DNA of 64,000 bases from Octopus sinensis (lineage: Eukaryota): assembly GCF_006345805.1 (NCBI RefSeq), contig NC_042997.1:213280001-213344000 (forward strand). The letters are read 5' to 3'. The first letter of the stretch is position 1. The number at the start of each line of letters is the position of its first letter. This document shows positions 1-64,000 of the stretch, piece after piece. A program made the position numbers and the translations under genes. The notes under the pieces are model-generated. The model did no database searches. It was given only the letters and a program-made list of their open reading frames with translations, and was not told the DNA's origin.

Positions 1-1111
1 GATTCTTGCCACATCCTGATCATATGTCTGAGCTGTGAAATCTCAAAGTGGAGAAGTAGTGGTTTAACCTGGAGAGGCTCCCTGGTTTCCAAGCTATGCA
101 CCCAGATTCTTCTGCTCCCTAATCTTTCACTTCCTCAATTTCCTTTCACTTTTATCCCTTGGCTTTATTTTTTTACCCAATGAGCGCATCTCCCTGCAAC
201 CTAAATTCTTCATTGAACTGACAGCATCTCCGTATCTTGCTTGCATGGTTCTCACAGTTATTCATCTGCACCCAGTTTTACGATAGACTACACAGCAGGA
301 AACCTTACCCAAGGTCCCTTCAATGTCAGCCACGATTATCTTCATTTCTTTTTCTTTCTCTTCTTTCTTTCCATCTCTTTCTCTCTATATCATTCTTCTT
401 CTGCTTTAGCTTGCTTCACAGATTCATTTTTCTTTTCATTCAACTCAAGTGGATGTATTTTCCTATGTGTGTGTGTATACATAAATATGTATATGTATAT
501 ATATGCATGTGTCAGTGTCAGTTCTTGTGCCAATGCTTGTTCTGTACCTCCCTCCCCTCCACACCTTGGAATCGATATTCTGTCTCTCCCGTCACACACA
601 CGCTTTTCTGATGTTGTTCCTCTATAACCGTCACCTGCACTCCCCACTTTCCACCAATATCAAACAAACCCAATTTCAACACTTCACTAACACCAACCTC
701 TGCTCGCTCACCATTTATACATTACCATCACTGCTAGCATCCATAAAAAAATCCTTTTTTAAAGGATTGCACACAATCTTTGAGGATACACTGGCATGAC
801 AACTTCGTCTAAGGTTTTCCTTTCATGACATGGAAACATTATCAACCTGGACATCATTCACAGATCTCAATAAAACAAATGAACATTTGTTTGTTTTTAT
901 TAGATTGTTGTGGAATTTTGAAAAGTTTTTTCCGAGTCATCACTTCTGTTTGTTTGCTCTATCCTAAAAAAAATACATTGAGAACACTCCGGGTTTATAA
1001 AAACATTTAAAATAATCATTAAAAAAATCTGTTTGAATACAAGGGCTACTACAATACCTGCAAATAAAGCAACAATATTTGAGCCCTTATTTCCTGTATA
1101 TTATTTCCTTT

Positions 1112-1491
1112 ACAAACAATAACTCTGGGCACCTTTTCAAACTCCACCTGTCTAACACCCGTGGACATGTTTACAAAGTCAGAAAACAGCACAGCTCCTT
1201 CCATGACTTTCAGAAACATTTTTTCATGCTAAGAGTTGCTGAAGCATGGAACAAACTGCCGGCATCAGTTGTTAGTTGTCGGAGCACTGCATCCTTCAAA
1301 ACTTCCATGCTTCCTGAGATTCGCCAACACTACACCTGATTTTCTCCCCTCCATACACATGCAAGCATGTATCTAACTCATACACTGTTCGCTTTCCAGA
1401 CATTTGTACATTACTGCATATACTCTATACGCACTTTTGACAAGTTGTGGTGCACCTGAGCACTGTATACAATAATTTCATTATTATTATT
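1112..1491 (+). mobile_element. CR1/L2-group LINE 3' end fragment
   Basis: Encodes TRGHVYKVRKQH...FFMLRVAEAWNKLPASVV...FK, the typical CR1 ORF2 C-terminus; followed by a 3' UTR and (ATT)n tail; same sequence recurs many times in the window. Confidence 0.85.
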
Positions 1492-2761
1492 GTAAGTAGG
1501 AAGGTAGACAAATCACAAATGCCTTCAGGTAGATGGCCCTGCTCGATCTGTAGAAAAGGTGTAGGTAGAAACTCTATAAAATGCACCAAGTGTAAGCTAT
1601 GGACACATAAGAGATGCAGCAATGTCAAAGGAAGGCTAACTAGGAAAATAGTTTTTGTATGTGGCAGATGCTCAGGAGCAATAAACACTGAAAATGCGCA
1701 GAGACCAACATCCGCCACATTCCAGGGAGAAAAACTAGAAGTAGTTAATAGCTTCCGTTACCTAGGTGACCAAGTCAGTAGTGGGGGAGGCTATAAGAAT
1801 AGCCTGGGCAAAGTTCAGACAGCTCTTACCTCTGCTGGTGACAAAGGGCCACTCGCTCAGAGTAAAAGGCAGACTGTATGATGCATGTGTACGAACAGCC
1901 ATGCTACATGGTAGTGAAACATGGGCTGTGACTGCTGAGGATATGCGTAAGCTCGCAAGAAAGGAAACCAGTATGTTCCGATGGATGTGTAATGTCAGTG
2001 TACATACTCAACAGAGTGTAAATACCTTGAGAGAAAAGCTGGACCTAAGAAGCATCAGATGTTGTGTGCAAGAGAGACGTTTGCACTGGTATGGTCATGT
2101 GGTGAGAATAGATGAAGATAGTTGTATGAAAAAGTGCCACACCCTAGCGATTGAGGGCACCTGTGGAAGAGGTAGACCCAGGAAAACCTGGGACGAGGTG
2201 GTGAAGCACGACCTTCGAACTTTAGGTCTCACTGAGGAAATGACTAGAGACCGAGACCTTTGGAAGTATGCTGTGCGTGAGAAGACCCGGCAGGACAAGT
2301 GAGACTATAACCCGTGGCCTTTACCTGGGATGTAGCCAGTCCACTTATGCATACCTTTCCTTCTTGGGAGACAAAACTCTACTTGTGAAGACCTGTTGAG
2401 GCAAGTGAGAATCAGAATCGAAATCGATCAACATCAATGGAAATTGTAGCTGTGATACCAGCACCGGTGGCACGTAAGAGAACCATCCGAACGTGGCTGT
2501 TGCCAGCGCTGCCCCGACTGGCCTCCATACCGGTGGCACATAAAAAGCACCATTCAATCGTGGCCATTGCCAGCCTCGCCTGGCATGTAAAAAGCACCCA
2601 CTATACTCACGGAGTGGTTGGTGTTAGGAAAGGCATCCAGCCGTAGAAACATTGCCAGATCAGACTGGGCCTGGTGCAGCCAATCTGGCTTCCCAGACCC
2701 CAGTTGAACCGTCCAACCCATGCTAGCATGGAAAGCAGACACTAAACGATGATAATGATGA
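1492..2761 (+). mobile_element. 5'-truncated RTE-clade LINE (RT C-terminus with PHD-like insert, 3' UTR, (GAT)n tail)
   Basis: ORFs 1447-1881 and 1766-2302 give LEVVNSFRYLG, KGRLYDACVRTAMLHGSETW and GRGRPRKTW; one frameshift; 3' UTR with ~60-bp repeats ending in aaacgatgataatgatg. Confidence 0.9.
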
Positions 2762-3155
2762 TTATTATATCTATGATAGCATTCAAGAAAAGGATTGCTG
2801 TGCGCCTCCTCTCAGCAAAGTCACTACTTTCCCCTCTAATTTAGTGACTGGTTTCAGTTCCAGTCTTGTGTGTTTTATAGGTGGATGGAGGAACTCTTAC
2901 GCCAACTGGACAACACTAATAGATATCACCCCTTCCAATATTGTTTCCTTGTCATTACCACCTCCATCTTGTCTCACAAGTTGCCCCAACTATTGCTGCC
3001 AATCCAGTCAACATCATCTACTTCAACCTCCACAGCCACACAACTGTCTCTCTCCTTCATCTATGTATTTCTGATGTTTGTTTTCCTGTTATTTTCAGTC
3101 TCTCTGGTTGTTATCACACTTTCTAATATGTCAGCATTGAAATATCATTAGTTAT

Positions 3156-3170
3156 TTTTCTATATTTCAG
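3156..3170 (+). promoter_or_regulatory. Putative splice acceptor of the ZNF coding exon
   Basis: ttttctatatttcag; the same ctatatttcag acceptor lies ~370 nt upstream of the ZNF ORF at 48349; in-frame stop at 3447-3449 precedes ATG 3522. Confidence 0.55.
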
Positions 3171-3521
3171 GGTATTTGAAAACTAAAGATGTTATCAAGG
3201 AAACAAGAGACTTTATTTGTATCTCTTCAGTTCTGTCTCTGTGAAACATTTCTCATGGATTCCAATATATTTCCTTCATTGGCAGCACATAATTATAGAG
3301 ATCCCATAATATTTTTCTGGTGATGTATCAACAACATTTATTGAGGCTTTCCTCTTGCGAAATGTCTTTCATAACTTTAAATGACTGATGTCTAAGTTCA
3401 AGATTCCATCTTACCCAGTTCCCTTATGACTGAGAAAAGTCTTCATTGAAAATATTTAGAAAAATATTTCTCTGATGAAAATTACAGAAGAAAAGTACTT
3501 TTGCAAAGAAGATTTGAAATT

Positions 3522-4931
3522 ATGGAGAAGAAATTGAATGAGAGTTGCATTCATAATGAAAGGGAGCCTGATAAGGGTCATACAGGGAAGATATACCTGT
3601 GTGACATCTGTGGGAAGTCTTTTAAGATAGGAAGATATTTAATCCAACATAAATTAATCCACACAAATTCAAAACTCTATAATTGTGATACATGTGGTAA
3701 AAGGTTCTCTACAAATCAATGTTTGTCTAACCACAAACGCATTCATACAGGAGAAAAACCATATCATTGTGATATTTGTGGCAAAACATTCTCTCAAAAT
3801 AGCAACTTGTTAAACCACAAACGTATTCATACAGGGGAAAAGCCATATCACTGTGATATTTGTGGTAAATCATTTTCTATAAATAGTAATTTACTGAAAC
3901 ATGTACGTATGCATACAGGTGAGAAACCATATCATTGTGATATCTGTGGCAAAGCATTCTCTGTAAAATGTAGCTTATTGAAACACAAACATACTCATAC
4001 AGGAGAAAAGCCATTCCACTGTGATATTTGTGGTAAAGCATTTTCTGAAAACGGCAATTTACTGAATCACAAACGTATTCACACAGGAGAAAAACCATAT
4101 CACTGTGATATTTGTGGTAAATCATTCTCTGAAAATAGTAATTTATTGAAACATAAGCGCATGCATACAGGTGAGAAACCATATCATTGTGATATCTGTG
4201 GCAAAGCATTCTCCGTAAACAGTCATGTGTCTAAGCACAAACGTATTCACACAGGTGAGAAACCATACCTGTGTGCTATCTGTGGTATGACATTCTCTCA
4301 AAGTTCTAATTTATTAACCCATAAACGTATTCATACAGGAGAAAAGCCATATCATTGTGATATCTGTGGTAAAACTTTCAATGCTAATGGCAATTTATCT
4401 AACCACAAGCGTATTCATACAGGGAAGAAACAATATCACTGTGATATCTGTGGTAAATCACTATCACAGAAAGGTCGTTTAATATCTCATAAACGTATTC
4501 ATACAGGAGAAAAACCATACCACTGTGATATATGTAGCAAAAAGTTCTCTACTAATGAATATTTATCTAACCACAAACGTATTCACACGGGAGAGAAACC
4601 ATACCGCTGTGACATTTGTGGTAAAGCATTCTCTGGGAATAGTCACTTATTGACTCATAGACGTATTCATACAGGTGAGAAACCATATCACTGTGATATC
4701 TGTGGTAAATCATTTTCTGATGGTAGCCATTTATCTAAACACAAACGTATTCACACAGGCGAGAAACCACATCACTGTGATATCTGTGGTAAATCATTCT
4801 CTCAGAATATTAATTTACTAACCCATCGACGTATTCACACGGGAGAGAAACCATATCATTGTGATATCTGTGGCAAAGCATTCTCTCTAAATTGCCATTT
4901 ATCTAATCACAAACGTATTCATACAGGTTAG
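3522..4931 (+). CDS. C2H2 zinc-finger protein, 16 tandem fingers, no KRAB-like domain seen
   Basis: Open frame with repeated CDICGKxF...[11 protein letters not shown]; ATG at 3522 (the ORF track used TTG 3501). Confidence 0.92.
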
Positions 4932-4991
4932 GAGACATTCCACTGTGATATACATGCCAGATAATACTTTCAACAAGGTAATTTATTAACC

Positions 4992-5615
4992 ATTGCAGCG
5001 TGGAAGGTGTTTATAAGCCATTTAAGAAACACACAAAACCGTTAGATTCACTTCAACATTTAAATTTAATTTGTCAAAATATTTTCGGCGCTTTGAGTCC
5101 AAGACCTGTTCACTGACAAAACTTCGTACTGCATCTCAGTAAATCATTCTCTCAGAATATTAATTTTCTAACCCATCGACGTATTTACACAGGAGAGAAA
5201 CCATATCATGAGGGTTGCATTCATAATGAAAGGGAGCCTGATAAGGGTCATACAGGGAAGATATACCTGTGTGACATCTGTGGGAAGTCTTTTAAGATAT
5301 TTAATCCAACATAAATTAATCCACACAAATTCAGTTACAGTTCCAGTCTTGTGTGTTTTACTGGTGGATGGAGGAACTCTTACACCAACTGGACAACACT
5401 AATAGATATTACCCCTTCCTTCAATATTGTTTCCTTGTCGTGATAACAACCAGAGAGACTAAAAATAACAGGAAAACACTTAAATTTAAATGTTGAAGTG
5501 AATCTAACGGTTTTGTGTGTTTCTTAAATGGCTTATAAACACCTTCCACGCTGCAATTGTTTTCGTTCCAGCACACGATCTCAGATCAAGTCACTCGCTA
5601 TGCAAGTACATCTCC
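4992..5615. mobile_element. Composite insertion: Penelope-like repeat ends in inverted orientation around four captured pieces of the local ZNF locus
   Basis: 77-bp inverted repeat 4992-5068/5481-5557; direct repeat gtaatttattaacc at 4978-4991 and 5616-5629; internal pieces match 4789-4859, 3538-3671, 2851-2953 and (inverted) 3079-3117. Confidence 0.8.
5070..5120 (-). ncRNA. Minimal type I hammerhead-ribozyme-like motif (G3:C8 variant)
   Basis: Minus strand UUUGUCA-GUGAACA-GGUC..GCGCC-GAAA-AUAU-UU-UGACAAA: 7-bp stem I, core UGA..A/GAAA, palindromic stem III; stem II is decayed. Confidence 0.45.
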
Positions 5616-5649
5616 GTAATTTATTAACCTGTAAGCATTTATAATTAAC

Positions 5650-6137
5650 AGAACCATACATATCTACTATGCAATTTACACCAGCAATGCTACAACAACA
5701 CCTTAAGAATAAACGCAACTATGCCTCTCCTGGTCTCGATGGTGTTACATACCTACTTCTCAAATGCGGTGGGTACTTTCTTCTAAGCCAACTTTCTCTA
5801 TTCTTCCAATTCTGTCTTGACAATGGTGTTACTCCAGAACAGTGGAAAACTGCCAGTGTTATCCCTCTGCTCAAAAAAGGCGAACGCACATCACCTGTCA
5901 ACTATCGCAGTTGTTAGTTGTCGGAGCATTGCATCCTTCAAAACTTCCATGCTTCCTGAGATTCGCCAACACTACACCTGATCTTTCTCCCCTCCATACA
6001 CACACAAGCATGTATCTGACTCATACACTGTTCACTTTCCAGACATTTGTACATTACTGCATATACTCTATACGCACTTTCTGACAAGTTGTGGTGCACC
6101 TGAGCACTATACAATAATTTCATTATTATTATTATTA
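5650..6137 (+). mobile_element. Internally deleted CR1-like LINE
   Basis: SPGLDGV...PEQWKTASVIPLLKKGERTSPVNYR (RT N-terminal domains) joined at ~5909 directly to the CR1 3' end and (ATT)n tail. Confidence 0.8.
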
Positions 6138-6201
6138 CTTGTAATATTTGTGCTAAAACATTGTCTTATTAACCTATTATCTAAGTATTATCAGATATAT
6201 T

Positions 6202-6581
6202 CTGTAGAGGCGCAATGGCCCAATGGCAGCGGACTCGCGGTCATAGGATCGCATTTTCGATTCCCAGACCGGGCGTTGTGAGTGTTTATTGAGCGAAAAC
6301 ACCTAAAGCTCCATGAGGCTCCGGCAGGGGATGGTGGTGATCCCTGCTGTACTCTTTCACCACAACTTTCTCTCACTCTTACTTCCTGTTTCTGTTGTAC
6401 CTGTATTTCAAAGGGCCGGCCTTGTCACTCTCTGTGTCACGCTGAATATCCCCGAGAACTACGTTAAGGGTACATGTGTCTGTGGAGTGCTCAGCCACTT
6501 ACACGTTAATTTCACAAGCAGGCTGTTCCGTTGATTCGGATCAACCGGAACCCTCGTCGTCGTAACCGACGGAGTGCTTCC
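6202..6581 (+). mobile_element. tRNA-derived SINE, family A
   Basis: A/B-box-like head (tggcccaatgg...ttcgattccc); near-identical copies at 37266 and 39990; 12-bp TSD atcagatatatt at 6190-6201 and 6582-6593. Confidence 0.9.
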
Positions 6582-7412
6582 ATCAGATATATTTACTCAC
6601 ACACACACAAAAGGTAAACCATGGCTCAGTTCTTGTGTCCAAATTTAGTTACATTAAGATTACTCCCGGTCTTTTCACAATGGTTTTAAATGGATTTGGA
6701 TTTCTAGAGTTTCTGGAATTGATGTATATATTTTTCACTTTTGATGTAAAATGGTAACAATAAAATAACCAGCTGTTTCGATACTTAATTATCTAAACCA
6801 GTTGTTATTGATTAGCTTTAAGTCAGCTCTGATCCAGCAGCAGTCTTATGGCCCATTGGCAGTTGGTCCTTTCTTAGAATTAGTTGAAGTTTCATAATTT
6901 GCTATTTGCCAAAATATTCACAAATTATTGAACTATTTGCAAATTTGACCAAAAAAAAAAATCTTATTATATTTCATAATTTTAGAAAATGTTCTTGCTG
7001 AGAAATGTGTTGTATATCATATTTTTTGATACCAGCAACAATATCATTTTGACCACAGATTCTAGCTAGTACTCAATCTCAGTTCAGTGAAGCCTTAGCA
7101 ACTGTTTGGGCTACAAACTGTCATTTTTTAACTTGGAAGTAAACTCTTGCTCACATCTAAACTTTGTCTTCTTGAATTCATTTTAAATCTAAACAAGGAA
7201 TTTCTAAACATTTCTTCAAGAATACAGCTGACAGCATTCACCTTTGATTTTACATTTGTTAAGGAAACACACTTCTTTATGCTGATGTATTCTTTAAAAT
7301 AAATTTTAGGCTACAATCTCATTTAGCTAATAATTTTAATCACTGGATAGAAACTAATGTATTACATCTAAATCTATCATCGTAAAAAAAAAAATGAATG
7401 TGAAAGAAATCA

Positions 7413-7797
7413 GAGTGGCCGTGTGGTAAGTAGCTTGCTAACCAACCACATGGTTCCGGGTTCAGTCCCACTGCGTGGCATCTTGGGCAAGTGTCTTCTG
7501 CTATAGCCCCGGACCGACCAATGCCTTGTGAGTGGATTTGGTAGACGGAAACTGAAAGAAGCCTGTCGTATATATGTATATATATATGTGTGTGTGTTTG
7601 TCTCCCTAGCATTGCTTGACAACCGATGCTGGTGTGTTTATATCCCCGTCACTTAGCGGTTCGGCAAAAAGAGACCGATAGAATAAGTACTGGGCTTACA
7701 AAGAATAAGTCCCGGGGTCGAGTTGCTCGACTAAAGGCGGTGCTCCAGCATGGCCGCAGTCAAATGACTGAAACAAGTAAAAGAGTAAAAGAGAGTA
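7413..7797 (+). mobile_element. tRNA-derived SINE, family B (CORE-like segment cttgggcaagtgtctt)
   Basis: Head gtggccgtgtggtaag...ggttcagtccc, internal (TA/TG)n, tail gaaacaagtaaaagag; highly similar copy at 38352-38753. Confidence 0.88.
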
Positions 7798-8254
7798 ACT
7801 GATCAAAAAACGTAAGCTATGTGTAGCTGAAAGAACTCAGATCCTTTTCAGATCCGAGAACTGCTGAGTCACTTCTGAACTTTAGAGTCAAAATGTTCAA
7901 CAGCTGTAAGCATATGCCTTAAGTCCCTGTTGGAGAATTGGGAAGTACCTCCCCCACTAGATTAAATAATTGTAGTAGAAGCTCTAAGCCACTGGCTTTT
8001 CAGCCTTATATTTTACGGTCGAAGGGAAATAACTCTTTTGTTTCTGATTGCTTTTTCATTTCTTGGTACTTTTTATATCTACTTCCTTCTTGCCTTTTCT
8101 CCCTTTTTCTTTCGTTATGCCATGGGGTCAGTTTCTGATGATTGTGCTAGGATACCAGACATGTTATAAAAATGTTTGCCATGTTCTCAGCATATGAAAC
8201 TAATAGTAAGTAACACATAAAAGCATATACTGTGTTTATTAAATAATACATACA

Positions 8255-8264
8255 TATTTGTGTA

Positions 8265-8309
<45 letters not shown>

Positions 8310-8315
8310 ATGTAT

Positions 8316-8352
<37 letters not shown>

Positions 8353-8529
8353 TTGTATATGTATATATATATAGTAAAAGTAATTAAGATTCAGTGAGTT
8401 CTGTTGAATTCACATGAATGAGGTACTTAACTTAGATGCACCAGAAATCTATATGGTATTAACCATAAGATAATGTGAGGTGATTATAAGCAAGAAAAAA
8501 AATAATATATATATATATATATATATTTG

Positions 8530-8573
<44 letters not shown>

Positions 8574-8612
8574 CATATATATTTGTATATATATATATAT
8601 ATATTTGTATAT
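8255..8612. repeat. Two (TA)n/(TG)n microsatellite blocks
   Basis: Runs at ~8255-8372 and ~8505-8612. Confidence 0.9.
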
Positions 8613-8614
8613 AT

Positions 8615-8885
8615 CACATGACCGACCAGACCATCAGATGTTACACATCGCTGGTCACAATGCGTTCGCATTGTTTTAGCCTTCGAATGACGCCACCCCG
8701 CTGGCTAAGCGAGCAGGCTAACAGAAGAAAGAGTGGTGAAAGAGTACAGCAGGGATCACCACCCCCTGCCGGAGCCTCGTGGGGATTTTAGGTGTTTTCG
8801 CTCAATAAACACACACAATGCCCGGTCTGGGAATCGAAACCGCAATCCTGCGACCGCAAGTCCGCTGCCCTAACCACTAGGCCAT
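8615..8885 (-). mobile_element. SINE sharing the family A head and core but with a different 3' tail
   Basis: Matches family A from the head to gaaagagtacagcaggg, then a distinct tail (ggctaagcgagcagg...atgtgaccgacc). Confidence 0.8.
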
Positions 8886-8958
8886 ATATATATATATAAA
8901 GTTAATCCAAACATGAAAGCACAAAAAAACAACAACACGAGGACGTGGAACAAATATA

Positions 8959-10363
8959 GAATCGAAGGGCCTTAGAGTCAATCTAGCTAAAACCAAAGTC
9001 ATAATAAGTAGGAAGGTAGACAAATCACAAACGCCTTCAGGTAGATGGCCCTGCTCGATCTGTAGAAAAGGTGTAGGTAGAAACTCTATAAGATGCACCA
9101 AGTGTAAGCTATGGACACATAAGAGGTGCAGCAATGTTGAAGGAAGGCTAACTAGGAAGATGGTTTTTGTATGTGGCAGATGCTCAGGAACAATAAACAC
9201 TGAAAATGCTCTGAGACCAACTTCTGTTACTTTCCAGGAAGAAAAACTAGAAATAGTTGATAGCTTCCGTTACCTAGGTGACCAAGTCAGTAGCGGGGGC
9301 GGGTGTGCTGAAAGTGTAACTGCTAGAGTAAGAATAGCTTGGGCAAAGTTCAGAGAGCTCTTACCTCTGCTGGTGACAAAAGGCCTCTTGCTCAGAGTAA
9401 AAGGCAGACTGTATGACACGTGTGTACGAACAGCCATGCTACATGGCAGTGAAACATGGGCTGTGACTGCTGAGGATATGCATAAGCTCACAAGAAATGA
9501 AGCCAGTATGCTCCGATGGATGTGTAATGTCAGTACTCATACTCGACAGAGTGTAAGTACCTTGAGAGAAAAGCTGGACCTAAGAAGCATCAGTTGTGGT
9601 GTGCAAGAGAGATGTTTGCGCTGGTATGGTCATGTGGCGAGAATGGATGTAGATAGTTGTGTGAAAAAGTGCCACACCCTAGCAGTTGAGGGAACCTGTG
9701 GAAGAGGCAGACCCAGGAAAACCTGGTATGAGGTGGTGAAGCACGACCTTCGAACTTTAGGTCTCACTGAGGAAATGACTAGAGACCGAGACCTCTGGAA
9801 GTATGCTGTGCGCGAGAAGACCCGGCAGGACAAGTGAAACCATAACCCGTGGCCTTCTACATGGGATGTAGACAGCCCACTTATGCATACCTTTCCTTCT
9901 TGGGACACAAAACTCTACATGTGAAGACCTGTTGAGGCAAGTGAGAATCGAAATCGATCAATGGAAATTGCAGCTGAGTTACCAGTGCCGGTGGCACGTA
10001 AGAGAACCATCCGAATGTGGCCGTTGCCAGTGCCGCCCTGACTGGCCTCGTGCCGGTGGCACATAAAAAGCACCATCCGTTCATGGCCGTTGCCAGCGCC
10101 GCCCAGACTGGCCTCGTGCCAGTGGCACGTACAAAGCACCATCCGTCTGTGGCGTTTGCCAGCCTTGCTTGGCCCCCGTGCCGGTGGCACGTAAAAGGCA
10201 CCATCCGTTCGTGGCCGTTGCCAGCGCCGCCCCGACTGGCCACGGACGGATGGTGCTTTTTACGTGCCACCCGCACAGGTGCCAGACGGGGCTGGCAAAC
10301 GGCCACAGACGGATGGTGCTTTTTACGTGACACCGACATGGAGGCCAGTCGGGGCGGTGCTGG

Positions 10364-10367
<4 letters not shown>
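8959..10367 (+). mobile_element. 5'-truncated RTE LINE with expanded 3' UTR repeats and an inverted terminal segment
   Basis: SKGLRVNLAKTKV-PHD-like insert-LEIVDSFRYLG...GRGRPRKTW open to the stop at 9837; UTR repeats flip orientation at tggcca 10237-10242. Confidence 0.9.
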
Positions 10368-10410
<43 letters not shown>

Positions 10411-10490
10411 CATATATATATAATATATATTATATATATATAATATATATTATATATAATATATATAATATATATATATAATATATATAA
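10368..10490. repeat. (TA)n microsatellite
   Basis: Direct reading. Confidence 0.95.
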
Positions 10491-11334
10491 AGTCCCTGAC
10501 CTAGAGTAACGTGGTGGTGGACTAATATGGTAGACAAAGCCATCAGAGCAAAGAAACAGGCTAAATCAGCTAAATCACATATATGTGATTTAGCTGATGA
10601 ATACTTGACATTATATTTGCTGTAATATTTGCAGCTTTAAATAAAATGTTCTTAGTATGAAACAATTGTACTAAACTACCGATCATTTCTTGTTGCTTTT
10701 TTCTTGGTTATATATATATATATATACACACATATATCGTCAGTAGTTCATATATCCCAAAAAGAAGTATACTCTAAAGCAGTAGAGCAGTGATATATTT
10801 TTTTAGGAAGTTAGATGTTGTGGCCGGCCATAGAGTGACCATTGGTTTTGCACCTATGAAGTGCTTAACAATACAGGTAATTCATCAGGCTCAATTGACC
10901 AAAGGTGCATAACCTCTCTACAACTGGAGGAATAAATATGTCAGTTTTGTAAACAAAAAATATTTGACTGTGCATGGATGCTGCAGGTGGGATGCGGTTC
11001 TCTTGCATCAGCTCTGGTTATATTCATGGTGATATTCGAAGAAGCTGCAGCAGGCCTATTCAATGAATTGCAAATTCCAAGCCTGTAGAAGAAAACGTTT
11101 TAGATGAGGACATTGACTAAAAACTTCTTTCTTGAAGACTTTTAGAAAGGTCCCCAGGTTGAGCAAGTTTTTTAGGATTCTTGCTATCTCGCTGCTAAGC
11201 CAAGCTTACATTGTTTTCTCCCATCTATATAAGTCCCTGGTTTTTGGAAGAGCTTCCATTTATGTATGAGGTTCTTACCTATTTTAAGCACCACATGTAG
11301 CTGCCAGGGATGTGATGTTGCACATCATATCCCT

Positions 11335-11940
11335 GAGTACAAACAGCCATGCAAACAGGCAGTGGAACATGGGCTGTGACTGCAGAGAACGTGCAAAGGT
11401 ATGAAAGAAATGAAGCCAGTCTGCTTCACTGGATTTGCAATGCCAGTGTGCATGTATGACTGAGTGTAAATGTCTTGAGAGAAAAATTGGGCATAAGAGG
11501 CATCAGATGTGGTGTGCAAGAGAGAAGACTATGTTGCTGTAATCATGTCATGCATATAGATGAGAACAGCTGCATAAAGAAGTGCCCATCTTGAGCTGTG
11601 AAGTGAAGAGGTAGACACGGGATGAGGTGGTGAAGCATGACCTTCAGATGTTGAGTCTCACAGAGGCAATAAGAGATTGGCTGTGCTTGAGAAGATACAT
11701 CAAGCCAAGTGAAATTATAGTCATAGCAGGTGCTTATAACCCATAAAAGGCACTTGTGCCAGTGACAAGTAAAGGCACCCATCACATTCTTGGAGTGGTT
11801 GGTGTTAGAAAGGGCATCCAGCCATAGAAACCAAGCCAAACCAGACCGGAGTCTTGTACAGCTCTCCGGCTTCACAGTTCTAGCCAAACTATCTAACCCA
11901 AGCCAGCTTAGAAAAATGATGCTAAATGATGATGATGATA
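11335..11940 (+). mobile_element. Degraded RTE LINE 3' fragment
   Basis: Similar to 1890-2760 (acagccatgc...gaacatgggctgtgactgc; gtggtgaagcatgaccttc) with (GAT)n tail. Confidence 0.75.
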
Positions 11941-11956
11941 CATACATACGCATATA

Positions 11957-12650
11957 TAGGGTGTGGTGAATAAACTGTCACCTTAATTACACAAAAATGA
12001 AAACAACACTGGTATCTCATTTTAACAGATATATTTAGCAGAATTGCATAAAAATATCTTGAAAAATTAAAGAGTAAATTTATTCAACAAAATTGCCATT
12101 GGCTTCAACCACAGCATCCAGATGACTTCTGAATCTCCTGCAACTCTTCTTGTCTTCTTGTATAAGATGGTGAATGCTGCCATAATCCTTGCTAGGAGTT
12201 AGGTGGCCAGATGTTAGGGATGATGGGATCACAGAAATTGTCTGATAGTCATAACTGGGTTCTCTAGCTTGTGTAGCATGGTGGAGAGTCTAATTGCCAG
12301 ACATAGGATCTTCCAGCAGCCACCCTCTTGACCCAGGGCAGTACTACCTCCTCCAAGCACTTGATACAACCTCCGTGTTGAGTCCGAAGCCATGTGGGAA
12401 AACAATGGACACATAACGTCACCATCACTAATGATTACTCCAAACACCATGATGTCGACTGGATGTTTGATTTTTATCACTCTCAGTACATTTCCTCAGA
12501 TGGCATTGTCTTCAAATTGACACCCAAACACTCTGAAATGTTTGTATTGGAGCTTATGGTGCAAATGCCAAATAATCATTTTCAAATTTCTGGCAGAGTG
12601 AATTGCGTCATGGTGCTGTTTTTCTCACAGATGGTGCCCATCTGACCCTA
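11957..12650 (-). mobile_element. Tc1/mariner superfamily DD37D (maT)-type transposon relic
   Basis: Minus-strand translation KHPVDIMVFGVIISDGDVM...YVWQLDSPPCYTS...IWPPNS...ARIMAAFT...VEANGNFVE*; internal deletion; TA-flanked tagggtg terminus. Confidence 0.8.
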
Positions 12651-12726
12651 CTATAGTTAACAAAATTAAAAACAAACAATGCACAAAATAAAAATATAAA
12701 ATGGCAACAATTTGCCCATCACACGC

Positions 12727-12757
<31 letters not shown>

Positions 12758-12765
12758 TATATATA

Positions 12766-13133
12766 TTCTTTTATTTGTTTCAGTCATTTGACTGATCACT
12801 GCCTTTATTCAAAGAAATTGACCCCAGGACTTATTCTTTGTAAGCCTAGTACTTATTCTGTCGGTCTCTTTTGCCGAACCAGTAAGTTACAGGGACGTAA
12901 ACACATCAACATCGGTTGTCAAGCGACGGTGGGGGGACGGACAAACACAGACACACACACACACACACATGATGGGCTTATTTCAGTTTCCGCCAACCAA
13001 ATCCACTCACAAGGCTTTGGTCAGCCCAATGCTATTGTAGAGAACACTTGCCCAAAGTGCCATGCAGTGGGACTGAACCTGGAACCATGTAGTTAGGAAG
13101 CAAGCTTCTTACCACACAGATATGCCTGTGCCT
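12766..13133 (-). mobile_element. SINE family B copy
   Basis: Reverse complement of 7413-7797. Confidence 0.8.
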
Positions 13134-13173
<40 letters not shown>

Positions 13174-13291
13174 CATATATATAATAGACCTTTATATAAA
13201 TAAATAACGTGAAATACACGAAGGGACGAACAAAAAGACAAACGGGTCATTCAAGCCTTCATTCTTCAGTCAGAAACTGATCCCTCATGTT

Positions 13292-13322
<31 letters not shown>

Positions 13323-13323
13323 A

Positions 13324-13502
13324 GTGGCATGTAAAAGCACTCATTTCACTCCTGGAGTGGTTGGCATTAGGAAGGGCATCCAGCTGTAGAAACATTGCCA
13401 GATCAGACCGGAACCTGGTGCAGCTCTCTGGCTCATCAGCTCTAAAACCATTTAATCCATGCCAGCATGGAGAGCAGACATTGAATGATGATGATGATGA
13501 TG
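13324..13502 (+). mobile_element. RTE 3'-terminal fragment
   Basis: ggagtggttggcattaggaagggcatccagctgtagaaac...gatgatgatg. Confidence 0.75.
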
Positions 13503-13513
13503 GTATATACATA

Positions 13514-13736
13514 GGCGGCGAGCTGGCAGAAATGTTAGCATGCGGGGCGAAATGCTTAGCGGTATTTCGTCTGCCGCTACGTTCTGAGTTCAAATTCCGC
13601 CAAGGTCGACTTTGTCTTTCATCCTTTTGGGGTCGATTAAATAAGTATCAGTTACTCACTGGGGTTGATATAATCGACTTAATCCGTTTGTCTGTCCTCT
13701 CTGTGTTTATCCCCTTGTGGGTAGTAAAGAAATAGG
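13514..13736 (+). mobile_element. tRNA-derived SINE, family C
   Basis: ggcgagctggcagaaatgttagc...gagttcaaattcc head; inverted copy at 21717-21940. Confidence 0.85.
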
Positions 13737-13759
13737 TATATACATAGATATAGATATAC

Positions 13760-14580
13760 ACATATCAGTGTGCATGTATGACAAAGCGCAAATGTGCTGA
13801 GAGAAAAGTTGGGCATAAGAAGAATCAGATACAGTTTGCAAGAGAGAAGACTAGGTTGGTTTGGACATGTGATGCGTATGAATGAAGACAGGTGCATAAA
13901 GGGTCAATCACTGAAAGTGGAGCGTACCTGTGAAAGATGGAAAGCCAGGAAAATATGGAGTCACACGTAATGAGAGCTGATTTGAAGATGTTGGGCTTCA
14001 CAGAGGAGATGACAATGGTCTAAGATGTCTGGTGGTGTGAAGTTCTTGAGAGGATCAACACAGCTCGGCAAAACCGAGTTCTGGAACTGCTGTGTGTTCC
14101 ATCCACATGCAACATTAAATTTTTCACATGTCCTACTCCAATAAACCTAAATTACATCTCTTCCTCACCTCTCCACTTCTTCATGCATTACCAGTATCTC
14201 TCCCACCCCACTCCTCTTCTCCCTACTTTTATGTGAACTCTGTACTCATGCAACTGAGCAGTACTCTACAATGCCATCAATATTCTCATCCTTGTACCTT
14301 GAGAGTATGCTCCAGCACATTGCCACCACCCCTCTTCGTCTCTTTCACTTTCACTTGCTTTCCCTCTCTCTCTCCCTCTCACTGGAATAACCACGTGTCC
14401 CCTCTACAGTCAGGCATCTGTTTCTCTCTCTCCAACCCCTTATCACCTGACAAAAAGCCACCTCCTTCAATATCTTTGGTGGTCTTGCTGGTGCCACATA
14501 AAAAGTATCCAATCCACTCTGTAAAGTGGTTGGCATTAGGAAGGTCATCCAGCTGTAGAAATCATGCCAAACCAGACCTC
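13760..14580 (+). mobile_element. Degraded RTE subfamily copy with pyrimidine-rich 3' UTR
   Basis: gagagaaaagttgggcataagaagaatcag...gcaagagagaagact (ORF end), then a CT-rich UTR and the shared terminal gtggttggcattaggaagg. Confidence 0.6.
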
Positions 14581-15142
14581 TTCACACTTTTATAGAACAT
14601 CCCCCTCTATCACTTCTACTACTTATACCCCACCTCACACACACACACACTTCCCTATGGGTAGACCTGCTAACTCGAACTCTTTCTGTCTTTCTCTCTC
14701 CCACCTTGTCCTGCCAGGGTAGTCAAGTATCTCCTTTATAATAAGACAACTATCTTTGTCTCTTTATCATATTCCAAACTCTCATCTGACACACAATCAC
14801 TTGGCTCAGTTCCACTCCTTCTCTCCGCTCAGAGGTTTTTGCCTTGCAAGCTATTTGGTGACTCCACTGGTGCTGGTGCCATATAAAAAGCATCTGTTTT
14901 GGCTCACTACAAAAAGTACTCATAGAAGCCCAATTGAAAGGCTTTAGGATATTGCTTTTGCTGTAATACGCAGATCCTCTCAAGCACAGCAAAATGCCAA
15001 TCATCTCAGTCCTTTGTAAGACCCAACATCTTGAGATCAGCCTTCAATACTGCATCCCGTATCTTCCTGAGTCTCCTTTTTCCATGAGTTTCATCCACTT
15101 GCACCTTATTATTAGCATAATTATCACTTATAAATAAGCTAA

Positions 15143-15360
15143 CAAGCTGGCAGAATCGTTAGTGCACCTGGACACAATGCTTCATGACATTTCACCTGTC
15201 GCGAGTTCAAATTCTGCTGAGGTTGACCTTGCCTTTCATCAGTTTGGAGTTGATAAAATAAGAACCAGCTTATCACTGGGATTAATGTTACTAATTAGTC
15301 CCCCCCCTCGGCAAAAAAAATTTCAGGTCTTGTACCTATAGTAGAAAAGATTATTATTAT
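15143..15360 (+). mobile_element. Diverged SINE family C variant with (ATT)n tail
   Basis: aagctggcagaatcgttag...gagttcaaattctgctgagg...agaaaagattattattat. Confidence 0.65.
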
Positions 15361-16544
15361 AAATAAGAAAACAGTTTTTCAACATTTAGAAGTAAAACAG
15401 AAAGCAGGCTGAAATGTAAAGAGATTGTAAGATTATAGAAATTAACATGGCAGAACTGTGAAATATTAATTATTGCACAACTTCTAACTGATGTTGATAC
15501 AGTGCAGGGCATGACCGTGGGTTAAACATTTTGCTTCCCAACCCATGTTTCTGGGTCCAGTCTCGCTGCATGGCATCTCTGGCAAGTGTCTTCCACTATA
15601 TCCCTGGGTCAACCAAAGCCTTGTGATTACATTTGTTTAATGGAAACTGAAAGACATCAAGGAAATGACAAAAAAAGATGATTCCTGATTCACTGTACTC
15701 AAGAAAACCTGTCCAACACAGCAAAAATAAGATTCTAAGAGCATTCTGATTATGTTTCTAACCCATTTTACCCCACCAAGCATTCTTCACACATCATTCC
15801 CCTCACACCCAGCCCTTCATCACTCCATTACCTAAGGCACTACCTGAAGGCTGTAACCACTTCAGAGCTGTATGGACACTCATAATACCTTCCCATTACC
15901 CTCACACACACTTCTCCACCCATGCTATTTCACTAATCATCTTTCTCTGCCTTCATTTATCTCTCTCTGCTCTATTCCATTCAACATCTCATACCTGCTT
16001 TCATTCTCAGCACCCTTGCATATACGTCACCACACCCTACACATTATAGCCCCTCTACATCTCTTATTCCACTTCTACACCTTGCACATCACAATCTTCC
16101 CCCCAACCTTCTGTTCTATCCCTACTGAGCCACTTCTATCTCCCACTATACCCCTCACTACACAGATATTTCCCATTAACTTTTACCTTCATCTCTAATC
16201 ACCCGTTACTCTCACCCCACACACATGAAAGAACCTTCTCCTCTCCCCTCACCTATTGTTTCTATCCTTTCTTATACTCACCTTCTTGCATCCTCAGAGT
16301 TTGCTCTGACACTGCGTCACTATCCCCTTCCAACTACTCTGACACTCCTGTATAATGTGCTAGCCACATATCTCCCTTATGCTTGTCCCTCTATCATACT
16401 TTAGTCTTGGCATAAACCCACCTCCTCACTGCCTTTAACACTCCTCCTCATTAAGTAGGACGAGTCCACCCCCCTTTTATTTTTGTTCTCTGTTTCTGTC
16501 TTGTAAATTACTCAACAATATCACTAGTGCCAGTGGTACGAAAA

Positions 16545-17833
16545 GGATCTTTTCTGTTGCTGTAACTGATTTTAATTTTTTTAAAATTCTATATTAATTG
16601 TTTTCTAATTTGGTGTACTGATGTAGTTTTGTATGCTAACTATGGAAATGAAATTTACTTTTGTCATAAATTTATAAATAAAAATTAATAGATTTTAAAG
16701 TTTGCCAATTTTGGGTAATTTTAGCCAATCAAAAGCCAGACACATTGGTGCCTGTTTCCATTGTAACAAAGCCAAGGTGATTAAAACGTCTATTTTCTGA
16801 ATGTTTGTACAATATCAATTTTATTGTTTTCACCTGTCTTTTTGAGAAAAAGATAATTTTGGTTGCTGTCCTGTCAGTACCTCACTTCCATCATTTTGAA
16901 CTGTTTTCCTGGATCTTTCCAACCTAAATACAAGTATGACTGCAACCTACTCATTTAACTTTTTGAATACGAAACTGAAAATCAAGGAGGATGTAGTTTC
17001 TCACTTGCAAGAGAAGGGTGTTTTCCCTAAAAGTGAAAAATTATGTACAAAGAGACCCTATGTGAAGAAGATGCTTTGCAAGAAAATTTATTGGCAATCC
17101 TCCTGAAAAGAATGCAACAAGTAAGTGTCTGTTAGAAAAGCTACAAGGTTGGAAGATGCTTTCTATTAGGACTGGACTGCTTTTCCTTTACTCATGGTAA
17201 AAGAATTGACTTCAGTTTTGAGTTGAAGAACAGGAGATGGGCCACTGCACAGCTGTTGATTACAACAGCTACGTTTGTGAAATGTGTGTGGAGGACCTGC
17301 TCCACAATCCAGTTCCTGGAAAGACTATTGAGATAGAAAAAACAGTCTTCTCAAGATGTAAATAAAACTGAGGAAGGGTGCTACCAGAACAATGGGCTTT
17401 TGGAGGAGTGTGTCACAAGACCAGATATGTTTTTCTTTATACAATGCTATATTAGTATCATGACATGAGAGGAATGCATACATCAGTTTGTTCTTCCAGG
17501 AACCACAATTTTCAATGACTTGTGGAGGGCCTACTTTCATATTCCTGAAATTGGTGGTTATAATTTTCAACATAGAGCAAGGACTGACAGCTTTGAGTTT
17601 ATTAACTCCAAAGAAGGTCCCCACATGAAACAAGTGGAAAATACATATGCTGGTGTAAAACAAGGGAATAAACAATCCGTGGGGAAGAGCGGTGAATCAC
17701 CACAAACAACCTCCAAGACAGGACTTCACTCAAAGGTTTGTGGGATTAGAAGGGTGTTGTCTTCCCCCACAAATAGGAAGTTTCAATTCAGATGTGTGCT
17801 GTAACCAGCTGGACAAATTAAACATAACGATCC
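16545..17833 (+). mobile_element. Merlin (IS1016/IS1595-like) DNA transposon relic
   Basis: Stop- and frameshift-ridden PGKTIEIEKTVFSRCK*N*GRVLPEQWAFGGVC...LPGTTIFNDLWRAY...GY..H..GPH...VEN; termini GGATC...GATCC; right end uncertain. Confidence 0.8.
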
Positions 17834-17871
17834 ACAAGCAGCATCTAGAACATGCTATTGTAAGTACATTG

Positions 17872-18548
17872 TCATCATCATCATCATCATTGTTTAACGT
17901 CCGTTTTTTTGTGCTAGCACAGGTTGGACGGTTTGACCGGGGTCTGGGAAGCCAGGAGGCTGCACCAGGCTCCAGTCTGATCTGGCAGTGTTTCTACAGC
18001 TGAATGCCCTTCCGAACACCAACCACTCTGAGAGTGTAGTGGGTGCTTTTTACATGCCACCAGCACAGGAACCAGTCAGGCAGTACTAGCATCGACCACG
18101 TTTGGATAGTGCTTTTTACATGCCATCAGCATGAGAGCCAGCCAGCAGACACCTGCGCCAGTTACGATATTGATTTTACTTGACTCAACAGGTCTTCTCA
18201 AGTATATCATATCACCTGATGCATCAGGAATATTCTTAACAGGGCTGGACATGTGTGGCTGCAATCTCACTTTAGTTACCTGGTCTTCTCAATCACAACA
18301 TTTCTCCAAAGGTTCCGGTCTCCTGTCATTGCCTCTGTGAGGCCCAATGTTCGAAGGTCATGCTTCACCACGTCATCCCATGTCTTCCTGGGTCTGCCTC
18401 TTCCACAGGTTCCTTCAACAGTTAGGGAGTGGCACTCCCTCACACAGATGTCCTCATTCATACATTATGAATGGCCATACCAGCACAAGCACCTCTCTTG
18501 CACACCACATTTGATGCTTCTTATGCCCAACTTTACTCAGGACACATT
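17872..18548 (-). mobile_element. RTE LINE 3' fragment
   Basis: Minus ORF 18276-18461 VEGTCGRGRPRKTWDDVVKHDLRTLGLTE; (GAT)n tail at ~17872. Confidence 0.85.
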
Positions 18549-19101
18549 TTGATTACAGTAAAAAAAATTAAGATAGAAGGTTAAAGGTGAAGAAAGCAAA
18601 GAAATAGACACATTTTCTTGCAATCTACTACAGAACAATGAACAGACATTAAATAATTAAAATATAAACTTTACCTTGTTTCGAGAGGTTAACATAAATA
18701 GATCAGTATATACAGATGTCTTCATTTTATAGAATAACAGTAAAAAAAAAAGTAGAGAATAAATGTAAAACTCAATAATAAATCAATATCAAAATGAAAT
18801 AATTTAGCAATTTCTGTATTTATTGGACAAATACATATTGGAAATTGCTATTGGCAATAACAAAAATATAAATCGAATAACAAATTTCTGCCTGGAAAGC
18901 ATATTATTATGATAAAGAAAGAAGGGTGCTGCAATTGACTGAAATTTTTAATATATCTTTATTGAGGGAGAAAAATCAGTTAAAGAGACAACTTTAGCAT
19001 CATATTATATAAAAGGATGTTTAATCAACCATGGTGGTCACATTCAATGAGGACAGTACAACTGATGACCTGTTCATAATGATGGAAATAACACTGCTTT
19101 A

Positions 19102-19590
19102 CAATAATAATAATAATAATAATAATAATAATTGTGTACAGTGCTCAGGTGCACTACAACTCATCTAAAGTGTATATATAATCAGGTGTAGTTTCGGTGG
19201 ATTTCGGAAAGCATGAGGGCCTTAAAGGATGCAGTGTCATGGCAGTCAACAACTGACGCAGGCAGTTTATTCCATGCTTCAGCAACTCTGAGCGTGAAAA
19301 AATGTTTCCGAAAGTCATGGGAGCTGTGTAGTTTTCTGACTTTGTAGGCATGTCCACGTGTGTTAGACACATGGAGATCAAAAAGGTGTTCAGTGTTGTT
19401 GTTGTTGGTGAGGTGGTTGATAACTTTGTGGTGTTTACCAAGTCCGTTGCCAGATGCCGGAGCTTCAGTGAATCCATGCTCAGGGAAACAAGGCGCTCAG
19501 AATATGGTAGGTGTCTGATGGAGGGTATGCGTTTGGTTGCACGTCTCTGGACAGATTCCAGGAGGTCAATGTTCTGAGCAAGATGTTTGA
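19102..19590 (-). mobile_element. CR1-like LINE 3' fragment
   Basis: SNTRGHAYKVRKLHSSHDFRKHFFTLRVAEAWNKLP; (ATT)n tail; nearly identical to 42963-43240. Confidence 0.85.
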
Positions 19591-20359
19591 ACTTCTGTGC
19601 AATTGTCTTAATTTGAATATAAAGTTAACAGCACTTGAGATATAATTCTAGGAGAGCCTTAAAAGATGACTATTTCAATATCAAACAGAGTATCGAACCT
19701 GTCCTATTAGAAGGATGAAGCTCAGAAAGAAATGGAAAGAAACAGAAACTTCAAAAGGAATTCTAATATTTTGACAAATAAACTTTTCAAGTATTTTTTC
19801 GGAGATTGCATTAATAAAACAAAAAAAAAACAACCAAGGTTGTGCTGAGAAATATAACATGAACATTTCTATATTTTGACTGTTTTACATTTATTTTTCA
19901 TTAGTTTAAAGCCATTGTTAAGTGAGTTACAAAGATTCTAGCTTTTACTGTTTTATATATGCTGTGTACTTTATATATATATATATATTCATATCATCAT
20001 CATTTAACATGTTTTCCATGCTGAAAAGGGTAGGAGAGTTTGACAGGTTCTGGCAAGCCACAGCACTGCATGTGTTCCAGTGTCAGTTTTGATACGATGC
20101 CCTTCTTAATACCAACCACGTCACAGTGTGTACAAAGTAATTTTTCCATGCTACTAACACTAGAGAAGTGGCTAATTTGAAAGAGAAAAAGAACATGTTT
20201 GCTTGTTAGTTTTGGTATCTATGATAACTGTTTCTGTATTGGTTTCTGTAGTTCACATATTCCTGTATCACATTCTTTCTGCCTCTCAGTTTCAGTTTGA
20301 AGTTTTGAATAATTTTGCATTTGTTGTAAAACAGTTTTTTAAAATTATTACTGATAATG

Positions 20360-20502
20360 CATCATCATCATTTAACGTCTGCTTTCCATGTTGGCATGGG
20401 TTGGATGGTTTGACTGAGGACTGGTGAGCCAGATGTCTGCACCAGGCTCCAATCTGATCTGGCAGAGTTTCTACAGCTGGAAGCCCTTCCTAACACCAAC
20501 CA
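20360..20502 (-). mobile_element. RTE 3'-terminal fragment
   Basis: catcatcatttaacgtctgctttccatg...gcccttcctaacaccaacc. Confidence 0.75.
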
Positions 20503-20756
20503 ATAGATAACAAATTAAATGAGGCTCAGCTAGTCTTGCTATGGTTCTGGTTTTTCTCACAAGACCAAACATACTTTCAAGCCTTACTCTCAACTTCAGA
20601 AATGCACTGAAGCTATAAAAGACTTGGTTAAGTTCTATGATAAACTGATTTATAGTTCCAATTGCAGGTTGAGTCCAGGCACAACGTTGCAGCCACAGTT
20701 CCATCACAATTCGAATTTTTATCACCACACCAAGTTCAGATTCGGTCTATTTGTTA

Positions 20757-20870
20757 TACAGGGTGTCCCCAAAAAACGTGCTCACATTTTGACTCCCCAT
20801 AACTCACTGAATTTTTCAATTCTTTTCAGATCAAAACAAAGAGCCAATCATATATCAACATTGGTTATAC
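20757..20870. mobile_element. Tc1/mariner-type terminal fragment
   Basis: TA + CAGGGTGTCCC terminus; no partner TIR found. Confidence 0.4.
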
Positions 20871-21716
20871 TTTATCATCATCACTTCTCTCTTACAATTT
20901 GTGATTTTGTGCCAATATAAGAAATTATTATTAAGTCATTAGGAAATCCTGTGTTAAAAATGTTGGGGATTTGACTGAAATACATACGTGTGTGTGTGTG
21001 TGTGTGTGCAGTCTGATCAAAGCCTTATGTAGATGGAAACTAAATGCCCATCATGTATGTGTGTACACTCACACAGATATATATAAACACTGAATTAGTC
21101 TCACCATCATTGAAACCCTAACTGGTAGTATTTTGAAAACAGGAGGTTCTGAAGCATACTGTTGCTATTGCCAGCCACTTTCCTTTGGTTTTTCAGTTTG
21201 CAAGACAGAAAGCACTTAATGGTTCTTACTGGCACACACGACCAGTTGGGCTTTCTGCACTGATGGTGAGGCACAGCTTCCGGATGGCTCTACATTCCTC
21301 TGCAGATAATTTAGATCATCTCAGCACTCACAACCTGCAATGCAAAGACCAAGGTCCCCGGCAGTGGACCTTGTGTTCTGCCTCCACATATTTTAGAGTT
21401 ATGTGGAGCAGTAACTCAGCCTGTATCTTCTCCCTTGTCTCAAAGACCACATCATATTTCAGATACTCTCCTTTTGTCATCGGAAACAGCAATACAAAAA
21501 CAGAAGCCAGGGCTTCTATCAACTATTCTTTTGTAACTGTATGGCAGCCCCTTCCATTTCTGGCAAGATAGGGGTATGACACGCTTTCCCAGTTCCTTGA
21601 TGCATTCCAAAGTAAGGCAGCATTGTACTTTGCAATATACCTTTCCAAGATTTAACCTAAACCAAGGAGTTCTTTTGGGTTCATGATATTAACCAAAATA
21701 GTTGCTGTTATTAATA

Positions 21717-21940
21717 CCTATTTTTTTATTACCCACAAGGGGCTAAAGACAGAGGGGACAAACAAGGACAGACATAGGTATTAAGTCGATTACATCGACC
21801 CCAGTGCGTAACTGGTACTTAATTCATCAACCCCGAAAGGATGAAAGGCAAAGTCGACCTCAGCGGAATTTGAACTCAGAACGTAACGGCAGACGAAATA
21901 CCGCTAAGCATTTCGCCCAGTGTGCTAACGTTTCTGCCAT
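21717..21940 (-). mobile_element. SINE family C copy
   Basis: Reverse complement of 13514-13736. Confidence 0.85.
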
Positions 21941-22473
21941 TAAGCTTTTTATTTGAATCGATCAGCACTGTGCATGTATTTGCATCTAGATTGTCAGTGT
22001 TTAGTCATACTATTCTTTGTGTGTTGTACAATAACACATATGTAAGATGTCTGAAATATTCTGCCGGTTTAATTTTCAAATTTTTAAATACATTGTTGTT
22101 ACTACTACACTAGCAACTACTTTTTTACTGTGCGTTTATATGAAGAAGCCATGATAAAAAAATATAAAAATGCTCAATTAAAAAAAACATTCTTTTCAGC
22201 CCAAGTGGTAGACATACAAATGTTCCAAAGCCTTTTCTCAACAAAATAATCCAATAATTATATTAAAAAAATTTTTTTACATGAAATAAAATTGGTAGTA
22301 ATCCAATTTTCATGAAGCAGTCCGTATGCTTCAAAACACAATAGTTTCTATGATGAGCAAAAGGCCCCACATTTGTGGATGGGGTCAAGTGGGATAAGCG
22401 ATTATATCAATCCAAGTACATGACTGGTATTTTACCAGACCATCGCAGGATATAAACATAGAATATAAAGACA

Positions 22474-22830
22474 CAGGCATGGCTAGGGGGCAAAGAATTT
22501 GTTTCCCAACCACATGGTCATGGGTTCAGTTACACTGTGTGGTACCATAAGCAAGTGTCTTCTACTATAGTCTAGAGCTGACCAAAGACTTGTGAGTGGA
22601 TTTGGAAGACAGAAACTGAAAGAACCCTGTCATGTGTGTGTGCCAGCCAATGTTGGTGTTTACATTCCTATAACTTAGCAGTTCAGGAAAAGAGACTGAT
22701 GGAATAAATATCAGAGTAAAAAAAAACAAAAAAAAAACAGAAGTACTGGGTTGGATTCATTTAGCTAAAAAATCCTTCAAGGTGGTACCCCAGCATGGCC
22801 ACATGCTAATGACTGAAACAAGTAAAAAAT
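22474..22830 (+). mobile_element. Diverged SINE family B copy
   Basis: caaccacatggtcatgggttcagt...agcaagtgtcttctactatag...gactgaaacaagtaaaa. Confidence 0.75.
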
Positions 22831-22904
22831 AAAAGCTAAATCACAAAGTCTATTGTTTACTCATTGATGTTATTTCAGTTTACATTTGCAAAACGATAAT
22901 TTTG

Positions 22905-24745
22905 TTATGTTTCACATTTAAAAAGTTTCACTCCAGTGTGGGTTTGTTTGTGTGCTTTTAAGAGACTGTTGGTGATGAAAGATTTCCCACACGCATCACA
23001 ATAATAAGGTCTTTCCCCAGTGTGGATCCTTTTATGAACTAAAAGACTGCAATTGACAGAGAAAGATTTGCCACAAATGTCACAGTGAAATGGTTTCTCT
23101 CCCGTGTGGCTACGGATGTGGATAACAAGACTTGAATTATTAATGAAATATTTCCCACAGATCCCACAATGAAACAATTTCTCTCCACTATGGATCCTTT
23201 TGTGACTGGTTAAATAGCTATTGTCAACAAAAGATTTACCACACACATCACAGTGATAGGGTTGTTCTCCAGTGTGGATCCGTGTATGTCTTTTCAATTT
23301 ACTGTTAGAGACAAAACACTTGCCACATGAGCCACAGTGATAAGGTTTCTCTCCAGTGTGACTTCGTATGTGAATAACAAGACTTGAATTTTGAATGAAA
23401 GATTTGCCACATATATCACAATAGAACGACTTTTCACCAGTGTGGATTCTCTTGTGTTTCCTTAAATCGCTGTTATAAACGAAAAATTTCCCACAGATAT
23501 CACAGTGGAAAGGTTTTATTCCACTATGTATTTCTTTGTGTCTGGCTAAATTACTGTCAGACACTAAATACTTCCCACAAATGTCACAGTGAAATGGTTT
23601 TTCTCCAGTGTGACTTCGGATATGGATAATTAATTTTGAATTATTCATGAAGGATTTTCCACAGATTTCACAGTGGTAAGGTTTCTCTCCACTGTGTAAT
23701 CTTTTGTGTGTTGTTAAATAGCTATTATCCACAAAATACTTTCCACATATATCACAATGATATGGTTTCTCTCCAGTATGACTACGGATGTGTATAACAA
23801 GTTTTGAATTACTCATCAATGACTTCCCACATATCTGACAGTGGTAGGTCTTCTCTCCGGTGTGGACCCTTCTGTGTTTTGCCAAACTGCTATTATCAAT
23901 AAAGGATTTCTCACACAACCCACAGTGATAGGGTCTCTCGCCAGTGTGGATTCGTTTGTGTTTTGTTAAATCACTTTTGCAGATAAAAGATTTCCCACAC
24001 GTTTCACACTGGAATGGTTTCTCTCCGCTGTGGATCCTTTTGTGACTTGTTAAATAACTATTATCAAAAAACGATTTCCCACACACATCACAGTGATAAG
24101 GTTTTTCTCCAGTGTGACTGCGTATATGGATAACAAGATTTGATTTATTAATAAAACATTTCCCACAGATTTCACAACCGTACGGCCTTTCTCCCGTGTG
24201 GATTCGACTATGCCTTGACAAACTGCTATTGTCCACAAAACATTTCCCACACACGTCACAGTGATAAGGTTTCTCGCCAGTATGAATCCGTTTGTGTCTT
24301 GTTATTTTACTGAGTGAAACAAAACATTTCCCACAAACATCACAATGGTAGGATTTTTCTTCACTGTGGATTCTCTTGTGTCTTCTTAACTTACTGTTCG
24401 ACACATAAGACTTCCACATACTTCACAGTGAAACGGTTTTTCTCCAGCGTGGATTATTTTGTGACGTTTTAACTTATTGCAATTTACAAAATACTTCCCA
24501 CAGATTTCACAGTTAAAGAGTTTTTCCCCATCGTGTATTTCTTTGTGTGCGAAAAATTCCCGTTCTGAAGAAAATGTTTTCTTACAAACCTCACAGCAAT
24601 ATTCAGGAATATTTCTCTCTGGTGATGTTTGTTTAGTAAATGTCTCACAAGATAAAGAGGTCTCACCACTGTGTGTTTCTGTTACTGAATCGATATTATT
24701 GAAAACGGTTGGGTTTAAAGTGTCCAAGGGATTAACGTCTTCCAT
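22905..24745 (-). pseudogene. C2H2 ZNF gene, 20 fingers, split by a 1-nt frameshift in finger 3 (pseudogene or sequence error)
   Basis: ORFs 24386-24745 and 22905-24419 join at tgt-gg-aag (~24413-24415), where a full Gly codon before Lys is expected; no other lesion in either ORF. Confidence 0.75.
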
Positions 24746-24772
24746 ATTAAAGAATTTGAGAAGTCTTTAAAA

Positions 24773-24873
24773 CTGAGAAATGCCAACCAATATATGATAA
24801 GGTACAGCTTCTTGTTTCTCATCTCAGGATTGCTTGGAAGAAAATAGGCAAAGCAGATATATTTTCTACTTAC
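24773..24873 (-). other. Predicted 101-nt 5' UTR intron of the 24.7-kb ZNF gene
   Basis: Minus strand donor gtg|gtaagta and acceptor catttctcag|tttt, 27 nt upstream of the ATG. Confidence 0.55.
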
Positions 24874-25165
24874 CACTTGAATACTTGTGGCAAAAGAAGT
24901 TCTCTCCAAGTGACACGCATCTGCTGTTGTAGACAAAATACTTCTTTCTCTATGTTAAAAAATGTGAAGAGGGTTAATGGATAATAAGTGGGGGGAAATA
25001 AATTAAAATAATAATAAAAAGAGAACGAGAATCCGTTAAGAAGTGATAGCAGAGATTATGGTGAAAATAATGTTTTTCTACAATAGTTTGTAACGGAACG
25101 GTTTTTGATTAAACAAGGAAAGCAAAAACCTGACGTGGGTGTGTGTGTGTTCAGTAAAGGATGTT

Positions 25166-25196
<31 letters not shown>

Positions 25197-25959
25197 AGAG
25201 TCAATAAATCAGTATTCGCGAATAGTGAAAAAGTAGAGAAAATGTTGTGTGATGGCAGCACAAAATAATCCGTGGTGTTGGTTTTGCTGAGCAAGTGAGT
25301 GTTTTCAGGGGTTTCTGGATTCCTTTGTTCCCTGCAAATAATTTGAGGTTGGACTTAGTTTGTAACGAAATAAAATATTCAATCTGGCAGGTGTTCAGAT
25401 GTCAGAAAAGCGGATCTCAAAGATGTTATCCACAAACATTAAATATTCACCTTAACACGAGATAATTACTAGACATGAGGCATCCTTAATGAACTGGACT
25501 AATTATTATCTGAACCAGCGGTGCTACCGAAAATGATTCCCTTGTGAGAATGATACCGGCGTCATAACTTACAAGTCCCCGACATAATTTAAGACAACCA
25601 GAAACACCTTCAATTGTATCTGTGGTGGTGGTGGTGGTGTTCTCCGTCGTTCGATGATAAGGATTCAGTTGTTCGGTTCATTGAATTGCGTGGCCTGAAT
25701 GAACTTTTAATTGGCTGAGTATTCCTTAGACACGTTTACCTTGAACATAATAATGAGCGTTGGGCCTCACGGAGACAAACTGGTTGAGTTCCTTCAAGCG
25801 TTACATCTACACACTACATTTGGTGGTGAGCTACATCATACTGATGTGATTCTACATGTTCTATATCCGTTACACCGCACATCATCGCACAAACTCGTGA
25901 AAACAATTACGGCCTTCACCAAACGCCTATTGCAGCTCTTACAAGCCATCCTAGACAGG

Positions 25960-26480
25960 TAAGATTCACGTTGTTAATGTTCAGTTTAAACTGCTGCAGA
26001 TTAACATGAACAGAGAGAAGCTTCCAGAGAAATGATGTTCTGTGGTTGAAGGAGTGGTTAGCATGAGGGGAAAGAGTGGTTGGGTGCACCAAATGTGTCA
26101 AGAGGAGGAGAGATAAGTGGGACAGATGTATTATAAGTAATGGAGTTATGAAGACAGTCAGCTCTGAAGAACAGAGGCCAAGATAGTAATGGTAGAATAG
26201 ATAGAGATAGAGATCGTATGCTTATGAACTAGAAGCTGGAGTATGTCTGTTAGTGATGGAGTTGCCAAGTAGCCCTTCTCTGGATGCAGTCCAGAATGTC
26301 AGTGTGGGTAGCAGCAGCACTATCCCACGATGGGTTTCACTTGAAAATCGTTAGTATCTGTTATGGGCTGAAATATCTTCTAGCCCCAAATGGAAGGACT
26401 GGTCTTTCAGTTGTAGTTCTAGCTATATCAAGATGTGCCTTTGTCTTCAGTAGTAGTGAAGCTAGCATTTGGGGTGACTA
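25960..26480 (-). mobile_element. Degraded non-LTR retrotransposon ORF2 3' fragment (L2/Crack/Jockey-like)
   Basis: Minus translation WDSAAATHTDILDCIQRRA...SLTDILQLLVHKH...SFLWKLL..VNLQQFKLNIN. Confidence 0.5.
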
Positions 26481-26962
26481 CGAGGGCTTTAGTTGTCTGT
26501 CCCTCATGATTAGGGCTGTTGGAATACAGTAGTGCTTTTTAGATATGAGTTGTGCTTGAATTATTTTTATGTTAAAAACAGAAAAGACCAGCATGGTGTC
26601 ACTGGAGTATGTTTCAAGATTTCCATTTAAGTAACCAATGTTGTGTCTAGGTTGCATAGGTTCCAACTTTCCCCCTATTTTATATATCTCTCTCTCCTCC
26701 TGCCCCCGTTTTGTTAAATGCTTTAATATCTCTTTAAATCTCTGCTTGAAAATCAAAATTATCAAAGTAAATTCTATCTAACAGGTAAAGAGCTGTTACC
26801 ATATTGGAAGGAAATTGCATGTGACAAGTCATAGGAATATAATTATAATCACCACGTATATGCAAATATGTTTCTGATTCATGAACAACAATAGTGATGC
26901 TGTTTACAATGAGGAAGACCATATGTGCTGTGCAATTAGTTTTTGCAACTTTACAGCTAATC

Positions 26963-27420
26963 ATCATCATCGTTTAACGTCCGCTTTCCATGCTAGCAGG
27001 GGTCGGACGGTTTTGACTGAGGGTTGGCAAACCAGATGGCTGCACCAGGCTCCAATCTTGATCTGGCAGAGTTTCTACAAGCTGGATGCCCTTCCTAATG
27101 CCAACTGCTCCGTGAGTGTAGTGGGTGCCTTTTACGCGCCACTGGCATGCGGGCCAGTCAGGCAGTACTGACAATGACCTTGCTCAAATCATTTTACACA
27201 TGCTACCGGCACAGGTGCCAGTAAGGCGTCGTTGGTAACGATCATGCTTGAATGGTGCCCTTTTATGTGCCACGGCATGGGGGCCAGTCAGTGGGTACTG
27301 GCAATGACCTCGCTTGAATCTTTTTACACATGTCACTGGCACAGGTGCCAGTAAGGCAACGTTGGTAACGATCACGCTTGAATGGTGCCCTTTTACATGC
27401 CACCGGCACAAGTGCCAAAT
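26963..27420 (-). mobile_element. RTE 3' UTR fragment with subfamily-specific tandem repeats
   Basis: Shared RTE terminus plus repeats of ggcacaggtgccagtaaggc; inverted partner at 28930-29393. Confidence 0.75.
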
Positions 27421-27859
27421 CAAATGTGCATAAACAAACCCTCAAATTGAAATTATACCGACAGTTGTAATGAATTGTGTTCAGAGTGAGATTGGGATCA
27501 ATGTACAATAAACTTAATTGCCTGGGACTAAATAAGTCCATTGTGTCTGATGTTTATTACACAGTAACACTTCAAATTTATAAAACTAGAAAATCTACAT
27601 CCGTCAGGCTTCAAATTTTGTATCTCCAAAACAGCCTGGCTGGGCAGAAGAGGACCCTTTTTTTTTTATATCTTTTATCTTTTAATTCATAAGTAATTTG
27701 ATTGCAGTCATGCTGGGGGCACCACCTTAAAATGAATCAACCCTAATACTTATGCTTTCTTAAACCTGGTATATATTTGATTCTCTTTTACTGAACCACC
27801 ATGTTACAAGGGATGTAAACACATCAACTCAAAGGCACACACATAGATATATCTAATAT

Positions 27860-28595
27860 CAAGAAGTCTTCTTGGGAACGTGACCTGGGCATTACTGTCA
27901 GCAGCGATTTGCACTGGACAAAGCACATCTCTAAAATTGTCAAGAAGGCTGAGGGCGTCTTGACATCCCTCAGCAAGACCTTTGGCAGCCACTCTCCAGC
28001 TATCTGTTTAAGGCCATATATGGCAATGGTGCAGCCACACTTGGAATTTGCATCACCAGTCTGGAACCCCCAGCTTGTTCAAGACATTGACTTCTTGGTA
28101 ATAGTTCAGAGATGTATAACGAAGCGAATACCCTCCATGAGGCATCTACCATACTTTAAATGCCTTGCTTCCCTGGGCATAGATGTATTGAAGCTCTGAC
28201 GTCTGGCAACTAATTTGGTAAACACCCACAAAATTATTAACCATCGTGCCATCAACCTTCTTGAGCACCTTTTTGAAATCTATGTGTCTAACACACGTGG
28301 GCACGCCTACAAAGTCAGAAAACAGCACAGCTCCCATGACTTTCGGAAACATTTTTTTCACACTCAGAGTTACTGAAGCGTGGAACAAACTACCTGCCTC
28401 AGTTGTTAGTTGCTGAGACATTGCATCCCTTAGAACCTCCATGCTTCCTGAAATTCGCCAACACTACACCTGATATCTGCCCCCCGCTCCATACGCATGC
28501 ACACTCATACACTATTCACTTTCTTGACTTTTGTACATAATTCTATGTACTGTACACGCACCTTTGATGAGTTCTAGTACACCTGAATAATTTCA
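27860..28595 (+). mobile_element. CR1-like LINE 3' fragment
   Basis: ERDLGITVSSDLHWTKH...VQPHLEFASPVWNP...VQRCITK, then the CR1 terminus. Confidence 0.85.
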
Positions 28596-28929
28596 TTATT
28601 ATATTATCATTATCTACCAAACCCTGAGGCTAAAGTAGACACTTGCCCAAGGTGCCATACAGTGGAACTGAACCCAGAACTATGTAGTTGGGAAGTAAAC
28701 TTCTTACCACACAGCCATGCCTGCTCACACTTAAGATTTTTTTTTATTTTACTGCACTTGCAAGTGGATACAGCTTGTACTTGACCTTTGGGACATAACT
28801 TCAATAAGTCTCATCTCAGTTGAGACTTGTTCAGTATGTCAATCATGAAATTGATGTCCGCAGTTTAGATGAGTCCTGACAAACATAAATCTTGTTCTTT
28901 TAACAATTACTATTATACTTTCACATCAG

Positions 28930-29393
28930 CTAACCGGCTTTCATGCCAGTAGCAAATAAAAGGGCACCATTTGAGTGTGATCATTACCAGCATCGCCTTA
29001 CTGGCACTTGTACCTGTGCTAGTAGGGTGCCAAGAGCACCATCTAAACGTGATCGTTGCCAGATCAGCTAACTGGCTCCGTGCTGTAGGCACATAAAAGG
29101 GCACCATTCGAGCATGATCATTACCAATGTCGCCTTACTGGCACCTGTGCTGGTGGCATGTGTAAAAAGATTCAAGCTAGGTCATTGCCAGTACTGCCAG
29201 ACTGGCCCCGTGCCGGTAGCATGTAAAAAGCACCCACTACACTCTCAGAGTGGTTGGTGTTAGGAAGGGCATCCAGCTGTAGAAACTCTGCCAGATCAAG
29301 ATTGGAGCCTGGTGCAGCCATCTGGTTCGCCAGCGCTCAGTCAAAACCGTCCAACCCATGCTAGCATGGAAAGTGGACGTTAAATGATGATGT
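28930..29393 (+). mobile_element. RTE 3' UTR fragment
   Basis: Reverse complement of 26963-27420; ends gttaaatgatgatg. Confidence 0.75.
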
Positions 29394-29789
29394 CATTAAA
29401 ACACATCTTCCACCTATTTGGGATAAGCAATCAGAGAAAGTTGCTTAGTTAATCCTAACCACTGCATTTATCAGAATCCTTCAGTTTCTTCCCTTTCAGC
29501 TAATTTCTCTTTCTAGCATCTTTCCATTATCAACACAACTTTCATCATTTACACTATAAATATAGCACTTCTCATAGAGATGGTTTACATTTCAGCTTCT
29601 AAACGAATAACAAGACTTCAAACAAAGACATCTATTATTCCGGAGATCATGGAAAACGGTAAGTTCAAAGTCAAACAAGCAGTGGAACACTGAGATCCTG
29701 AACCAGACAATCCAAGAAGCCATGTGTCTACGTCTTAAAAGCAGAAGTTACTGAAATATTATAACAATCTAATCACCATAATCATCATC

Positions 29790-31350
29790 ATTTAATGTCC
29801 ATTTTCCATGCTGGCATGGGGTGGACAGTTTGACAGGAGCTGACAAGCTGAAGGGCTGTTCAAGCTCCATGTCTGTTTTGGCATGATTTTTACGGCTGGA
29901 TCCCCTTCCAAACTCCAACCATTTTACAGAGTGTATTGGGTACTTCTATGCAATACCAGCATAGGATTTTTTTTACACGGCACCAGCACTTACAACTCGT
30001 GAGATTAGGAATGCTCAGCTGCAGAGGGTTGCAGACAATGAACCAGTATGCAAGGACGACCATGCTTTTACTTAGCTTGACGTGTCCTTTCAAGCACAGC
30101 AAACCACCCGGAGCCTTAGTCCCGTTATCCACTCTGTGACTCACAACATCTGTAGATCTTTGCTCACTTCGTCCCAAGTCTACCTGGGTCTACTTCTTTC
30201 ATATGTTCCCTCTACATATTAGAGATTGGCATCTCTTGATGCAACTGTCTTCATTCAAATGCATTACATGGCCATACCAGTGGTTTTCTCTCTTGCACAC
30301 AATATATCATGCTACATATACTCTTTGAAATCACACTATCATATATACACACTGACATTTTCCATCCAACAGAGCATACTGGCTTCATTTTTTTCAAGTC
30401 CCCGCATATTCTCAGTCGCAACTCATATCTCACTGCCATGTAGCATAGCTGTTCTTACACAAGCATCATACAATCTGCCTTTTATTCTGAGGGAGAGGCC
30501 CTTTGTTATAGAGGTAAAAGTTCTTTGAGCTTTGCCCAGCCTATTCTTATTCTAGCAGCTATGCTTTTGGAACAACCTTCATCACTGCTAACTTGGTCAC
30601 CTAAGTTACAGAAACTGTCTACTACTTCTAGGGGTACCTCCTGATATATGAAGGAGTCTATTTTTTGTACATTCTTGGTGTTTAATGTACCTACCCACCT
30701 GCCACACACACAAACACCACTTTCTATGCTAATCGTCCAGTGATACCACTGCAACTCTTGTGTCCATAGCTTGCACTGGGTACATTTTATGGCGTTTCTC
30801 TCCCAACATTTTTCTACATATCAAGTAGAGCCATCTCTCTGAAGGGTTCTGTGATTTGTGTGTTTTCCTATTCATCAATATTTTGGTCTTTGCTAAATTA
30901 ACTCTAAGGCCCTTTAATTCCAGACCTTGCCTCCATACCTGAAATTTCTTATAGTAGTTCTGATAGTGATTCAGTAATGAGAACAAGGTCTTTGGCATAG
31001 AGGAGCTCTCAAGGGCAGCCAGTCTTAAGTTGCTCTGTTATAGCTTGGAGGATGATGATAAACAAGAGGGGGCTAAGAACTAATCCCTGATGGACTCCTA
31101 CTTGTACACTAACCTCCTTGCTATACTCATTGGTGACTCTCATCTGTACATGGCTTGTACAGCTCTCACAAACCACTCATCTATCCCTAGCTTCCACATT
31201 GCTCACTAGATAAGCGAGTAGGGACGTGTCTCCATGTCAACAAAAGCCAGAAACATGTTTGTTTTTTTTGGCCAAGTATTTCTCCTGCAGTTGCTTCACC
31301 AGGAAGATAGCATCCATATTGTGAGACACCATATGTGTCACACAATGTGG
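29790..31350 (-). mobile_element. Old RTE LINE with most of the RT domain
   Basis: Minus translation QLQEKYLAK..FLAFVD..; GVHQGLVLSPLLFII; ELLYAKDL; GLRVNLAKTK; decayed PHD-like insert; EVVDSFCNLG; 3' terminus at ~29790. Confidence 0.8.
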
Positions 31351-31794
31351 AAGCTATGTACAGTAAGCTTGTAAAGTGTTTCTTTTTTTTTCAAGTAGTG
31401 TATAAATACAGAAACTATTGTAGTGGCTAAAACCAGAAAATATCAACACAAATAGGAATAAAATTTCTGTTTTGAGTGTGTGAGAGATTTAGCTGCTACT
31501 TCTAGCAGGTTGTAAAGACTTCAACTTTTGGTACAAATGAACAAATATAGATGTAGCAGGTGAGAGTTGTACAGAGTGTGTCTTGTTGAGAGAAACAGGA
31601 ACCATTATAGTAAATTATTGCAGCATGGTTGTAAGTAAATGTTTATATTAATGCTAACTCACATATTTTCTATTGACATGGAAATGATCAGTTCTGTATT
31701 TTCTCAAACCCGGTACCTCGATCAGTGTTACAAACCAAATAATAACCAACTGAAGTTGTTCCCTAAAAGCTTATCTATCTTGTTACATCCTTAA

Positions 31795-32001
31795 CCCTTT
31801 AGTATTTAAACCGGCCATAATAGCTAACCTGTTTTATGTTCAAACTGACCAGATCCAGGCCCTCACACCTACCCTACAATGTTATTCTACATTAAGTAAT
31901 TACACCATCAAGATCTTGAAGATATGAGATAATGCATGATTAATTCAAATCAATGGGAATCAATAGGCATTGTTTGATTGAATAATCTGAACACTAAAGG
32001 G
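31795..32001. mobile_element. piggyBac-type MITE
   Basis: TTAA|CCCTTTAGT ... ACTAAAGGG|TTAA. Confidence 0.8.
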
Positions 32002-33013
32002 TTAAACATATAAGTTTCTCACTTTTAACCTCCTCAAAAGTCACTTAGATATTAGGATGCTTCAACCCAAAGAATCTTCCATTATACAAACATTTCGAAG
32101 TGGACAATTTATTTCTTTGCTATTTAACACAATGTCTCTCTTGTTACTCACACAAAATCTTCAATAGGTAACAGGACAAGAAGCATTTTCCATTCACAAA
32201 AATGCTTTTATGATATAGGTGTTGCAATTAATATATAGGATTACATACAGAAACACTTTTATTAAATGGTATTTTGTTATAAATAGTATGTTTAATGGTG
32301 AATCATCCTTGAGAAAGCTAATTTCAAGTCTAGAAAATACCATCCAAAAAATCATGTAGCTAAAAGATTAATGTGAAATTTAAGAGATTCTTAAAAGAAA
32401 AATTTAATTTACATATGAAGGTGGAAATTTTATCATGAATCACAAGATTTTTTACATAAATTTTTAATTCATTTGTTCTTATTTCCAACAAATCATCTCA
32501 TGTAAATATTTACTCATTTAAAAACATGGCTTTTAAATGGCAATAATTTTGCACAACTTTCCCATCTGTAAAGTTTTACCCTTTTATCTTTTCATAATGA
32601 TCAATGAGACCGAGTCTCTGGTAGGAACATTAAAAACAAATGACAGAAAATGGATCTTTTTCCAGGGTGAGTTTATGGATTATAGGACAAGAAACACAGA
32701 TTTCCAACATATTTCACGTTAATAATTTTTTACTCTTGTCTTTTCACAAGTGCAGCACAAATACACAATTCCATTGCATTCAATGATTCACCTAAATATA
32801 ATCATAGTGCCAAGGTATGTATTTGTTTTCAATTACGACTTTATTATCCACAAAGAGAAATTCCTGATGTGTCGGTGAAAAGGTTTCTTTCAAACAAGAG
32901 CAAATGTACTGACACGACGAGAAAATTCAAAAAGAATGATATCCAAAGTATTTCAACATAATAAACTCCAAATGTGTACTGGAAGGTGGACACTGTAGGT
33001 TTAGATTGACAAG

Positions 33014-34252
33014 TTAAGACTTTACTCTGGTGTGTATTCGTTCGTGTCTTTTTAACAGACTGTTAGTGATAAAAGATTTCTCACAGACTTTACAATGATA
33101 AGGTTTCTTACCAGTGTGTATTCTTCTGTGAACTACAAGATTAGAATCATCAGAGAATGATTTACCACATATTTCACAACGAAAGGGTTTTTCCCCAGTG
33201 TGGCTACGCATGTGGATAACAAGACTACAATTAACAGAGAATGATTTGCCACATATTTCACAATGGTACGGTTTTTCCCCAGTATGGCTACGTATATGGA
33301 TTTCAAGATTAGAATTATCAGAGAATGATTTGCCACATATTTCACAATGGAAAGGTTTTTCTCCAGTGTGGATTCGTTGGTGACTTGTCAAATCACTGCT
33401 ATTCACAAAACACTTCTGGCATACTCCACACTGGTAAGGTTTCTCTCCACTGTGGATCCGTTTGTGACTGGTTATATAGCTATTGTCAACAAACGATTTC
33501 CCGCATATATCACAGTGATAGGGTTTCTCTCCGCTGTGGATTCTTCTGTGTCTTGTTAAACTACTGTTATTGATAAAGCATTTGCCACACACATCACAGT
33601 GGAACGGTTTCTCTCCAGTGTGACTGCGTATGTGCACTACAAGACTTGAATTATCAGAGAAGCATTTCTCGCATATCTCACAGTGGAAAGGTTTCTCTCC
33701 GGTGTGGCAGCGTATGTGGCTAACGAGGCTGGAATTCTGAGTGAATGATTTGCCACACACATCGCAATGATAAGGTTTCTCGCCAGTGTGGATCCTTTTG
33801 TGAACGACAAGATAGGAATTATCAGTGAATGTTTTCCCACACACATCACAATAACAGGCTTTTTCGCCAGTGTGAATTATTCTATGTTTTTTAAGCTTAG
33901 AATTACTAACAAAAGATTTCCCGCATATTTCACAGTTGTAAGGTTTTTCTCCGCTGTGGATTCTTTTGTGCTTCGTTAAATAACTATTATAATCGAAAGA
34001 TTTCCCACAGATTTCACAGTGGAACGGTTTTCCTCTGTCGTGTATTTCTTTGTGTGCGAAGAATTCCCGTTCTGAAGAAAATGTTTTCTTACAAACCTCA
34101 CAGCAATATTCAGGAATATTTCTCTCTGGTGATGTTTGTTTAGTAAATGTCTCACAAGATAAAGAGGTCTCACCACTGTGTGTTTCTGTTACTGAATCGA
34201 TATTATTGAAAACGGTTGGGTTTAAAGTGTCCAAGGGATTAACGTCTTCCAT
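33014..34252 (-). CDS. C2H2 zinc-finger protein, 13 fingers
   Basis: 412-aa open frame; leader [12 protein letters not shown]... shared with paralogues at 24745 and 35168. Confidence 0.92.
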
Positions 34253-34550
34253 ATTAAAGAATTTGAGAAGTCTTTAAAACTGAGAAATGCCAACCAATAT
34301 ATGATAAGGTACAGCTTCTTGTTTCTCATCTCAGGATTGCTTGGAAGAAAATAGGCAAAGAAGATATATTTTCTACTTAAAACTGAGAAATTCCTGTCCA
34401 ATGCAGACCACTACGATTCTGTTTCTCGTCTCCGATATTACGGGACCCAGTTTACATGATATAATGGCATTAATTAATACATTAATTAATACAGATGACG
34501 TAATTAAACTAATTGCAAAATAACGGTGTCGTTGATCATTTTCACCTTAC

Positions 34551-34998
34551 CTCAATTATACCGGTGACACATATTGAAAGTCCCCATATGTAATTTAATG
34601 CATTCAGATTCGGTCAATTATAGCAAATTTATTCCGTCACTTGTATCCATTCTAGGATCTTTCATAGAAAAGATCCTGCTTTTGCTTTACTCTTTCTTTC
34701 CTTTTACGATCCCTTTTGATCGAAAACCAACCCGCCTTTTTTTATCCCCAAAAGAAAAGCTCTACCTTGTAATTTGTCCCGTCTGTGTGCTGCCCTGTGT
34801 GGCTAATAAAGAAACATATTATACGTCACTAGAGTTTTCTTTGGGGGAAAATGAGCTGCCCTTTCTAGCAGGTCGCCCAATTATGTAAACACTCTCACTC
34901 TCATATAACTTCTATTATTCTGAATGCGTTAATGAAAGCCAGAAATTGTGTTGGGGACTTTTACTGTGTGTCACCGGTGTCTTCAATGACACCAGCGA
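34551..34998. promoter_or_regulatory. Putative bidirectional promoter and first exons of the head-to-head ZNF pair
   Basis: Divergent splice donors (minus gag|gtaagg at 34549-34550; plus cga|gtaagt at 34999-35000); mirrored motif ggggacttt..tgtgtcaccggt at 34560-34585 and 34953-34978. Confidence 0.55.
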
Positions 34999-35167
34999 GT
35001 AAGTATCTTCATTAGTTAATTTAGTTAATTTAATTACGTCATTTATAGTAATTATTCGAATTATATCATGTAATCACAGTTCCGTATTATCTGAGACGAG
35101 AAACAGAATCCTAATCGATAGTATTCACGGGCATTTCCAGTTTTTGATGCTTCTCAAATTCTTTAAT

Positions 35168-36253
35168 ATGGAAGACGTTAATCCCTTGGACACTTTAAAC
35201 CCAACCGTTTTCAATGATATCGATTCAGTAACAGAAACACACAGTGGTGAGACCTCTTTATCTTGTGAGACATTTACTAAACAAACATCACCAGAGAGAA
35301 ATATTCCTGAATATTGCTGTGAGGTTTGTAAGAAAACATTTTCTTCGGAACGGGAATTCTTCGCACACAAAGAAATACACGACAGAGGAAAACCGTTCCA
35401 CTGTGAAATCTGTGGGAAATCTTTCGATTATAATAGTTATTTAACGAAGCACAAAAGAATCCACAGCGGAGAAAAACCTTACAACTGTGAAATATGCGGG
35501 AAATCTTTTGTTAGTAATTCGAATCTTGTTACTCACAAACGTAGTCACAGTGGAGAAAAACCTTATCGTTGTGATGTGTGCGGGAAAGCCTTTATGATCA
35601 ACAGTTATTTAACAGCACACAAACGAATCCACACTGGAGAGAAACCTTGCCGTTGCGAAATCTGTGGGAAATCCTTCTCTGATTGTTCCAGTCTTATAGT
35701 TCACAAACGCAGTCACACCGGAGAAAAACCTTATCAGTGTGATGTGTGCGGGAAAGCATTTGTTTCCAACAGTAATTTAACAAAACACAAGATAATACAC
35801 AGTGGAGAGAAACCGTTTCACTGTGAAATCTGTGGCAAATCTTTCACTCAGAATTCAAGTCTTGTAATTCACGTCCGTAGTCACACGGGAGAACAACCCT
35901 ATCACTGTGAAATTTGTGGGAAATCTTTTGGGAATAATCGTGATTTAAAGAGTCACGAACGAATCCATACTGGTGAAAAGCCGTACAATTGTGAAATTTG
36001 CGGGAAATCGTTTTCTGTTAATTCTTGTCTTGTGGTTCACAGGAGAATCCACACTGGAGAAAAACCTTATCATTGTGATGTATGTGGGAAATCGTTCTCT
36101 GATTATTCCAGTCTTGTAGTTCACAAAAGAATCCATACCGGTGAAAAGCCATATCGATGTGGAATCTGTGCTAAATCATTTATCACAAATGGTCACTTAA
36201 AAACACACACACAAATACACAGTGGCGAAAAGTCTTTTAACTGTGAAATGTAA
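35168..36253 (+). CDS. C2H2 zinc-finger protein, 11 fingers
   Basis: Open frame from ATG 35168; acceptor catttccag at 35132-35140; AATAAA at ~36305. Confidence 0.92.
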   Translation: MEDVNPLDTLNPTVFNDIDSVTETHSGETSLSCETFTKQTSPERNIPEYCCEVCKKTFSSEREFFAHKEIHDRGKPFHCEICGKSFDYNSYLTKHKRIHSGEKPYNCEICGKSFVSNSNLVTHKRSHSGEKPYRCDVCGKAFMINSYLTAHKRIHTGEKPCRCEICGKSFSDCSSLIVHKRSHTGEKPYQCDVCGKAFVSNSNLTKHKIIHSGEKPFHCEICGKSFTQNSSLVIHVRSHTGEQPYHCEICGKSFGNNRDLKSHERIHTGEKPYNCEICGKSFSVNSCLVVHRRIHTGEKPYHCDVCGKSFSDYSSLVVHKRIHTGEKPYRCGICAKSFITNGHLKTHTQIHSGEKSFNCEM

Positions 36254-36386
36254 GAAAGTCTTGTAAATCTACAAGTATATATATATATGTATATACTTTA
36301 TTTAAATAAAGCATATTACTCTACCTCTGCTATTTGAGTACTCTTTTTTCCACCTTGTTTCACATTTATGTGCTTACTCCGCTATA

Positions 36387-36522
36387 TAATAATGATAATA
36401 ATAATGAAATTATTGTATACAGTGCTCAGGTGCACCACAACTTGTCAGAAAGTGCGTATAAAGTACATGCAGTAATGTAGAAATGTCTGGAAAGCGAACA
36501 ATGTATGAGTCAGATACATGCT
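36387..36522 (-). mobile_element. CR1-like LINE terminal fragment
   Basis: Reverse complement of the CR1 3' UTR with tail. Confidence 0.8.
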
Positions 36523-36655
36523 TGTATCTGACTCCAATATATATATATTGTATCTGACTCCAATATATATATATTGTATCTGACTCCAATATATATATAT
36601 TGTATCTGACTCCAATATATATATATTGTATCTGACTCCAATATATATATATTGG
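36523..36655. repeat. Five tandem 26-bp units at the CR1 truncation junction
   Basis: tgtatctgactccaatatatatatat starting at 36523, 36549, 36575, 36601 and 36627. Confidence 0.95.
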
Positions 36656-37265
36656 AGAGTATTTTTCATGGTGAAATACTTTGAAAAATCATTCTCTTTC
36701 AATTTTTATCTTGTAGTTTACAAATTTAATGTCATTAATAAATCCTTATCTTTGGATAATAGAGTTATTATTGAAATTTAGATACATACTCTGACACATA
36801 CTTAGATACATACTCTGACACAAAGTTTTATCAAGATGAGAAACCTTTCACACTGAAATCCACGTGAAGTAAATCTATATTTGTATTGCACTGGTGGATT
36901 TTGAAATATGTTGAAAAACATTCTCTGAGTTCTAGAGCTGTGATCCATAAATTCACTCTGGAGAAAGATCTATTTACGGTTATTTGTTTTTAATGTACCT
37001 AACAGAGACTCAGTTTTATAGATTATGACTGGAAAAACACAAAGGTAAAACTTTATGGATGTGAAATTTGTGCAAAATTATTGCCATTTAAAATGTTGAG
37101 TAAGAAAACAAGAAAATATTCAAAGGATTTGTTGAAAATATTCTCTTTAAATAGAAAATGAACAAATGATTGAGGAGTTCATTAAGGACAAATTATTCAC
37201 ATTTATATGTAAATCGAACTCTTATTTTAGAAAATATTAATTTAAAATGATAATATTATAACTAT

Positions 37266-37627
37266 GGATAGAAGCACTCCGTCGGTTACGACAACGAGGG
37301 TTCCAGTTGATCCGAATCAACGGAACAGCCTGCTCGTGAAATTAACGTGTAAGTGGCTGAGCACTCCACAGACACATGCACCCTTAACGTAGTTCTCGGG
37401 GATATTCAGCGTGACACAGAGAGTGACAAGGCCGGCCCTTTGAAATACAGAATGAGAGAAAGTTGTGGTGAAAGAGTACAGTAGGGATCACCACCATCCC
37501 TGCCGGAGCCTCGTGGAGCTTTAGGCGTTTTCGCTCAATAAACACTCACAACGCCCGGTCTGGGAATCGAAACCGCGATCCTACGACCGTGAGTCCGCTG
37601 CCCTAACCACTGGGCCATTGCGCCTCC
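37266..37627 (-). mobile_element. SINE family A copy
   Basis: 11-bp TSD attataactat at 37255-37265 and 37628-37638; small internal deletion. Confidence 0.9.
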
Positions 37628-38351
37628 ATTATAACTATAATAGATGCTTATGGGTATTTTCTGGAAACTGATATTTTCTGAAATTACTTGTTTCAAAATT
37701 TGATTTACCACTATTAATATTGTCTTTGTATATAATTTACACAAAAATCAAGATAGTGGGTCCCATATCTTGTTACACATCAGGCAGTTAAAGCAATCCA
37801 CAAATCTTTTTGTAACGACAGTGCTTTTATGAAGAGTTAGAAATTGCACTTATTTGGTTATTATGGTCTTTTGCTCGTTTATGTTGACAGCCATATTTGG
37901 TGGTTTCTTTTTGTTTATTTGTTGTTAATGTTAAGGTGAAGTCTACTAGGACCATTACCAAAAATGTCGAATAGATGTTACCAGAACTACAAAAATTAGG
38001 TCTGAGAGATTGTTATCTTTAAACCATCTTGTAACACCAATCCTTTGTTACCTCCAGCTAAAATAGTGAATTACAATAGATGAAAGAAGAAAAGTTGGTC
38101 TCTGTTATACTTTGCTGAGGACCTACAAACCAGCTGCTGTAGCCATTTGTACAATATTAATGGTGGTGATAACCAACCAAATTGGTTTTCAGTATAAAAA
38201 GTAACTTGTACTAAGTGTGTATCTGTGAAACTGGATATTTGTAATGATGCATACTCCTAACACTTCATTCATTATAACGTACCATAAAGTGAAAGTTTGC
38301 TGTGTATTTGGCCTGAAAATATCACATCATGTATATAACTCATGTATATAT

Positions 38352-38753
38352 AGGTGTAGGAGTGGCTGTGTGGTAAGTAGCTTGCTAACCAACCACATGG
38401 TTCCGGGTTCAGTCCCACTGCGTGGCATCTTGGGCAAGCGTCTTCTACTATAGCCTCGGGCCGACCAATGCCTTGTGAGTGGATTTGGTAGACGGAAACT
38501 GAAAGAAGCCTGTCGTATATATGTATATATATATATGTGTGTGTGTGTGTTTGTGTGTCTGTGTTTGTCCCCCTAGCATTGCTTGACAACCGATGCTGGT
38601 GTGTTTACGTTCCCGTCACTTAGCGGTTCGGCAAAAGAGACCGATAGAATAAGTACTGGGCTTACAAAGAATAAGTCCCGGGGTCGATTTGCTCGACTAA
38701 AGGCGGTGCTCCAGCATGGCCGCAGTCAAATGACTGAAACAAGTAAAAGAGTA
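38352..38753 (+). mobile_element. SINE family B copy
   Basis: Highly similar to 7413-7797. Confidence 0.9.
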
Positions 38754-39067
38754 ACTCAGTTATATTTTTGAAACATTACACCTTCCACAGCAGTGATGGT
38801 CTTCTCCAATTGTCACATTCTCTCATATTGCTTTGTATTTTTCAGGATTGTTTTCAGATTTAGATCTAGTTTTTTTCCACAACTATCATATGACTACTTC
38901 TCAGCATTTAAAATTTCTTTGCTGAATCTGTTCATATTTGGTCGTCAGTTTTCTTAAGGATGATTCCATTTTTACTAACCTCTTCCTCTCTCTGAATATC
39001 TGCACCAAGACACAGTGAATGGTGATCACCAACTGACTTTGCAAAAGATTCACATCACTCGTTAAAA

Positions 39068-39356
39068 GCACCATCCGTTCATGGCCGTTTGCCAGCTCTA
39101 TCTGACCCCCGTGTCAGTGGCACGTAAAAGCACCATCCGTTCGTGTCCGTTGCCAGCCTCGCCTGGCACCTGTGCGGGTGGCACGTAAAAAGCACCCACT
39201 ACACTCATGGAGTGGTTGGCGTTAGGAAGGGCATCCAGCCGTAGAAACACTGCCAGATCTGACTGGGCCTGACGAAGCCTTCCAGCTTCACAGACCCCAG
39301 TTGAACCGTCCAACCCATGCTAGAATGGAAAGTGGACGCTAAATGATGATGATGAG
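39068..39356 (+). mobile_element. RTE 3' UTR fragment
   Basis: ~60-bp UTR repeats, shared terminus and (GAT)n tail. Confidence 0.8.
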
Positions 39357-39692
39357 ATAACTGAGTGTGTAGTAATGTACTGTCTGGGATGTGTTGTTGG
39401 CAATAAGAAAATTTTAGCAAATTTAAGTGAGATTCAAACAAGGAATGGTAGTATGAACAGATGTATTTCTACAGTCAGTCTTTATAATATTTAAGATGTG
39501 TATTTTTGTTGTTTATCATTCTTTCTAGTGATGTTAGTTGATATAGTCTAATGTAATATTTGAGAGAAGGATTGGTGATATGACAGTTAGTGCTATTTTT
39601 CACTCAATACATGCAAATGGAAGAAGTAAATAATTTGTTTTTTTAAAATATATTTTGAAACATACTTTTTTCCTTCTCTAAATTATAATTAA

Positions 39693-40500
39693 CGGCACAT
39701 TGCGTTATCTCCATACTCCTATGATATTTACTATTGCCCAGCATCCAGTAACATCGCACCGGATGCGTCGTTCACTGGGGTACGCTGTTCTGCAATCAGT
39801 TCACATTCACTTTATGAGTTACATGCGACACTGTGCCACCCAGGTGTAATACGTCTTCATCATTTCGTCTGCAGTAGAAATCTTCCATATTCATTGGAGA
39901 ATGTGAAACAAATTTGTAGGAATTGCTCTATATGTCAAGAAGTGAAGCCACAATATTATAAACCAAACTTAGTTGACTTAATTAAGGCTGGATGGAAGCA
40001 CTCCGTCAGTTACGACGATGAGGGTTCTGGTTGATCCGAATCAACGGAACAGCCTGCTTGTGAAATTAACGTGTAAGTGGCTGAGCACTCCACAGACACG
40101 TGCACCCTTAACGTAGTTCTCGGGGATATTCAGCGTGACACAGAGAGTGACAAGGCCGGCCCTTTGAAATACAGGTACAACAGAAACAGGAAGTAAGAGT
40201 GAGAGAAAGTTGTGGTGAAAGAGTACAGCAGGGATCACCACCATCCCCTGCCGGCGCCTCGTAGAACTTTTTTAGGTGTTTTCGCTCAATAAACACTCAC
40301 AACGCCCGGTCTGGGAATCGAAACCGCGATCCTATGACCGCGAGTCCGCTGCCCTAACCACTGGGCCATTGCGTCTCCACTAATTAAGGCTACGCAGCCA
40401 TTCAAACGAATTCCTTCCACGAAACATCCTTATCTTCTAACAATCGTTGACAAATACTCTTGGTTTCTGTTTTATTATCCAGTATCTGACACATCAGACT
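39693..40500 (+). mobile_element. Gypsy-like LTR retrotransposon pol relic (RNase H end, integrase HHCC and core start), split by a SINE
   Basis: YSYDIYYCPASSNIAPDA...LHATLCHPGVIRLHHFV...CRNCSICQEVKPQYYKP..LIKA|TQPF...YLLTIVDKYS; the reading continues across the SINE at 39990-40380. Confidence 0.8.
39990..40380 (-). mobile_element. SINE family A copy
   Basis: 11-bp TSD taattaaggct at 39979-39989 and 40381-40391. Confidence 0.92.
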
Positions 40501-40832
40501 ATGATTGGAAATTAGTTTCTTTGAACCAGGAATTACTGGTCATACATAACAGTGGGTGACTTGTTAATTGACAGTAGACAAACACGGAGTCTTCAGCTAT
40601 CTTTGAAAAATAAATAATAATAAATAAAATAACGAAATGATTGTATACAGTGCTCAGGTGCACTACAACAATATATTTCACAGTGGGTGAAACCAATCAA
40701 TGAATTAAAGATTAATATAAAAGTAGTTATTAGAAAATTTCTTTTTTCAATTAACTTCTTGCACACATTCTAATTAAAGCCAGAGTTCCCTTGAGTTTTT
40801 TTACAGCTCTTCAATCGTACCTTCTCTCCTAC

Positions 40833-40890
<58 letters not shown>

Positions 40891-40909
40891 GTATGTATAT
40901 ATATATATG

Positions 40910-40943
<34 letters not shown>

Positions 40944-40955
40944 TATATACTTATA

Positions 40956-41467
40956 TCTATATATATAAAACTGTAGTTGTGTGAGTGTCTGTCCCCTTCG
41001 ATTTAGATTCCTAACTACTCCCACATTTTGCGGTGCAGTTTAACCAAATTCAGGTATCTTATAGTCGGGATTCATATCGAGCCCATCTGAGTATTAGCGC
41101 GCGTCTACGATGAGTCTACGATTTTAAAAATAATTTAACATCATTTTTTATTCCATTTTAATGCATAATTTTTCGTGTGTCGATGGCGGCGGAGTTGGCG
41201 TCCACGCTCAAACACCTGCACCTGTTTGCTTCTCTCCCTTCCCTCCCTCGTGAAGCTGTGGGGAAGGGAGTTTAAGGAAATCAACGTCGTAATGCATTGT
41301 CAAGGAGACCAGCGTTCTTTTAGAACAACGACTTCATGGCTTGAAGACACCAAAACAGAAATGGCTAAGAAAGCCCGAATTGGCATCTATAAGGGAAGTA
41401 ACTCTCTAAAAATGCTTATATAGTTATTTCCCTTACAAACCCAAGCAACGCCGGGCGATACTGCTAG
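40956..41467 (+). mobile_element. Non-autonomous Helitron
   Basis: A|TCtatatatataaaa 5' end; subterminal GC-rich cccaagcaacgccggg, then CTAG|T 3' end; no TSD. Confidence 0.8.
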
Positions 41468-41669
41468 TATATATATATACGTTTACATATTTAACAAAGA
41501 TACACCTGTCTCACACATATATAGCTATTTCTCTACACATGGTAATTACTAATGACTTGTAGAGCGACCGTTATAGGTACGCAGCATTTCCTTATGCAAC
41601 CATAAATATTATTCTTTTATTCGTTTCGGTCATTTGACTGTGGATATCCTGAAGCACCAACATTTTTGT

Positions 41670-41725
41670 AAGTGAGGTACCGTGTTCTGCTGCTGCGTTA
41701 GCAATTAGAACACGGTACCTCACTT
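41670..41725. repeat. 56-nt hairpin with perfect 19-bp arms
   Basis: aagtgaggtaccgtgttct ... agaacacggtacctcactt. Confidence 0.9.
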
Positions 41726-41738
41726 GTCCGTGTTATCT

Positions 41739-42041
41739 CTACATAGATTCTATTGAAATTAAAGCCAGCATTGATTTTTTGTTACGACGTTTCGTATCCT
41801 AAAAAGTCAGATGTAAACAATGAAATCGAAGATGAAAAAAGGGCAATGGACGTATATGCCATATTTCGTGGAGTTCGGGGTTTGTCTTTTTGATGGAACA
41901 AAAGCCCACCAAAATATGGCATATTTGACCATTATTCTTTTTTTTTTTTCCCCATCTTATTGTTTGCATCTGACGTCTCGGATACGAAAGGTCGTAACGA
42001 AAATCAGTGCTGGCCATGATTTCTACAGACTCTCTGTGTAG
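41739..42041. mobile_element. MITE with long imperfect TIRs
   Basis: gccagcattgatttt.gttacgac.tttcgtatcc..gtcagatg.aaacaat is mirrored by attgtttgcatctgac..ggatacgaaa.gtcgtaac.aaaatcagtgctggc. Confidence 0.7.
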
Positions 42042-42488
42042 ATCACCCTAATCTATTTCTTTACTAACCCACAAGGGGCTACACACAGAGGGGACCCCCA
42101 ACCTGCCAATTACCCGACAGCGCCCCTCCCCTCGTCACACCCTCAATGTCTTGACCAATGAAAACGTCAAGACTTCTTCGTCTTCTCCTCCTCCCCCTGC
42201 TGCTGCCGTCTTCCTTCCAAAAAAAACCAACTTTCACCATTTTATTTCCAGGATTTTGTCGGGAAATTATGTGAGAGAGAAACAACTAATCGGGCGACTG
42301 ACTTCTGCAAAGTTTCCGTCTGCCAAACACCACTCGCGACGTCAAACATTCTATATATATTGTGTCTGTTTTACAATCCCAACATGTAAAGAACAAAGGA
42401 TAGAGAGCAGGTCACTTTCTATAATATTCACCACGATTTACATGAGGTATTTTCTCTTTTAATTATCGTTACTTCGTTCATTATATAT

Positions 42489-42685
42489 TGTCGGAGCACT
42501 GCATCCTTCAAGACTTCCATGCTTCCTCAGATTCGCCAACACTACACTTGATTTTCTCCTCTCCATACACACACAAGCATGTTCACTTTCCAGACATTTC
42601 TACATTACTGCATGTACTTTATATGCACTTTCTGACAAGTTGTGGTGCACCTGAGCACTGTATACAATAATTTCATTATTATTAT

Positions 42686-42686
<1 letters not shown>
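42489..42686 (+). mobile_element. CR1-like terminal fragment
   Basis: gtcggagcactgcatccttc...gcacctgagcactgtatacaataatttcattatt. Confidence 0.8.
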
Positions 42687-42736
<50 letters not shown>

Positions 42737-42738
<2 letters not shown>

Positions 42739-42954
42739 TACTACTAAGAAGTGGTCCCGGTGCGCACTCGCGCATCCGCGCCAGCTAGTCATAACTAGTC
42801 GATCCTTTGTGTTTTTGTGTGTTGTTTACTTTGTGTAAAAAAAATTATTTATTTTGTGTTTTATTTACTCTGCTAGGTAGTCGTTGTAGGATCGACTACT
42901 TACGACTAGCAAGCGCGTGTGCGCGCACCGGGATCATTGTTCGCTAGTAGTACC
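42737..42954. mobile_element. MITE with GGTAC...GTACC termini (Merlin-type termini possible)
   Basis: ~70-bp imperfect TIRs ggtactacta..cccggtgcgc..ctagtc..tagtcgatcc; inserted in (TA)n. Confidence 0.7.
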
Positions 42955-42962
42955 ACATATAT

Positions 42963-43239
42963 ATAATAATAATAATAATAAACATTGTGTACAGTGCTCA
43001 GGTGCACTACAACTCATCTAAAGTGTATATATAATCAGGTGTAGTTTCGGCGGATTTCGGAAAGCATGAGGGCCTTAAAGGATGCAGTGTCATGGCAGTC
43101 AACAACTGATGCAGGCAGTTTATTCCATGCTTCAGCAACTCTGAGCGTGAAAAAATGTTTCCGAAAGTCATGGGAGCTGTGTTGTTTTCTGACTTTGTAG
43201 GCATGTCCACGTGTGTTAGACACATGGAGATCAAAAAGG

Positions 43240-43240
<1 letters not shown>
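42963..43240 (-). mobile_element. CR1-like 3' fragment
   Basis: Nearly identical to the 3' part of the 19102-19590 copy. Confidence 0.85.
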
Positions 43241-43287
<47 letters not shown>

Positions 43288-43483
43288 TTCAACAATTGAG
43301 GGTAAAATTAATTAATTATTAATCAATTTCACCAAGTATTCAGTATGTAAAGGGACCATTTTAGGCGAATTCAAAATATTACATTATATATAAGGGCTTA
43401 GTAAAATAAATTACTTTGCCACATACTGAACTCATTAGAAATAGCAGCTAAAGAAATTTCTTTAGCTGTATATATTAACCATA

Positions 43484-45398
43484 TAGGGCGTAACAAATAT
43501 CAGAAAATCAAAAAAAAATGTGTGTAATAGGTGTAAAACAACTTCCTATGAACGAATATGAAAAAAAAAATTCGCGCACGCGAAAGGGGGGTGGGGGAGA
43601 GGCCTCGGAAAATTCACATCGGGAAGTTCCGAAAGCGTCTGAGGAGCTGACCCGGGCACCAAAACAAAAAAAAAATAGTGTAATATGTGTAAAACAACTT
43701 GCTCTAAACGAATATGACAAAAAAAAATGCGCTCTCGCGAAAGAGGGGTGGGGGTGAGGCCTCGGAATATTTATATCGGGAATTTCCGAAAGCGTCTGAA
43801 CCGGGCACAAAAACAAAAACAGCGTAATAGGTGTAAAACAACTTGCTCTAAACGACTATCATGAAAAAAATGCGCGCTCGCAAAAGGGGGGTGGGGGGAG
43901 GCTTCGGAAATTTCACATCTTCAGTCCACGGCCTTTAAACTAAGAAAAAATAGTGTAATTGGTGTAAAACTACTTGTTCTAAACGAGTATCAAGAACACA
44001 CACTCACACATGAATCATAAACTCCGTATTTCGAAAAAAAAAAAATAAAGAGAAGAAATTCTGGAAAAAGTGAAGAAATGTTGGATCTCCGCCATGTGAA
44101 TCAAAATACGTGTCAGAAACATCTTGAAATACTACAGAAATTATGTTACGAAAATGATAATGTATACATACCTCTTTGAGTGGTCCATCGATAATGATGA
44201 TAAAGAAATGAGTTGGATTTGAACTCAGAATATTGACTAACACAACTACATACTACAAGACTCAAAATATTCAGCCAAGTCACCACCCTTTAACTAGCAA
44301 TAATAATAACATCAATAACATAACAGCCAAAAGATTTATTTGTTCTGAAAATAACAATCATAGTAAATAAATATGTTCTTTAATATTCACATTCATGTGC
44401 ACAGTTTAAAACACTTACATACAAACAGTCACGCATGCATAATACAGAACGGAACACATAAATGAAGGATGCATTACTTAGTATATATTACATCTAGAGA
44501 ATTTTGATTAATAAGTCAAATATGCAAATTATAAAGATAATTAATTGCTTTACAAACAGTGTTGTAAAGGTGAAAAAAATAAATTTGGGAAAAAAATACA
44601 CGCCAAAACTAATTAATAAAGGATAATTAGGGAAGGATTGACACAAAATAATAATTTTTTCTGTCTCTTTTTTTCTGATAAATGCATCTTAATAAGTGAG
44701 AAGAATTGCATATATCTGAACTATTTCAAAGAAAAGCATAAATTTAATGTTTAAAATAGCTTTAACCAAGGAATGAGATCCAACATTTCTTCACTTTTCC
44801 AGAATTTCTTCTCTTTATTATTTATTTTTTTTTGCGAAATATGTACAAAAATACGGAGTTTATGATTCATGTGTGAGTGTGTGTTCTTGATACTCGTTTA
44901 GAACAAGTAGTTTTACACCAATTACACTATTTTTTCTTAGTTTAAAGGCCGTGGACTGAAGATGTGAAATTTCCGAAGCCTCTCCCCCACCCCCCTTCGC
45001 GAGCGCGCATTTTTTTCATGATAGTCGTTAGAGAGCAAGTTGTTTTACACCTATTACGCTGTTTTTGTTTTTGTTTTTGTGCCCGGTTCAGACGCTTTCG
45101 GAAATTCCCGATATAAATATTCCGAGGTCTCTCCCCCACCCCTCTTTCGCGAGAGCGCATTTTTTTTTTCATATTCGTTTAGAGCAAGTTGTTTAACATA
45201 TTACACTATTTTTTTTTGTTTTGGTGCCCGGGTCAGCTCCTCAGACGCTTTCGGAACTTCCCAATGTGAATTTTCCGAGGCCTCTCCCCCACCCCCTTTC
45301 GCGTGCGCGAATTTTTTTTTTCATATTCGTTCATAGGAAGTTGTTTTACACCTATTACACACATTTTTTTTTTGATTTTCTGATATTTGTTACGCCCT
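43484..45398. mobile_element. Foldback-like element: ~610-bp TIRs each with three ~125-130-bp subrepeats, ~690-bp AT-rich spacer
   Basis: TA|TAGGGCGTAACAAATATCAG ... CTGATATTTGTTACGCCCTA|TA; arms ~43484-44090 and ~44776-45398; no ORF. Confidence 0.85.
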
Positions 45399-45491
45399 AT
45401 ATTAACAGATATTTATTTATATATTACATTATATATATATCATATCACTTAGATCATTAGCGCTTTCGCCCACTACTGACGTGAGGTTAAC

Positions 45492-46675
45492 GGCGAAGGT
45501 AAAGCGTGTGCACAGTCACCCATCAGACGAAAGTGAAACATCCGGAGTTGATGTTTTGAAAGTGAGGTGGGGGGGGGGAATGGGTCTTCAGTGTTTCTTT
45601 AAGAAAAATTTAAATTCCCTGATTCGTAATTTTTATATATGTGGATTAAAAAAAAAAAATCTTCAAAAAGTTAAAAATTAGGAAATTGAAGGAGTCGAAA
45701 TTTTGAAAACGTGATTTTTGAGCAAAATCGTATTCCCCTATATTGAAAACACAGAATCTTTTCCTTTTGAACGGCGGTTTTCAACACAATTTCTAGTTAA
45801 CTAAACACTTTTAAACTTCATATACTGGTAGAATGTGTTTATAAAACATCATTTTTTCTTGGCTTTATTGAGAAAATTCTATATGTTGTAACATATTTCC
45901 ACTTTAAAATCGAGCATTTCGGCAATTTTAACCAATCAAATACGTCCATTTGTGGTGAAAACATACCGTGCTGTATGAATATGTCCCTCGTTTAAGAAAC
46001 AGATTAGATTTATTTACATTTGCGAAGAAAAAAAGTACCCTTCCCCCACCCCTAACTCTAACTAATCCTAACCCTAAAACAGATTGAAATGCAATAGATC
46101 GATACTAGGGTTATAATTATGGGTGACATTTTCATTTGACACTGCTAGAAAAAAAATTCCATTTTCCGTAGCGGTGTCGTATGAAATTGTCACCCATAAT
46201 TATGGCCCTAGTATCGATCTATTGCATTTCAATCTGTTTTAGGGTTAGGATTAGTTAGAGTTAGGGGTGGGGGAAGGGTACTTTTTTTCTTCGCAAATGT
46301 AAATAAATCTAATCTGTTTCTTAAACAAGGGACATATTCATACAGCACGGTATGTTTTCACCACAAATGGACGTATTTGATTGGTTAAAATTGCCGAAAT
46401 GCTCGAAATTAAAGTGGAAATATGTTACAAAATACAGAATTTTCTCAATAAAGCCAATAGAAAATGATGTTTTATAAACACATTCTACCAGTATACGAAG
46501 TTTAAAAGTGTTTAGTTAACTAGAAATTGTGTTGAAATCTGCCGTTCAAAAGGAAAAGATCCAAAGCACAATTCCGAAAAAAGTTTGGAACCCCACCCCC
46601 CAAAATACTGAGCAATCTTTCGTTCAGAGTCATATCGAAAGATAGCCGGTGGGGTGCACACGCTTTACCTTCGCC
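45492..46675. mobile_element. Non-autonomous TIR element (22-bp TIR) hosting a nested palindromic MITE
   Basis: ggcgaaggtaaagcgtgtgcac at 45492-45513 and its reverse complement at 46654-46675; TTAA close to both ends. Confidence 0.6.
45754..46562. mobile_element. ~800-bp palindromic MITE, probably Merlin family
   Basis: ~390-bp arms around a ~21-nt loop; termini G(A/G)ATCTTTTCC...GGAAAAGATCC; 8-bp flanks aaaacaca/aaagcaca (7/8). Confidence 0.85.
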
Positions 46676-47569
46676 AGATTAACTGTAATAAACCACTAAG
46701 TAGAGAAGCCTCTGTCATCTCTGCATCTGCTAGATATAGCAGCCAGCATATTCATGATTTCATGGCTCTCCCTCTTTATTCTTGATGTAATCTTCTTCAT
46801 TCATATGCGTCGCATAGCCTAAACAACGCAATTGTTTCTTTTGTACACTACATCTGATTCCTTTCATGTCCGGTGGGCGTTAAATGAGGATTATGATGCA
46901 CACAGACGTTGTACATTGAGAGGAGCATGTTTACTCAATTTCTTGCTTATTTTTGTAGGTTCATTGCATCCAGGAGCCACATCTCATAGCCATGTGGCAC
47001 AGAAGCATCCCCACAGCCTGTCATTCTTTTAAAGAAAGAAGCCTTTTGTTACCAACAGAGATAAGTCTTTGAACTTTCTGCGACCTGTTCTTGGTCTGGT
47101 TATTATATTTTCAGAATAGATCAAACAAGGTAACAGAAACTATCTACTAGGAATTTTCCTTATTAATTAACCTTTTGAACCCCAGATACCCTGTTATCCA
47201 CAGCACCCTCACCCCAGGTTCCAAGAGCCAAAGTAATGATTTCCCATCCAATATTGTTTCAATGTCTCAAAAATGTGCTTTGTGTCTTTCATATTGAAAT
47301 AAATTCCAAATAGAGAGCAACATTGTCCTTACCACTTGTTTTTTTTTTTTTATTTTATTACCAATACTGGTGTTTGTGGTGCTAGTAGAACCAGCAGTTA
47401 CCATCTGGTTTTCCAATGCAGAAAATAAAGGCCGGTAAAGCAGCTACTGGGGAATTTGTATTTGAATCTGCTGCTGGTGGCTGGATTAGCGGCCACTGGG
47501 ATTCTGAGTGTTAAGAGCATCTATTTCTTATACATGTTTTATGTTTAGTGCTCCTAACCTGCCCATGAT

Positions 47570-47855
47570 TCCAGTCTAGCTCTTGTGTGTCCATAGTTTG
47601 CATTGAGTATGATATATGGAACTTCAACCAACTCTTTTTCTATCTTTTGAACAAAGCCATTTCCCTAATGGCAGCAAGGCCTGTTTCATAACATATTAAT
47701 ACTTTAGCCTTTGTCAAATTAACTTTAAGGGCCTTTTGATTCCAGGCTTCCTTTAATGCATGGAATTTCTTCTCTATTTCTACAGTAAGTCTAGCTATAA
47801 GTATGAAGTCATCAGCATATCAGAGTTCCACAAGCAACCAGTCTTAATTCTAATG
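47570..47855 (-). mobile_element. Degraded RTE RT fragment
   Basis: Minus translation EL*YADDFILIA...GLKVNLTKAKV...GKWLCS...CKLWTHK. Confidence 0.75.
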
Positions 47856-48348
47856 TAATTGTAATAAATTAAAGTTTAGTTAATCATTTATAGGTAAAGT
47901 TTATTGGTATAGAATTGTAAAATTTCTGCTGTTAAGTTTCTTCCTTTTATGTTTTATATTGTTTCTCTATATTTCAGATGACATTGATATTAAATTATTT
48001 TTTGCCTCAGCTACATCATCAACATTTATTATCTTTTAAAGAGTGAATTATGGTGAAATATATCTTCTCAACTGAAATTAATAGCAGCAGTTCTAATCTT
48101 GACTATCTGGAATATGTTCAGATGATTTTGAATTCTGATTAAACTTGAAAAATGCTACAGAGGAATTTGCAATCCCCTTCAGATATTGACAAAAATCACA
48201 AGTGATGAAAATATAACAGCAAAAATACTTCAACAAATAAATATATAAAAACAAGGAAAATATCCATATATTGTGGTGAGAGAAGAATAACTTTGGAAAG
48301 ACAGATTATGTGTGAAACATAAAGATTAACATTTTACATCCTGAAGAA

Positions 48349-49545
48349 ATGCCAAAAGAGCTAGGAAAATCATCGTACCATAATGACATCAGCAAAATAT
48401 CATTCTCAGAAAGAGGAAACCTAACTATTCAGAAACATAGTACAAGAGACAAACTGTATCACTGTGATATATGTAACAAATCGTTCTCTGAAGCAAGTGT
48501 CTTAACTAGACACAAACGTATTCATACAGGAGAAACCCCATATCACTGTGATACCTGTGGTAAATCATTCTTTCAAACAAGTGACTTAACAAGACACAAA
48601 CGAATTCATACAGGAGAAAAACCATATCAGTGTGACATTTGTGGTAAATCATTTTCTCAAAATGGTGAAGTTACTACTCACAAACGTATTCATACAGGAG
48701 AAAAGCCATATCACTGTGACATCTGTGGTAAATTATTCTCTGCAACAAGTCACTTAACTACTCATAAACGTATTCATACAGGTGAGAAACCCTATTGCTG
48801 TGATATCTGTGGTAAATCATTCTCTGTAAATAGTGATTTGACTTCTCATAAGCGTATTCACACAGGAGAAAAACCATATCATTGTAGTGTCTGTGGTAAA
48901 TCATTCTCTGAAAAAGGTAACCTGACTACTCACCACCGTATTCATACAGGAGAGAAACCCTATTGTTGTGATATCTGTGGTAAATCATTCTCTGGAAAAG
49001 GCAACTTAACAACTCATAGGCGTATTCATACAGGTGAGAAACCATATCACTGTGATATCTGTGGCAAATCATTCTCTGAAAATGGTATCTTGTCTAGACA
49101 TAAACGTATTCATACAGGTGAGAAACCGTATCACTGTGGTATCTGTGGCAAATCATTCTCTGAAAATGGTGTTTTAACTATACACAAACGTATTCATACG
49201 GGAGAAAAACCATATCACTGTGATATTTGTGGTAAATCATTTTCTGAAAATGGTGTCTTAACCATACACAGACGTATTCATACAGGAGAAAAACCATATC
49301 ACTGTGATATTTGTGGTAAATCATTCTCTGAAAAAGGTAATCTCATTACTCACAAACGTATTCATACGGGAGAAAAACCATATCACTGTGATATTTGTGG
49401 TAAATCATTCTCTGAAAATGGTGTCCTAACTATACACAAACGTATTCACACAGGAGAAAAACCATATCACTGTGATATCTGTGGGAAACCATTTTCTCAA
49501 AAAAGTCCCTTAACTACTCATCTAAGTATTCATATAGAAAAGTAA
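48349..49545 (+). CDS. C2H2 zinc-finger protein, 13 fingers plus one degenerate N-terminal finger
   Basis: 398-aa open frame; acceptor ctatatttcag at ~47967-47977. Confidence 0.92.
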
Positions 49546-50264
49546 TTTATCAATGACAATATTTGGATCTCTTTAAACCCACTACAAGAAGTGTACTGCT
49601 TAATTTTTGTGGAACAATATAATTTTTATTCATTTTATTGTTGCTACATCTAATAATTTTGTGAATATTGATAATTCTTGTGTGGTGATTTAGTAATTTT
49701 ATCAACATGCAGCAAGCCTATTCCATATAGGAAAATATCTGCAATCACATGTGACGTTACACAAGTGGTTTTTTTTGTTCATAAATTGAGTCAGTCAAAT
49801 TTTATTTTCCTATTTTTTATTACTATAAGTTATTTTGTGAATGCATTACTTTACAGTATTCATAAAATGACTGTATATACCTTGTACCCAAACATTTTCA
49901 TTGTTTTCATTTATACTCATCTACCTTGAATATGTTCTGACACCACATTCTATCTACTCCTATCCAGCCTCATAATGTGGAGCAGCCACAAATCTCCCTT
50001 GGCAATTAGGCACCTAAACTTCCTGTCATATTTTAGCCTCTCAACACCTGGCACAAAGCCATTTCTGTCTCTACTACACCCCCACTTGGTTGATTGGGAT
50101 TTTTATTTTGTGAGTTACTTGTTGACTTCAGTAGCACTAGTGTCAAGAAAAAAGCACATCTAGTACACCTTGTAAATTGGTTGGTATTAGGACAGGCATC
50201 TAGCCATAAAAACCATGCAAAAATAAGCATTTGAGTTCAAAATAGCTGGCTTGTAATCATCATC

Positions 50265-50432
50265 ATCATCGTTTAACATCTGCTTTCCATGCTAGCATGG
50301 GTTAGACGATTTGACTGAGGTCTGGCGAACTAGGCTCCAATCTTGATCTGGCAGTTTCTACAGCTGGATGCCCTTCCTAACGCCAATCACTCCGAGAGTG
50401 TAGTGGGTGCTTTTACGTGCCACCAGCACAAG
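50265..50432 (-). mobile_element. RTE 3'-terminal fragment
   Basis: catcatcatcgtttaacatctgctttccatgctagc...gggtgcttttacgtgccacc. Confidence 0.75.
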
Positions 50433-50704
50433 GGCCAGTTTGGTGGTAATGTAGAAACATTATTTTTTGAATGTGGGGTAGCTGTGGGAAGAGCCTAGAA
50501 AGTTGGGTAATTACTTTTAGAAGACGAGGAGAAGAAACAAAGTTACTGACGAGTACTCAAAACTTGCATCTTATTCAGTTTCCAAAGTCTGTACTACGAA
50601 ACCAATATCAACACAAGCAAGTTGCAAGAGCGACTTCAGCAGTGACACACACACACACACACACTCACCAATGCACACAAATGAAAGGCAATGAATGTGT
50701 GTGT

Positions 50705-51085
50705 GCTCACTGACAAAACTTCATGCTGCATCACATTCGCTAAGTTTTGTCAGTGAACAAAACAGGTCACAGTTTCAAAGTGCCACAAATGAAATTTTTA
50801 ATTAAGTGAAACTGGTAATACTTAGATACAGAGGTCCCTTATCGGTACTATTTAAATACAGTATTACAAAACATTTTAAATGTACACTGTGTGGACATGT
50901 AATTATATCCTAACCCTCCCCTTCATATCGTTACATAGATGCATTGGGACCTCTGTATTAGTGTTGTGAAACTAATGGTTTTTGTGTCTCCTTGAATGGC
51001 TTACAAAATATCTATGCTGCAATTGTTTTTGTTTCAGCACATGATCTCAGATCAAGTCACTTGCTATGCAAGTACCTCTTCATAA
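50705..51085 (+). mobile_element. Second, older copy of the Penelope-like repeat, interrupted by a small MITE
   Basis: 14-bp inverted repeat cactgacaaaactt/aagttttgtcagtg; decayed gtgaaca..ggtcac..gtgcc motif; 3' part matches 5510-5615. Confidence 0.65.
50829..50955. mobile_element. Small TA-flanked MITE (Tc1/mariner-type)
   Basis: TA|CAGAGGTCCC ... GGGACCTCTG|TA. Confidence 0.6.
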
Positions 51086-52747
51086 TTTTTAAAAATCACT
51101 GTGGATAAATGCCAGCAATGACCTTCTCAGGCTCTCCAATTTTTCAATTTCTAAGCAGAAACAATTGGGGGGCAGGGAGTGGGGTTGCCAAAAATTCATA
51201 ATTTCTCAAATTTTCTCTTTTATAGCATATAAATATATTTATGGGGAAAAAATATTGGAAAACATCAATACATGTGAGAGTGATAAAGAAACAAGGAGGG
51301 TTGTCTTTGGATGTGCTAGAAACAACAGCTAAATTGTCCTTAAATCACTCACTTTACCCTCTGAAAATATTAATTAAAAAAAAATTTTTTTTATTTTTAC
51401 CAAAAATGCTCTTCCCATGGTTTTGAAGTGCAAAAAAAAAAAGCCAAAATAGTGTGATTAAAAAAAAACGTTTTCAAAACTTTTTTCATACAAAGATGCA
51501 TTTAAAAAAAAAATGGTAAAAATCCTGAAAAATTTTTTTCCCACAAATGTCTTCATAATTTTAACCTATGCCGTCTGAAAGGGATTTGTATAAATTTTCA
51601 TTAAAAGCTATCCATCTTCCTGAAAGTTATGAGGGGAAAAAGTCAGATCATGTGAATTTTCTAAAACTCCTCTCTCAACTCACTCGGAAAAATTCTTTCC
51701 CATTAATCCCTATATACTCTGAAGCCACAACACCTAAGCGTTATTTTATAGAAAATTTTGTTAAAAAGTATCCATTTTTCTGGATGTTATGAGGCAACAA
51801 AGTTGGGGGCATATTCATCTGTAGTAATGCCCTATTATTTATATGATTTTTTCATTTCATGTTTATTTTATTCATTGTTTACAATGTTTTCTCTCTCACG
51901 CATACACACTGCAAAGCTTATAGATGAGCTGCTGAACTGAAACCTTTATGTTGCTTTGATAAACTGCTTCTCCCTCTGTTGTTGGACTACCATGATGTTT
52001 GTTTAAAAAAGATTATGACTGATTAAATAATGAAAGCAATATTTACTAAGCAAGTGAGCCCTATTATGCAAAGAAATAATTGGACGTAAAATATAAAAAT
52101 TGGGAATCAAATGTGAAAATATTATCAAGGGGCTAGCAGAAAACCACCTGCTAGTATATACAATTAAGGTAGCTATCTGCAATTTAAAAACCCAAAGGCA
52201 CAAGTACAAATGTTACTAAAGTGACTAAGGGTGTAAATCAGCATTGCTAGAAATAAGAGTGAAAACAACTCTTAATCATGACCAAACACTTATCTATTCC
52301 TCTCTCAGATTCACACACTTATTGCAGCAGTCCTTCAGTTTTTCTTAGTAAAACTCGGAAGGTTGGACCTGCAACTAGGCCTTTAGCAATACACTTAAAG
52401 CCAGGAACTTTTCAGCACTCTGTCATACATACATACATATATACACAAGTAAGATAGTGCGGTGTAATTTGAGGTAGATTTTGGTTACTATTTCTATCAG
52501 TTTTAGCAATCATGTAGAAGTCTACGTCATTCACTCATGCAAGGAGGTATTGAAGATTTCATGGCTTTGGGTAAAAAAAAATACAGAAGATTCAGTTAAT
52601 TATGATTTTATTCAACATTGAACCTTATGGAGGAGATGAGAAAGGACTGAAATTTCTAACAGATGAATTATTTAGCATTGCAAATTAAATTTTCTGATCA
52701 ATCATAACCAAATTCCTTGTCATTGAGACACAGATTTCGAAAATCAA

Positions 52748-53018
52748 ATCCATTACTGAAGCTTTACCCGAGATAAGTGCTTATAATAGCGAGAAATGGA
52801 AGTTATGAGAAGTAAAGGTGTCAAGTAATGCTGAATATTATCTATGGATAGACCATAGTTGAGTTCCTGATTCGGTGATTATGTCAGTAAGGGTTCCAAC
52901 TTTGGTCATATATTAGCGTGTGTATATAAACAATTTTTTTCTGTAACGAGATTTAAAAAAAACCCAGCATTTCTCGCTATTATAAGCACTTATCTCGTGT
53001 AAAGCTTCAGTAACGGAT
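52748..53018. mobile_element. MITE with ~50-bp TIRs
   Basis: atccattactgaagctttacccgagataagtgcttataatagcgagaaatg is mirrored at 52968-53018. Confidence 0.75.
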
Positions 53019-53347
53019 AAACAATTCCTTGGCATCTCTCTTAAGGGCACACCTATTTCTTCACAAAAGACTTAAGGCCTACTATTTATAAATGTTCTAA
53101 AATCTACGCAGCCTTGGGGTTTTTTTTTATCTCCTTACGGAAATTTTTTTTATATACACAGGCAGATATTTGACCAAAGTTGGACTCCTTATTCGCATAA
53201 TCACCAAAATTAGCCATTACTCATTGCAACAGAGAAAAGGGTAATAATTGTTGAACACCAAAAATTATCCAGATATTTGATTTGCAACTTCAATTACAGT
53301 CGAGTCAAAGTTGAGGATAAATGTCTTGAGAGAAAAATACACTCCCT

Positions 53348-53404
53348 ATAATAATAATGATGATGATGATGATAATAATAATAATAACGATAATGATCAT
53401 GATG

Positions 53405-53450
<46 letters not shown>

Positions 53451-53746
53451 CAATAATGATCATGATGATAATAATAATAATGATGATGATAGTAATGATA
53501 ATGATGATAGTAATAATAATGATAATGATAATAATAATCATAATAATAATGATGATAGTAATAATAAAAATAATAATTATAATAATAATAATGATAATAA
53601 TAATAACGATAATGATCATGATGATAATAATAATGATGATGATGATGATAGTAATAATAATAATAATAATAAAAATAATAATGATAATGATCATGATGAT
53701 AATAATAATGATGATGATGATGATAGTAATAATGATAATGATGATG

Positions 53747-53780
<34 letters not shown>

Positions 53781-53815
53781 TGATGATGATGATGATGATA
53801 ATAATAATAATGATA
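53348..53815. repeat. (AAT/GAT)n trinucleotide array
   Basis: Direct reading. Confidence 0.95.
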
Positions 53816-53817
53816 AA

Positions 53818-55095
53818 GTAACATGGATGGGGTAGGGGGTGTAGGCATTCTCCTTAATAAGATCATAGAGGTTGTCAGGGTTTGCGATAGAGTGCTTAAG
53901 CTCAGGTTAGTCCTACAGAATGGCACAGCTACGATTATCTCCGCCTATGCCCCAAATGATCAGAAGGACCACTTTTATGATACCCTTCTACAGGCTACCT
54001 CAAAAACTAGTGGCAAGGACCTCATCTTTGTGGGTGGAGACTTTAATGGGCATGTTGGGTGGGAATCGGGTATCTTCACTGGGGTCATGGTGGCCATGGT
54101 ATTGGCACCAGAAATGATGAGGGAACTAGACTACTGGAATCCTGTGATGCATGTAACCTTTTAATCTGCAACACTAACTTCGGGAAGCCTGACTGCCACC
54201 TTATAACCTATCAGCCAGGAGACTCCGCTAGCCAAATAGACTTCATCCTCACCAGACAGCGGGATGCAGGGTCGCTCTTAAATACAAAGACCCTCCCGGG
54301 TGAAGAATGTATCCCTCAGCATAGGCTAATCATTTGTGACTTTAGGCTTGAGGCCAGAAGGACTCCAAGAAACAGACCAATCCAGAAAAGAAGGATTTGA
54401 AAGCTAAAGAACCCTTCACATGGTCAGAGATTTAGGGACATCTTCATCAAGAAATTTGATGAGAGGGAGAAGGAACTACAGACGTCGGACATAGAAGGTA
54501 GCTGGAAATTCCTACGGGACAGCTTGCAGAGTGCCACAGACCAAGTCTGTGGATGGTGCAAAGTCCCTTCCAGACCTAGAGTTACGTGGTGGTGGTGGAA
54601 TAGTGCAGTAGGTGGTGGAATAGCCATTAGTGCAAAGAAACAGGCCTGGAAGGATGGGGGTAGCAGGGAACTGTACCAAGTAGCCAAAAGGGAGGCCGGG
54701 CGGCAGGTATACATAGCCAAAGATATAGCAGAAAAGAAGAAGTTTGCCAATGTCCAGCAACGTGAGGACCGAAGAACAGGTATTTCGGATTGCTAGACAG
54801 TGTGTGAGAGAAAATAGTGATGTTACAGGAGAGAAATGTGTCCGCATGGATGATGGAGCACTTGCTTTTAATGTTGGTGAAAAGAAAGAGGCTTGGAGAA
54901 GCCATTATGAAAGACTGCTGAATGAGGAGAATGAATGGGAGGAGGAGAGCCTGTCAAATGTTGACCCAGTAGAGGGACCAGCTATCCAAATAGACAGCTC
55001 CCTTGTAGTTAAGGCAATTAAGGGTATGAAACCAGGTAAAGCCCCCGGCCCATCAGGTATCGCTGCTGAGATGCTTAAAACAGCTAGTTATGTGG
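53818..55095 (+). mobile_element. RTE LINE 5' part: APE endonuclease, tether and RT start, frameshifted
   Basis: GVGILL...IISAYAP...VGGDFNGHVG...RNDEGTRLL...ICNT.F...QIDFIL...QHRLIICDF; MKPGKAPGPSGIAAEMLK. Confidence 0.88.
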
Positions 55096-55098
55096 GCT

Positions 55099-55640
55099 AT
55101 TTAAGCAGAGGGGGGAGAAGCGAGTAATTTACTTAACGAAATTCTAAGAGATGGAGCGAACAAGGGTCAGTCGGAATTTAGGGACGGTCAGAATTTAAGC
55201 AGAGGGGGGAGAAGCGAGTAATTTACTTAACGAAATTCTAAGAGATTGAGCGAACAAGGGTGAGTCGGAATTTAGGGACGGTCAGAATTTAAGCAGAGGG
55301 GGGAGAAGCGAGTAATTTACTTAACGAAATTCTAATAGATGGAGCTAAAAACTAACAGGTTGTCAGTGATGAAAATATTTAAACACAACAGCAAACTGTC
55401 AGTACTGAAAACATTTAGATAGTTAACTCGAGAGGATATTAGGAATGGAGAAATGAGGGAGAAGAAAGAGGGAAGAGAAAAATGTTCTTAGCTTGACGTC
55501 ACGATCATCGTATGGTGAAATAAAAAATGGCCAAGACTGCAAACAGCGAACAATGGTCATTCGGAATTTAGGGACGGTCAGAATTTAAGCAGAGGGGGGA
55601 GAAGTGAGTAATTTACTTAAAGAAATTCTAACAGGTTGTC
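55099..55640. repeat. 94-bp tandem repeat (three adjacent units plus a displaced partial fourth)
   Basis: atttaagcagagggggagaagcgagtaatttacttaacgaaattct starts at 55099, 55193, 55287 and 55583. Confidence 0.9.
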
Positions 55641-56090
55641 AGTAATGAATAATAATAATAATAATAATAATAGTAATACTAATAATAATAATAATAATGA
55701 TATTAAGAATAATAATAGTAGTAATAGTAGTAGTAGTAATAGTAATTGTAATACTAATAGTAATAGTAATAATAATAATAGTAGTAGTAGTAGTAGTTGT
55801 AGTGATAGTAGTAGTAGTAGTAATATTAATAGTAATAGAAATATTAATAGTAATGGTAATAATAATAATGATAATAGTAGTATAGTAGTAGTAGTATTAT
55901 TATTAGTAGTAGTATTAGTGGTAGTAGTAGTAGTAAAGGTAATAGTAATAATAATAATAATAGTAGTAGTAATATTAATGATAATGATAATAAAAATAAT
56001 AATCATAATTATAATAATAATAATAGTAGTAGTGGTAGTAGTAATAGTAATTGTAATAATAATAATAATATATGTAGCATAGTAGTAGTA

Positions 56091-56127
<37 letters not shown>

Positions 56128-56347
56128 TATTAATAATGATAATAATTATAATAATATTAATGATAATGATAATAATAATTATGTTAATAAGAATAACAAC
56201 TACAACAATAATAATAAAAATAAAATTAATAATAATATTATTTTTGATAATAATAATAATGATAATAATAATATTAATAATAATAATATCATTATTAATA
56301 ATAATATTAATAATAATAATGATAATAATAATAATAATAATAATAAT

Positions 56348-56462
56348 ATGAATAATATTCATCCGAACAAGAATTTGAATTCAGAATGAAGTGATGGGTG
56401 AAATGCAGTTGTAGCTTAGCACTTCGTCCAGCATACTAACGATTCCGCCAGCTTACCATCTT
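56348..56462 (-). mobile_element. SINE family C-like head embedded in the AAT array
   Basis: Inverted near-copy of 62089-62203. Confidence 0.7.
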
Positions 56463-56487
56463 AATAATAATGATGATGATGATGATG

Positions 56488-56530
<43 letters not shown>

Positions 56531-56545
56531 TAATAATAATAATAA

Positions 56546-58077
56546 GAGCAAGAACAGACATACAAATATTTAGGGATAAACGAAGGCTCTGGTATTCAGC
56601 ATGCAAGCATGAAAGAGAAAATCAGGAAGGAATGTTATAGGAGAGTTCGTGCAGTCCTGAAATCTGAACTAAATGCACGTAACAAGGTGTTAGCTATAAA
56701 TTCCTTAGCAGTTCCAGTTGTTACTTATAGCTACAATGTGTTGAACTGGAATATGAGTGAAGTAAAGAATATAGATAGAAAAATACGCAAGCTGCTGAGT
56801 TGTAATAGGATGCACCACCCAAAGGCAGACGTAGATCGCCTTTACCTTCCCAGAGCCCAAGGAGGTCGAGGCCTGATCCAATTTGAACTAGCTTACAAAA
56901 CAACCACAATTGGACTGGCCAAATATCTCGAAATATCGAATGACTGGATGCTAAAGCTCGTGGAAAATCACGAGAGACGAAAGAAGATTCATTCTATCAT
57001 CAAGGAAAGCAAAAAATTTGCTATTGATCTCGTGCAGGATACCCAAACTGAACAACCCGAGGGAAGTACGGCAACTATTGTTGCAAAGAAGGTGAAAATG
57101 ATGGCAATGAAAAAAGCGCACGAGCAATTGGCTGATAGGTGGGAGGAGAAACCTCTGTACGGCAAATATGTGACCCGCAGCAAACAAGCTGATGTTGACC
57201 AGAAGCAAACCCATCAGTGGCTGCGGAGCTCAGGGCTAAAAGCAGAGAGCAAAGGTTTCATCCTGGCTGCTCAAGACCAAAGCCTATTAACCCGGAACTA
57301 CCAGGCCAATGTGATGAAAAATGGAGCAGACCCAAAATGCCGATTCTGCAACGACATGATTGAAACAGTGGACCACCTAATCTCTGGATGTAAAGTCTTA
57401 GCACCAGTGGAGTATAAATTAAGACATGACAGAGTTGGCCAATATCTCCACTGGCTAATAAGTCGGCATTACAATATCAAAACTGCCGACAAGTGGTATA
57501 ATCACCACCCTGAGGCTGTAACTGAAGGAGAAAATGTAACGATTCTGTGGGACTTTCCAGTACATACAGACCGAACCATCAAGGCCAATAAACCAGATAT
57601 TGTTGTGAAAGACCAAAACAATAAAGTTTGCTTATTGATCGACATGAGCATCCCCTGTGATCATAATATCTCAGCGAAAGAGTTTGACAAGCTCAGAAAA
57701 TATAAAGACCTGCTCATTGAAATTGAGAAAATGTGGCATCTCAAGGCGGTTACAATACCAGTGATCGTAGGAGCACTAGGAATGATCAAGAAGGGAACCG
57801 AAAATTATATGAGAATGATCCCTGGCTTACCATCCCTGCAAGAAGTGCAAAAGATTGTCTTAACTGGTACATCACACGTATTGAGAAGAGCACTGTCGAT
57901 GTGAGAACTGTTGCTGCTCATGTATTTTAATTTAACTTTAAAAAAAAAAAAAAAAAATGAACGAACTACTGAGTTTGGTTTAATGGCCTACCAATATACA
58001 CTATGAGTTTCTTTGCCCTAGGAGTCGGGAAGACACTCGGCAAGAAATGGAAGAAAATTTGAAAGAAGAAAAAAAAA
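56546..58077 (+). mobile_element. 5'-truncated R4/Dong-clade non-LTR retrotransposon with RLE endonuclease, in (TAA)n
   Basis: Uninterrupted frame 56546-57904: YKYLG (RT end), RLYLPRAQGGRGL, CRFC..ETVDHLISGC knuckle, RHD, KPDIVV..LIDMSIP..K..KY; short 3' UTR, then (TAA)n. Confidence 0.92.
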
Positions 58078-58689
58078 GTAATAATAATAATAATAATAAT
58101 GATAATAATAATAGTAATACTAATAATAAAAAAAAATAATAATATTAATAATAATAGTAGTAGTACTAGTAGTGGTATTAGTAATAGTAATAATAATAAT
58201 AGTAGTAGTAGTAATAGTAGTAGTAGTAGTTATATTAATAGTAATAGAAATATTAATAGTAATAATAGTAATGGTAATAATAATAATAGTAGTAGTAGTA
58301 GTAGTGGTAGTAGTAATAGTAGTAGTAGTAGTAGTAGTGGTAGTAGTTGTAGTAGTAGTAGTAAAGGTAATAGTAATAATATTAATAATAATAATAGTAG
58401 TAGTAGTAGTAATAGTAATATTAATGATAATGATAATAATAATAGTAGTAGTAGTAGTAGAAATTGTAATAATAATATATGTAGTATGTGTTATTAGTAA
58501 TAATAATAATAATAATAATATTAATAATGATAATAATTATAATAATAGTATTAGTATTAGTAGAAGTAGTAATATTAATAGTAATAATAATAATAGTAGT
58601 AGTGGTACTATTACTATCAATATTTCAATTACTATTACTGTTACTACTAATACTACTACTACTATCATTAATATTATTTTTATTATTAT

Positions 58690-58752
58690 ACATGGCAGTG
58701 CCCCAGCATGGCCACAGCTCATAAGCTGAAACTAGAATCAATCAATCAATCA
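58690..58752 (+). mobile_element. SINE family B-like 3' terminal fragment
   Basis: ggcagtgccccagcatggccacagctc..gctgaaactag followed by (ATCA)n. Confidence 0.55.
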
Positions 58753-58795
58753 ATTATTATTATTACTACCACTAATACTACTACAACTAAACTAC

Positions 58796-58834
<39 letters not shown>

Positions 58835-59666
58835 TACTATTAGTATTACTACTACTACTACTACTACAGCTTCTACTACTACTACTACTACTATTATTAT
58901 TATTATTATTAATATTATTATCATCATTACTATTATTATCATTATTACTATTACAATTACTAATACTATTACTACTACTACTAATACTACTACTAATATA
59001 ATATATATTATTATTATTATAATTATTATTATTTCTATTAATATTAATAATAATAATAATAATAATAATAGTAGTAGTAATAGTAGTAGAAGTAGTAAAA
59101 GTAGCAGCAGTAGCAGTAGTGGTCATAGTTGTAGTATTAGTAGTTGTAGTAGTAGTAGTATTAGTAATAGTAATAACAATAATAATGATAATGATAATAG
59201 TAATAATAATAATAATAATAACAGTAATAGTAGTAGTAGTAATACTATTACTATTAATATTTCAATTACTATTACTGTTACTACTACTACTACTATTATT
59301 ATTATTATTATTATTACTACTACTATTACTACTAATGTTATTATTATTATTATATTATTATAATTATCATTATTACTATTACTACTACTGCTACTACTAC
59401 TATTATTATTATTATAATTATCATAATTATTATTATTTTTATTACTATTACTATTACTATAAAAATTACTACTACTACAACTACTACGACTACTTCTACT
59501 ACTTCTACTACTACTAGTATTACTATATATTATATTATTATTATTATTATGATCATTATCATTATTATTATTTATTATTATTATTATTATTATCATTTAT
59601 ATTATTATTATTATTATTATTATTTTAATTATTATTATTATCATAGTACTACCATTATTATTATTA

Positions 59667-59706
<40 letters not shown>

Positions 59707-59798
59707 TAATATTATTATTAATATTATCATTAATATTAGTATTATTATTATTATCATTATTATTATTATCATTATTATTACGATTATTATTATTATTG

Positions 59799-59830
<32 letters not shown>

Positions 59831-60148
59831 GTCATTATTATTTTTTTATTATTAATTATTTTATTATCATTATTATTATCATTATTATAATTATTATTAT
59901 CATTATTAATATTATTATTATTATAATAATAATTATTATTAATTTTATTATTATTATTACTATTATTATTTTTATCATTATTGTTATTATTATTAATATT
60001 ATTATTAATATTATTATTATTTTTATTATCATTATTATTAATATTATTATTATTATTTTTATTATTATTATTATTATTATCATTATTATTATCATTATCA
60101 GTATCATTATTATTATTATTCATATTATTATTATTATCATCATTATCC

Positions 60149-60186
<38 letters not shown>

Positions 60187-60827
60187 ATTATTTTTTATTA
60201 TTATAATTATTATTTTTGTTATTATTACTATTATTATTATTGTTGTAATTATTATTACTATTATTATTATTGTAATTATTATTATTATTATTTTTATTAT
60301 TATTATTATTATCCTTATAATTAACATTATTATTAATATAATTATTATTATCATTTTTACTATTATCATAATCATTATCATTTTCATTATCATTATTGTT
60401 ATTATTTTTCTTCTTCTTATTCTTCTTATTGTTGTTGTTCTTGTTTTTATTGGTAATTTTATTATTATCATTATTATTATTATTATAATTATTATTAATA
60501 TTATTATATTATTATTATTATTGTTATTATTATTAACATTATTTTTATTTTTAATTAATATTTTTATTATTATTATTATCATTATCATTATCTTTATTAT
60601 TATTATTAATATTATCCTTATTATTATTATTATTATTATTATCATTATTATTATTATTATCATTGTTATAATTATCATTATTATTATTATTATCATTATT
60701 ATCATCATTATTATTATCATTATTATTATTAATATTATTATCATTATTATTATTTTTAATATCATTATCCTTATCATTGTCGTTATTATTGTTATTATTA
60801 TTATTATTATTACTATTATTATTATTC

Positions 60828-60858
<31 letters not shown>

Positions 60859-60982
60859 CATTATATTATTATTATTATTATTATTAATATTATTATCATT
60901 ATTATTATTTTTAATATCATTATCCTTATCATTGTCGTTATTATTGTTATTATTATTATTATTATTACTATTATTATTATTC

Positions 60983-61013
<31 letters not shown>

Positions 61014-61027
61014 CATTATTATTATTA

Positions 61028-61066
<39 letters not shown>

Positions 61067-61085
61067 CATCATTATTATTATTAAT

Positions 61086-61120
<35 letters not shown>

Positions 61121-61364
61121 CATTATTATTGTTATTATTATTATTATTACTATTATTATTATTCTTGTTATTATTATTATTATTATGATTATCCTTATTA
61201 TTATTATCATTATTAATATTATTAATATTATTATTATTCTTATTATTAATATTATTATTAGTAACATTATTATTATTATAAATATTATTTTTTATATTAT
61301 TATCATTAACACTATCATCATTATTATTATTATCATTATTATCATCATCATCATCATTATTATA

Positions 61365-61531
61365 ATGGTGAGCTTGCGGAATCGTTAGTACGCTGGACGA
61401 AGTGCTGAGCTTCAACTGCTTTTCACCCATCACTACCTTCTGAATTCAAATTCTTGTTCGGATGAAATGAGTATCTGCGGAGCATTGGGGTCGATGTGAT
61501 CTAATTGCCCTTCGGCACATATTCAGGCCTT

Positions 61532-61533
<2 letters not shown>
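61365..61533 (+). mobile_element. SINE family C-like copy followed by an (ATT)n array
   Basis: ggtgagcttgcggaatcgttag...tctgaattcaaattc...ggggtcgatgtg...caggccttgta. Confidence 0.7.
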
Positions 61534-61598
<65 letters not shown>

Positions 61599-61618
61599 CA
61601 TCATCATTATTATTATTA

Positions 61619-61658
<40 letters not shown>

Positions 61659-61832
61659 CATCATTATTAATATTAATATTATCATTATCATCATTATTAT
61701 TATTATTATTATTATCATCATTATTATTATTATTAATATTATCATTCTCCTTATCATATCATTATCATTATTACTTATATTATTATTATTAACATTATTA
61801 TTATTATTATTATTATTATTAGTATTGTTATT

Positions 61833-61863
<31 letters not shown>

Positions 61864-61928
61864 TAATCATTATCATTAATATTTTATATATAATTTTCAT
61901 TATCATTATTATTTTTTTTTATTATTTA

Positions 61929-61970
<42 letters not shown>

Positions 61971-62002
61971 CATTATTATCATTATTACTATTATTATTGT
62001 TA

Positions 62003-62039
<37 letters not shown>

Positions 62040-62088
62040 GATTATTATTATTATTATTATTATTATTATCATCATCATCTTCATTATT

Positions 62089-62203
62089 AAGATGGTAAGC
62101 TGGTGGAATCATTAGTATGCTGGACGAAGTGCTGAGCTACAACTGCATTTAACCCATCACTTCATTCTGAATTCAAATTCTTGTTTGGATGAATATTATT
62201 CAT
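62089..62203 (+). mobile_element. SINE family C-like head
   Basis: Inverted near-copy of 56348-56462. Confidence 0.7.
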
Positions 62204-62204
62204 A

Positions 62205-62243
<39 letters not shown>

Positions 62244-62390
62244 CATCATTATTTTCATTAACATTAACATTCTCATTATCATCATCATCATCATCATCAT
62301 TATTATTATTATTATTATTATTATTTTTTTTATTATTGCTATCATCATCATCAATATCATCATCATGATAATATAATAATTGTATTAATT

Positions 62391-62427
<37 letters not shown>

Positions 62428-62444
62428 CGATATTATAAATTTGT

Positions 62445-62502
62445 AGTCTAGGCACAAGGCTTGAAAATGTGCTGAGGGGCAATTAGTTCACATCGACCCC
62501 AA
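62445..62502 (-). mobile_element. SINE family C-like 3' fragment abutting the 22-bp array
   Basis: Reverse complement of the 3' part of 61365-61533. Confidence 0.6.
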
Positions 62503-64000
62503 TATCAAAGAGGTTCGCGAAAGAGTTCAAAGAGAAGTGTTGACAGAGATCAAAGAGGATGCCGGTAGAGATCAAAGAGATGTGCCGACAGAGATCAAAG
62601 AGGGTGCTGACACAGATCAAAGACGGTGCCGACAGAGATCAAAGATGGTGCCGACACAGATCAAAGATGGTGCCAACAGAGATCAAAGAGAGTGCCGACA
62701 TAGATCAAAGATGGTGCCGACAGTGATCAAAGAGGGTGCTGACACAGATCAAAGACGGTGCCGAAAGAGATCAAAGAGCGTGCCCACAGAGATCAAAGAG
62801 GGTACCGACAGAGATCAAAGAGGGTTCCGATCGAGATCAAAGGGCCTGCCGGTAGAGATCAAACAGGAGTGCCGATAGAGATCAAAGAGGGCGCAAACAT
62901 AGATCAAAGAACCTGCCGATAGAGATCAAAGAGGAGTGTCGACAGAAATCGAAGAGCGTGTCGGCAGAGATCAAAGACTGCCGAAAGAGATCAAAGAGGG
63001 TGCCGATAGAGATCAAAAAGCCGATAAAGTTCAAAGACGGTACCGTCAGAGATCAAAGATGGTGCCCACAGAGATCAAAGAGTGTGCCGACAGAGATCAA
63101 AGACGGTGCCGAAAGAGATCAAAGATGGTGCCGACATAAATCAAAGATGGTGCCGACAAACATTCCAGGCATTCCTGACATTTCTGATATTCCTGACATT
63201 CCAGACATTCCTGATATTCCAGCGATCAAAGAGCGTGCCGACAGAGATCAAAGAGGAGTGCCGTCAAAGATCAAAGCGGGCGCCGACAGAGATCAAAGAG
63301 GGTGCCGACATAGATCAAAGAGGGTGCCGACAGAGATCAAAGATGGTGCCGACAGAGATCAAAGATGGTGCTGACAGAGACCAAAGAGCGAGCCGACAGA
63401 GATTAAAGAGGAGTGCCGACAAAGAGGGCGCCGAAAGAGGTCAAGGAGCCCGCCGACAGTGATCAAAGAACGTTCCGACAGAGATCTAAGAGGGTCCCGA
63501 AAAAGATCAAAGAGCGGGCCGACAGAGATCAAGAAGAGATCAAAGAGGCTGCCAACAGTGATCAAAGACGGTGTCAAAAGATGTCATAGAGGGTGTCGAC
63601 ATAGATCAAAGGCGGTCCCGAAAGAGATCATAGAGAGTGCCGAAAGAGATCAAAGAGGAGTGTTGACAGAGATCAAAGAGGGTGCAGACAGAGATCAAAG
63701 TGTAGTGCCGAAAGAGATCAAAGAGGGTCCCGAAAGAGATCAAAGAGGAGTGTTGATAGAGATCAAAGAGGGTGCCGATAGAGATCAAAGAGGGTACCGA
63801 CAGAGCTCAAAGATCGTGTCGACAGAGATCACAGAGGGCGCCGGCAGAGGTCAAAGTGTCTGCCGCCAAAAATCAAAGATCGTGCCGACAGAGACAGAGT
63901 GTACTGAAAGAGTTCAAAGAGGAGTGTCGACAGAGATCAAAGAGGATGCCGAAAGAGATCAAAAAGGGTGCCGACAGAGATCAAAGAGCGTGCCGACAGA
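62503..64000. repeat. 22-bp minisatellite, consensus GCCGACAGAGATCAAAGAGGGT, about 64 units, continues past the window end
   Basis: ATCAAAG recurs at 22-bp spacing (e.g. 62594, 62616, 62638, 62660, 62682); some 20-23 bp variants. Confidence 0.95.
63161..63223. repeat. Seven 9-bp units (consensus CATTCCTGA) inserted in the 22-bp array
   Basis: cattccagg cattcctga catttctga tattcctga cattccaga cattcctga tattccagc. Confidence 0.95.

What the first reader, a model, noticed from the sequence alone, without database searches (positions are those of the whole stretch)
4978..5629. TSD-flanked patchwork insertion assembled from four pieces of its own host locus
Seen: between 11-14-bp direct repeats (gtaatttattaacc) lie, in order, an inverted repeat end (4992-5138), a copy of finger 15 (5139-5209 vs 4789-4859, 3 mismatches), the start of the CDS (5207-5333 vs 3538-3671, joined by ATG microhomology, 8-nt deletion), upstream DNA (5334-5439 vs 2851-2953), an inverted upstream piece (5440-5478 vs 3079-3117) and the repeat end in direct orientation (5481-5615). 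Two pieces lie upstream of the putative acceptor, so the template was DNA or unspliced RNA. Inference: serial template switching during a Penelope-like insertion or polymerase-theta-type repair. This is a possible route for shuffling fingers within and between ZNF genes.
Basis: partly seen in the sequence, partly recalled or inferred. Interest (0 to 1): 0.75.

Follow-up and report, generated by a model that had tools for sequence, protein, structure and literature searches.

The report
Retroelement insertion stuffed with host-gene scraps
Behind the stop codon of an octopus zinc-finger gene sits a 624-bp insertion whose two ends are head-to-head copies of a short retroelement and whose middle is stitched from four scraps of the same gene's own neighbourhood, a rare natural record of a polymerase hopping between templates while a mobile element was being inserted.

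Summary
A perfect 14-bp direct repeat (4978-4991 / 5616-5629) brackets 624 bp. In order these are an inverted copy of a ~225-nt repeat, four pieces of the host locus (finger 15, CDS start, two upstream pieces, one of them inverted; 92-97% identical to sources 0.1-2.1 kb upstream), one orphan base, and a direct copy of the repeat's 3' end.

New details:
- The two arms are identical over 78 nt.
- Only the right arm carries the last 58 nt of the repeat.
- The inverted arm flips to direct orientation inside a 14-bp palindromic stem.
- A second, diverged solo copy lies at 50704-51085.
- Junctions have 0-2 nt of microhomology.

The window is Octopus sinensis chromosome CM016859.1.

Best reading: one retroelement insertion primed from both cut target ends, with the gap bridged by about five template switches onto nearby DNA or nascent RNA.

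The architecture resembles published Penelope-like insertions. No hammerhead motif or Penelope ORF was found, and only two copies were available, so membership is unproven.

The insert lies in a dead finger after the stop codon, so no finger shuffling is shown. Reads, other individuals and other species could not be reached.

The parts
3522..4931 (+). Host gene: C2H2 zinc-finger ORF with 16 fingers in an 84-nt register, stop TAG at 4929-4931
4943..4991 (+). Left part of decayed finger 17 (after the stop codon); this is the target of the insertion
   Evidence: 33/49 identical to the finger consensus, in register
4978..4991 (.). Left copy of the target-site duplication, gtaatttattaacc
   Evidence: 14/14 with 5616-5629
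4992..5110 (-). Inverted arm: reverse complement of the repeat from 59 nt before its 3' end inward. It lacks the terminal 58 nt.
   Evidence: 78/78 complementary to 5480-5557; colinear with copy 2
5111..5124 (.). 14-nt palindromic stem sequence (cactgacaaaactt) where orientation flips from inverted to direct
   Evidence: Matches both stem halves of the copy-2 hairpin
5125..5138 (+). Loop of the repeat's 5' hairpin in direct orientation (11/14 to copy 2)
   Evidence: 5107-5138 vs 50704-50735, plus/plus, 28/32. The minus alignment stops at the stem.
5139..5209 (+). Patch C: copy of finger 15
   Evidence: 68/71 to 4789-4859; next best finger 81.5%
5208..5333 (+). Patch D: copy of the CDS start (from 16 nt after the ATG) through finger 1, with an 8-nt slippage deletion. 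It overlaps patch C by the 2-nt AT microhomology.
   Evidence: vs 3538-3671, 1 mismatch
5334..5439 (+). Patch E: copy of DNA 570-670 nt upstream of the ATG, with a 3-nt duplication
   Evidence: vs 2851-2953, 5 mismatches
5440..5478 (-). Patch F: inverted copy of DNA 405-443 nt upstream of the ATG
   Evidence: 38/39 to the reverse complement of 3079-3117
5479..5479 (.). One orphan base (c) that no template accounts for
   Evidence: and reading
5480..5557 (+). Direct arm: the part shared with the inverted arm
5558..5615 (+). Terminal 58 nt of the repeat, present on this side only (a one-sided 'tail')
   Evidence: Absent from the left arm, present in copy 2
5616..5629 (.). Right copy of the target-site duplication. 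Its first 12 nt also resemble the sequence that follows copy 2 (10/12).
4789..4859 (+). Source of patch C (finger 15)
3538..3671 (+). Source of patch D
2851..2953 (+). Source of patch E
3079..3117 (+). Source of patch F. It spans a polypyrimidine-cag acceptor-like site.
50704..51085 (+). Second, solo copy of the repeat. It has a 5' hairpin at 50708-50755, a nested 152-nt insert at 50814-50965 and the same 3' end.

Best explanation
A short non-autonomous retroelement (unit about 225 nt, beginning with a hairpin) inserted once into a dead zinc finger of Octopus sinensis. The target was cut on both strands 14 bp apart.

Both 3' ends primed reverse transcription of the element RNA:
- The bottom strand primed at the element's very 3' end, giving the direct arm with the 58-nt tail.
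- The top strand primed 58 nt further in, giving the inverted arm.

Neither cDNA was completed. One growing end left the element after 135 nt and copied four short stretches (39-134 nt) from within 2.1 kb upstream of the cut, three in gene sense and one antisense. It slipped twice on the way (an 8-nt deletion and a 3-nt duplication). It then returned to the element at its 5' hairpin. There the palindromic stem let the two antisense cDNAs anneal head to head, and the gap was closed.

Shown:
- the anatomy, the TSD and the local best matches of all four patches;
- the orientation flip inside the palindrome;
- 0-2 nt of microhomology at the junctions;
- comparable age of arms and patches.

Inferred:
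- that it was one event;
- which end travelled;
- whether the templates were DNA or nascent pre-mRNA;
- which polymerase did the copying;
- whether the element belongs to the Penelope-like class or is a LINE-dependent element inserted by twin priming.
For: - Perfect 14-bp TSD abutting the homology breakpoints.
- The element's 3' end lies next to the right TSD, and the same 3' end is seen in an independent copy.
- The inverted arm starts exactly at the left TSD with AAC microhomology.
- The arms are 78/78 identical. The patches differ from their sources by 10 substitutions in about 340 nt. Zero differences in 78 nt has P about 0.10 at that rate, so equal age is not rejected.
- Each patch's best hit in the window is in the host locus, with E from 5e-13 to 8e-55, and all four lie on one side of the cut.
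- The order C, D, E, F is not colinear with the gene or with any circular permutation of it, so this is not a deleted paralogue.
- The differences are substitutions (7 transitions, 3 transversions), not the pattern of an assembly chimera.
- Orientation flips inside a 14-bp stem of a hairpin that folds at -21.8 kcal/mol, z -3.7.
- Literature: Penelope-like protein cleaves and extends both strands and starts reverse transcription at two nearby internal sites, which explains a one-sided tail, and it prefers ATT in AT-rich DNA (PMC11167929). Penelope-like insertions show inverted 5' copies, palindromes at inverted junctions and host DNA captured between terminal repeats with TSDs (PMC3846280, PMC8557442). 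L1 twin priming and RT template-switch chimeras are also documented (PMC2912911, PMC13174262).
Against: - There is only one such insertion and one other copy of the element, so the 3' boundary, the 'tail' and the element class rest on n = 2.
- No empty allele, no reads and no second assembly could be examined.
- A return of the polymerase to the element after four excursions is an awkward step.
- One patch (F) has the opposite polarity to the other three, so neither 'all sense RNA' nor 'one DNA strand' explains everything.
- The 78-nt overlap of the arms is not what classical twin priming on a single RNA gives.
- The tail is 58 nt, longer than the 30-40 bp described for Penelope-like elements.
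- No hammerhead motif was found.
- The right flank is only weakly finger-like.
Confidence: 0.6

Rival explanations
1. Two steps. The retroelement first inserted as a plain head-to-head inverted pair. Later the inverted repeat broke at its centre, and the break was repaired by a host pathway that copies nearby sequence (microhomology-mediated break-induced replication, fork stalling and template switching, or polymerase-theta end joining).
For: - The filler sits exactly between the arms.
- All templates lie in cis within 2.1 kb, in both orientations.
- Slippage events occur inside the patches.
- Long inverted repeats are known fragile sites (general knowledge).
Against: - Junction microhomology is only 0-2 nt and there is one orphan base.
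- The patches are longer than typical polymerase-theta insertions.
- The arms show no more divergence than the patches (0/78 against 10 in about 340), so nothing indicates an older insertion.
- The original pair would have had a spacer of about 60-70 nt, which makes hairpin extrusion unlikely.
Confidence: 0.15
2. The mosaic was assembled elsewhere and arrived here ready-made. It could have come from a near-identical paralogous ZNF locus, or as a non-autonomous element that had captured ZNF pieces between its terminal repeats and then transposed. The local sources would then only look like the donors.
For: - Octopus has many hundreds of young C2H2 ZNF paralogues (PMC12988792).
- Penelope-like elements can move host DNA framed by their repeats (PMC3846280).
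- The patches are 1-5% different from the local sources.
Against: - All four patches, including two non-coding upstream pieces, have their only window matches within 2.1 kb of the insertion.
- Landing in the very gene that donated the pieces would be a large coincidence unless the paralogue is very recent.
- Paralogues in the window match patch C at 81.5% or less.
Confidence: 0.1
3. Assembly artefact: chimeric or palindromic long reads produced a false inverted structure.
For: - The arms are perfectly identical over 78 nt.
- Complex Penelope-type structures are known to trouble assemblies (PMC8557442).
- No reads could be checked.
Against: - The patches differ from their sources by 10 substitutions, mostly transitions, plus two slippage indels. 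Misjoined reads of the same locus would not show this.
- The structure is bounded by a clean 14-bp duplication.
Confidence: 0.05
4. A cut-and-paste DNA transposon with terminal inverted repeats captured gene fragments (Pack-type transduplication).
For: Inverted repeats, a flanking direct repeat and internal gene fragments are all present.
Against: - The right inverted repeat ends 58 nt inside the right boundary, so the termini are not symmetrical.
- A 14-bp TSD is unusual for DNA transposons.
- The other copy of the repeat is a solo unit in one orientation.
Confidence: 0.03

Closest known systems
Penelope-like element insertions (inverted 5' copy, one-sided 'tail', captured host DNA between pseudo-LTRs)
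   Same: - Repeat ends sit in opposite orientation directly against a TSD of variable length.
- One end carries a terminal extension.
- A palindrome lies at the head-to-head junction.
- The target is AT-rich and contains ATT.
- Unrelated host DNA lies between the repeats.
Sources: PMC3846280, PMC8557442, PMC11167929.
   Different: - No hammerhead motif, no tandem pseudo-LTR, and no RT/GIY-YIG ORF linked to the repeat.
- The extension is 58 nt rather than 30-40 bp.
- The captured DNA is a four-piece mosaic taken from the target locus itself, not one foreign stretch.
L1 twin priming (5'-inverted LINE and SINE insertions)
   Same: - TSD present.
- The 3' end is direct at one side, and an internally primed inverted segment sits at the other.
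- Short microhomology (AAC) at the internal priming site (PMC2912911).
   Different: - The two arms overlap by 78 nt instead of being adjacent parts of one RNA.
- No poly(A) tail and no TT/AAAA site.
- The arms are joined through 341 nt of foreign filler instead of directly.
Retrotransposition chimeras made by RT template switching (U6/L1, mRNA/L1)
   Same: Extra sequence lies 5' of a truncated element inside the same TSD, mostly in sense orientation, with little junction homology (PMC13174262, PMC4476161).
   Different: - The donors here are not abundant small RNAs or spliced mRNAs from elsewhere.
- They are four fragments of the target locus, including non-coding upstream DNA, and one is antisense.
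- There are about five switches rather than one.
Templated insertions at DNA breaks (polymerase-theta end joining; MMBIR/FoSTeS)
   Same: Several short copies of nearby sequence, in both orientations, with slippage.
   Different: - Junction microhomology is 0-2 nt.
- Patches are up to 134 nt.
- The break was evidently made and primed by a retroelement, given the TSD and the element ends.

Membership tests
Penelope-like element (PLE) insertion | An RT plus GIY-YIG endonuclease ORF belongs to the same family as the terminal repeat | not testable with these tools
   No eukaryotic genome search was available. Six window ORFs scanned against Pfam gave no PLE-type hit. The whole window was not scanned in six frames.
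Penelope-like element (PLE) insertion | An inverted 5'-truncated copy abuts the unit, so inverted repeats flank the insertion inside a TSD | tested here: met
   Arms 4992-5069 and 5480-5557, 78/78, inside a 14-bp TSD
Penelope-like element (PLE) insertion | A short terminal extension ('tail', 30-40 bp) at one end only, reflecting two RT start sites | tested here: inconclusive
   A one-sided 58-nt extension at 5558-5615. It is longer than described, and with one insertion the recurrence of the two end points cannot be checked.
Penelope-like element (PLE) insertion | A palindrome at the head-to-head junction or at the 5' end of the pseudo-LTR | tested here: met
   Orientation flips within the stem at 5111-5124. 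The unit in copy 2 begins with a hairpin at 50708-50755, -21.8 kcal/mol, z -3.7.
Penelope-like element (PLE) insertion | A hammerhead ribozyme motif in the pseudo-LTR (canonical clades; Naiad and Chlamys lack it) | tested here: not met
   No Rfam hit at gathering score in the window or at E<=10 around either copy. No CTGANGA core on either strand.
Penelope-like element (PLE) insertion | Partial tandem arrangement forming direct pseudo-LTRs | tested here: not met
   No tandem copy at either locus
L1-type twin priming | TSD, with the direct 3' end at one side and an internally primed inverted segment at the other | tested here: met
L1-type twin priming | Inverted and direct segments are neighbouring, essentially non-overlapping parts of one RNA and are joined directly | tested here: not met
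   The arms overlap by 78 nt, with 341 nt of filler plus one orphan base between them
L1-type twin priming | Poly(A) tail and a TT/AAAA-type target | tested here: not met
   The element ends ...gtacatctcc with no A tail, and the target is gtaatttattaacc
Polymerase-theta / MMBIR templated insertion | Microhomology of 2 nt or more at most junctions | tested here: not met
   Junctions C/D 2 nt, D/E 0, E/F 0, F/G one orphan base, B/C 0-1
Pack-type DNA transposon | Terminal inverted repeats reach both ends, directly against the TSD | tested here: not met
   The right repeat ends 58 nt inside the right TSD

The most novel reading that the evidence does not exclude
In octopus, a retroelement that primes from both cut ends (Penelope-like) routinely fills its unfinished insertions by copying scraps of the target gene's own DNA or nascent transcript. 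It would thereby duplicate fingers, coding starts and regulatory DNA in cis. This would be a recurrent, RT-driven source of finger and exon shuffling behind the cephalopod C2H2 ZNF expansion, and a source of long 3'-UTR hairpins that could feed the RNA-editing machinery.
Probability: 0.1. Interest if true: 0.75.

Novelty: new variant of a known kind. Interest (0 to 1): 0.45.

Why it matters
How the two cDNA ends of a double-primed retroelement insertion are joined is an open step in the Penelope-like and twin-priming models. This locus preserves a joint made through about five template switches, with the donors still present next door. Polarity, junction homology and slippage can therefore be read directly.

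If such mosaics are common in octopus ZNF clusters, they would link transposon bursts mechanistically to ZNF diversification. As a single, apparently neutral insertion behind a stop codon, this one is at present an instructive anecdote, not evidence of that link.

Tried and rejected
- Searched for the empty site or the same junctions in other assemblies. The host ORF (both starts), its N-terminus, two ORFs inside or beside the patchwork and a neighbouring LINE ORF are not on record. A full-length ZNF protein search was swamped by generic zinc fingers.
- Scanned metagenome contigs for the repeat: 0 hits.
- A transposon ORF search gave only a 98%-identical sewage-metagenome contig.
- Species and coordinates came from two neighbouring ZNF ORFs and from the literature.
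- Tested for a hammerhead or other RNA family: nothing.
- Looked for an ORF start in the repeat's 3' end, as in Penelope-like elements. All three frames are open there, so this is uninformative.
- Looked for a TSD around copy 2: none found.
- Looked for further copies in the window with a profile: none.
- I first claimed that the joined flanks rebuild finger 17 in register. That holds for the left 49 nt. The right flank is not significantly finger-like (P about 0.06-0.08), so the claim was weakened.
- I first read the finger-like stretch at 6139-6166 as a second patch. It is better read as decayed finger 18 behind a 5'-truncated LINE fragment.
- Considered a read-through ZNF-element transcript copied with internal skips. 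Rejected because the piece order C, D, E, F is not colinear.

Full report
**Where this is.** Two neighbouring zinc-finger ORFs of the window are recorded on GenBank assembly GCA_006345805.1, record CM016859.1, at 213,303,014-213,339,545. Published work identifies that assembly as Octopus sinensis (bioRxiv 10.1101/2023.05.16.540928). The window is therefore about 213.270-213.334 Mb of that chromosome, inside a cluster of C2H2 ZNF genes.

The host gene is an ORF at 3522-4931 with 16 fingers in an exact 84-nt register. It ends at a TAG that replaces the usual GAG of the finger linker. The sequence after the stop (4943-4991) is still 33/49 identical to the finger consensus and in register, so it is a dead 17th finger.

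**The observation.**
- A perfect 14-bp direct repeat, gtaatttattaacc, lies at 4978-4991 and 5616-5629.
- Patch C (5139-5209) matches finger 15 (4789-4859) at 68/71. The next best finger anywhere in the window is 81.5% identical.
- Patch D (5208-5333) matches 3538-3671 with one mismatch and an 8-nt deletion lying between two AGATA repeats.
- Patch E (5334-5439) matches 2851-2953 with five mismatches and a 3-nt TTC duplication.
- Patch F (5440-5478) is the reverse complement of 3079-3117 at 38/39.
- E-values run from 5e-13 to 8e-55, so chance is excluded.
- Small corrections: the C/D junction shares AT, not ATG, and base 5479 (c) has no template.

**The repeat at the two ends.**
- The arms 4992-5069 and 5480-5557 are identical over 78 nt. 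The 82-nt, 99% arm reported by the tool adds AAC[C/A], a 3-nt microhomology between the left TSD and the element.
- The right arm runs 58 nt further (5558-5615) up to the TSD, and the left arm lacks those 58 nt.
- A second copy of the repeat lies at 50704-51085. It is 83% identical over the 3' 130 nt (E 2e-30).
- After removing a 152-nt nested insert flanked by GTGAAACT, copy 2 is colinear with the composite of the two arms. That gives a unit of about 225 nt.
- A profile of the two copies finds nothing else in the window.
- The unit begins with a hairpin: a 14-bp stem and 20-nt loop at 50708-50755, -21.8 kcal/mol, z -3.7.
- No Rfam family matches either copy, and neither strand contains a CTGANGA hammerhead core.

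The inner end of the 'inverted' arm is not inverted.
- Up to 5110 the sequence is the reverse complement of the unit.
- 5111-5124 is the palindromic stem, which reads the same in either orientation.
- The next 14 nt (5125-5138) match the hairpin loop of copy 2 in direct orientation.
- Overall, 5107-5138 matches 50704-50735 plus/plus at 28/32, while the minus alignment stops at the end of the stem.
- So the orientation flips inside the palindrome.
- The structure is better described as an inverted unit joined head to head with a direct unit. About 60 nt of that direct unit's interior are replaced by 341 nt of host mosaic plus the orphan base.

**Is it an insertion, and is it real?**
- The 14/14 duplication abuts the points where homology to the repeat ends, and the left copy is native finger sequence. 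No two fingers of the array share this 14-mer.
- My first claim, that the joined flanks rebuild finger 17, holds for the left 49 nt only. The right flank is only weakly finger-like (P about 0.06-0.08).
- An assembly chimera is unlikely. The patches differ from their sources by ten substitutions (seven transitions) and two slippage indels, and misjoined reads of one locus would not show that.
- I could not examine reads, other individuals or other species. The host ORF, its N-terminus and ORFs in or beside the patchwork are not on record in the protein-indexed collections, and a metagenome scan for the repeat was empty.

**What the anatomy says about mechanism.**
- The exact 3' end of a repeat lying against one TSD is the signature of target-primed reverse transcription.
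- An inverted copy that starts at an internal position directly against the other TSD means the second cut end also primed on the element RNA.
- The two cDNAs are both antisense, so they cannot anneal along their 78-nt overlap. They can anneal only where the element is palindromic, and the flip is exactly there.
- Between the flip and the direct 3' arm the product contains four patches. All come from 0.1-2.1 kb on one side of the cut: three in gene sense and one antisense.
- Junction microhomologies are 2, 0, 0 and 0-1 nt, with one untemplated base.
- That pattern fits a reverse transcriptase jumping between templates, or ligation of short fragments. It fits less well with polymerase-theta or MMBIR repair, which usually shows longer microhomology.
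- The order C, D, E, F is not colinear with the gene in either direction or as a circle. This rules out a deleted paralogue or a simple read-through transcript.
- The one-sidedness of the donors fits two models: a DNA end searching its own chromosome arm, or use of the nascent transcript of a polymerase arrested at the cut. The antisense patch fits neither model cleanly.
- Zero differences in the 78-nt arms, against 10 in about 340 nt for the patches, has P about 0.10. Equal age of arms and filler is therefore acceptable, and nothing suggests an older insertion.

**Comparison with what is known.**
- Published Penelope-like elements (PLEs) show an inverted 5'-truncated copy next to the unit and a 30-40-bp tail at one end only. 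They also show palindromes at inverted junctions, AT-rich targets, TSDs of 8-10 bp and more, and cases where unrelated host DNA lies between the terminal repeats inside a TSD (PMC3846280; PMC8557442).
- A purified Penelope-like protein cleaves and extends both strands. It starts reverse transcription at two nearby internal sites, which explains the tail, and it prefers ATT (PMC11167929).
- The present insertion shares the inverted arm, the one-sided extension, the palindrome at the flip and the ATT-containing target.
- It fails on the hammerhead (though the Naiad and Chlamys clades also lack one) and on tandem repeats. Its extension is 58 nt, and no RT/GIY-YIG ORF can be tied to it.
- L1 twin priming (PMC2912911) explains the two arms about as well. 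However, it predicts adjacent rather than overlapping segments and a direct joint.
- RT template-switch chimeras (PMC13174262) are the nearest precedent for the filler. They involve one foreign RNA, not four local fragments.
- I therefore file this as a new variant of a known kind: a double-primed retroelement insertion whose joint was made through a multi-template mosaic of the target locus.

**What it does not show.** The insert lies after the stop codon in a finger that had decayed long before. That finger is about 60% identical to the consensus, whereas the patches are about 3% diverged from their sources. No coding finger was shuffled here. The C/D fusion is in frame, but that has a one-in-three chance, and the 8-nt deletion then breaks the frame. 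The idea that this is a route to ZNF diversification remains a hypothesis that only a genome-wide survey can test.

**Verdict.**
- The best explanation is a single double-primed insertion with about five template switches (confidence 0.6).
- The main rivals are a later repair event at the centre of the inverted repeat (0.15) and a mosaic made at a paralogous locus (0.1).
- Interest is moderate (0.45): a clean and unusually informative junction, but n = 1 and probably neutral.

Noticed in passing
window 45756-46560: A near-perfect palindrome. Two 399-nt arms are 95% complementary and only 7 nt apart. No obvious TSD, and it is unrelated in sequence to the repeat studied here.
   Followed up: partly
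window 33828-34282 and 35138-35592: Two ZNF genes (33014-34252 on the minus strand, 35144-36253 on the plus strand) share a 455-nt head-to-head inverted duplication of their 5' ends at 94% identity. Both proteins start [15 protein letters not shown].
   Followed up: no
window 50814-50965: A 152-nt segment inside the second copy of the repeat is flanked by the 8-bp direct repeat GTGAAACT and has subterminal inverted repeats ATACAGAGGTCCC. It is either a nested MITE-like insertion or the remnant of a deletion in the other lineage. It is unique in the window.
   Followed up: partly
window 5665-6137 and 6139-6200: Forty nt beyond the right TSD begins a 5'-truncated LINE fragment. An 80-codon RT piece (…PGLDGVTYLLL…NYR) is fused directly to a 3' end with an (ATT)n tail. 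That 3' end is 96% identical to 1266-1491, where the upstream reading frame ends in a WNKLP…SFK motif that I recall, from memory only, as CR1-like. Behind the fragment the finger-like sequence resumes (ttgtaatatttgtgctaaaacattgtct…tattaacc), apparently decayed finger 18.
   Followed up: partly
window 1266-2580 versus 5908-6133 plus 9005-10103: The same two retroelement pieces flank the host gene on both sides, in the same order and orientation (96% and 89% identity). They are adjacent upstream but 2.9 kb apart downstream. Coincidence or an old duplication; not resolved.
   Followed up: no
window 4927-4931: The stop codon of the host gene is a TAG at the position of the conserved GAG in the HTGEKP linker (ggttaggag versus ggtgagaaa). 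The array was therefore truncated by a nonsense change, and fingers 17-18 decayed afterwards.
   Followed up: partly
window 53300-61400: About 8 kb is dominated by AAT/ATT/TAC-type trinucleotide microsatellites. These produce long artefactual poly-I, poly-N and poly-Y ORFs on both strands.
   Followed up: no
locus L001 (ENA ERZ22666216, 1983 bp): A contig whose record name (DTU_2022…MG_IT_BO) suggests, as my guess, a sewage metagenome. It encodes a protein 98% identical to the retrotransposon ORF at window 56609-57904, presumably octopus DNA in the sample.
   Followed up: no
window 4992-5069 / 5480-5557: If the host gene's transcript runs through the insert, the perfect 78-bp inverted repeat would form a long double-stranded RNA stem in the 3' UTR. 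That is the kind of structure used by the RNA-editing enzymes that are very active in octopus. This is inference only.
   Followed up: no

What the first reader, a model, noticed from the sequence alone, without database searches (positions are those of the whole stretch)
62503..64000. 22-bp satellite whose unit pairs a TCF/LEF site with a C-clamp Helper-like site (a natural TOPflash-like array)
Seen: about 64 units of GCCGACAGAGATCAAAGAGGGT. The ATCAAAG core and GCCGA are better preserved than the 3-4 nt after the core, and most CpGs survive. Established: TCF/LEF HMG boxes bind (A/T)(A/T)CAAAG; the standard Wnt reporter multimerises AGATCAAAGG; invertebrate TCFs carry a C-clamp that reads nearby GC-rich Helper sites (Drosophila GCCGCCR, core RCCG). 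Inference: each unit places an HMG site next to GCCGACA, so the array could be a Wnt-responsive super-element or a TCF sink at the edge of a ZNF cluster. Caveats: most units read ATCAAAGA rather than the optimal ATCAAAGG, and short motifs can match satellites by chance.
Basis: partly seen in the sequence, partly recalled or inferred. Interest (0 to 1): 0.8.

Follow-up and report, generated by a model that had tools for sequence, protein, structure and literature searches.

The report
Degenerate 22-bp octopus satellite, TCF-like core
This is a real but old, non-coding 22-bp tandem repeat near the end of an Octopus sinensis chromosome scaffold; its unit resembles a Wnt/TCF binding site, only the TCF-core half is unusually well kept, and nothing here shows that it works as a Wnt element.

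Summary
The array is real. It runs from 62504 to 64000 on the + strand, has period 22 and about 68 copies, and continues past the window end. The window is Octopus sinensis scaffold CM016859.1, and the array lies about 62 kb from the scaffold end.

Across 60 cleanly aligned units, a contiguous block A.AGATCAAAGA (positions 9 and 11-20) is 88-98% conserved. Site permutation gives P = 0.002-0.008, and this holds within base classes. The GCCGA "Helper" half is 83-90% conserved, no better than the array mean of 88% (P = 0.7-0.9). Intact Helper-like and core motifs do not co-occur more than independence predicts.

The relaxed definitions fit: CTTTGWWS 47 times, RCCG 40 times, in AK4 and KK0 geometry. 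The strict ones fail: SCTTTGWWS 3 times, GCCGCCR once, TOPflash ATCAAAGG twice.

Units are about 79% identical to each other with no higher-order repeat. There is no long ORF and no protein homologue. The flanks are kilobases of (TTA)n and a truncated SINE-like copy.

My best reading is an ordinary decaying satellite or minisatellite with a conserved box of unknown cause. TCF binding in vitro is plausible. A Wnt enhancer or TCF sink role is untested and unlikely, about 8%.

The parts
62504..64000 (+). 22-bp tandem array, about 68 units, consensus GTGCCGACAGAGATCAAAGAGG. It is purine-rich on the + strand and runs off the window end, so its true length is unknown.
   Evidence: TRF gives period 22, 68 copies and 73% matches. 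Wrap-around alignment into units. 46 near-consensus 20-mers, all inside the array.
62582..62603 (+). One perfect consensus unit, used as the reference for position numbering (position 1 = 62582).
62591..62601 (-). HMG/TCF-like site of the reference unit. The - strand reads TCTTTGATCTC, against the fly 11-bp consensus SCTTTGWWSWW, with mismatches at positions 1 and 11. Positions 11-20 of the unit form the conserved block, 88-98% across units.
   Evidence: consensus from PMC4154663
62584..62590 (+). Helper-like GCCGACA of the reference unit, against GCCGCCR, with a mismatch at position 5. It holds the single CpG of the consensus unit. Conservation of GCCGAC (unit positions 3-8) is 63-90%, no better than the array mean; its last base, A at position 9, is 98% conserved and belongs to the conserved block.
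   Evidence: Helper definition from PMC4154663
63160..63222 (+). Secondary 9-bp repeat (ACATTCCTG, 6.8 copies) that has replaced about three units inside the array.
62454..62503 (+). Truncated SINE-like fragment forming the left boundary. Homology to the other copy (reverse complement of 61484-61533, 90%) stops exactly where the array starts.
58798..62427 (.). Upstream flank: kilobase-scale (TTA)n/(ATT)n microsatellite tracts interrupted by SINE-like pieces (61358-61463, 62085-62190).

Best explanation
This is a non-coding, old and degenerate 22-bp satellite or minisatellite array. It sits in a repeat-rich, gene-poor stretch within about 62 kb of the end of Octopus sinensis scaffold CM016859.1.

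I infer that it arose and grew by replication slippage and unequal exchange, and that it is now decaying without recent homogenisation. Its consensus happens to contain a moderate-quality TCF/LEF-type HMG core (GATCAAAGA) next to a GC-rich segment. The array has no demonstrated Wnt function.

What is shown: the array, its unit, its non-coding nature, its flanks, the lack of higher-order structure, and a real conserved 10-12-bp box (A.AGATCAAAGA) beside a variable GC-rich half.

What is inferred: the mode of origin. Part of the conserved/variable contrast is mutational. G/C sites changed 2.7 times as often as A/T sites, and the core is A/T-rich. The remainder, C15, G19 and G12, is either history or weak constraint by some DNA-binding protein.
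For: The array and unit are established.

Homogenisation is absent. Mean unit-to-unit identity is 0.79 at every lag from 1 to 15, and 53 of 60 units are distinct types, so there is no higher-order repeat and no recent homogenisation.

The array is not coding. The longest ORF is 138 aa, all three + frames are broken repeatedly, and every - frame hits TGA once per 66 bp. The 22-aa repeat translation has no homologue among 5.8 billion proteins. No Pfam hit reaches its cut-off, and no Rfam family matches.

The context is repeat-rich. There are more than 3 kb of (TTA)n, SINE-like pieces and LINE fragments upstream. Only one gene is called in the 21 kb spanning window 38.3-59.5 kb. The scaffold ends about 62 kb further on.

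Composition explains part of the pattern. A/T sites in the core are not significantly better kept than A/T sites elsewhere (4.7% against 7.7% changed, P = 0.17). The excess conservation rests on C15 and G19.

The Helper-like half is at or below average conservation, and the half-sites are retained independently.

Chance is not negligible. 1-2% of random 22-mer units carry WWCAAAG, 0.16-0.35% also carry RCCG, and 45% carry at least one of 30 textbook TF cores. A second repeat nested in the array carries a TEAD-type CATTCC core.
Against: The conserved block is contiguous and statistically real (P = 0.002-0.008 by site permutation, also within base classes). It coincides almost exactly with the 11-bp footprint of a TCF HMG domain.

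C15 and G19 are the two least-changed of the ten non-CpG G/C sites: 2.5% against 21.5% changed elsewhere. A purely neutral decay model does not predict that.

The Helper-like site sits in a published preferred orientation (AK4).

Genome-wide copy number, chromatin state and conservation across species could not be examined.
Confidence: 0.6

Rival explanations
1. The conserved 10-12-bp box (A.AGATCAAAGA) is the binding site of some sequence-specific protein other than TCF. Candidates are a SOX-type HMG protein (WWCAAWG also fits, from my own knowledge), one of the many octopus C2H2 zinc-finger proteins, or a satellite or heterochromatin-binding protein. The array would then act in chromatin organisation, in the way boxes in other satellites do.
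For: There is a contiguous conserved block next to a variable half. ATCAAAG also satisfies the SOX consensus. The array sits at the end of a C2H2 zinc-finger gene cluster and near a scaffold end. Units at the degenerate left edge keep the core while the other half has diverged.
Against: No binding data exist. Part of the contrast is compositional. With about 68 redundant units, selection on each unit would be very weak. Copies elsewhere in the genome could not be examined.
Confidence: 0.2
2. One reading: the array is a natural multimer of bipartite TCF sites (an HMG site plus a C-clamp Helper site) that acts as a Wnt/beta-catenin-responsive element or as a sink that titrates TCF.
For: CTTTGWWS occurs 47 times and RCCG 40 times. 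There are 26 AK4 pairs and 28 KK0 pairs. AK is a preferred orientation, and a Helper in any orientation increases TCF/Pan binding (PMC4154663). RCCG alone enhances binding of C-clamp TCF1E genome-wide (PMC4267635). The conserved block matches the HMG footprint. Non-vertebrate TCFs generally carry a C-clamp (PMC4267635).
Against: The Helper-like positions are not conserved above average (P = 0.74-0.87). GCCGCCR occurs once and RCCGCC once or twice. In the fly assay all seven Helper positions matter, and the unit has A at position 5. SCTTTGWWS occurs only 3 times and ATCAAAGG twice. Half-sites are retained independently. [quoted passage not shown] The setting is repeat-rich and gene-poor. The motif match was found after the fact. 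Whether cephalopod TCF has a C-clamp was not checked here.
Confidence: 0.08
3. The array is the internal tandem-repeat region of a mobile element whose other parts lie beyond the window end. It would then be one of many dispersed copies.
For: The window is full of transposon debris. The array's right end is not visible. Internal minisatellites in transposons are common (my own knowledge).
Against: No other copy exists in the 64-kb window. The unit has no significant similarity to the adjacent SINE-like element (P = 0.32). The left boundary is a truncated SINE, not a recognisable transposon terminus.
Confidence: 0.1
4. The array encodes a repetitive charged protein with the 22-aa repeat VPTEIKEGADRDQRGCRQRSKR, where 66 bp equals three units.
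For: The consensus has no stop codon in any + frame.
Against: ORFs reach at most 138 aa, and frames are broken by stops and by 20-, 21- and 23-bp units. There are no protein homologues, no significant Pfam hit and no gene called there.
Confidence: 0.01

Closest known systems
Satellite or minisatellite DNA with a conserved protein-binding box inside otherwise variable monomers, such as the CENP-B box in alpha and minor satellites (from my own knowledge)
   Same: Head-to-tail non-coding array. A short contiguous block is much better kept than the rest of the monomer. The location is near a chromosome-scaffold end.
   Different: The monomer is only 22 bp. The array seen here is at least 1.5 kb, with total size unknown. 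No binding protein is known. Homogenisation is absent: units are 79% identical and there is no higher-order repeat.
TOPflash and other synthetic HMG-Helper Wnt reporters (Archbold et al. 2014, PMC4154663)
   Same: A multimerised (A)GATCAAAG core. On the - strand the unit TGTCGGC-ACCC-TCTTTGATCTC parallels the synthetic AK3 design TGGCGGC-ACT-CCTTTGATCTT.
   Different: The flanking G of AGATCAAAGG is A in 43 of about 47 cores. The Helper has A in place of C at position 5. Only about 40% of junctions keep both half-sites. There is no promoter context. The same paper states that such dense clusters are not found in natural Wnt modules.
Simple satellites bound by transcription factors, such as GAGA factor on the Drosophila AAGAG satellite, and the 12-site Su(Hw) array in gypsy (from my own knowledge)
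   Same: These are precedents for a tandem array of TF-type motifs acting as a binding platform or sink, with a conserved core and variable spacers.
   Different: In those cases binding is shown experimentally. Here nothing is shown.

Membership tests
Tandem-repeat (satellite/minisatellite) DNA | Head-to-tail copies of a fixed period, far beyond chance | tested here: met
   TRF gives period 22 and 68 copies. 46 near-consensus 20-mers against 0 in shuffles.
Tandem-repeat (satellite/minisatellite) DNA | Non-coding | tested here: met
   Longest ORF 138 aa. No homologues. No Pfam or Rfam family at threshold.
Tandem-repeat (satellite/minisatellite) DNA | Many arrays or high copy number genome-wide (satellite in the strict sense) | not testable with these tools
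   No cephalopod genome is searchable at the DNA level. Scans of the three collections gave 0 hits, as expected.
TCF/LEF HMG site (Wnt response element) | 8-bp WRE CTTTGWWS (PMC4267635) | tested here: met
   47 matches on the - strand in about 68 units.
TCF/LEF HMG site (Wnt response element) | Fly 9-11-bp consensus SCTTTGWWS(WW) and TOPflash core ATCAAAGG | tested here: not met
   SCTTTGWWS 3 times, SCTTTGWWSWW twice, ATCAAAGG twice. The consensus unit reads TCTTTGATCTC.
C-clamp Helper site | GCCGCCR (fly) or RCCGCC/GCCGCY (human extended) | tested here: not met
   GCCGCCR once, RCCGCC once or twice, GCCGCY once. The unit has GCCGACA. All seven positions matter in the fly reporter.
C-clamp Helper site | Short Helper RCCG within about 0-11 bp of an HMG site, in a productive orientation | tested here: met
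   RCCG 40 times. 26 AK4 pairs and 28 KK0 pairs. Orientation definitions come from Table S1 of PMC4154663.
C-clamp Helper site | Evidence of constraint on the Helper positions, or co-retention with the HMG site | tested here: not met
   GCCG P = 0.74 and GCCGACA P = 0.87. Both motifs in 27 units against 25.7 expected.
Wnt-dependent cis-regulatory module / TCF sink | TCF occupancy and a beta-catenin-dependent transcriptional response | not testable with these tools
   This needs EMSA or DAP-seq, ChIP or CUT&RUN, and reporter assays.
Wnt-dependent cis-regulatory module / TCF sink | The host TCF carries a C-clamp | not tested
   Taken from the literature for non-vertebrate TCFs in general (PMC4267635). 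The octopus protein was not examined.
SINE/TE-derived tandem repeat | Unit similar to a segment of the adjoining element | tested here: not met
   Local alignment of the unit trimer to the SINE-like copy is no better than shuffled units (P = 0.32 and 0.95). The first units against the SINE continuation give P = 0.76.

The most novel reading that the evidence does not exclude
The array is a genuine natural multimer of bipartite TCF sites in AK4 geometry (an HMG core plus a minimal RCCG Helper). Octopus TCF would bind it, and it would act as a Wnt-responsive super-element or a nuclear TCF sink. That would be an endogenous counterpart of TOPflash, which Archbold et al. say has not been seen in natural Wnt modules.
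Probability: 0.07. Interest if true: 0.75.

Novelty: new member of a known kind. Interest (0 to 1): 0.27.

Why it matters
If this is only a satellite, it adds one described tandem-repeat family to a poorly catalogued cephalopod repeatome. My paper searches found no study of cephalopod satellite DNA.

The one non-trivial result is the contiguous conserved box inside an otherwise decaying array. It is a concrete and cheap target for a DAP-seq or EMSA test. If TCF or another factor bound it, the array would be a natural high-density binding platform, relevant to how satellites titrate transcription factors.

The case also shows how easily textbook TF cores turn up in short repeat units: 45% of random 22-mers carry at least one.

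Tried and rejected
1. Coding repeat. Rejected: ORFs are short and broken, there are no homologues and no Pfam hit at threshold.

2. Origin from the adjoining SINE-like element. Rejected: similarity is no better than for shuffled units. The SINE copy is simply truncated at the array boundary.

3. Higher-order repeat or recent homogenisation. Rejected: identity is flat across lags.

4. Structured RNA. No Rfam family matches.

5. Copies elsewhere. There are none in the window. Exact two-unit pattern scans of the metagenome, viral and prokaryote genome collections gave 0 hits. These collections do not hold cephalopod DNA, so the result says little.

6. Walking past the window end through called genes. 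This failed. The LINE ORF and an array ORF are not on record, and only the zinc-finger gene at 48.3 kb is called within reach.

7. Finding the orthologous locus in a sister species through the zinc-finger protein. This failed. The search was swamped by generic C2H2 proteins, with a best identity of 63%.

8. Literature. I found no paper on cephalopod satellites and none linking tandem repeats to TCF sites.

9. I ran no further search on checking the octopus TCF C-clamp, because the Helper half already failed the conservation test.

Full report
**Observation.** The region 62504-64000 is a head-to-tail array of period 22. Tandem Repeats Finder gives 68.0 copies and 73% matches, and its 44- and 66-bp rows describe the same array. 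The 20-mer GCCGACAGAGATCAAAGAGG matches 46 times at 3 or fewer mismatches, all inside the array, and never in 100 dinucleotide shuffles. The array runs off the window end, so its length is unknown. About three units at 63160-63222 have been replaced by a nested 9-bp repeat, ACATTCCTG x 6.8.

**Where it is.** A zinc-finger ORF of the window is encoded on GCA_006345805.1 record CM016859.1, which is 213,406,131 bp long. That assembly is the chromosome-scale Octopus sinensis genome (bioRxiv 10.1101/2023.05.16.540928). The fetched loci map colinearly to the window. This puts window position 1 at 213,280,001 and the array at about 213,342,504 onward, roughly 62 kb from the scaffold end. The mapping assumes the locus keeps the record's orientation, which the round start coordinate supports. 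Otherwise the distance is about 90 kb.

Upstream lie five C2H2 zinc-finger ORFs, the nearest at 48349-49545. Next come LINE-type fragments at 53.8-57.9 kb, whose Pfam hits are weak and below cut-off. Then there are more than 6 kb of (TAA/TTA)n interrupted by SINE-like pieces. Only one gene is called in the 21 kb from 38.3 to 59.5 kb. The array's left edge is a truncated SINE-like copy. Homology to the other copy ends at ...CGACCCCAAT, exactly where the first ATCAAAGAGG begins. The unit itself is not derived from that element.

**Anatomy of the unit.** I aligned 60 units cleanly. Eight further rows with large deletions, or within the 9-mer insert, were set aside. Four of those have lost the core, so the figures below slightly flatter it.

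| Class | Positions | Consensus kept |
|---|---|---|
| Strongly conserved | 9, 11, 12, 14-20 | 92-98% |
| Intermediate | 1-7, 10, 13 | 80-90% |
| Hypervariable | 8, 21, 22 | 63-69% |

- The conserved positions form one contiguous block, A.AGATCAAAGA. Treating sites as the unit of permutation is robust to variants having spread by duplication. A contiguous window this low in changes arises in 0.2-0.7% of permutations, and in 0.5-0.8% when A/T and G/C sites are permuted separately.
- The a-priori HMG core (positions 13-19) has 17 changes against 50 expected (P = 0.0009).
- The Helper-like segment shows the opposite. GCCG has 35 changes against 28.7 expected (P = 0.74). GCCGA has 42 against 35.9 (P = 0.72). 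GCCGACA has 65 against 50.3 (P = 0.87).

**A composition- and CpG-aware look.**
- G/C sites changed 2.7 times as often as A/T sites (121/720 against 37/600), and the core is five-sevenths A/T.
- A/T sites inside the core are not significantly better kept than A/T sites outside it (4.7% against 7.7%, P = 0.17).
- The excess rests on C15 and G19 (2.5% against 21.5% for other non-CpG G/C sites). These are the two lowest of ten such sites, with G12 third.
- The CpG at positions 5-6 survives in 46 of 60 units. Eleven of its 15 changes are C>T or G>A. It is somewhat better kept than other G/C sites of the variable half (12.5% against 21.5%, P = 0.03) but sits at the array average.

It does not hold for GCCGA as a specially preserved element.

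**Array dynamics.** Mean unit-to-unit identity is 0.79 and is flat from lag 1 to lag 15. Fifty-three of 60 units are distinct. There is no higher-order repeat and no sign of recent homogenisation. This is an old, decaying array.

**Not coding, not RNA.** The consensus is open in all three + frames, but real ORFs stop at 138 aa or less. Frames are broken by stops and by 20-, 21- and 23-bp units. A search with the 22-aa repeat translation found nothing at E <= 0.001. No Pfam hit reaches its cut-off, and no Rfam family matches.

**Comparison with published TCF site definitions.** Archbold et al. 2014 (PMC4154663) define the fly HMG site as SCTTTGWWSWW and the Helper as GCCGCCR. Changing any of the first four Helper positions is as bad as destroying the site, and changing the last three is only slightly less severe. 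AK6 and FF0 are the best configurations, but a Helper in any orientation raises binding. Their Table S1 shows AK0 = TGGCGGC+CCTTTGATCTT and KK0 = CCTTTGATCTT+TGGCGGC. Hoverter et al. 2014 (PMC4267635) use the WRE CTTTGWWS and the Helper RCCGCC, with a minimal RCCG.

On the - strand the consensus unit reads TGTCGGC-ACCC-TCTTTGATCTC. Each HMG-like site therefore has a Helper-like site 4 bp upstream (AK4, spanning two units) and another immediately downstream (KK0). There is one mismatch in the Helper (position 5, C>A) and two in the 11-bp HMG site (positions 1 and 11).

| Motif | Count in array |
|---|---|
| CTTTGWWS | 47 |
| CTTTGWW | 50 |
| SCTTTGWWS | 3 |
| SCTTTGWWSWW | 2 |
| CCTTTGATC | 2 |
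| RCCG | 40 |
| GCCGCCR | 1 |
| RCCGCC | 1-2 |
| relaxed AK4 pairs | 26 |
| relaxed KK0 pairs | 28 |

Core and RCCG occur together in 27 of 60 units against 25.7 expected. The array meets the relaxed definitions and the geometry. It fails the full-length definitions. It shows no joint retention of the two halves.

**Chance.** WWCAAAG occurs in 1.1-1.8% of random 22-mer tandem units. WWCAAAG together with RCCG occurs in 0.16-0.35%. That is rare for one array. This 64-kb window alone holds more than twenty tandem-repeat loci, so a 2.7-Gb genome (size from my own knowledge) should hold many chance cases. This extrapolation is inference. More importantly, the motif was picked after reading the sequence. 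In all, 45% of random 22-mer units contain at least one of 30 textbook TF cores. The nested 9-mer repeat carries a TEAD-type CATTCC, and ATCAAAG equally fits the SOX consensus WWCAAWG (the motif list is from my own knowledge).

**Most likely explanation and rivals.**
- *Best reading (0.6).* An ordinary non-coding satellite or minisatellite that grew by slippage and unequal exchange and is now decaying. Its consensus happens to resemble an AK-type TCF site. The conserved box is real. It is partly explained by A/T against G/C mutability and is otherwise unexplained.
- *Other binding protein (0.2).* The box is bound by some other protein, such as a SOX-type HMG protein, a C2H2 zinc-finger protein or a satellite-binding protein, as boxes in other satellites are.
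Recombinant TCF HMG domain would probably bind GATCAAAGA in vitro. That is inferred from the published consensus and was not tested. The unconserved and imperfect Helper, the independent decay of the halves, the repeat-desert setting, and the statement that dense HMG clusters are not seen in natural Wnt modules all argue against a selected bipartite element.
- *Transposon-internal array (0.1).* This cannot be excluded because the right end is out of view.
- *Coding repeat.* Effectively excluded.

**Novelty and interest.** This is a new member of a known kind, a satellite with a conserved box. I found no literature on cephalopod satellites or on TCF-motif tandem repeats. Interest is low to moderate. 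The array is ordinary unless binding is shown. The conserved box offers a cheap, well-defined experiment.

**What failed.** I could not extend past the window end. I could not reach orthologous loci. The DNA-searchable collections do not contain cephalopod genomes. I did not check whether octopus TCF has a C-clamp.

Noticed in passing
window 63160-63222: A secondary 9-bp repeat (ACATTCCTG, 6.8 copies) is nested in the 22-bp array and replaces about three units. Its unit carries CATTCC, the TEAD/M-CAT core. This is a second textbook TF motif multimerised by chance in the same 1.5 kb.
   Followed up: partly
window 56361-56466 (-), 61358-61463 (+), 62085-62190 (+), 61484-61533 / 62454-62503: Copies of a roughly 180-nt SINE-like element, 88-95% identical, each embedded in kilobase-scale (TAA/TTA)n tracts (53348-53816, 55643-56357, 58079-62069, 62194-62427). 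The microsatellites may have grown from the element's tails. One copy is truncated exactly at the array boundary.
   Followed up: partly
window 43504-45374: An element of about 1.9 kb with terminal inverted repeats of about 520 bp. The repeats are built of roughly 155-bp subrepeats, and the arms are 97-98% complementary. It looks like a foldback or TIR-type DNA transposon.
   Followed up: partly
window 33014-34252 (-) and 35144-36253 (+): A head-to-head pair of C2H2 zinc-finger ORFs. Their first 127 or so residues are nearly identical, while the finger arrays have diverged (73% identity overall). This suggests an inverted duplication followed by finger turnover.
   Followed up: partly
window 36522-36654: A perfect 26-bp repeat of 5.1 copies (TTGTATCTGACTCCAATATATATATA) at 100% identity, hence very recent.
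   Followed up: no
window 1766-2302 and 9160-9837; 9985-10241, 27124-27408, 39063-39196: Two fragments of the same LINE-type ORF family (...RVKGRLYDACVRTAMLHGSETWAVT...). Also three 62-130-bp tandem arrays that appear to share a GC-rich motif of the type GTGCC.GTGGCACGTAAAAAGCACC, probably another dispersed element.
   Followed up: no
window 62503-64000, + strand: The array is strongly strand-asymmetric. 16 of 22 consensus bases are purines on the + strand. GC skew is +0.18 and AT skew +0.26 in the last 2 kb.
   Followed up: no
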